A stretch of DNA of 64,000 bases from Eledone cirrhosa. Its lineage: Eukaryota. Positions 1 to 64,000 of this stretch are shown piece by piece. The DNA is taken from NCBI GenBank assembly GCA_964016885.1, contig OZ024748.1, positions 42,718,001-42,782,000 on the forward strand, given 5' to 3'. Within the stretch, counting starts at the first letter, position 1. Every line of letters begins with the position of its first letter. Below the pieces are notes generated by a model, which was given only the letters and a program-made list of their open reading frames with translations, was not told where the DNA came from and ran no database searches. Position numbers and translations under genes: made by a program.

Positions 1-2954
<2,954 letters not shown>

Positions 2955-3154
2955 NNNNNNNNNNNNNNNNNNNNNNNNNNNNNNNNNNNNNNNNNNNNNN
3001 NNNNNNNNNNNNNNNNNNNNNNNNNNNNNNNNNNNNNNNNNNNNNNNNNNNNNNNNNNNNNNNNNNNNNNNNNNNNNNNNNNNNNNNNNNNNNNNNNNNN
3101 NNNNNNNNNNNNNNNNNNNNNNNNNNNNNNNNNNNNNNNNNNNNNNNNNNNNNN
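2955..3154. other. Assembly gap (200 N)
   Basis: Run of N. Confidence 1.
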
Positions 3155-3995
<841 letters not shown>

Positions 3996-4000
3996 ATAAA

Positions 4001-6513
4001 AGCAGAAGTACCCGGCGTTGCCCAGGGTGTAAGTCGACCCTTTGGTCTGTTAGAATGTGTGAAAGTTTCTTCCCGCGCATCACCAGGTTCAAAATTTCGA
4101 ACTTCAATGGAAAAAAATAGGTTTGTAGACACAGGTGTGTAATTTATTAATTGTAGTTACACAGTGTATCGTTGAAATTGTTCTCTGCACGACTGACGGA
4201 AGTCAAAATCGCTTGATATTGAATGTTCAGTTAATTTAAAGCAGGGTGAAAATGTCGATTACTTTCAGGGTTTTTTTTTTACAATTTTTGCGCTCACATG
4301 TGCAGAAGAATAATTAAAAGGGCCTTTATCTTAACCGCGGCATAATGGCGATTCTCTTGTGACAGTTTTCAATAATATAGGACGTTCTGTAAAAAGTTTT
4401 CCCATGTGTAACTTTGCCTTGTTTTTTTTGCGCAAAGTCGAGCCCCGCTTCAGTTTTATTGATTTTTTACATCAATGCGTGATCTCTGAAGTAGATTTGA
4501 GTAGCTAAAAACCTATCCCGGTAAATTTGCTATAGGTGAAAAAAAAGTTGATCAAAATTGTATCTAAGGTTATTGCCCTTTGCCACAGCCTCAAGCCTCG
4601 TCTGACGGGATGTGGTGATTCCTCCGTCAGCGCTTGTTGGCGACGAAGGCGAACATCAGCAAGCCTTGTCGTACGTGATGTTGGTGGACTCAACAGCCGG
4701 GAAAGACGTCTATCAGCGAGTCGAGATTCGCGCTCAGCAGGTATTTCCTAGAGGAAATTAATTAATTCTACTGGTTAGCTAAGCCAATGGCAGTGTCAAT
4801 AGTAAATGAGAAAAGTCTAACATGAACAAAAGGGAATCAAGGTAAGACAATAAATTTAATATAACTACGATTATAATGTTGTAGTTGCTTAAAAGTGGTG
4901 ACAGTTAGGATAAACGCAGTACTTGCTAACATTAAGGGAGAATATTGCATAAAGGATTAATCAATTGTGAACGAACTCATACCTGAGAACGCCTAATTCG
5001 TTATCTCAAAGCAATAGCTGTACCTTTTTTGGAGGTAAGTCTTGAACGTTTCCGTGTGGGCATAACGACGTGTAACGAAGCTGTTAGGTTAGAGAGAGGT
5101 GGTTAAATACAGAGAGAAATGACACCAGATTCGTTAGCATGGTTACTGGTGAATGGGAAGGTTTGGAAATATGATTACAATAACTTACCGAATTTTCCCG
5201 TCTATAAATTGCACTTAAAATAATTAAATTTAATCAAAAAACAGCTCTGCGCTTTATACTCCGGAGAGCCTTATGTATAAATAATACAATGGTAATCAAT
5301 CACGGCTCTAACAGAAGTAATAGATCTAGACTAAAAGTAAAGAAGATAGCATTTTCTGGTTGGCCTTACACGCCGTTGCGCGGACCTGATTTTAAATGAT
5401 ACGCCTTATATCCTGGTGAGCCTTATAGAGCGGAAAATATCTATTGGAAAAGAATACGAATTCATGACCAAGGTGTGACAAAATAGGCGTCTATACAGCG
5501 CCTGAAATAAACTTGTCCAAAACCCTAGGATTTTTCTCGTTAAGTATCCACCCAAAAGGAACCGTTTTTTAGTTACAAAAAATAACCAAAGTGTATAGTA
5601 GCTATATTTCTGACATATCATGCCAAAAAGAACAATATATTCAAAAAATGTTCTAAAGTACATTCAATCTCTCTTTTTGACCGATATCTTAATAAGCAAG
5701 TTATCGATTTTTTATTGGCTGTCAGTGTCTATCTGCATGCAGGTGTGCACGTGTGCGCAATTAATTGCAAATACGCTCATAACATTTAGTCGTAAGCAGA
5801 ACAAAAAATGACATTAGAGGTGGGCTAATAATGAAGACACAAACCCTGGTGAACTTACGTTTAAACACCCGAAAAGTTACTCACTTCCTGTGCAAAAGAC
5901 TGTATTATAAATTAAGTAATTTTTTAGAATCTTTTGTTTAAAAAATGAAAACATTGGTACGACGTAAATTTTTTTACTTGTATTGTATGTGTACAACACA
6001 ACTTGGTCAACGTATTATTTAGTAATTTTTTTTTCAAAAAGCATGATTATTTAAGACTGTTTGAAATTTACTCACAGCTTTTAGGTTCACAAAAGACACC
6101 ATTAAATTTGGTTCCCTTTTCAGATAGGGATAATACTGTATTTCCACTTGAATAAGGTGGAATATGAAAAGAAACTCTTTAATGGTCGGTCGTTTACTGA
6201 GACAGCTGGGAAAACATGCAGCTGGCCGTCCAATCAATAACGCACGTCCTTATATGGGCATATGAAATTTATTTTTATTGCGCCAGATGTAAACTAAGAG
6301 TTCTTGTGTTCGAATTCACATAAAATTTCATTGGAATCGAAAAACATTCTGTCATAGGGCCCGATTATCGATTTTTCGAAAATTTCAAGTAGCCTATTCC
6401 ACTCTACGCGTTGAGTTTTATATATGTGTGAGGTTTCATGAAAATTGGATGAACGGTGTAGCATGCAAGTTCGGTACACTAAACAATGTCCATCTTCCCT
6501 TTATATATATAGA
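4001..6513 (-). mobile_element. Non-autonomous/degenerate Helitron
   Basis: Minus-strand 5' end A|TCTATATATATAAAG at 6513. GC-rich subterminal hairpin ACCCGGC-GTT-GCCCAGGGT at 4010-4028 near a degraded CTAG end. Minus-strand peptide EIPAERESRLADRRLSR..SRTTRLADVRLRRQQALTEESP (about 4600-4748) resembles the N-terminal repeats of Rep-Hel proteins. Confidence 0.7.
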
Positions 6514-6851
6514 TATTTTAAGTTGCGACAGTATACTTACGGTAATATATACTTACGCTAAATATTGATGCAATTCAAATCAAGCACTCAACGTATTTTT
6601 TCCACATAGGATAAACGGAGTATATTTCGAATAAGAAAATGCGAACTAGTTTCAGATGTAAAGTCCTTTATTGATAATGCTGTGATACATATTTCAATGA
6701 CGACAGTGGCCACACGCTTCGGTGTACCCAGTGCCATAACATCATCAGACTGTTTCTTATATAATAAGGATACGTTCCCGAGGCAATCCAAAGTGAAACG
6801 ACAAGGGAAGGGACACGGTGTGTGATCTTGTATCCCTCATCCGTTCCCCTC

Positions 6852-6901
<50 letters not shown>

Positions 6902-6908
6902 TTAGCTT

Positions 6909-7217
6909 TTGTATTTGGAGGGACAGTGTAGAAATAGGAACACAAATTATATTGGTGAGACAACCCGTAGCTTTGGAGAAAGAGTAAATGGACACTGGCG
7001 AGAACTTCAGGATGGGAAGACCTCATCTGTACTCCACCAATATGCCAAAATGGAACTTGTGGGCTCTCTACAGAACATAGAAATAAAAATCATATCCACA
7101 CACATAAAAGACACAATGCTCCGACAGATTACAGAAGCGGCAAACATAAACGAACTCCAATCAAAACGAAACAGAAAACATGCGTGGAATAGCAACAACA
7201 TCACAACTAGAAATTAA
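6909..7217 (+). pseudogene. PLE GIY-YIG endonuclease fragment
   Basis: NYIGETTRSFGERVNGHW...RQITEA motifs; 5' end abuts (TA)n; homologous to 22232-22606. Confidence 0.8.
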
Positions 7218-7273
7218 GGACAAGATAAAGACATACAGAGACACACGAGAACCAAACTCATAATCAAAATATA

Positions 7274-7338
7274 TTTTTTATTATACATATTTCAAAGGTA
7301 CAATGGTGTTTAAGTAAGTTTTCATCAGACAAAATATA
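7274..7338 (-). ncRNA. Degenerate hammerhead ribozyme
   Basis: Minus strand ATTTTGT-CTGATGA...GAAA-TATGTAT-A-ATAAAA; same family as 17748-17810, helix II eroded. Confidence 0.5.
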
Positions 7339-7839
7339 TGATTTGATATGTGACGTTACGGTTTTGATTATTCAATTCTAATACTGGAATTGAATAATCA
7401 AAACCGTAGTAGTATGTCACATAAAATAAAATAAAATACCGGGTGTGTAATGGAGTGTGTAATGGGTTCCCACCCCAAACTGCTGGCCTTGTATCTAAAA
7501 TAGAAACTATTATTATTTACTGTAATCACGAATCATATTTATTTAGAGGGTAGACAATAAATGTAATATAAAGAAAACCGACACAGTTTCAGATTACAAC
7601 ACTTGCTAGACGGGTACAACTCCACTTAAAATGTACTTATTTATTACAAATACACAAAACTGAATAATTATGAACTTATCCAAACAAAGAAACGATATTT
7701 TTGTCAGCGTTTAACAATCACAAGAATTTGACTAGGTCGAGATTTGAACTCAGAACGTAAAGTACCACAGCTAAATACTTCCAAGTATTTTGTCATGTTC
7801 TTTACCAATTCTACCGATCCACCATCATGTAGTTGGAAT

Positions 7840-8200
7840 TAATAATAATTTCTGACATAGACAGAAAACAGGAAATTTGGGGAGAGGAGAAGAACCATCG
7901 ATTATATGACTAAGTTTGTTGGGCATTTTTAAACCTGGTGGAACCCATCTTATCTCCAGGTTTGAATGTAGCAGATTTCTTCCAGAGAAGGATAGAGAGA
8001 GAGTAAGAGAGAGAGATGAAGTGAGAAAGAGATATAGAGCAAGAATCGACCCCAGTACTAGACTGGTACTTTTTTTTATCGACCTCGAAAGGATGAAAGG
8101 CAAAGTTGACCTCGGCAGGATTTGAACTCAGATAGCAGAGAGTCGGAACTAATATCACAAACCATTTTATCCAACGTTCTAATCACTCTACCAACTCGGT
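7840..8200 (-). mobile_element. Octopus OK-like tRNA-derived SINE with internal (AG)n
   Basis: Reverse complement of GAGTTCAAATCC..AACTTTGCCTTTCATCCTTTCGAGGTCGATAAA..GTACCAGT..GGGGTCGAT. Confidence 0.8.
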
Positions 8201-8394
8201 GACGTCAAGTGTTGAAATACAAAGGAATTACTCTCTATTTACTGCAACAAAAGAACTCAGCACGGAAATTGGTTTGTTACTTTGAACCGTTCAAAATTAA
8301 TTTTAAAATCTGCCCGTCACCTTTTAGATAAAAGGGTGAGGCAAATATTTCAACCGAACATTGTTATCAATACGTTATGCAGTCAGGTCATAAC

Positions 8395-8558
8395 ATATGT
8401 TTATATATGTATGTGTTTGTGCGTGTATGTGTCTGTAGGTGTGCATATGTGTGTGCGTGCGTGTGTGTATATGTGTGCATATGTGTCAGTATGCGTGTCT
8501 GTGCATGTGAGCATGTGTGCGCGTCTGTGCCAGTGAGCATCTGTGCGTGTATGTGTGT
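8395..8558. repeat. Degenerate (TG)n microsatellite
   Basis: GT/GC-rich dinucleotide tract. Confidence 0.9.
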
Positions 8559-8560
8559 GA

Positions 8561-8690
8561 AGGCGCGTGGTTTGTGGTTCAAGGGTTCGGTTCACTATTG
8601 TATGAACGTGAGTTGAATTTCTGGAAACGTGTTCTGTCCTTCCGTAAGACACTTTATTTGTCGTTGCTCCAGCGGGAATAAGTTGTATCT
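8561..8690 (+). mobile_element. Degraded tRNA-derived SINE (second family)
   Basis: GTCCTT..AAGACACTTTATTT..GTTGCTCC matches 42962-43170. Confidence 0.55.
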
Positions 8691-8799
8691 ATAAGTGAAA
8701 CATTTAGACCGAATGAAAAGAAACGAAAAGGATCCGACGTTTCTGGTTAAACACTTTATCGAAATAAAGTAAAAGAATCACATAGAAAAAGTGTTATAT

Positions 8800-9546
8800 A
8801 TACATACTCCTGGAAGGATTCTTCCGGGATCCTCCGCAGTTCCGTCGTCACGGCCTTTTTGATGTCCTCCACGTCTTCAAAACAGGTCCCCTCCGGGTCG
8901 AACTCGAAGATCCATGACTCATCACCGGTGATGACTGTCCCTAGTAAGTCTGGTTCGGTTTCAAGACACTCGAGGATGTCCTGGCACACTTGCATGCGTC
9001 GACCCTTCTGGTCATTGTTCAGCAGTTTTGGTACCATCTTCGTGCAGACTTTCCGCATGTCCAAATCTTCAGTGAGAATCTTCCAGACGCTGTCCCAATT
9101 CATGCCCAGCTCATTTACCATCAGTCGAACAGTCAGCCGACAATCGCTACGCACCATCTGCCTGGTACGCTCAACGTTGACCTCAGTCCTGGTTGTTGAG
9201 GGCCTTCCGCTCCTGGAGTCATCTTGCACCACTCAAAAACACGTGAGCGTGACATCGTCTTATCTCCATACACTTGCTTCAGCAATCCCAGTGCTTCTGA
9301 CGGAGTTTTCCCCAACCGTACCAGAAACTTCAAGTTTATTCGTTGCTCTGTGCTCATTGCTTGACGACCTGAAACAGAGGACATGTATATAAAATTATGA
9401 AGAAAAAATGTTGATCGCTGCAGAGGTAAGATTACAGTTACATACTCCAAGGGGATTACTTTGAAGGAGAAAACTCTTAGTGTGAAGTTTGGGTTTGAAA
9501 TAAATCTTTTGTGACATCAGTCCTGGAACTTTTCTGACACGCCTCG
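8800..9546 (-). mobile_element. Mariner transposon relic, internally deleted
   Basis: MSTEQRINLKFLVRLGKT..RVFEW HTH; RSGRP; ITGDESW (first catalytic D) fused directly to the C-terminal FEDVEDIKKAVT; TIR end CGAGGCGTGTCAGAAAAGTTCC with TA at 9547-9548. Confidence 0.9.
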
Positions 9547-9550
9547 TATA

Positions 9551-9603
<53 letters not shown>

Positions 9604-9609
<6 letters not shown>

Positions 9610-10004
9610 TATTAAAAAAATAATGAATAAACAAAGAAACAGTTCCTTATATTAAACAAAAAAATTCATTATTTTACGATCGTTTCTAGGATATATATGT
9701 GTTAGAATTGGTATGCATATTCTATAGATCTATGTACAATATTTATACAAACTATCAGAGGGAATATACATACCTTCACATATATATGCTGTCTTCATAA
9801 ATAATTATTTATGAAGACAGCATATATATGTGAAGGTATGTATATTCCCTCTGATAGTTTCTATAAATATTGTACATAGATCTATAGAATATGCATACCA
9901 ATTCTAACACATATATATCCTAGAAACGATCGTAAAATAATGAATTTTTTTTGTTTAATATAAGGAACTGTTTCTTTGTTTATTCATTATTTTTTTAATA
10001 ATTT
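9604..10004. repeat. About 400-bp near-perfect palindrome (fold-back)
   Basis: 9604-9800 is the reverse complement of about 9808-10004; centre GTCTTCATAAATAATTATTTATGAAGAC. Confidence 0.95.
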
Positions 10005-10159
10005 ATCTTGACTCTGTTTTCCGTTTATTTTTCACCGAAAGTAGTTTTTGAATGCATCTTCTCTTTTCATGATATCCGGATTACATTGAGTTCTTCATAC
10101 GGATTGGACACTACCGTAAACTTTTGGTAGATTTATCTACATATATATATATATATATA

Positions 10160-10190
<31 letters not shown>

Positions 10191-10436
10191 GTATAAACAA
10201 AGTTTCATACACTTAACATATATGTGCCACCACTGATTTCGGGATCCAGTCATGGCCACCACTGTATATTGGAGGGAGGCACCTTTAAACTTGGCCCTTC
10301 ATTCAGGCACATTTTTGTCCACGGAACAAATACCACAAATACCAATTGGCCGTCTCCAGCCAAGCTTCCTGCAACTCTATTTCTTTTACCGAACCCGGAG
10401 GAATGAATTATTAAACTGCCATTATAAGATTTGAAA

Positions 10437-10625
10437 GGTGGTGAATTGGCAGTATCGGTAGAGGGTCGGACGCCATGCTTTCCAGCATAGTTACGTCCCT
10501 TTACGGTCTGAGTTCAAACCCGTTGAGGTTAACTTTGCCTTTCATCCTTACGGGGTCGATAAAATAAAGTACCAGTAATACACTGGGATAATTGCTGGCC
10601 TTGTGCCAAAAGTAGAAACAATTAT
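10437..10625 (+). mobile_element. OK-like SINE
   Basis: TGGCAGTATCGGTAGAG (A box), GAGTTCAAACCC (B box), TTTGCCTTTCATCC..GGGGTCGATAAAATAAAGTACCAGT. Confidence 0.85.
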
Positions 10626-10860
10626 AAGATTTTACTTCTAGACAGAGAAGGAGGAGAACGAGTGCCATGAGGTGTTTAGTTGATGTAACGTTACTGCTTT
10701 GTTTTACCTGACAACATTAGCATATTTCTAGCTATATTGATCAGCAAGGTCAATATAACAGCTTAAGTTTATATCATTTCAATTATATAATAGAAATGAT
10801 TACTATATTTCTCCACCATCTGTCCACTGCTTATATCTCTGATATATAGTTTAGAAAGAA

Positions 10861-11422
10861 ACTGCTGTCGCGGGTGGCGCCGATTCGATTGACCGCCGAG
10901 TCCGTGGTGACAATCAAGCCGCCTCCCCTCTTCACAAAGGAAGCAAAGGCGGTTTTTCTGTGCGTAATAGCCATGTTGAAAGAGGTTGTTTGGTGGAGAC
11001 GATTGAAAGGTCTGAGGTCAGGCAACTTCCTCTCTGGCCATAATCTGGTCTACTTCTTCCGATATCACTTCGGAAGAAGGATAAGAATGGAGAGAGAGGT
11101 GCTTGGCCACAGACAGTTTATGAAAGGTGGGTGATAGTGGCGAGAATGGTTCGTGTAAATGGGCCTTCTCTGTATACCATCCTGTAGGTAAAGAAGTGAA
11201 GGAGAGGGGAGCACCTTCTCCATGTGCTCCCCAGGCAAAGGATTGCACACTTTTTCGGGGGGGGGGGGGGATGCAACCCCCATCACGTCCCCTCCCTTTT
11301 GAGGTTGTTTTCGATTACTTTCATTTTATACCCTTTTTACTCGGTTTTATGTAAACTCCCCCTTTGTATTTGTCCCTTCTTTTTATGCCTTTATGGTAAA
11401 TAAAGAAATATATCTATCTATA
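10861..11422 (+). mobile_element. Tx1-like LINE, 3' fragment
   Basis: PIRLTAESVVTIKPPP..RYHFGRRIRMERE, 3'UTR, ends AATAAAGAAATATATCTATCTA. Confidence 0.9.
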
Positions 11423-11448
11423 TCCCAAATGTAAATATCTGCTGGATA

Positions 11449-11755
11449 TTGAGTGGCTTTATCAACTTTGATGAAGACACAATAATTTCGGTAGGGAAGT
11501 CCTCCAGGAGTATATTTAACGGTACTAGCTTAGAAGTTCTGGTCCAAATGAGGCCAGAACATATAGCTAGAATCCCACAACGTGTGCCTCTGGATGGAGT
11601 TTCCTACATAAACATTTCTGTTGAGGGTAGGCGGCCTTCATGTTACCACTGTTTAAGCAGTGGTCACCTGAAGGCTTACTGTCCTCAGTTAACTAAAAAA
11701 AAAAAGTGGCACTACTGCCAACACCCAAAACAACAACACAACCACCACCACCACC

Positions 11756-11842
<87 letters not shown>

Positions 11843-12621
11843 CGCAAACACAACCAAAACAAGAACAACAAACCAACCTGCAAGCACAGTCCCACCCAAC
11901 CCCACTCCACCACTGCAAAAACACCCACAAACACAACAGCTCCCCAAAACAAACCCCTTCCAAATAACACAGACACCACAACGGACGAGGCCCCCACATC
12001 ATCACCAAGTGATGATGAGGGAGAGCCTCTCCGTTCGAAAGGAAAGAAGAAAAGACACCACAAGAACAAACAAACAACAAACATCACTACAAACATACAA
12101 CCAACAACACAAACATTACAAACAAACAAACAAACACCCCCCCCCCCCCGTCCCGAAAACAAAACCACGACATCACTCCAAACACAAACACCTACAACAA
12201 AACGAAAGCTCCCACAAGAACAACAGACAAAACCACCGCAACACAACAATACATAAACAGTAAAAACAAAACTGTAATGGAGATCAACTCAAACGACCCT
12301 TCGGTGAAAACCGAAGGGAAAACTTTTTCGAACTGTGTTGACAAACCTAATTTAAAGATGATTAGGGTCCCTACGGACACCTATAAGTCTTTAAAGGAAA
12401 ACTTTCCTAAGGGTGTGGGTAATCCTTGTGTTAAACCCATTAACCGCGTCCTTTTAAAAAGTTTCCCCACCCTCACCCCAGACACACCCACCCCACCAAA
12501 CATCTCCGTCCCCACCCCGCCGGAAACCACCACCCAGACAACTCCTCTAACACCCCCATGGAAACCGTGCGGCCTGATCCCCGGGAGAGGAAGAGGTGAG
12601 TGTTTTCTTCTCCTCCTTTAA
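11449..12621 (+). pseudogene. Tx1-like ORF1 (gag-like CCHC knuckle; Q/T/P-rich low-complexity tail with (CAA)n)
   Basis: CX2CX4HX4C at about 11641-11682; (CAA)n at about 11755-11840; frame shifts. Confidence 0.8.
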
Positions 12622-12636
12622 CTTTTCAGAACCAAC

Positions 12637-15600
12637 ATGGCCAATATAAGAGTTGGGGTGTGTGAATGTACGCGGCCTGGAGATGCCCTGGAAACAGGGC
12701 AAACTCTTAAACGACCTCAGGTCGCACAGTATGGATGTAGTAGCCATTTGCGAGTCCAGGATCCACAGCGAGCGACAGCTGGCCCCCATCTTCGATGACT
12801 TTGAGATCTACACACCTCTCTGTCAGACGAGAGGTTGGGACAGGGTTGCCGTCTTGCTGCGGAAACACCTGGACCTCGTAACACAGACGGTACATCTGGA
12901 CCCGGAGGGTCGACTGTTGGTCCTAGACGTTGACGGTAGTGAAGGTGGAGCCTTCAGGCTGGTGGCGGCATATGGCCCATCCGGGACACCGCGGCCAGAC
13001 TTCTTCAAACGTCTAGAGACTTTTCTGGGAACGTCCCGCTCTCTGCTGTTAGTGGGGGACTGGAATGGAATCCTAGATGCACGTTGGGACTATGTGGGAG
13101 CATGTCCCGATAGAGAGGGGTGTAACAGCCTCAAACAGTTAATCCGCCAATTTCAAGTGGCCGATAGATATCGACTAGATTTTCCGACTGTGCCACTGTG
13201 GACGTGACCAACCACAGCGGAACATCCAGATCGTACCTAGATAGGTTTCTAGTTAGAGTTAGTGATAGGGACACGTTAAGCTGTCCACAAATGTTTATGG
13301 TTGCCTATTCAGATCACAAACTAGTGACCTGCTTAGTCAACCTTGATAGAACCCATAGACAGGGACCCGCCTACTGGAAGCTGAACTTGTCGTTACCAAC
13401 ATGCAAAGCCAACAGTAGACGGCTTAGCACTTTAGTTAAGCAACACTTGACGGGGGCCATTGTCAACAACAGATGGTGGTACTCTATCAAGAGGGCAGTT
13501 AGATTAGACTCGATAGGTTTTAGTAACGAATTAGTGTTAGATAGAAATAGAACCGAGAAAGAACTGGGAGATAAAGTAGAAGAGGCAATTAGAAGTGGCA
13601 ACGTAGCCAGCGTGCTAGCGGCGAGAACGGCCTTGGACCAGTTCTTCGACGCAAAGCACGAAGGCTGCGTTGTCAGAAGCAAAATACGTGCTCTGGGAAA
13701 CGAGGGAGCCAAAGCTGTTAGCTGGGCTAGAGTGACAGAGGCGAAAAGTGGCAACAAGTCCACGATTCGGTCTTTGAAGGACCAAGACGGACGCGTGATA
13801 CGTGAGCCGAAGCAGATGTGCGCGGCCTTTCAGCGGCACTTTGCTCAACTGTTCGGGCAGGGCGGCAACGGGAGGGGCTATGGATTTCAGTCCATACCTC
13901 GACTGCCTACCGCGACACTCGGACAGCGATGCGAAGTTCTGCGAAAGGCCGATTTCGGCCACTGAGATAGGGGACGCGCTGAGCCAATGCGGCAAACGCA
14001 AATCTCCAGGTCTCGATGGTCTACCCTACCAATTTTACGTAGCAATGCCGGACTTATTCTCCGGTCTCCTGGAAGCGGTCTACTGCAACTGGCAACAGAA
14101 CGGGAGAATTCCCAGTTCTGTGACCGGGGGCGTAGTCACACTTATCAGGAAGGACGAGAATAAGGGGTATGACATAGGCACCTTCCGGCCCATAACTCTG
14201 CTAAACACAGAGTTACAGATTTTGGCAAAGGTGTTGGCAAAGAGGCTGGCGCTTGTCGTCGGGAACCTAGTGGGAGAAGCGCAGACTTGCGCAATCCCGA
14301 CCAGGTCCATACACGACAACCTCCACCTCATGCGATACATCATAGAGAGGGTAGGGTGTAAACCCGGCTTCGGTGGGGCCCTGATCAACTTGGATCAGTC
14401 TAAGGCTTTCGATAGGGTTGACCATCGTTACCTGGATGCGTTGCTCGAGGCCGCAGGCTTCGGACCCGTGTTCAGGGGCTGGATTGCTGCAATGCATAAC
14501 AGCAACATCTGCTCAAGGGTCAAGGTGAACGGCTACCTCTCGGAGCCGTTCCATATCACGCGATCCATTCGACAGTGATGCCCTCTCTCCTCCCTTCTGT
14601 ACGTATTGACTCTCGAGCCACTACTGCAGAAGAGGGAGCTATTGCAGGGCATCCCTCTGGAACCGGGACTGCGGAAAGCGGCGTCGGCCTACGCCGACTA
14701 CGTGACAGTAATGGTGTCGAGCGCCTCGCAAATTGAGGAAGTCCGCACCTTACTGAAGAATTACGAAAGGTTCACAGGAGCGAAGCTGAACCGGGACAAG
14801 TCCATCGGTTTGCAACTCGGATCGTGGAGGCAGACCGATGCCTTTCGATGGCGTCGTCGGACGCTGGATGGAAGGACCAGTAAAGCTGCTCGGGGTCTGG
14901 TTTGGTCCGGACCTCCAGGTGGAGAACTGGAACGAGGTGACGGCCAAGGTGTTTGCACTCACCCAGAAGTGGGCCGAGTGCAAACTATCCTTGAAAGGTC
15001 GAGCGGAGGTGGCGAACATTTTTATAGCGTCCGCCATCTACTACCGCTTGACCGTCGTGCCTTGTCCAGCCAAAACGCTCACCAAAATGGAGCACGCGCT
15101 CTTCCAATTCCTTTGGAAGAGCCGAGCTCCTTTGGTGAGAGATCCAACTGCTGCCAACACCCTTCCAACGGAGGGCTGGGGATGCCGTGGCTGACGATGT
15201 GCAAACACGCGCTCAGGCTTCGGCATCTCTACGTATTCCTCACCGGACAACCGGTGTGGGCCCCGTTCGTGAGGCGAGCCGTCCCACGACTCGTCTCGCT
15301 GACCGAGCTGCAGTCCTGGGTCAAGCAAAGACCGAGGAAAATGGGCGACTGGCACATCGAATGTGCTCAGGCGCTCACAGCCCTCTGGCAGGCGGACCCG
15401 ACGATCAGTGGAGACTCCACTTCGTCATTCTATAGAGGGTTGATCCGCAGCAATTGCGACGACGTGCTCGGTGAAACTCTAGGCGTAGAGGAAGACGAAC
15501 AGGCCAGTCTGTTCGGTAGGACCTTCCGCCCGGGACCGATGGACAACTTCCAAAAGTCTCTGGCCTGGCAGTGCTACCCAGGAGCTCTACCAGTTCGAGA

Positions 15601-16066
15601 CAAGCTCTACAAACATCGGCGCCCGGGCAGGGACCCTGCAAAAAAGGTCTGTCCGAGGTGCGTGCGAGACGAAGAAACCATCGCGCACGCATTCATACAC
15701 TGCCCGGGCGCCACCGACCTGTGGGGCTATGTAGAACGACTATTGTCGCGTGTGGGACCAATCCGGTTGACCACCGAGTCCATTGTCATGATCAAACCGC
15801 CACCCTCCTTCAAAAACGAAGGAGAGGCGGTTTTCCTTTGTGTGATAGCTATGGCGAAAGAGGTTGTATGGTGGACAAGTTTGAAAGGGCTGAGGTCAGA
15901 CACCTTTCTCTCCGGCCAACAACTGATTCTTTTTTTCAAATACCACTTTGGAAGAAGAATCAGGATGGAGAGAGAGGTGCTGTACCCCAGCAAGTTTTAT
16001 GAAAGGTGGGTGAAAGTGGCGAGAATGGCCCGAGTGAATGGGCCTTCTCTCTATATCAGCCTGTAG
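12637..16066 (+). pseudogene. Tx1-like ORF2 (APE-RT-zf), several frameshifts and a stop
   Basis: ATG in CCAACATGG at 12637; ORF pieces 12653-13207, 13198-13965, 13802-14578, 14606-16066, 14838-15194. Confidence 0.92.
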
Positions 16067-16913
16067 GTTGAGGAAAAGAAGGAGGAGAGGAAAGGAGTAC
16101 AAACTCTTCGTACTCCTGGAGATGAGGGTTGCACATTTTTGGGGAGTATGTGTTACCCATATGAACTGTCTCCCCCTATTAGGGAAAATCGACTAATTTT
16201 TAAATCGTATTTGTGATAATATTTTATACGTTTTTATTGTATGTAAACTTCCCCCTTTGTATTTGTCCCCTTCTTTTGTGCCCCTGTGGCTAATAAAGAA
16301 ACATATCTATTTCCTCCTTCCCTACTCTTTCTCTCCTCTCTCTTCTCTCTTTCTTACATTTTTAGAACGAGTATTTTAGTTGAGAGTTATATGGGTTACA
16401 TAGATATAGATTAGTGTTGTTATGAATGTTAATATTGTTTGTGTATTGTATCACAGAGAGTAACCGAAGCAGTCCAAGGGAATGTTGTAGCAAATATCCT
16501 CATAAGGCATTACGACATTTTTTGATATATAATTTATTTACAAAGATGAGAAGTAGAGTTAGCGGTGAAGATATGTCTTAAGAAATGAAAAACAAATTAA
16601 GATGTTATAAAAGAATACGCAGACCGATGGCTGGAGTTAGAAGCCACGGCCGCGGTAATTGTTCGATAGCTACATTTTGGAAAGTTTGTTGTGCAAAATC
16701 AAGAGATGTTTACCTTCTGGTGACGAGATTCAAAGAGAGAGATTTTCGAAGAGAAGCGGAAATTTTTCCCTTTCGGCGGAAGTTGAAATACATTTCCCTA
16801 CGCTGGTAGCGATTGGCTGAACTGAGCCAAACAACGTACGGAGAATGTATTCAAGAGCCATCAGATTGTAGGTCACTACACATTCATCAATAATTGGTAA
16901 TTCACTACACGTA

Positions 16914-16956
<43 letters not shown>

Positions 16957-17080
16957 TAGAAGGGGTTGGAAATCCGACAAATATAAATGTTTATACCTGA
17001 TTCAGAACACTCAACAAGTTACTGGAGTAAATATTCAATGATATTAAATAACTGGAAACTATATTTATAAAACCATATTT

Positions 17081-17141
17081 ATTTTATTATATATATTTCA
17101 AGGGTACCAAGACACATTGGTACGCTTTCATCAGATAAAAT
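17081..17141 (-). ncRNA. Type I hammerhead ribozyme
   Basis: ATTTTAT-CTGATGA-AAGCGTACCAA/TTGGTACCCTT-GAAA-TATATAT-A-ATAAAAT. Confidence 0.8.
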
Positions 17142-17239
17142 ACAAAGTTTGTTTTATAAATAGAGACATACCCATGAAAATCATACCTTATCGGTATTCA
17201 CTGGAAAGTGAATATCCAACCGATAAGGTAGAGCAGGAT

Positions 17240-17585
17240 ATAGGTGATGGATGTAGAGCAGAAGAGAAGGTTGGAAAGAACAGAAATGAGAATGGTTTGA
17301 TGGATGAACGAAGTATCACTCAGAGAAAGAGAGGGGGGGGGGGCAATGAATTGCAGGAGATGGTGGGAATAGAGCCAGTGATGGATGCTGTTGAAGAGAA
17401 ATGGAATCAGATAATTGGATTATGTGTTGAGGTGAGATGAGGGTGACTGGGTTAGAAGAGTGATGGAAATGAAGGTGGAAGTAAGTAGACAGATACGGTT
17501 AAAGCTAATGGAAGAAGAAATGAAAGTCAAAGTGTTGGTGCAGAAGGATGTAGGGGATAGGATAAAACAAAGAAGCTTGTTATGA
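17240..17585 (+). mobile_element. RTE-type LINE 3' fragment, degenerate
   Basis: Across frames: RRLERTEMRMV*WMNEVSLRER..ELQEMVGIEPVMDAV..GDWVRRVMEMKVE..DVGDR, typical of RTE C-termini. Confidence 0.65.
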
Positions 17586-17747
17586 GGCCTTCTTTAACAC
17601 TAAATCAAATGCCTAACACTAATTTAACACTATGTTCTGAAATCAAATTCTGCTATAGTTGACTTTTTTTTCATACTATCCAGTGAATATCCAACCGATA
17701 AGGTATGATTTTCATGGGTATGTCTCTATTTATAAAACAAACTTTGT

Positions 17748-17810
17748 ATTTTATCTGATGAAAGCGTACCAATGTTGTCTTGGTTGCCCTTGAAATATAT
17801 ATAATAAAAT
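17748..17810 (+). ncRNA. Type I hammerhead ribozyme (inverted copy of 17081-17141)
   Basis: CTGATGA 17755-17761, GAAA 17792-17795, helix I ATTTTAT/ATAAAAT. Confidence 0.75.
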
Positions 17811-17911
17811 AAATATGGTTTTATAAATATAGTTTCCATTTATTTAATATCATTGAATATATATATATATATACACAATACATTAACAGAGAAAGCCTTA
17901 AGCTATACTCT

Positions 17912-19670
<1,759 letters not shown>

Positions 19671-19682
19671 ATATATATATAA

Positions 19683-19900
19683 AGACGATCGACTTTCGTC
19701 AAATCGGACCGAGGGAACAATGCTTCCGTCGGTCTTTCCAATTGCTAATACTATCTATCGGTCGCAACTCCAGGTAGAAGGAGCAACGTGAAATAAAGTG
19801 TCTTGCTCAAGGACATAACGCATCGCCTGGTCCAGGAATCGAACTCACAACCTTACGATTGCGAATTCAATTCTCTAACCACTCAGCCACACGCCTTCAC
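19683..19900 (-). mobile_element. tRNA-derived SINE with RTE-like tail
   Basis: Reverse complement TGGCTGAGTGGTTAGAG..GAGTTCGATTCC..GTCCTTGAGCAAGACACTTTATTTCACGTTGCTCC. Confidence 0.85.
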
Positions 19901-20294
19901 TTTCTATATATATATATATATTAATGGGTTAAAAACTCACATTAGTTCTTTGTAACCAAAGTAGGTCAAGAAAAATTTTCCGAGCCTAATAATATAATAA
20001 AGAGAGACAAACACAGATATATACATATATGGGTGCAAATCACAAGAGACAAAGAACCGCCAGGGTAAAGAAAATACTGACTAAAGATAATACGGTTCAC
20101 AAGACACAATTAAAAGGATAAATTAAGATTTACAAACCGATTATGATAACTATCAACATCCAGTCAGCTGTGAACCGTATTAGTCAGTATTTTCTCCATC
20201 CTGGCGGTTTACGTCCCTTGTGATTTTAACTCATATACGTATATATCTGTGTTTATCTCTCTTTATTGTATTATATCTATCTATCTATCTATTT

Positions 20295-20862
20295 ATCTTA
20301 TTTTTTGTTATATTTTATTTTATTTTTATATATTGTTATTGCCTCCTCCTTATTGAGGACGCCTTGTTTTGTAAACTCCCCCCATTGAACTTGTCCCACT
20401 TTTGATGCCCTGGTGACAAATAAAAGAAACATATCTATTTATCTATCTATCTATAGTTTCTTCCGATATCATTTCGGAAGAAGGATCAGGATGGAGAGAG
20501 AGGTGCTGCACCCCAGCCGTTTCTATGAAAGATGGGTGAAAGTGGCGAGAATGGCCCGTGTGAATGGGCCTTCACTCTACATCAGACTATAGGTGAGGAA
20601 GATGAAAGACCAAGGGAGCACCCCTTCTCTGTGCTCCTGAGGAGAAGGGTTGCACACTTTTTTCGGGGGGATGTGCGACCCCCCAAGGCGCCTCCTCTCT
20701 ATTGAGGATTTTGTTATAAATTTTATTTTTTGTTATATCTTATTTTATTTTTATATTTTGTTATTGCCTCCTCCTTATTGAGGACGCCTTTTTGTGTAAA
20801 CTCCCCCCTTTGTACTTGTCCCACTTTTGATGCCCTAGTGGCAAATAAAAGAAACATATCTA
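20295..20862 (+). mobile_element. Two tandem Tx1-like 3' fragments
   Basis: 3'UTR-only piece ending AATAAAAGAAACATATCTAT (about 20440), then FFRYHFGRRIRMERE..LYIRL* plus 3'UTR (20455-20862). Confidence 0.88.
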
Positions 20863-21373
20863 TAAATACAATGCTTAATGATTTCAGCAAGATTATTATC
20901 TAGGACATTGCTATTTATATTTCGAAGGTGTATCTTCGACAAACTCCAACACACACGACGTACCACATGGCTTCTATCAGATAATTTATAAAAAGAGAAA
21001 ACAAATATATTTAGAAAACAATAAACTACCCGTCACCAGGTGCTTGTTAAATTAAACATATTTACAATTGCAAAATTACATCTTACCTTTCTTGGTTGTC
21101 GTCCGAAATATCCAGCACCTGACGTTGTTCAGTGTTCTAGGTAAATGTTAATGTGAGAGCAAGCTGGAGTAAAAGACTTTCTTTAAAAGATAACATAAAC
21201 AATAAGGTTTGTGTTTTAAATAGGTTTACAAGATGATTTTAATGGTTTTATATGACATGTAACTGATTAAAGATTCTTGTGCCAACTTCCCGATATTAAA
21301 CTCACAAGAATATTAAATGCCATGTAAAATAACCATAATTCTTCTGTGTAGGCGTCTTTCTTTATTCTGTACA

Positions 21374-21454
<81 letters not shown>

Positions 21455-21594
21455 ATATTAACAAATGGAAACTATATTTATAAAATATACAAATAGTTTC
21501 CATTTGTATATTTACTCCAATAATTTGTTGAGTGCTTTATATCAGTTATAAAAATATTTTGCTTGTTGAATCCCAACAAATTAAATATAACCTC

Positions 21595-21667
<73 letters not shown>

Positions 21668-22231
21668 TTGCGAGGTTTTTTATATGAAATCGTGTGTCGA
21701 AACAGATATTGTTATATTTGGGGAGGGTCATATTTGCGTAATATTGCCAGAATTAATAACAGAACACACTCACTGTTTGGTTGGTTTTCGCTTCTCGCTG
21801 TCTTTTATATATATATATCTGCGATCTAACCTACTCGGTCCTCAATGTTGCCATTGACTGACCGGCGGTCAAAAATAATACAGATACAATATAGACACAA
21901 ACACATATATATAGTTTACATAATTTACATAAATCTTTCGTTGCACATCTGCAACATCGTCAGTGGTGTTATATTCATTGTTCCTCCTGTTGTGTTGTAT
22001 GTCTACGCCATTTTTTTTGTTCGGTCTGTCTATATATTTATTTATTTATTTGCTTGTTTGTTTATCTTATTTTATTTTGTCTTCTTTGCGCATGCGTTTG
22101 CGTGTGTGTATAGTGTTATGTGTGATGTGTGACTAGTGTGTATAGTGTTGTGTCTGCTGGGTGACTAGTGTGTGTTTATGTGCTTGTGTATGTATTTATT
22201 TATCTTATTTTATTTAATTTTATTTACTTAT

Positions 22232-22606
22232 TTATACTTCTCTTAGGTCAGTGTTGTTTGTTTGGGTGTTGTTGTTGTTCCACTCATTCTTTCTGTTTAG
22301 CTTTGGTCTTCTAATTTCTATTTCACTGGCCTCTCTGATTTGCCTATCTGCTGGGTCATTCCTATGTTTAGATATTATTCTAATTTCTATGTTGTCTATG
22401 TTACCGTCATGTTGTTGTCTAGCATGTTCGTATAGTACTGACCCGTTTTTTCGTCCTTTTAGTTCCCCCCAGTGTTGGTCTATCCTTTCACCTATGCTAC
22501 GAGCTGTCTCACCTATGTATGTTGTTGTCATGTTTCTGCAAGTACCCTCTGTACATCTTATGCTATAGACTACGTTTCTAGTTTTACAGTTTATCCGGGG
22601 GTTCAC
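22232..22606 (-). pseudogene. PLE GIY-YIG endonuclease domain
   Basis: NCKTRNVVYSIRC..YIGETARSIGERIDQH..REASEI..PKLN. Confidence 0.88.
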
Positions 22607-22761
22607 CTTACAAATGATACATTTCCTATTGGTACAGTGGGTTTTCTTAAAAGGGTAGGTTTTGCTGATCAGGGATTTTATGGATTTTATCCCTGATCAG
22701 CAAAACCTACCCTTTTAAGAAAACCCACTGTACCAATAGGAAATGTATCATTTGTAAGGTG

Positions 22762-25700
22762 CCAGGCACCCATTTTCTGTCTTCGCTTAACTCAGGACTG
22801 CAGCTCTGTTAGTGAGACAAGTTGTGGAAGAACTTGTCTCACAAACGACAGCCACACCGGTTTACCGGTCAGGAATACCTGGAGATGACGTAGCCTCAGC
22901 GCATGTTTGCGCATCATCAACCACGGCATACCCAGTCCTCCGTTAGAAGGGTGTTGACAGCAGATGGATCTCCTCACCAATGGAGCCTGTTTCTTCCAGA
23001 GGAACTTAAAGAGTAGGCGTTCCATTTTGGTAAGGTATTCGCGGGGGCAAGGCACGACTGTCAAGCGGTAGTAGATGACGGACGCTATGTAAGTGTTCGC
23101 CACCTCCGCTCGACCTTTCAATGAGAGTTTGCACTCAGCCCACTTCTGGGTGAGTGCAAAAACCTTTGTCGTGACCTCGTTCCAGTTCTTGTCCACCTGG
23201 AGGTCTGGACCGAACCAGACCCCGAGTAATTTCACCGGTCCTTCCGTCCAGCGTCCAACGACACTGTCGGAAGGCATGGATTTGCCTCTCCATGTGCCGA
23301 GTTGCAAACCGACAGACTTGTTTGGGTTTAGTCTTGCTCCTGTCAACGTTTCGTATTCCTGTAATAGATTGCCGATTACCCTGATTTCCGAGGTTTTCGA
23401 CACCATTACGGTTATGTCGTCGGCATAGGCTGACGCTGCTTTCCGCAGTCTTGGTTCGATCGGGATGCCCTGCAACAGCTACAATTTCCGCAGTAACGGC
23501 TCGAGAGTCAGTACATACAGAATGGAGGAGAGAGGGCATCCCTGACGGATGGAACGCATGATTTGGAATAGTTCTGATAGGTAGCCATTCACCTTGACTG
23601 CCGAGCAGATGCTGGTGTGCATGGCAGCGATCTAGCCTCCGAAGATGGGACCGAAGCCGGCCGCCTTGAGAACTGCTTCCAAGTATTGATGGTCGACCCT
23701 ATCAAATGCCTTAGACTGATCTACATTGATCAGATCCCCACCAAAGCCAGGTTTACACCCTACCCTCTCTGTGATGTATCGCATTGGGTGGAGGTTGTCG
23801 TATATGGACATGGTCGGGAGTGCACATATTTGGGCTTCCCCTACCAGGTTCTCGACGACAAGCGCCAGCCTTGCTGCTAATACCTTGGCCAAAATCTTTA
23901 ACTCTGCGTTGAGCTGAGTTATGGGCCTGAAATTGCTTATCTCATCCCCCTTGTTCTCATCTTTCCTGATCAGCGTTACTACGCCTCTGCCTACAGAACT
24001 GGGAACCTCCCGTTCTGCTGCCTGTTGCAGTAGACCGCTTCGAGGACGCCAGAGATAAAGCCTGGCATGCCTATGTAAAACTCATAGGGTAGACCATCTA
24101 AACCGGGTGATTTGCGTTTCCCGCAGCGGCCTAGGGCATCTTCTATTTCGCCCGCTGTGATCGGCCTTTCGCAGCTCTCCGCATCCGTGCTCGAGAGTCG
24201 CGGTACGCCGTCGAGGTAGGAGCTGAAGTCCATCACCTCGCTCGATATACCGCTTTGCCCGAACAGTTGTTCAAAATGCTGCTGGAAGGCCGTGCACATC
24301 TGCTTGGATTCAAGTATAATGCGTCCATCTTTGTCTTGCAAAGACCGAATTGTGGATTTGTTGCCACTTTTCACCTCTGCCACTCGGGCCCAGCTAACAG
24401 CTTTGGCTCCCTCGTTTCTTAGAGCACGTTCTACTTCTGACAATACAACCTTCGTGTTTCACGTTGAAGAACTGGTCTAGTGCCGTTCTCGCTGCTAGCA
24501 CGTCAGCTGTACTGCCATTCCTAAGTGCCTCTTTTATTTTAGCTACCAGTTCCTTTTCAGTTTTTTTTTTTTCTAAAGCTACTTCCTTGCTAAAGGCTAT
24601 CTATTCTATTCTAATTGCTCTCTTGAGAGAGCTCCACTACCTGTTGTTGACGATCGCCCCCGTCAACTGGTACTTAACTAAGGTGCTAATCCGTTTACTG
24701 TAGGCCTTACGAGCCGGGAGCGACATGTTTAGCTTCCAGTATCTGGGTTCCTGTCTATGTGTTCTATCAGGGTTGACTACGCAGGTGATTAATTTGTGGT
24801 CTGAATAGGCAACCATGTGCATTTATGGACAGCTTAATGTTTCCTTATCATTCTGTCTAATTAAAAATCTATCTAAATACGATCTAGAAGACCCAGTGCG
24901 GTTGCTCCATGTCCACAGTGGTGCACTTGGGAAGTCTAGTCGATATCTATCAGCCAGTTGGAATTGGCTGATGAGATTTTTTAGGTTATTACACCCCCCT
25001 CTATCATCACAAGCTCCTACATAGTCCCAACGTGCGTCTAAGATGCCATTCCAGTCCGCCGTTAACACTAAGGAGCGAGACGTTCCCAGGAATGGCTCCA
25101 GACGCTTGAAGAACTCTGGTCACGATGTCCCAGTCGGGGCATATACGGCCACCAGTCTGAAAGCTCCACCTTCACTACCATTCACGTCCAGGACCACCAG
25201 GCTGCCCTCCGGGTCCAAGTGAATCGTCTGTATTTTGAGATCCAAGTTTTTTCGAAACAGAACAGCAACTCCCCCTCCACCTCCTGGCTGACAGAGAGAT
25301 GCGTCGATCTCAAAATCATCGAACATGGGGGTTAGCTGCTGCTTGTCGTGAATCCTGGACTCGGTGATGGCTATCATATCTATACAATGTGACCTGAGAT
25401 CATTTAAAAGCTGGCCCTGTTTCCAGGACATGCCTAGGCCACGAACATTCAAACATCCAGCTTGTATAGTCGCCATGTTGGTGAAGAAGAGTTAAGGAGA
25501 GAAAAGGCAGGAACACTTACCTTTTCGTTTCCTGGAGGTCGGGTTGTTCGATCTCCATGTCCAGATTGGTGGTGTTTGGGGAGGGAGGGAATCCTTTTAG
25601 CAGGACACGGTTAAGGGGCTTTTGGCAAGGGGTCCACATCATGTGGGAAGTTCTCTTTTAAAGTTTCATACTGTAGGGTTGTTACCCTGATAAGTTTGAG

Positions 25701-27390
25701 GTTTGGGGATGGGTAGTTGGTGGGGAAGGTTTTCCCTTCCGTTTGTATTGTGGGGTCCTTTCGGACAGTTTTCACCAGTTCTTTGTTTCTTGTTTTTATG
25801 TATGTGTAGCGTGTTTTGTTTTTTATGTGTACTGTTTCTGTTTGTAGTTTTCTTTTTGTGGTTGGGGTTTGTGATTGTGGTGGTGGTGGTGTGGGTGTTT
25901 GTTTTGTTGGTGAAGTGTTTGGTTGTGTTGGTGGTGATTGTGTTGTTGGTGTTTGTCGTTTGTGGCGGTGTGTTTATGGTAGGGTTGGGTGTGTGCGTAT
26001 TTTCTGTAGATGTTTTTGTATCTTTTTTGTGTCTTTTTTGTTTTTTGGATTTTTGGGGTTCCTCTTCATTCCAACTTGGAGATGTAGAGGTTCCTGTATC
26101 TGAGACTTCTGAATCAGGGATAGATGGGAGAGGTATGTTGTGTGGTGGAGTGTTTGTGCAGGTGTTTGTGGAAGTATTTGACAGGGGGGGGGGAGGCAAT
26201 GGAGGGTTTTTCAGTGGGATTTTGTGTGTGTGGTTGTCTCTGGTCTGTGGTGGTGTGGGAGTGGATGTTGCAGGTTTTTGTGTTGTGTTTGGTTTGGTGT
26301 GTTGATGTTGGGGTTTTGGTGTTGGAAATAACACCTTGTTTGTCCTAGGTTTGTTTAAGAGAGGGCAAAAGGCCTTTAAATGTGTGGTTTCCCCACACTT
26401 ATGGCACAGGTCTTTTCCCCTCCACTAAAATGGAGATGACATCTTCCTCAAGGACGTTCCTGTCCGGTATTTTCTCAACTCTCTCTGGCCTCATTTGTAC
26501 CAGAACCTCGATGCAGGTTCCAAAACAGTTATTCCGGTCTGTCCTGTCTACAGATAGGAGGGTGTCCTCATCCTTCTTCAGGATGCAGCGTAGGATCCAC
26601 CATATGGTTATTTTTATTTTGTAGGATCTTCTTCCCATGTATGTGGGGAAGACGATGTGTTGATCCGTTTTTATTGGGTGAACCGAGTGTTTTTGTGCCA
26701 GAGTTTCGCTCTTAAAGAGCACGCACACACTTCCATACTGTTTACCTCTTTGGAGGTATGCCACGTTTGGTTTGATGTCTTTTAGTGCAGCTTCGATAGT
26801 GCTTGTTGGGAGCGTTATGGTTTTTTGGTAGTGATGTCAACTGTTCTATAAATTATCTTCTTTTTCTGTATCATTTCTCTTACTTGTGGGGGTATGTGTA
26901 TGTGTGGGGTGTCTCCCTCAAACGTCACATATTGGAAGCTTCTTCCAAATATTGGGACTTTGGGGAAATGTCCATGGAGTAGTATTTAAAATCCTGTTTG
27001 CTTAGCAACGGCTGCTGCGAATGAAATGTTGTTGTTATTGTTGTTGGTGGTGATGATGGTCTCATTCTTTGTGTTGCCACTGATTCCTTTCGTTGTGTTG
27101 TTGTTGCTTGTGGTGGTGTAGTATTTGCTACATATACTTCCTTCTGTGTGTGGATACATGTGACGTTTGTGACGTCAGGCGTGTTCAGTTGTTTACAAGC
27201 AGCTGAAGCTTGTCCCTCTTCTAAATGTTGAGGCGATAATGTTGGCATTCCTTTCTCCATGTCTGCTACTACCTGCTGGTCAAGTAGGCATGGCTTTCCC
27301 TTCCCATCTTCTTGTTTTGACAAAAAAGTAGGTGCCTTTGCTTCAGCCATTTTATAAAAATTGAAGTGTTTTGCAAACATTTTTTTTTTT
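22762..27390 (-). mobile_element. Tx1-like LINE copy C (diverged subfamily), 3'-truncated
   Basis: ORF1 pieces 25666-27380; ORF2 from ATG 25476 (MATIQAGCLNVRGL), RT YADD, DQSKAFDRVDH; broken at 22762 by a PLE-derived palindrome. Confidence 0.92.
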
Positions 27391-28013
27391 CGAAAATATT
27401 TTGGATGTTTTTGCCCTGAGCGGCACGATATTTTGAGAGACTGACCAGATGAAAATTTGACGTGTCACTCCCTCTACAAATTGGTATAAAAATAAAAGTT
27501 CACAATGACGAATTTCTAAAAAAAATTTAAACAAAACTTACCGAGCAAGTTTAACACATGTGTCCATCCCAGAGATAGATATAGATAGATAGATAGAGAG
27601 ATAGATAGATAGAGAGAGTAGATGATGAAGAAATATATATATATAGTATTTGATCACACACACACACACACACCCCTCTCTCATATATATATATATATAT
27701 GAGAGAAAGGGGGAGGGGTGATCAAATACTAAGACAGGTATGTCCACATTTTTAAATGATTTATTCATTTTTCTTGTTTCTTTCTAAACTATATATCAGA
27801 GATATAAGCAGTGGACAGATGGTGGAGAAATATAGTAATCATTTCTATTATATAATTGAAATGATATAAACTTAAGCTGTTATATTGACCTTGCTGATCA
27901 ATATAGCTAGAAATATGCTAATGTTGTCAGGTAAAACAAAGCAGTAACGTTACATCAACTAAACACCTCATGGCACTCGTTCTCCTCCTTCTCTGTCTAG
28001 AAGTAAAATCTTA

Positions 28014-28205
28014 TAATTGTTTCTACTTTTGGCACAAGGCCAGCAATTATCCCAGTGTATTACTGGTACTTTATTTTATCGACCCCGTAAGGATGAAAGG
28101 CAAAGTTAACCTCAACGGGTTTGAACTCAGACCGTAAAGGGACGTAACTATGCTGGAAAGCATGGCGTCCGACCCTCTACCGATACTGACAATTCACCAC
28201 CTTTC
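28014..28205 (-). mobile_element. OK-like SINE (paralogue of 10437-10625)
   Basis: Near-identical sequence and flanks. Confidence 0.85.
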
Positions 28206-28524
28206 AAATCTTATAATGGCAGTTTAATAATTCATTCCTCCGGGTTCGGTAAAAGAAATAGAGTTGCAGGAAGCTTGGCTGGAGACGGCCAATTGGTATT
28301 TGTGGTATTTGTTCCGTGGACAAAAATGTGCCCGAATGAAGGGCCAAGTGGTAGCAGATACATGTTAAGTGTATACTATATATTTGTTTATACTATATAT
28401 ATATATTTGTAGTATGGTTGCTTGGATGCGTCCATAGGCGGTATGCCGGTTGAGCACTCTATGCTCCTTCGGAGCAGAGTATAATAATATGGAAAACAAA
28501 GAGGATTTGCTTCGAAATTATTAG

Positions 28525-28617
28525 ACGTATCTGAGGAACTTGCGAATCCAGAATCAGGTTCGATCCACAAATAGATCGCATCTAGAGCTGTTCGCCGGAG
28601 AAACAATTGTAATACGT
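28525..28617 (+). ncRNA. Type I hammerhead ribozyme with extended helix II
   Basis: ACGTAT-CTGAGGA-[long stem]-GAAA-CAATTG-TA-ATACGT. Confidence 0.8.
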
Positions 28618-28661
28618 AATAAATCGTGTTCCGATGCATCACTGATTCTTCGTTTTCCATG

Positions 28662-28741
<80 letters not shown>

Positions 28742-30447
28742 AAAAAAGAGGAAAAAAGAGAAAATCGAAAATGCAACTGGAGTCTTTTTTTTTTATATAT
28801 ATTTATTTGGTTCCTTTACCGGTTTCGCAGTTCTTCTGCTTTTCGAAAGTAGAATTGAGATGGAGGGTTTGTGGTTTTTCTCACACCTGGTTAGTCTTTG
28901 AATGTTACTTCTGTTTTATATGGAAAAAAGTGGCTCGAAATGCTAGGTTTTTAGAGAAGTAATTTGGTTGGTTGATGTCTGTCTTGTGAATAAGTATAAT
29001 AAATTTCGCGCCAGTTCTCGTTACAAAGTTCTTATTATATTTGCCTTCAAAAAAAGGGGGGCTCAGGTTGTTTTTTCATATATGAGTGAAGTTTGGTTGG
29101 TTGATGCAGTCACGTGAATAAACACATCAGCTTTCGCGCCAGTTTGTGTTTGAATTTCTTTTCTCTTAAAAAAAGGGTGGCTCACGAAGGCTTTTTTTTT
29201 AAATGTAAATTGATTGGTTATAAATGAAATTATGACTGTCACGTGAACAAGAACATTAAATTTCGCGCCCGTATTTTGGAATTTTTTTTTTTTTTGTAGC
29301 CATTTAGAGATTTTGTGCCAAACAAAAGATAATGGTCAAGAAAAACGAGATGGGGAGAGTTGTTCTGGTTCAGTGAATATGGCTGGTGTGCTCGGTTGTC
29401 AAAATTCAGACTTCTATTGAAATAAATAAAGTAGAGATATGTATGTTTATTTGTGTGCTGGTGTGTGTGTGTGGGGGGGGGGGTTATATGTGTGTGTGGG
29501 AGTATGGTTAGCATGTTAAGATGGAGAGAATATATATATATATTTGTGTGTGTGTAGGAAAATGATTCCGTTAGTAGAAATGGGGGAGTGAGTTATGTGT
29601 GGGGGGAGGTTTAGCATGTTAAGGTGTTAGAGTATTAACGTATGTCAAGGTTTATTTAGTTCTGGTTTTTATTTTCTAAAGTAGAAGGTGTTATGTGTGT
29701 GTGTGTATGTATGTGTCTGTTTGGATAGTTAGCATGTTATGGTGTTGACATAATGTATATTAAACTATATTTAATGCTGGTCTATATTTTTGAATAAACA
29801 TATTTTCCTTATTTATTAGTATTTGTTCTGTTGTATTGTCAGCGCAAAGATAAAATGGGAAGACTTAGAATTTGGGTAAATTTAATGCACTTGTTCACGT
29901 GTGAACCAGAACAACTCTCTCCATCCCCTTTTCTTGACCTTTATCTTTTGTTTGGCACAAAATTCTCTAAATGGCTACAAAAAAAAAAATAAATAAATAA
30001 AAATTCCAAAATACGTGCGCGAAATTTAAAATACTTGTTCACGTGACAGTAATAATTTCATTTATAACCAATCAAATTACATTTATAAAAAAAGCCTTCG
30101 TGAGCCACCCTTTTTTTTTAAGTAAAAAGAAATTCAAACACAAACTGGCTTATTCACGTGTGCTTATTCACGTGACTGCATCAACCAACCAAACTCACTC
30201 ATATATGAAAAAATAATCTGAGCCGCCCTTTTTTTAAGGCAAATATAATCCGAACTTTGTAACGCGAACTGGCGCGAAATTTATTATACTTATTCTCATG
30301 ACAGTCATCAACCAGATGTGAGAAAAACCACAAACCCTCCATCTCAATTCTACTTTCGAAAAGCAGAACTGCGAAACCACTAAAGAACCAAATAAATATA
30401 TTTAAAAAAATAAAGACTCCAGTTGCATTTTCGATTTCCTCTTTTTT

Positions 30448-30527
<80 letters not shown>

Positions 30528-30570
30528 CATGGAAAACGAAGAATCAGTGATGCATCGAACACGATTTATT

Positions 30571-30663
30571 ATGTATTACAATTGTTTCTCCGGCGAACAG
30601 CTCTAGATGCGATCTATTTGTGGATCGAACCTGATTCTGGATTCGCAAGTTCCTCAGATACGT
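30571..30663 (-). ncRNA. Hammerhead ribozyme (mirror copy of 28525-28617)
   Basis: Reverse complement of the same fold. Confidence 0.78.
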
Positions 30664-30986
30664 CTAATGATTTCGAAGCAAATCCTCTTTGTTTTCCATA
30701 TTATTATACTCTGCTCCGAAGGAGCATAGAGTGCTCAACCGGCATACCGCCTATGGACGCATCCAAGCAACCATACTACAAATATATATATATAGTATAA
30801 ACAAATATATAATATACACTTAACATGTATCTGCTACCACTTGGCCCTTCATTCGGGCACATTTTTGTCCACGGAACAAATACCACAAATACCAATTGGC
30901 CGTCTCCAGCCAAGCTTCCTGCAACTCTATTTCTTTTACCGAACCCGGAGGAATGAATTATTAAACTGCCATTATAAGATTTGAAA

Positions 30987-31175
30987 GGCGGTGAATTGTC
31001 AGTATCGGTAGAGGGTCGGACGCCATGCTTTCCAGCATAGTTACGTCCCTTTACGGTCTGAGTTCAAACCCGTTGAGGTTACCTTTGCCTTTCATCCTTA
31101 CGGTGTCGATAAAATAAAGTACCAGTAATACACTGGGATAATTGCTGGCCTTGTGCCAAAAGTAGAAACAATTAT
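30987..31175 (+). mobile_element. OK-like SINE (paralogue)
   Basis: Same sequence and flanks as 10437-10625. Confidence 0.85.
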
Positions 31176-31471
31176 AAGATTTTACTTCTAGACAGAGAAG
31201 GAGGAGAACGAGTGCCATGAGGTGTTTAGTTGATGTAACGTTACTGCTTTGTTTTACCTGACAACATTAGCATATTTCTAGCTATATTGATCAGCAAGGT
31301 CAATATAACAGCTTAAGTTTATATCATTTCAATTATATCATAGAAATGATTACTATATTTCTCCACCATCTGTCCACTGCTTATATCTCTGATATATAGT
31401 TTAGAAAGAAACAAGAAAAATGAATAAATCATTTAAAAATGTGGACATACCTGTCTTAGTATTTGATCTCC

Positions 31472-31533
<62 letters not shown>

Positions 31534-31701
31534 TCTCTCTCTCTCATATGTTTATATATACATATACATTTCCTCATCACCTACTCTCTCTATGTATCTA
31601 TCTATCTCTCTATCTATCTACTTCCTCCTTCCCTACTCTTTCTCTCCTCTCTCTTCTCTCTTTCTTACATTCATCAATAATTGGTAATTCACTACACGTA
31701 G

Positions 31702-31742
<41 letters not shown>

Positions 31743-32255
31743 TGTACAGAATAAGGAAAGGCGCCTACACAGAAGAATTATGGTTATTTTACATGGCATT
31801 TAATATTCTTGTGAGTTTAATATCGGGAAGTTGGCACAAGAATCTTTAATCAGCTACATGTCATATAAAACCATTAAAATCATCTTGTAAACCTATTTAA
31901 AACACAAACCTTATTGTTTATGTTATCTTTTAAAGAAAGTCTTTTACTCCAGCTTGCTCTCACATTAACATTTACCTAGAACACTGAACAACGTCAGGTG
32001 CTGGATATTTCGGACGACAACCAAGAAAGGTAAGATGTAATTTTGCAATTGTAAATATGTTTAATTTAACAAGCACCTGGTGACGGGTAGTTTATTGTTT
32101 TCTAAATATATTTGTTTTCTCTTTTTATAAATTATCTGATAGAAGCCATGTGGTACGTCGTGTGTGTTGGAGTTTGTCGAAGATACACCTTCGAAATATA
32201 AATAGCAATGTCCTAGATAATAATCTTGCTGAAATCATTAAGCATTGTATTTATA

Positions 32256-35200
32256 GATAGATATGTTTCTTTATTAGCCACAGGGGCATAAAAGGGAACA
32301 AATACAAAGAGGGAAGTTTACATACAATAAAAACGTGTAAAATATTATCACAAATGCAAATTAAAAATTAGTCGATTTTCCCCAATAGGGGGAGACATTA
32401 CATATGGGTAACACATACTCCCTAAAAATTCGAAGGGTCCCTGCCCGGGCGCCGATGTCTGTAGAGCTTGTCTCAAACTGGTAGAGCTCGTAGGTAGCAC
32501 TGCCAGGCCAGGGACTTTTGGAAGTTGTCCATCGGTCCCGGGCGGAAGGTCCTACCGAACTGACTGGCCAGTTCGTCTTCCTCTACGCCTAGAGTTTCAC
32601 CGAGCGCGTCGTCGCACTTGCTGCGGATCAACCCTCTATAGAATGACGAAGTGGAGTCTCCACCGATCGCCGGGTCCGCCTGCCAGAGGGCTATGAGCGC
32701 CTGAGCACATTCGATGCGCCAGTCGCCCATTTTCCTCGGTCTTTGCTTGACCCAGGACTGCAGCTCGGTCAGCGAGACGAATCGTAGAGGAATACGTAGA
32801 GATGCCGAAGCCTGAGCGCGTGTTTACACATCGTCAGCCACGGCATCCCCAGCCCTCCGTTGGAAGGGTGTTGGCAGCAGTTGGATCTCTCACCAAAGGA
32901 GCTCGGCTCTTCCAAAGGAATTGGAAGAGCGCGCGCTCCATTTTGGTGAGCGTTTTGGCTGGACAAAGCACGACGGTCAAGCGGTAGTAGATGGCGGACG
33001 CTATAAAAGTGTTCGCCACCTCCGCTCGACCTTTCAAGGATAGTTTGCACTCGGCCCACTTCTGGGTGAGTGCAAACACCTTGGCCGTCACCTCGTTCCA
33101 GTTCTCCACCTGGAGGTCCGGACCAAACCAGATCCCGAGCAGCTTTACTGGTCCTTCCATCCAGCGTCCGACGACGCCATCGAAAGGCATCGGTCTGCCT
33201 CCACGATCCGAGTTGCAAACCGATGGACTTGTCCCGGTTCAGCTTCGCTCCTGTGAACCTTTCGTAATCCTTGAGTAAGGTGCCGACTTCCTCGATTTGC
33301 GAGGCGCTCGACACCATTACTGTCACGTAGTCGGCGAAGGCCGACGCCGCTTTCCGCAGTCCCGGTTCCAGAGGGATGCCCTGCAATAGCTCCAACTTCC
33401 GCAGTAGTGGCTCGAGAGTCAGTACGTACAGAAGGGAGGAGAGAGGGCATCCCTGTCGAATGGATCGCGTGATATGGAGCGGCTCCGAGAGGTAGCCGTT
33501 CACCTTGACCCTCGAGCAGAATGTTTCTGTTGTGCATTGCAGCAATCCAGCCCCTGAACACGGGTCCGAAGCATGCCGCCTCGAGCTCCGCATTCAGGTA
33601 ACGATAGTCAACCCTTTCAAAAGCCTTAGACTGATCCAAGTTGATCAGGGCCCCACCGAAGCCGGGTTTACACCCTACCCTCTCTATGATGTATCGCATG
33701 AGGTGGAGGTTGGCGTGTATGGACCTGGTCGGGATTGCGCATGTCTGCGCTTCTCCCACCAGGTTCCCGACGACAAGCGCCAGCCTCTTTGCCAACACCT
33801 TGGCCAAAATCTGTAACTCTGTGTTTAGCAGAGTTATGGGCGAGAAGTTGCCTATGTCATCCCCCTTATTCTCGTCCTTCCTGACTAACGTGACTACGTC
33901 CTTGGTCACAGAACTGGGAATTCTCCCGTTCTGCTGCCAGTTGCAGTAGACCGCTTCCAGGAGACCGGAGAACGAGTCAGGCATTGCTACGTAAAATTCG
34001 TAGGGTAGACCGTAGAGACCTGGAGATTTGCGTTTGCCACATTGGCTCAGCCCGTCCCCTATCTCAGCGCCTGAAATCGGCTTTTCGCAGAACTACGCCT
34101 CGTTGTCCGATAGTCGTGGTAGGCATTCGAGGTATGGACTGAAATCCATAGCTCCTTCGGGCGCGCCGCCCTGCACGAACAGTTGAGCCAAGTGCCGCTG
34201 AAAGGCCGCACACATCTGCTTCGGCTCACGTATCACGCGTCCGTCTTGGTCCTTCAAAGACCGAATCGTGGACTGTTGCCACTTTTTGCCTCCGCACGCT
34301 AACAGCTTTGGCTCCCTCGTTTCCTAGAGCATGTATTTTGCTTCTGACAACGCAGCCCTCGTGCTTTGCGTCGAGGAACTGGTACAAGGCCGTTCTCGTT
34401 GCTAGCACGCTGGCTACGTTGCCACTTCTAATTGCCACTTCTACTTTATCTACCAGTTCCTTCTCGGTCCTATTTCTATCTAACGCTAATTCTTTACTAA
34501 AAACTAACGAGTCTAATCTAACTGCCCTCTTGAGAGAGTAACACCATCTGTTGTTGACAATGGCCCCTGTCAAGTGCTGTTGAACTAAAGTGCTAATCCG
34601 TCTACTATAGGCTTTGCATGTCGGTAACGACAAGTTCAGCTTCCAGTAGCCGGGTCCCTGTCTATGGGTTCTATCAAGGTTGACCATGCAGGTCACTAGT
34701 TTGTTATCTGAATAGGCAACCATGAACATTTGTGCACAGCTTAACATGTCCCTATCCTTATTTCTAACTAGAACCATATCTATGTACGATCTAGGTGTTC
34801 CGCTAGGATTAGTCCACGTCCACAGTGGCACAGTCGGAAAATCTAATCGATATCTATCGGCCAGCTCAAATCAGCTGATTAACTGTTTGAGGCTGTTACA
34901 CCTCTCTCTATCGGGACATGCGCCCACATAGTCCCAACATTCATCTAGGATTCCATTCCAGTCCCCCACTAAAAGTCTCTAGACGTTTGAAGAAGTCTGG
35001 CCGCGGTGTCCCGGATGGGCCATATGCCGCCACCAGCCTGAAGGCTCCACCTTCACTACCGTCAACGTCTAGGACCACCAGTCGACCCTCCGGGTTCAGA
35101 TGTACCGTCTGTGTTACGAGGCCCAGGTGTTTCCGCAGCAAAATGGCAACCCCGCCCCCACCTCCCAGCTGACAGAGAGATGTGTAGATCTCAAAGTCGT

Positions 35201-36185
35201 CGAAGATGGGAGCCAGCTGTCGCTCGCTGTGGATCATGGACTCGCAAATGGCTACTACATCCATTCTGTGCAACCTGAGGTCATTTAAGAGTTTGCCCTG
35301 TTTCCAGGGCATCCCCAGGCCGCGTACATTTACACATCCAACTCTTATATTGGCCATGTTGGTGCTGGAAAGTTAAAAGAAGTGGAAAAGAAAACACTCA
35401 CCTCTTCGTCTCCTGGGGACCAGGCTGCACGATTTCCATGGGGGTGTTAGTGGGGTTGTCTGGGTGGGTGGTGGTTTCCGGCGGGGTGGAGACGGTGATG
35501 TTTGTTGGGGAGGGGTGTATGATGGTGTGGGGGTGTCTGGGGTGGGGGTGTCTGAGGTGAGGGTGGGGAAACTTTTTAAAAGGACGTGGTTAATGGGTTT
35601 AACACAAGGATTACCCACGTCCTTAGGAAAGTTTTCCTTTAAAGACTTATAGGTGTCTTAGGGACCCTAATCATCTTTAAATTAGGTCTGTCTACAAAGT
35701 TCGAAAAAGTTTTCCCTTCGGTTTTCACCGAAGGGTCGTTGGAGATGACCTCCATTAAAGTTTTGTTTTTACTGTTTATGTATGTGTAATGTTCTTGTGT
35801 TGCGGTGGTTTTTGTCTGTTGTTCTTGTGGGAGCTTTCGTTTTGTTGTAGGTGTTTGTGTTTGGAGTGATGTCGTGGTTTTGTTTTCGGGACGGGGGTTT
35901 TTTATTTGTAATGTTTGTGTTGTTTGTGTTGGTGGTTGTATGTTTGTAGTGATGTTTGTTGCTTTTTTGTTCTTGTGGTGTCTTTTCTTCTTTCTTTTCG
36001 AACGGAGAGGATCTGCCTCATCGTCACTTGGTGATGATGAGGGGGCCTCGTCTGTTGTAGTGTCTGTGTTATTTGGAAGGGGTATGTTTTGGAGTGGGGT
36101 TGGGTGGGACTGTGCTTGGAGGTTGGTTTGTTGTTCTTGTTTTGGTTATGTTTGCGTGTTGTTGTTGATGTTGTTGTTGTTGTTT

Positions 36186-36230
<45 letters not shown>

Positions 36231-36896
36231 TGGGTGTTGGCAGTAGTGCCTCTTTTCTTTTGTAGTTAACTGAGGACAGTAAGCCCTCAGGTGACCACTG
36301 CTTAAACAGTGGTAACATGAAGGCCGCCTACCCTCAACAGAAATGTTTATGTGTGAAATCCCATCCAGAGGCACACGTTGGGGTATTTTAGCTATCCGTT
36401 CTGGCCTCATTTGGACCAGAACTTCCAGGCTTGTACCATTGAATGTGCCTCTGGAGGACTTTCCCACCGAAATGATGGTGTCTTCGTCGAAATCGATGAA
36501 GCCAGTTAAAATCAAGCAGACGTTTACATTTGGTGCAATGTTCGAAATTTTTATCTTCTGTGTCCCTTTTCCCATATATGTGGGGAAAAAGGTGTAAAGG
36601 GGGGACACAATCGGTGACACAGAATATTTTTGTGCCGTCAATTGGTCTTTCAACAACACCGAAATGCTTCTAAAAAGTTTACCATTTTGGATGAAGGCAA
36701 TATCCTTCATGGAATTCTTCAGAACCAGTTCAATGTCGTTTTGGGATAATTGAACTGGTTTTTTCGACACATTTGAAACTGTCCTAAAAATTACTGTTTT
36801 TAGAACAGTTTCTCTACGTAACTGTTGAGAAGTGATGCTGAAAGCACCACTCTCACCAAAAGTTACATACTGTTTTGCATCACTTAACATTTCCCT
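32256..36896 (-). mobile_element. Tx1-like LINE copy D, near full-length with deletions
   Basis: ORF1 36069-36932 with CYHCLSSGHLRAYC; ORF2 ATG 35357 (MANIRVGCVNVRGL); RT motifs; C-terminal deletion near 32430; tail AATAAAGAAACATATCTATCTA. Confidence 0.95.
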
Positions 36897-36981
36897 AGCA
36901 TTAGACATAATACAATAAAGAGAGACAAACACAGATATATACTTTGGTTACAAGGAACTAATGTGAGTTTTTAACTCATCA

Positions 36982-37013
<32 letters not shown>

Positions 37014-37540
37014 ATATATATACCTTTGATATATTATATCCGGCTCCGTAAATTTGTTGAGCTATTTCAAATGTCGAATAAACCTGACTGCTATGTTTTA
37101 GTAGTGTAAGTTTGTGAGACACGCTAAGATACCATGTGCGTTATTATATATAGCACACTATTCAGTTCCTTAATATACTTAGAAGTGTCTAGGATACTAA
37201 TTTGTTACCCACCGATGAGCAAAAATTGGTATTTCTGTTCACAATTAATTAGTATTGCAAAACAGCACCAAGCTGTCTGGGTGATTGGTAGTTACCACAA
37301 TTCCGGTTTGTATTTATTTCCTTGATTTTTTCTTAAATTGAGACAGGCAAACCCTATTGTCTATAGTTAGTATTCTTTTCACCTTAGCGAATCTGGTCCC
37401 TTGCGATTTGAACACATATATGTATATATCTGTGTTCGTTTTTCTTTTATATTCAATTATAATATACGGCTCGGAAAAATCTCTTTCTTAGAGCTATTTT
37501 GTAAGAGACTATTTTGAGTTCCTAACTCAATATATACCTT

Positions 37541-37592
<52 letters not shown>

Positions 37593-37738
37593 ATATAAAA
37601 CGAAAAATCAGTGATGCATCTAGACTCGGTTTATTGTGTGTTACAATTGTTTCGCCGGCAGATAGCTCGAGACACGATCATTGTACTGCTTTCGGAGCAA
37701 ATTTTCTCAGTGAGAAAATTTGCTTCGAAAGCATTGCA

Positions 37739-37828
37739 TGTGTCCGAAGAACCCGCAGTTCTAGAATCAGACAGATCCATACAATGATCGTGTCTCGAGC
37801 TATCTGCCGACGAAACAATTGTAACACA
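37739..37828 (+). ncRNA. Hammerhead-like fold (CCGAAGA core), relative of 28525-28617
   Basis: TGTGT-CCGAAGA-[stem]-GAAA-CAATTG-TA-ACACA. Confidence 0.65.
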
Positions 37829-38164
37829 CAATAAACCGAGTCTAGATGCATCACTGATTTTTCGTTTTATATTACATCACACTCTGCTCTGTAAGAATAT
37901 AGAGTGCTCAACTGGCATACCGCCTATGAAAGCACCATAGCTACCATTAAACACACACACATATATATATATAAGGAAGTGTGGTAAAGAACCAGGTTGA
38001 CCATAACGCACCAGAGTACTCGATACTTTGTGTAGTAGAGTGGGTAATAGGGAAAGAGTCAGGACCCCGACGGCTGAGCTCCGGCCGTTTCACAACTATT
38101 TCTGAACGTTCGGAACTAGCTGTCGAAACGGCCGGTGCTCAGCCGTCAGGGTTCTGACTCTTTT

Positions 38165-38208
<44 letters not shown>

Positions 38209-38319
38209 TAATAATAAATGCGAAGACTAAAATGCAAAGAGGGTTCGACGAGGGTTTCAGATGATCTCGTTATGGGTGAAAGCAGCGATTCTTTGCTTAA
38301 ACTATAATCCGTTATTTTA

Positions 38320-38375
<56 letters not shown>

Positions 38376-38621
38376 CGTTTTTGTGTCTTACCTGACAGCC
38401 TCCCAAGCTCCCCGCTTCACACAGCAGAGAAGGCTCCCAATCTGCAGCTATCTGCCACATATCTCCAACTATACAAGAGATAGTTGTTAACTATGATCCA
38501 AATAAATATCCTGAATATAATAGATAATATCTTCGATTCCATTCCATGATTTATCAGTAAACTATTTCCCAAATAAATGGATTATATCTTCGATGTTGTT
38601 CAATAGTCAAGTGATATATTA

Positions 38622-38788
38622 CCGTATTTCCCGACGTCGAAGACGCTACTTTTTTCCTAAAATAAGTCTCAAAATTCTACCATGAGTCCTGGAGGCCGAA
38701 GGTTGTTTATTATTTTTTTCAAATTTTTGGTTGTCGAAATTAGGGTACTTCCTCGAGGACGAAGCGTCTTCGGCGCCGGGAAATACGG
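38622..38788. mobile_element. Tc1/pogo-type MITE (167 bp)
   Basis: TIRs CCGTATTTCCCGACGTCGAAGACGCT / AGCGTCTTCGGCGCCGGGAAATACGG with TA on both sides. Confidence 0.85.
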
Positions 38789-39087
38789 TACGTAAACTGG
38801 AGAAGAATAAAATTATAGGATATTGTAATTATAATATTAATATAAGGTTTTGTTTTTGTTTTGTTTTTTTCTTTCTTCGTGTCTTTTATGTGAAGATCCC
38901 GGTTTTCCTGAACATGGAATTTCTGATTCCTTTGCTGTTATATAACCTCATTGCCAGTTTTGTACAAGGAGTCGGTATAAAAAGTAAGTACATACTTTTC
39001 TTCTTTTCTTCATTCAAATATTGATTAATAATTTATTTATTTAATCAATTTGGGATGTAGTCTATATCTATTATTTCCCCTTGTACT

Positions 39088-39136
<49 letters not shown>

Positions 39137-39248
39137 AAAAGAGTCAGCCGTTGGGGTCCTGACTCTTTTCCTATTACCCTCTCTACTACCCTAAGTATCG
39201 AGTAGTTTGGTGCGTAATGGTCCACCTGGTATCTTACCACACCTTCTT

Positions 39249-39353
<105 letters not shown>

Positions 39354-39670
39354 GTGAGGTTTTTTTTACAAAATGAAAAGTAACCGGTGTCCTACACGAG
39401 TGAAAGTATAAGGAAAAAAGATGAAATCGAAAATGCAACTGGAGTCTTTTTTTTTTTAAATATATATTTATTTGGTTCCTTTACCGGTTTCGCAGTTCTT
39501 GTGCTTTTCAAAAGTAGAAAAGAACAACTGCGAAACCGGTAAAGGAACCAAATAAATATATATTTTTAAAAAAAAAAGACTCCAGTTGCATTTTCGATTT
39601 CATCTTTTTTCCTTATACTTTCACTCGTGTAGGACACCGGTTACTTTTCATTTTGTAAAAAAAACCTCAC

Positions 39671-39783
<113 letters not shown>

Positions 39784-40377
39784 ATTTCCGTCGGAAAGGT
39801 ACAGGAAAAAAGACTGCTCTATGTAGGCTACAGAGCTTATTAGTTATGTAATAAACAACATAAGATAATTATTTCATTTACCGCTGGTAAATAAAATATT
39901 TATCTTATTTTGTTTATTACATAACTATATATATATTAAATTGTAAAGGGTTCCATTGCGTTTTCTATAAAATTCGGGAGACCTTTGTATGAACTGACTT
40001 CAAAAGAGTACATAAACATTGTTTAGAAATCTCGTCCATAAATTGTATAACATTTTAATTGATATTTTTAATGCAAAGAAAAGGTCGGTTTTATTTCAAA
40101 AAGATATCAATGGAAGTTGTCGCTTCTGTGTGAGATTTACAGGAGCAAGGGCGATATAAAATGAAAAGAAAACAACTGGCTGTAAACATTTCTTACAATT
40201 CCGACAATGTTAACTGGTTACCTCATATTTCAACATTGCTCTCCACAGCTGCTCAGGTCAATGACATATATATATAGTGACATGTTGATGAATTAAGGAA
40301 CCAACAACACCCGATCAATCATACAGTCACAATGTTCAAAGACCACATCGTTAAATTCTAAAACGAGCTCACATATA

Positions 40378-40553
40378 TTATACACAAGTTAACAAGCATA
40401 GACTTCCTGCAATAGGTATTATACACAGGTTAACAAACATATACTTCATGGGAAGGTAGTATACACAACTTAGCAAGTATAGACTCCTTGTGCGAGGTAT
40501 TATACACAAGTTAACAAGAATAGGCTTCCTGTGGCGATAGTATACGCAAGTTA
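40378..40553. repeat. About 41-bp minisatellite, about 4 units
   Basis: Recurrent TATACACAAGTTAACAAGCATAGACTTCCT..GGTA. Confidence 0.75.
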
Positions 40554-40649
40554 AAAAACATATATATATGTATATATGTGTGTGTGTGTGTGTACATATA
40601 TATACATATATAATTATCTATATTTATATGTATGTATAAATATATGTGT

Positions 40650-40740
<91 letters not shown>

Positions 40741-41464
40741 TTCCGGTGCGATTAATATCAGCCTTAAAAAATATGACAGCTAACGAGGCAGAAAAATTGA
40801 AGATGTGTTTGGAGATAGTTTGAAACAACACTAAATAAATATATTAAGAAGAGAAAAGTCAACTTGTTACACCATCGTAGGGGGGAACAGCTGCTCAGGT
40901 CAATGACATATATATAGTGACATGTTGATGAATTAAGGAACCAACAACACCCGATCAATCATACTGTCACAGGGTTCAAAGACCACATCGTTAAATTCTA
41001 AAACGAGCTCATTTGAGAATCTATACTTGGTCGATTGACCTGCTAAAAGAAGCAGTCAGATCTCCCTTAAATATGCACACTACTGTCTTTGTTGTTCTTT
41101 AAAAAAAAGAAAGAAAAGGAGAAAGGAAAAATGCATTAAATAATGTAGTTGTAGGTTAAGTATTTCTGAAAGCAGATGGAGTTGTCATGGCTGGAATGTC
41201 TTTTCTAAGAGGTTTGTACGATCAGGTGTTATCGGGAACTGTCTTCGCAATAAGTTGAGTGCTATATCTTCAAATTAAGATTCCAAGAATATAAAACAAT
41301 GGAATAACGGGGTGGGCGGGGAAATGACAGAACATTGAAATAAAATTAGTTTCAATCTAGGATATCTATCTACAAGGTGAGACATGAATAGTTTTCTGTT
41401 AACAAACGGCAATAAAAAACGAAACCATAACGCGATAAAATTATATTCCAAAAGCAATACATTC

Positions 41465-42050
41465 CAAAAACAATTTCGAGGAACATTTTTGAGAAAACTT
41501 TGAGGAAAATATTTGGGAAATTTTTGAAAAGATTTTGAGGAAAAGTTTGAAAAAAAATCGAGGAAATTTTTCTGGAAATTTGATGGAAATATTTAAAGAA
41601 ATTTTGAAAAGATTTTGAAGAAAGTTTTTTTAAAGGATTTTAAAAAGATCTTTGAAAAAATTTCGGAAAATTTTCCAGAAAATCTTTGGTGAAATTTGAT
41701 GAAAATCTTAGGAAAATTTCAGGGGAAAAATTGAACAAACTTCTGGGGGAAGTGTTTTAAGAAAACCTCGAGGAAAAGTTTTCAAAAGGTTTGGGGGTAA
41801 ATTTTTAGTACATTTTTTGTTAGAATTGTGGGGAATTCTTTAGTGAAATTTGGGGGGAAATGTCTGAGAAAATTTTGAAAGTATTTAAGGACGATTTCTA
41901 AAGATATTTTTAATACATATTTTGGTGAATTTTGAAGAAATTAATTATGAAATTTTAAGGAAATTTGCGGGAAAATGTTTAGAACAAATTTTAGGAATTC
42001 TTTTGAAAAAGGATTTAGGAAAAGTTTTGAAAAAAGCTCGAGGAAAATTA
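41465..42050. repeat. Degenerate ~12-bp A/T-rich minisatellite (TTTGAGGAAAAT-like)
   Basis: Alternating TTT-G and GAAAA blocks. Confidence 0.7.
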
Positions 42051-42961
42051 ATTGAATTCTGAATAAAGTAAAAGAGATATATGTCGCTTGGCTCGTGTCA
42101 AATATTCCTTATAACGTTCTGAATGTATATTTATGCTTATTACATCTAATCTTAAATTGATTTTCTGCCATACCTATGTAATTTATTACATTGTGATTAA
42201 TGTTAAATGTGACAGTGTTTGACTAGATATTTAATTTCTTTAGACACTTATTATTCACTTTGTGACTGACACTAGCATTTTGACCAATTAATGTTCTTGC
42301 GATTCATATTATTTATTACTTTTATGATTAATGGGTAGCAAACAGTGTGTTAAGCAAAGATTTTGGTATTGAAAACCTTATTTCGGGTGGAATTTTGTTG
42401 AAAATGTTATATTACGATCCAAGGAAAAACAATGAAACATGGAGGAATAATTTTGAAATAATGGAAAATATAGTAAACATTTAATCGAGTTTTAGATCTA
42501 ATTGGACCCTCATCAGAAGACATGCATATCCTCCACAATGAAATGTGTATTTCATGGGTATATATAATAATTTGTTCTTAGTATTTTTTCTGAAATGGAC
42601 GTACTAATTTACATATAACTATGGTTCATATTAAGATATATTTTGAGTAACGCACTTCTCAATCTTAATTATCAACACAAGTGCTAATTATATGCAAATT
42701 AGTATGTCTATTTCAGAATAATACTAAGAGCAAATAGGTATATACAGCTTTAAATGACCATTTCTCATTGAGTTGGCCCAACTAGTAATTTAAAGCAGAC
42801 ATCTCCTATCATTAACGAAACCAAGAATCTGAAGAGCTACAGATTCCATAGTCAGGACCCGATGGCTGAGCTCTTGCCGTTTCAACAGCTTGTTTCAGGT
42901 TATGAACTAGCTGTTGAAACGGCAAGAGCTCAGCCATTGGGTCCCGACTCTTTATAATATA

Positions 42962-43170
42962 TTGGCTGAGTGGTTAGAGAATTGGATTCACAATCTTGAG
43001 ATTGTGAGTTCGATTCCTGGACCGGGCGATGCGTTATGTCCTTGAGCAAGACACTTTATTTCACGTTGCTCCTTCTACCTGGAGTTGCGACCGATAGATA
43101 GTATTAGCAACTGGAAAGACCGACGAAAACGTTGTTTCCTCGGTCCGATTTGACGAAAGTCGATCGACTA
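42962..43170 (+). mobile_element. tRNA-derived SINE with RTE-like tail
   Basis: A box TGGCTGAGTGG, B box GAGTTCGATTCC, central GTCCTTGAGCAAGACAC. Confidence 0.85.
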
Positions 43171-43321
43171 AAGATATATATATATATATATATATAGTAA
43201 TAAGAATATTTATATTTATATATGTATGATACAACTATAAGTATGTAGGATAGTACTAAGTACTAGCCGGTTACCGGTATGACAAAAGGCTCAATGCAAT
43301 TTTTCAAGTGTTTTACGGAGC

Positions 43322-43845
43322 CGAGATACAAAATGTTAAAAAGATCAAATTTTAGTTTAGAACATTTATTTGCTGACAATTGTTTCTTCCAGAGTGAAGT
43401 CTGGAATCATCGGAGCATAAGGAATGTCGAAACCATGTTACTAAAATCCTAGTCATTTAGAACATTTAGGGTACATGATTGTTGTTAGTGTTATAGGCAT
43501 CATGTGGAGAGTCAGGGGTTAAAAAGATGTTCTACTTGAAAGAACACAATTACAAGCAGCACTGGTTGAAAGTGTAAGAGGTATTGCTTGTGATTTTTAC
43601 TTATACCTCTTACACTTTCAACCAGTGCTGCTTGTAATTGTGTTCTTTCAAGTAGAACATCTTTTTAACCTCTGACTCTCCACATGATGCCTATGACACT
43701 AACAACAATTATGTACCCTAAATGACTAGGATTTTAGTAACATGTTTCGACATTCCTTATGCTCCGATGATTCCATACTTCCCTCTGGAAGAAACAATTG
43801 TCAGCAAATAAATGTTCTAAACTAAAATTTGATCGTTTTAACACT
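43322..43845. repeat. About 520-bp fold-back palindrome
   Basis: 43325-43584 mirrored by 43603-43845 with a small indel. Confidence 0.92.
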
Positions 43846-43846
43846 T

Positions 43847-43887
<41 letters not shown>

Positions 43888-43940
43888 GAAGTATTTTCGT
43901 CGGAAAGGTACAGGAAAAAAGAGTAAGTTTATTACATAAC

Positions 43941-44009
<69 letters not shown>

Positions 44010-44164
44010 ATAATAATAAATGTGAAGACTAAAATCCAAAGTGGGTTCGATATGGATAAATATATATCAAATATATAAGAACCCTAGAGCAAATATTTAT
44101 TTTCAGAAGATCCCGTTAAGGTGAAAGCAGCGATTCTTTGCTTAAACTTTAATCTGTTATTTTA

Positions 44165-44202
<38 letters not shown>

Positions 44203-44998
44203 CGAAGGAGGTATGGTAAGGAACCAGATGGATCATAACGCACCAGAGTACTCAATACTTAGGGTACTTAGGGTAATAGAGTAGGTAATAGGAAAAAATT
44301 TAACCCCGACGGCAGAGCTCAAGCCGTTTCGACGGCTATTTCTGGATCAGAAATAGCCGTCGGTGTTAAACTTTTTCCTATATATCTGTATATATATAAA
44401 CAATATATATAACAAAACAAGAATGGAATATTTCAGGAATAGAGATCATACAACTGACAGGATGTGACAAAGATAGGTTTTACTCAAAAGCTACGCAATA
44501 TAGGTGACATACATACAAATATTGTTGGCAATAATTATATATAGTACTTGAGTGGAAATACATCACAAAAGGTTAAGTTTCCTCATTGTTAGCTACAAAG
44601 TCAGCTCGTGTACAAAATACATGGTGACAACATACATAAACCAGCCATAAAAATACCTTATGTCACCTGTCTATAGCTTTTGATTTAAAGCTGAGTTTAT
44701 GGTCACCTACTTCAGTTTAGTCTAGTCGAGGTATTCTGTTGTTGTGTTTCTTTCTTTTTAGTCTATGTTTTTGTTGTTGTTGTTTTTGTTTGTTTGTTTG
44801 TTGTTGTTTTCTGAAATGCAAATAAAAAACGATTGAATTACATATCTTTAAAGATTTGAATGTTGGCAATCTCACTTAAAGAGGACGTGGCTGTATCAAT
44901 AAGTAATAAAGCTAATTTGGCAATGAAAGAGGATGATATAAAGATAAGGAGAACGAGATAGAGAGGGTGAGAGAGTGACACAAAAATACACACACACG

Positions 44999-45047
<49 letters not shown>

Positions 45048-45069
45048 GTTGTATATAAATATATATATA

Positions 45070-45107
<38 letters not shown>

Positions 45108-45671
45108 ATAATAATAAATTTGAAGACTAAAATCCAAAGAGGGCTCGATAAGGATAAATATATATCAAATATATAAGAACCGTAGAGCAAATATTTATTA
45201 AAATAACAGATTTATTAAAATAAAATATTTATAAAAAACTTTAATCTGTTATTTTAATATATATATATATTACTTCTGTATTGTATTTATTTACTTTGTT
45301 CTTAACTCCGTAGCGGAGATTCATTCGGTTTCCTAGTTAGAATTTAGTCTACGACTTCTGCTATACCATTTACGTGGTTTTGTCTTTGCGTGCTATTGTT
45401 CTCCACGCTCCACATATGACGTATTATCTTCGTTTCTTTCGTTCATCGCCAGAGAACGTCTCTATGCACCACCTCTATTATACCATAAACGTGGTTCTGT
45501 CTTTGCGCGTAATTGTTTTTCACCGCTCCTATTAATGACGTATTATATTCGTTTTTTTCCCGTTCTTAGCCTGCGAACGTTTCCACGAACCAAAGAATCG
45601 TCTTCCTGTCTTCCTCCGGTTGCAACGTTTTTTTGAAATATCCAGTTCTGCGTTTACAGATTGACTTTGTT

Positions 45672-58151: not shown

Positions 58152-58554
58152 CCCTCTTCCTGCTACATCAAGCGTTAACCTAATATATCCCTTCCATATA
58201 CTGTACCGATTGTGTTGTTATTTCTGTTTACGCTTTACACACACACACGCACACATATATATATATATATTTATATATATATATATGTGTGCGTGTGTGT
58301 GTATAAGTCTTATATGGAGAAGTGTGTGTGTGTGTGTGTATAAGTCTCTTTGTATGTTAGTGTACGCGTGTGTATGTGTGTGTGTATATGTGTGGGGGGG
58401 GGGACCAGTATTTTTTTCCCCCTGGTAAAATGGTGTACATTATTCGATTTTTTCAGTAAAATCGGTTCTCTTAATAGAACATCAAAAATCTTAACAATAA
58501 AAGGTGTGAAATGATATTCACTATATATATATACACACATACATATATTCACTA

Positions 58555-58585
<31 letters not shown>

Positions 58586-58758
58586 GTGTTGCACCATAGA
58601 GCATGTGTGTTTACGTTTATATGTGTGTTTACGTTTATATGTGAATATCATTTCACACCTTTTATTGTTAAGATTTTTGATGTTCTATTAAGAGAACCGA
58701 TTTTACTGAAAAAATCGAATAATGTACACCATTTTACCAGGGGGAAAAAAATACTGGT

Positions 58759-58810
<52 letters not shown>

Positions 58811-58837
58811 ACGCGTACATTAACATACAAAGAGACT

Positions 58838-58868
<31 letters not shown>

Positions 58869-58977
58869 TTCTCCGTATAAGACAAAAGCTGAAAAATATC
58901 TTTTGACATGCTAAAATACCCCCATTGCTTTCAGACACATTCTTACTGACCATCCCTGCTACCACGAATTACTCTGC

Positions 58978-59012
<35 letters not shown>

Positions 59013-59890
59013 TTATCTTAATAGCCATTTGACACACATCCCTGCTAACCATTATCACAACATCGAACACCTTACTACTACTACACACACACACACACAT
59101 ATTTGTTGTGAAAGAGTCATTTCTCAATCTTGGCGCAAAACCAATTTTTTATTCACATGACCTCTACCGACCAATCAAAATTGTTTTGACCACAAGAATT
59201 TTTGCAAACACCAAGTAGCGCTGGAGCCACTTTTTTAACATAAAAACAGTCTTGGCACAAAATCAATTTTTTACATTCACATGACCTCTACCGACCAATC
59301 AAAATTGTTTTGACCACAAGAATTTTTGCAACACCAAAGTAACGCTGCAGCCACTTTTTTAACATAAAAACAGGTAGAATTCCCAAAACTAATCAGATCA
59401 GAGCAAACAACACGGACACTCTATCTCAAAATTATTTTTGAAAAGCATTTAGAAATGCGCAACCGGTAAAAACTTAAAAACTTAAAACCACAACTGAATA
59501 CTAACCCATACAATCACTAATACTCTTTTATTCCTAATTAAACCATTTTTCAACTGTGAACAATTTGTCAGCATTTTCTATTCCGTTTACCAATATATAA
59601 TAACTTGTGTGTTACACCTCTATTCTTTTAACTATATATATATATATATAGTAGAATAATCGAGTATCGAAAAATCGGCTCACGAGTTTACGATAAACAA
59701 ATTCGACATGAGTGGCAGAGGGCTCAATAATTCAGATAAATCAGAGCTATAACTATCGTTAAAATACCAACACACAAAGATTATGTCTAAAATCACCCAT
59801 GAGACCGAAAAATTACGATCAGGAAGATTCGGGTCACTCAGATAAAATATCAATAAATCAATAAATCATATGAATGTAAAAAGCTTACCC

Positions 59891-60160
<270 letters not shown>

Positions 60161-60221
60161 TTAACGCTCCACCGCCCGCAGTTTCTAGTTTCATATTAAT
60201 TGCTCTATATTTAAGATAACT

Positions 60222-62906
60222 TTCTTTTTATTTGCCACCAGGGTGTCAAAGAGTGGGACAAGTACAATGGGGGGGGGGTTTACATAATAAGGCGTCCTCA
60301 ATAAGGAGGAGGCAATAACAAAATATAAAAATATAAAATATAACAAAAATAAATTGAATAACAAAATCCCCAATAGGGAGGAGGAGCCTTGGGGGTTCGC
60401 ACACACCCCCGAAAAAGTGTGCAATCCTTCTCCTCAGGAGCACAGAGAGAGGGTGCTCCCTTGATCTTTCATCTTACTCACTTACAGTCTGATGTAGAGT
60501 GAAGGCCCATTCACACGGGCCATTCTCGCCACTTTCACCCATCTTTCATAGAAACGGCTAGGGTGCAGCACCTCTCTCTCCATCCTGATCCTTCTTCCGA
60601 AATGATATCGGAAGAAACGGACCAGTTGTTGGCCAGAGAGAAAGGTGTCTGACCTCAGTCCTTTCAGACGCGTCCACCATACAACCTCTTTCGCCATGGC
60701 TATTACGCACAGAAACACCGCCTCTCCTTCGTTTTTGAAGAGGGGAGGCGGCTTGATCGTTACAATAGACTCGGTGGTCAACCGGATCGGTCCCACCTGT
60801 GACAGCAGTCGTTCGACATAGCCCCACAGATCCGCAATGTCCGAGCAGTGTACCAATGCGTGTGCAACGGTTTCCTCGTCGCACACGCATCCGGGCGCCC
60901 GTGTCTGTAGAGCCTTTCTCGAACGGTAGCACTGCCAGGCCAGGGACCTCGGGAAGTTATCCATAGGTCCCGGGCTGAATGACCTACTGAACAGGTTGGC
61001 CAGTTCGTTTTCCTCCATGCCTAGAGCTTCTCTGAAGGCGTCGTCGCACCTGCTAACCACCAGCCCTCTATAGAATGACGAGGTGGATTCTCCACTGACA
61101 GCCGGGTCCGCCTGCCAGAGAGCCGTGAGCGCCTGGGCACACTCGGTGTGTCAGGTGCCCAGTTTTCTCGGTCTTTGCTTGACCCAGGATTGCAGCTCGG
61201 TGAGTGAGACGAGTCTGGGAAAGGCTCGCCTCACAAACGGGGCCCACACCGGTTGACCGGTGAGGAATACCTGGAGGTGCCGTAGCCTTAATGCGTGTTT
61301 ACGCATCTGTAGCCACGGCATCCCCAGCCCTCCTTTCGAAGGGTGTTGACAGCAGATGGATCTCCTCACCATAGGAGCCCGCTTCTTCCAAAGGAATTGG
61401 AAGAGTGCGCGCTCCATTTTGACGAGCGTTTCCCTTGGGCAAGGCACGACGGTCAGGCGGTAGTAGATGACGGACGCTATATAAGTGCTCGCCACCTCCG
61501 CCCTACCTTTCAGGGACAGTTAGCACTCGGCCCACTTCTGGGTCAGTGCAAACATCCTGTTCGTTACCTCACTCCAGTTCTTCTCCACCTGGAGGTCTGG
61601 TCTGAACCAGACCCCGAGCAACTTCACCGGGCCCTCCGTCCAGCGCCCGACGACGCCATCGGAGGGCATCGATTTGCCCCTCCACGTGCCGAGTTGCAAA
61701 CTGATCGACTTGTCCCGGTTCAGCTTAGCCCCTGTAAACATTTCGTACTCCTCCAGTAAAGTGCCGATCGCTCCGATTTCCGAGGCCGTTGACACCATTA
61801 CTGTTACGTTATCGGCGTAAGCCGACACCGCTTTCCGCAATCCCGGTTCCAACGGGATACCCTGCAACAACTCCAACTTCCGCAGCAGTGGCTCTAGAGT
61901 CATCACATACAGAAAGGAGGAGAGAGGGCACCCTTGTCGGATGGACCGCGCGATTTCGAACGCTCCGAGAGGTAGCCGTTCACCTTGACTCTAGAGCAGA
62001 TGCGGCTGCTGTGCATGGCAGTGATCCAGCCCCTGAAAACGGGTCCGAAGCCTGCCACCGCTAGCACCGCATCCAAGTAACCATGGTCGACCCTATAGAA
62101 CTCCTTAGATTGATCCAAGTTGATCAGGGCCCCACCAAAGTCGGGTTCGTTCCCAACCCTCTCTATGATGTATCGGATGAGGTGGAGGTTGTCGTGGATG
62201 GACCTGGACGGGATAGCACATGTCTGCGCATCTCCCACCAGGTTTCCCACGACAAGCGCCAACCTCTTTGCTAGCACCTTGGCCAAAATGTAACTCTGTA
62301 TTTAGCAGAGTTATGGGCTTGAAATTATTTATATCGTCCCCCTTGTTCTCGTCCTTCCTCACTAGCACAGGGAATTCTCCCGTTATGTTGCCAGTTGCAG
62401 TAGATCACCTTGAGGAGATCGGGGAACAAGTCCGGCATAGCTAGATATAGTTCGTATGGAAGACCATCGAGACCCGGGGATTTGCGTTTGCCGCATTGAC
62501 TCAGCACGTCCTCTATCTCAGCGGCTAAAATCGGCTCCTCGCAGGACTTCGCCTCCTTGTCCGAGAGATGCGGCAGGCCGTCGAGGTATGGACCGAAGTC
62601 CACTTCCCCAACCGGCTCCCGCCCCTTCCGAACAATCTGGCAAAGTGCTTTTGAAAAGCCTCGCACATCTGCTTAGGTTCAAGGATCACCCGTCCATCCT
62701 GATCTTGCAAAGACCGGATAGTGGATCTACTCCCTCTTTTGGCTTCTGTCACGCGGGCCCCTCGTTTCCCAGAGCACGTATTTTGCTTCGGACGATGCAG
62801 CCTTCGTGTTTCGCGTCGAAGAACTGGCCCAGGGCCGTTCTCGATGCTAGCACTCTGGCCACGTCGCCGCTTCTAATTGCCTCTTCTACACTATCTACCA
62901 ACTCCC
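60222..62906 (-). mobile_element. Tx1-like LINE copy F, 5'-truncated, with TSD
   Basis: RT and C-terminal motifs; TTTAAGATAACT duplicated at 60210-60221 and 62907-62918. Confidence 0.95.
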
Positions 62907-63059
62907 TTTAAGATAACTATTTATTAAGTAATCAGTCCACCATATACTATCGTTATCGTTATATATCAGTGTAGGTGCACCCATACCTATAACATGTGTG
63001 TCATATTGATACGCCGTACGTTAAGTGACGCGGGGTAAAATTTGTTAAGATGGCCTTCG

Positions 63060-63800
63060 TAATATTATTTTATTGATCTAGTTTTTATAAGTTAAACTGC
63101 TTGAAAAATTGTGAGTTGGTTGCTGAAAATCTCTGTAAGTATACTGGACGAGGTAAAGTTTCGTCGCCCAAATTCCTTCAACTCTGGGGCGTTGGTTTTT
63201 TGCGATGTGTGGTCGTGTGATGCCGTGCAAGCCAATTGAAACTTTTCTATTGACCAATGTTTGACACATACGCTACAATTTCATCAATTTCGTGACAATA
63301 TTTCTCTGCTGTAATTGTTTCGCCAAGATTTAGAAAGCTGTACTTGAGTAATCCAGCTGCGGACCACTGAACAGTCACCATAACCTTCTTTTGGTGAAAC
63401 TTCGGCTTTTGGAAGTGTTTAGGAACTTCATCTCGGTCCAACCACTGTGATGATGACGTCGGTTGTTGTAGAGGATCCACTTTTCATCACACACCACAAT
63501 GGATGAAGGAGTAATGCCCATACTCTTGTCAGGAACTCTAAGACCTGTGAGATCGACCTTGTGGGACCCTTTTCTTGCACAAAAAAAGCGAAGAGCAGAC
63601 TTCATAACAACGATTTTTCGGGGGGGGGGGGGGGGGGTTCAATTCGTGTGGCACCCAGTTTTCAAGCGTCTTCGACTTTCCAATTTGTTCAACTGTTCAG
63701 AAATGGTTCCAATGCTGATATCTAACCTCTTCCATCAAACCCTTCGATTCATCGTCATCAATGGTAGAAGGGCTAACTTTGTGTTGTGTACTCATTAAAC
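63060..63800 (-). mobile_element. Mariner transposase pseudogene
   Basis: IVVCDEKWILYNN, WLDRDE.PK..KPKFHQKKVMVTVQW, ETITAEKYC, LHGITRPH. Confidence 0.85.
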
Positions 63801-64000
63801 ACTTCCTTGGCACCAAACTTCACTGATGTTTATAACCGTTTGTTCTACACTACGACCCAGTAAAAAACTAGCAAAAATCCTGTTTTGACATCTCGACTTC
63901 AAAAATCCCAAATCAAGTACTGGAGTTCGATTTAATCAACCATGCCCTTTCCTCTAAATATGTTGGCCTTGTGTTTAAATTAGGAATCAATATAATGGTT

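Follow-up and report, generated by a model that had tools for sequence, protein, structure and literature searches.

The window, a stretch of 64,000 nucleotides of Eledone cirrhosa DNA, holds four copies of a LINE with a preserved ORF1/ORF2 junction, together with fragments of related elements. Copy 1, of subfamily A and on the plus strand, is the only one of the four to retain both this junction and the end of ORF2. Its ORF1 (11425..12599) is 5'-truncated and frame-broken, carries a (CAA)n expansion and ends in a TGA at 12597-12599. A 5' splice site motif, AG|GTGAGT (12594..12601, GT at 12596), overlaps this stop; its use was seen in a sister copy of subfamily A on C3. The pyrimidine-rich spacer between the ORFs (12596..12636) forms the 5' arm of a predicted long-range helix. 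ORF2 follows (12637..16066), with AP endonuclease, reverse transcriptase and zf-RVT domains (Pfam PF03372, PF00078 and PF13966; tblastn), and is frameshifted and interrupted by stops. The purine-rich start of the 3'UTR (16067..16110) forms the 3' arm of the predicted helix, and a poly(A) signal AATAAA (16292..16297) precedes a short TATC-like tail.

The other three junctions lie on the minus strand and belong to copies without the ORF2 end. In copy 2 (subfamily B) the donor AG|GTAAGT is at 25515..25522, the ATG at 25476, and the ORF2 match extends up to 22759. Copy 3 (A-like) has AG|GTGAGT at 35396..35403 and its ATG at 35357, the ORF2 end and the helix partner being deleted near 32430. Copy 4 (subfamily C) has AG|GTAAGT at 50292..50299, its ATG at 50252 and an ORF2 match up to 49553. 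A 3' fragment of a different subfamily (10866..11409, plus strand), consisting of an ORF2 end with its stop at 11185-11187 and 3'UTR, adjoins copy 1 upstream; a further one from another subfamily, with the ORF2 stop at 20590-20592, occupies 20457..20868 (plus strand). A 5'-truncated copy with the 3' part of ORF2 only is found at 60400..62900 (minus strand).

ORF2 of an intact copy from elsewhere (L156) matched PF03372 (2e-12), PF00078 (6e-27) and PF13966 (4e-6), and the closest solved relative was human L1 ORF2p (E = 7e-52). The element has two separate ORFs, ORF1 of 638 aa and ORF2 of 1145 aa, no LTRs, and an AATAAA followed by (TATC)n. This repeat precedes 12 of 12 full 5' ends and follows 17 of 20 3' ends. 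Altogether this shows an APE-RT-zfRVT non-LTR retrotransposon of the L1 group that inserts into (TATC)n. Target-sequence preference, a trait of the Tx1 clade, is thus present, in this case for (TATC)n. A reverse transcriptase tree of 28 of 30 domains, which contained no curated Tx1 reference, placed the element among unnamed relatives of ~40% identity (support 83/96); P0090 and P0091 were left out as their match was too short. A zf-CCHC match in ORF1 had E = 0.24, below the curated cut-off. ORF2 is 99.6-99.9% identical among nine near-identical intact copies, and the existence of such copies makes reporter tests feasible.

AGGTRAGT occurs seven times on both strands of the window, and four of the seven lie upstream of its only four CCAACATGG. 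The donor GT is at 12596 on the plus strand and at 25520, 35401 and 50297 on the minus strand, 41, 44, 44 and 45 nt from the ORF2 ATG, respectively, so that our motif search confirmed in 4 of 4 copies the AG|GTRAGT that the preliminary description had placed 41-45 nt 5' of this ATG. The ORF1 stop codon of these four copies is provided by the TRA of GTRAGT; the C-terminus of ORF1 reads ...ETKR* in subfamilies A, B and C. Because these copies are homologous, chance has to be assessed across families. The donor was kept in 11 of 11 family representatives. Positions -1, +1, +2, +5 and +6 were identical in all 11, compared to 40 invariant sites among 160 four-fold silent ones; this comparison is biased at +1, +2, +5 and +6, which served as the search anchor for the representatives. 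An unbiased figure comes from 30 loci chosen by the ORF2 start alone, where GTRRGT was found 15-55 nt 5' of the ATG in 28, vs 21 of 2,040 control 40-nt windows from the same loci.

The codon phase of the donor differs between families: phase 2 in eight representatives, phase 1 in D and U, and phase 0 in H, with the phases of H and U taken from the reading frames of decayed copies. As the donor occurs in three phases, the overlapping ORF1 stop codon does not account for the motif, and the families with phase 0 or 1 rule out the explanation that the motif is merely this stop. The sequence comparison therefore supports a donor conserved beyond the requirement for a stop codon. Six distant metagenome L1/Tx1-like loci (~27-30% identity) do not carry the motif at their ORF1 stop, so it is not clade-wide. 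A micro-intron of 34-37 nt, which would extend from the donor as far as a CAG 7 nt upstream of the ATG and be in frame for A, was also considered and rejected: B, C, E, F, G and T do not have this CAG, the join would break the frame in D, and a set of 40 matches included no A-type DNA copy from which this segment was missing.

Direct insight into the use of the donor was obtained from RNA. One contig of a single run (X4, library type unrecorded) leaves the element exactly at the donor GT. Its next 27 letters occur a single time in the genome, immediately 3' of a TCACAG acceptor; the host side amounts to 28 letters, slightly below the 31-letter bridging rule of the tool. The splice joins C3:34,982,284 to C3:35,004,768 across a GT..AG intron of 22,483 nt, and the acceptor exon is a host Sulfotransfer_2 exon. 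The native first exon of this sulfotransferase was not found within 200 kb. The source copy on C3, a 5'-truncated member of subfamily A, has 10 of 10 listed variants, vs 4-6 of 10 in 29 other A copies. The splice bypassed this copy's own intact TAG|G and poly(A) signal. The donor thus functions as a U2-type 5' splice site in a GT..AG splice, as seen in one contig of one run.

Similar joins are present in genomic DNA. In 22 copies the donor is joined to CAG sites in the ORF1 end of another element (19 of 40 and 3 of 40 matches), and both join types follow a CAG in the parent (3 of 3 and 6 of 6 matching parental contexts). One of them defines a hybrid family with a swapped ORF1, joined precisely at the donor to CAG: on its ORF1 side it is nearest to the A/D/G types, and on its ORF2 side its identity is 91-93% to F vs 78-81% to others. 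The second type uses the same donor and was found in three places. These findings support the conclusion that the donor has left splice-like joins in the genome. A reading of the GAAGAG|CCCGA matches as a plain subfamily was dropped. In another copy (L240) the ORF1 end is joined to ORF2 +84, one base from a clean splice; it was left out of the counts.

The elements form tandem arrays and are found inserted in one another's tails. It could be argued that what keeps the donor is read-through splicing within such (TATC)n arrays: the promoter and ORF1 of an upstream element would be joined to the ORF2 of a downstream one, thereby rescuing 5'-truncated neighbours and swapping ORF1 modules. The hybrid family, the second join type and the nested insertions are all in line with this explanation. 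Nevertheless, the acceptors are cryptic and differ between the two join types, the AG microhomology is equally compatible with a template switch, and with only two join types found such events are too rare to hold the motif invariant on their own. We therefore regard this as quite improbable.

The predicted partner of the 25-47 nt spacer is the ~45 nt stretch at the start of the 3'UTR; this pairing would close ORF2 in a 3.4 kb loop and cover the donor. In copy 1 the predicted duplex involves 12596-12636 and 16064-16123, with -40.0 kcal/mol. The arms of this predicted pairing co-vary by family (own-partner residual -5.4 kcal/mol, permutation p = 1e-4), and no more than 6 of 200 dinucleotide shuffles reached the same stability in 8 of 11 families. 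E, F and H have a weak helix: 28, 84 and 36 of 200 shuffles, respectively, were equally good there, F being represented by the hybrid copy L362. When the whole loop was folded, the minimum-energy structure contained 35-40 spacer-3'UTR pairs in each of the three families tried. Local folding at the donor gave no significant signal (z = -1.0), and Rfam gave no match at the gathering score. It is important to add that the spliced copy on C3 has an intact predicted helix partner (-34.0 kcal/mol), thus any masking would be incomplete.

A predicted helix of this kind invites the explanation that it is itself the functional element, acting in ORF2 re-initiation or, as a closed loop, in cis-preference, and that an Arg codon, a stop and base-pairing together produce the donor-like motif as a by-product, with splicing being accidental. 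The motif does read AGG-TRA/TAG-GT, i.e. Arg plus stop, in 8 of 11 representatives, the predicted helix brings the ORF2 start beside the ORF2 stop, and the excerpted text of PMC5860796 describes a conserved human L1 donor that is retained for an overlapping RUNX3 site. We consider this explanation improbable all the same, as the motif is still present in D, U and H, where it is not the stop, and as all three stop codons occur solely in forms preserving GTRRGT. Furthermore, the spacer from +8 onward and the partner strand are free to vary, and the donor is retained in A and D although it is poorly paired there.

The preliminary description had gone further and proposed that splicing removes ORF2, using acceptor-like TAG|G contexts at 16066, 11187 and 20592. 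These contexts are as described, the latter two being parts of the separate 3' fragments. Of the proposal itself, the use of the donor was borne out by the RNA splice and the DNA joins, but the intron from donor to ORF2 stop was not. Retrocopies joining ORF1 to the 3'UTR were searched for in subfamilies A, B, C, D, E and G, and none was found. For A-D there was no such join vs 2,008 unspliced junctions: one search gave a single, unrelated match, and another gave two, both unspliced mutants. For E and G there was no join among 30 of 31 matches inspected; three of the 30 were element junctions with point changes or deletions and the remainder were unrelated. In RNA, no donor-to-ORF2-stop junction was present among the 15 of 195 joints listed for the contigs of four runs, and no ORF1-3'UTR joined form among the contig joints and loose ends listed. 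Moreover, the AG at the ORF2 stop is not conserved everywhere the donor is: in family T, 37 of 38 copies have TAA|A at the ORF2 end, with no AG at the stop, whilst GTAAGT is kept in 23 of 27 copies with the junction. The proposed acceptor is consequently not supported. Family T also has a weak AAG|GT 7 nt beyond its ORF2 stop.

That ORF2 is nonetheless a regulated intron, spliced from the donor to the AG of its own stop to give an ORF1-only mRNA at a frequency tuned by the helix, seems unlikely to us. Such splicing has a precedent in the Gag-only RNA of Ty1/Copia EVD (excerpts of PMC5580714), and several features would suit it. ORF2 ends in TAG in 10 of 11 representatives, D, E, F, G, H and U would meet a stop again within 0-2 codons of the join, and for A, D, E and G the pyrimidine content before the stop ranks in the top 3-4% of ORF2 YAG sites. 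An RNA without ORF2 would also be expected to leave few retrocopies. However, other donor joins were retrocopied, both the splice on C3 and the hybrid join skipped the ORF2 stop of the upstream element, and family T keeps its donor despite TAA|A. In A, B and C the product would acquire a tail of 10 to >25 codons, and the pyrimidine run codes for GPSLY. The helix would pair the intron with the downstream exon and so mask the donor, and a bicistronic LINE RNA already gives excess ORF1p. The acceptor-like context of the ORF2 stop is better explained by the predicted co-varying helix between spacer and 3'UTR.

Among the models considered, a role of U1 in 3' end control, with a masking helix added, appears to fit best. 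Our main reading, with a probability of a little under one half (about 0.47), is that the conserved 5' splice site with which ORF1 of this LINE lineage ends likely serves as a U1 docking point, later covered by the predicted helix so that the full-length RNA ends unspliced at its own poly(A) signal. U1 would bind the donor once ORF1 is transcribed, and the intronless RNA would be kept from ending early. When the 3'UTR emerges, the predicted helix would block U1, allowing polyadenylation and preventing splicing. Where masking fails, transcription would run on and the donor could splice to the next usable acceptor, which might belong to a host exon or be a cryptic CAG within the ORF1 end of the next tandem element. 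The latter would give an ORF1(n)-ORF2(n+1) RNA, which could found a hybrid family by retrotransposition. Per family, AATAAA/ATTAAA signals number only 0-2 in ORF2 and 0-10 in ORF1, upstream of the donor; little would thus be left downstream for U1 to protect, which counts against a U1 role.

More tentatively, and with somewhat less confidence, we propose that an active LINE lineage runs an RNA switch: a U1 site overlapping the ORF1 stop and, with it, a predicted helix of 3.4 kb range would decide between full-length ending and onward splicing. The spliced route would swap ORF1 modules between tandem elements, found new families and, with thousands of copies throughout the genome, capture host exons. 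LINE RNAs are considered to avoid splicing on account of its cost to retrotransposition (PMC5860796), and here a young, high-copy lineage retains a strong, splicing-competent donor across three reading-frame phases. Splicing from this donor offers a testable route for ORF1 module swaps among LINEs, and at least 2,008 donor-bearing copies are a source of LINE-host chimeric transcripts. The predicted pairing would also provide a natural case of very long-range RNA structure gating a splice site. In the literature searched, mostly non-subscription papers, no description of the donor/helix feature in Tx1 or cephalopod LINEs was found, nor a paper linking a Tx1 retrotransposon with an intron and splice donor; 'splic' is absent from the main text of PMC13282606. 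An RNA switch of this kind has thus not been described for non-LTR elements in that literature.

Several known systems share parts of this pattern. The Tx1-clade LINEs Kibi and Koshi target the microsatellites (TC)n and (TTC)n, respectively (PMC4494074), and like them the present element has two ORFs, APE, RT and zf-RVT domains and microsatellite insertion, here into (TATC)n; the excerpted text on Kibi and Koshi does not mention a splice donor at the ORF1 stop or a spacer-3'UTR helix. In the case of Ty1/Copia EVD, a conserved donor likewise lies at the end of the structural gene, and U1 both enables splicing and blocks premature termination (PMC5580714, in part); EVD has one Gag-Pol frame and its Gag requires the splice, whereas the present LINE is bicistronic and an internal acceptor was not found. 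In foamy virus, polyadenylation is blocked by U1 on the major donor and is permitted when an RNA structure masks this site (PMC3694450). Our best model, a U1 block at the donor plus a masking structure, works in this manner, although foamy virus involves a retroviral LTR and a local structure and the element described here is non-LTR, with a predicted helix of 3.4 kb range and a putative U1 effect. Human L1 also has conserved, rarely used donors, whose spliced RNAs, the SpIREs, can retrotranspose, and an RNA structure was suggested to hide the donor from U1 (PMC5860796, in part). There, the donor lies in the 5'UTR, is kept for the RUNX3 site and gives SpIREs that are dead ends. The present donor, unlike that of human L1, lies at the end of ORF1 and splices outward beyond the element, and one of its joins has become a multi-copy hybrid family.

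A non-LTR retrotransposon family is represented in the window (G000 C8:42,718,001-42,782,000) by several decayed copies. In a young, intact copy (L156), a 5'UTR of ~220 nt, an ORF1 of 638 aa, a spacer of 41 nt and an ORF2 of 1145 aa with APE, RT and zf-RVT domains are followed by a 3'UTR of ~230 nt that has AATAAA and a tail of (TATC)n. Copies are inserted at (TATC)n and are also arranged in tandem. The microsatellite targeting fits a tentative placement in Tx1, going by the accessible part of PMC4494074; the tree that was built contains no curated Tx1 reference. Nine intact ORF2s share 99.6-99.9% identity. The host is likely an octopod; for one of its genes, Octopus bimaculoides (70%) and Argonauta hians have the nearest named relatives. 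Subfamily D (all family letters are our own labels) looks currently active; among the 150 matches listed, many have an open ORF2 of 1150 codons and several form tandem pairs of ~5.9 kb. The window holds further features. At 72-3208, both strands carry open frames of 900-1040 codons that run into an N gap (2955-3154) and give no Pfam match; they are probably satellite. A tandem array with a 99-bp period and ~95% identical units lies at 55243-56831, and a 435-codon open frame on the + strand, again with no Pfam match, at 46200-47507. Near-identical repeats (97-99%) in both orientations at 10289-10862, 27701-28892 and 30310-31487 belong to a young element of another kind.

The positions that the preliminary description had assigned to a splice donor at the ORF1 end and to TAG|G at the ORF2 stop were all correct on rechecking. 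ORF1 of subfamilies A, B and C (...ETKR*) has its stop codon in the TRA of the motif; mere coincidence with this stop was rejected by wider sampling across families and codon phases. GTRRGT is present 15-55 nt upstream of the ATG at 28 of 30 loci that were chosen solely by their ORF2 start, compared to 21 of 2,040 control windows. The claim that the donor is conserved was borne out, as G|GTRRGT is kept by all 11 family representatives while positions from +8 vary, the spacer ranges over 25-47 nt, and 4-fold silent sites show 51-95% pairwise identity and are invariant at only 40/160. This comparison was anchored on the motif, so that invariance at +1, +2, +5 and +6 is by construction, and the presence of the motif in each representative and the G at -1 are independent of the anchoring; the representatives exclude four single copies in which the motif is changed or absent (L303, L308, L393, L400). 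Eight representatives have the donor in codon phase 2; in D, with 641 open codons upstream of it, and in U the phase is 1, and in H, where two copies have 229 and 325 open codons, it is 0. Because it occurs in these different phases, the donor outlasts the stop codon. The motif is absent from six distant metagenome elements. In one copy (L166:2985-3032) the 5' truncation lies four bases ahead of the donor, and (TATC)n leads directly into it. In one H copy (L301, + strand, 2550-2600), ORF1 reads in frame into ORF2 with 259 open codons past the donor, probably due to a single point change.

The spacer is predicted to pair with the ~45 nt that directly follow the ORF2 stop (-20 to -44 kcal/mol). 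For each spacer the 3'UTR of its own family is the better predicted partner (mean residual -5.4 kcal/mol, permutation p = 1e-4), and in 8/11 families at most 6/200 dinucleotide shuffles were equally good, E, F and H being weak. When the entire 3.6 kb loop was folded for D, T and C, the three families tried, the minimum-energy structure contained the helix, with 35-40 pairs. This predicted helix would account for the pyrimidine tract that follows the donor as well as for the purine tract that follows the ORF2 stop. Its coverage of the donor is full in B, C, T and E, and poor in A and D. A helix that serves translation, next to an accidental donor, is rather improbable.

The same preliminary description had proposed that ORF2 may lie in an intron, the donor being spliced to the AG of the ORF2 stop. 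Indeed, TAG ends ORF2 in 10/11 representatives, the join would restore a stop within two codons in six, and a pyrimidine-rich run precedes the ORF2 stop in four. However, this run codes for GPSLY, and it is the G/T-T-G-A at the beginning of the 3'UTR, under helix constraint as well, that supplies the restored stops. Family T keeps the donor (GTAAGT in 23/27 copies with the junction), yet its ORF2 ends in TAA|A in 37/38 copies, selected by likeness to one such end. Retrocopies joining ORF1 directly to the 3'UTR were searched for in A-D, E and G, and none was found there, against 2,008 unspliced junctions in A-D; neither was a donor-to-ORF2-stop joint seen among the 15 of 195 contig joints listed. 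The proposal is not supported by these results; we rate it as unlikely, and not lower, because absence among the contig joints listed is weak evidence.

The donor was instead found joined to a host exon. In run X4 (88 million letters of contigs from the same coded organism as the best-matching runs; none of the runs is on record as RNA), a contig of 542 nt, aligned to the junction, tracks the ORF1 end and departs exactly at the donor. The next 27 letters have a single genomic occurrence at <=1 mismatch, directly after a pyrimidine run and CAG, and the host exon starting there encodes a Sulfotransfer_2 domain (E 9e-41). Upstream of it, in the same orientation, lies a subfamily A copy, with its GT at C3:34,982,285 on another contig of the genome, which matches 10/10 contig variants checked vs 4-6 in 29 other A copies and also has the rare AAAAG exon end. 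The skipped stretch of 22,483 nt (GT..AG) includes this copy's intact TAG|G at the ORF2 stop, helix partner and AATAAA. The donor works as a splice site, on an RNA basis of one contig in one run, whose host side of 28 letters is below the 31-letter bridging rule and whose depth is no measure of expression. The spliced copy is 5'-truncated. ORF1 stops immediately at the join, which gives the host frame no start codon and therefore looks like exon capture rather than a fusion protein. The spliced copy sits between two tandem carbohydrate-sulfotransferase paralogues (C3:34,974,538-34,975,686 and 35,004,768-35,005,874; L177, L211-L214). Because a native first exon of the second paralogue was not found in 200 kb, the LINE may have captured this gene's 5' end or displaced it.

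In genomic DNA, a pattern for ORF1 ends with no donor after them gave 40 matches, 30 of them viewed and 10 judged on the matched letters only. In 19, the junction lies exactly at the donor and connects an A-like exon end to sequence that follows CAG in the parental F family (3/3 parental contexts available). L361, the hybrid whose ORF1 side is longest, resembles A/D/G types more closely on that side, and the ORF2 of both hybrids tested has 91-93% identity to F vs 78-81% to others. In three more, the same exon end is joined to a site that lies, in register, 76 nt upstream and is preceded by a C-rich tract and CAG in 6/6 parental contexts. The remaining 18 are small indels at the donor, plus a C-type copy (L240:1500-1540) whose ORF1 end meets ORF2 at +84, missing a clean splice to a TAG|G site by one base. 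The two different out-of-register joins, which both leave the exact donor and both follow CAG, are best read as read-through RNA that was spliced from one element to the next and copied back; template switching on AG microhomology may also account for the joins. Separately, L377, L393 and L400 differ from L379 in ORF1 ends and spacers and have a T-type 3' end in common with it, which suggests additional module swaps. That selection for module swapping keeps the donor seems quite improbable.

Our best model, with a probability of about 0.47, is that U1 at the donor acts against early RNA ending and is then masked by the predicted helix for a normal 3' end. U1 would dock at the ORF1 end during transcription and protect the intronless RNA against an early end. 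After synthesis of the 3'UTR, the helix would hide the donor and the RNA would be polyadenylated unspliced; should U1 stay, the RNA would run on and be spliced to the next acceptor. As this model predicts, both kinds of join, in RNA and in DNA, bypass the end of the element itself. A point against the model is that ORF2 contains few poly(A) signals in need of protection.

Searches of an open-access library returned no description of a conserved donor at the ORF1 stop that is gated by a helix around ORF2 and splices outward. In human L1, splice donors and spliced retrocopies are already known, according to the text available from PMC5860796. As far as the accessible portions of PMC3694450 and PMC5580714 describe them, the LINE donor would work like the foamy virus donor switch and like U1 in EVD, as an analogue of these systems and not as a member of either.
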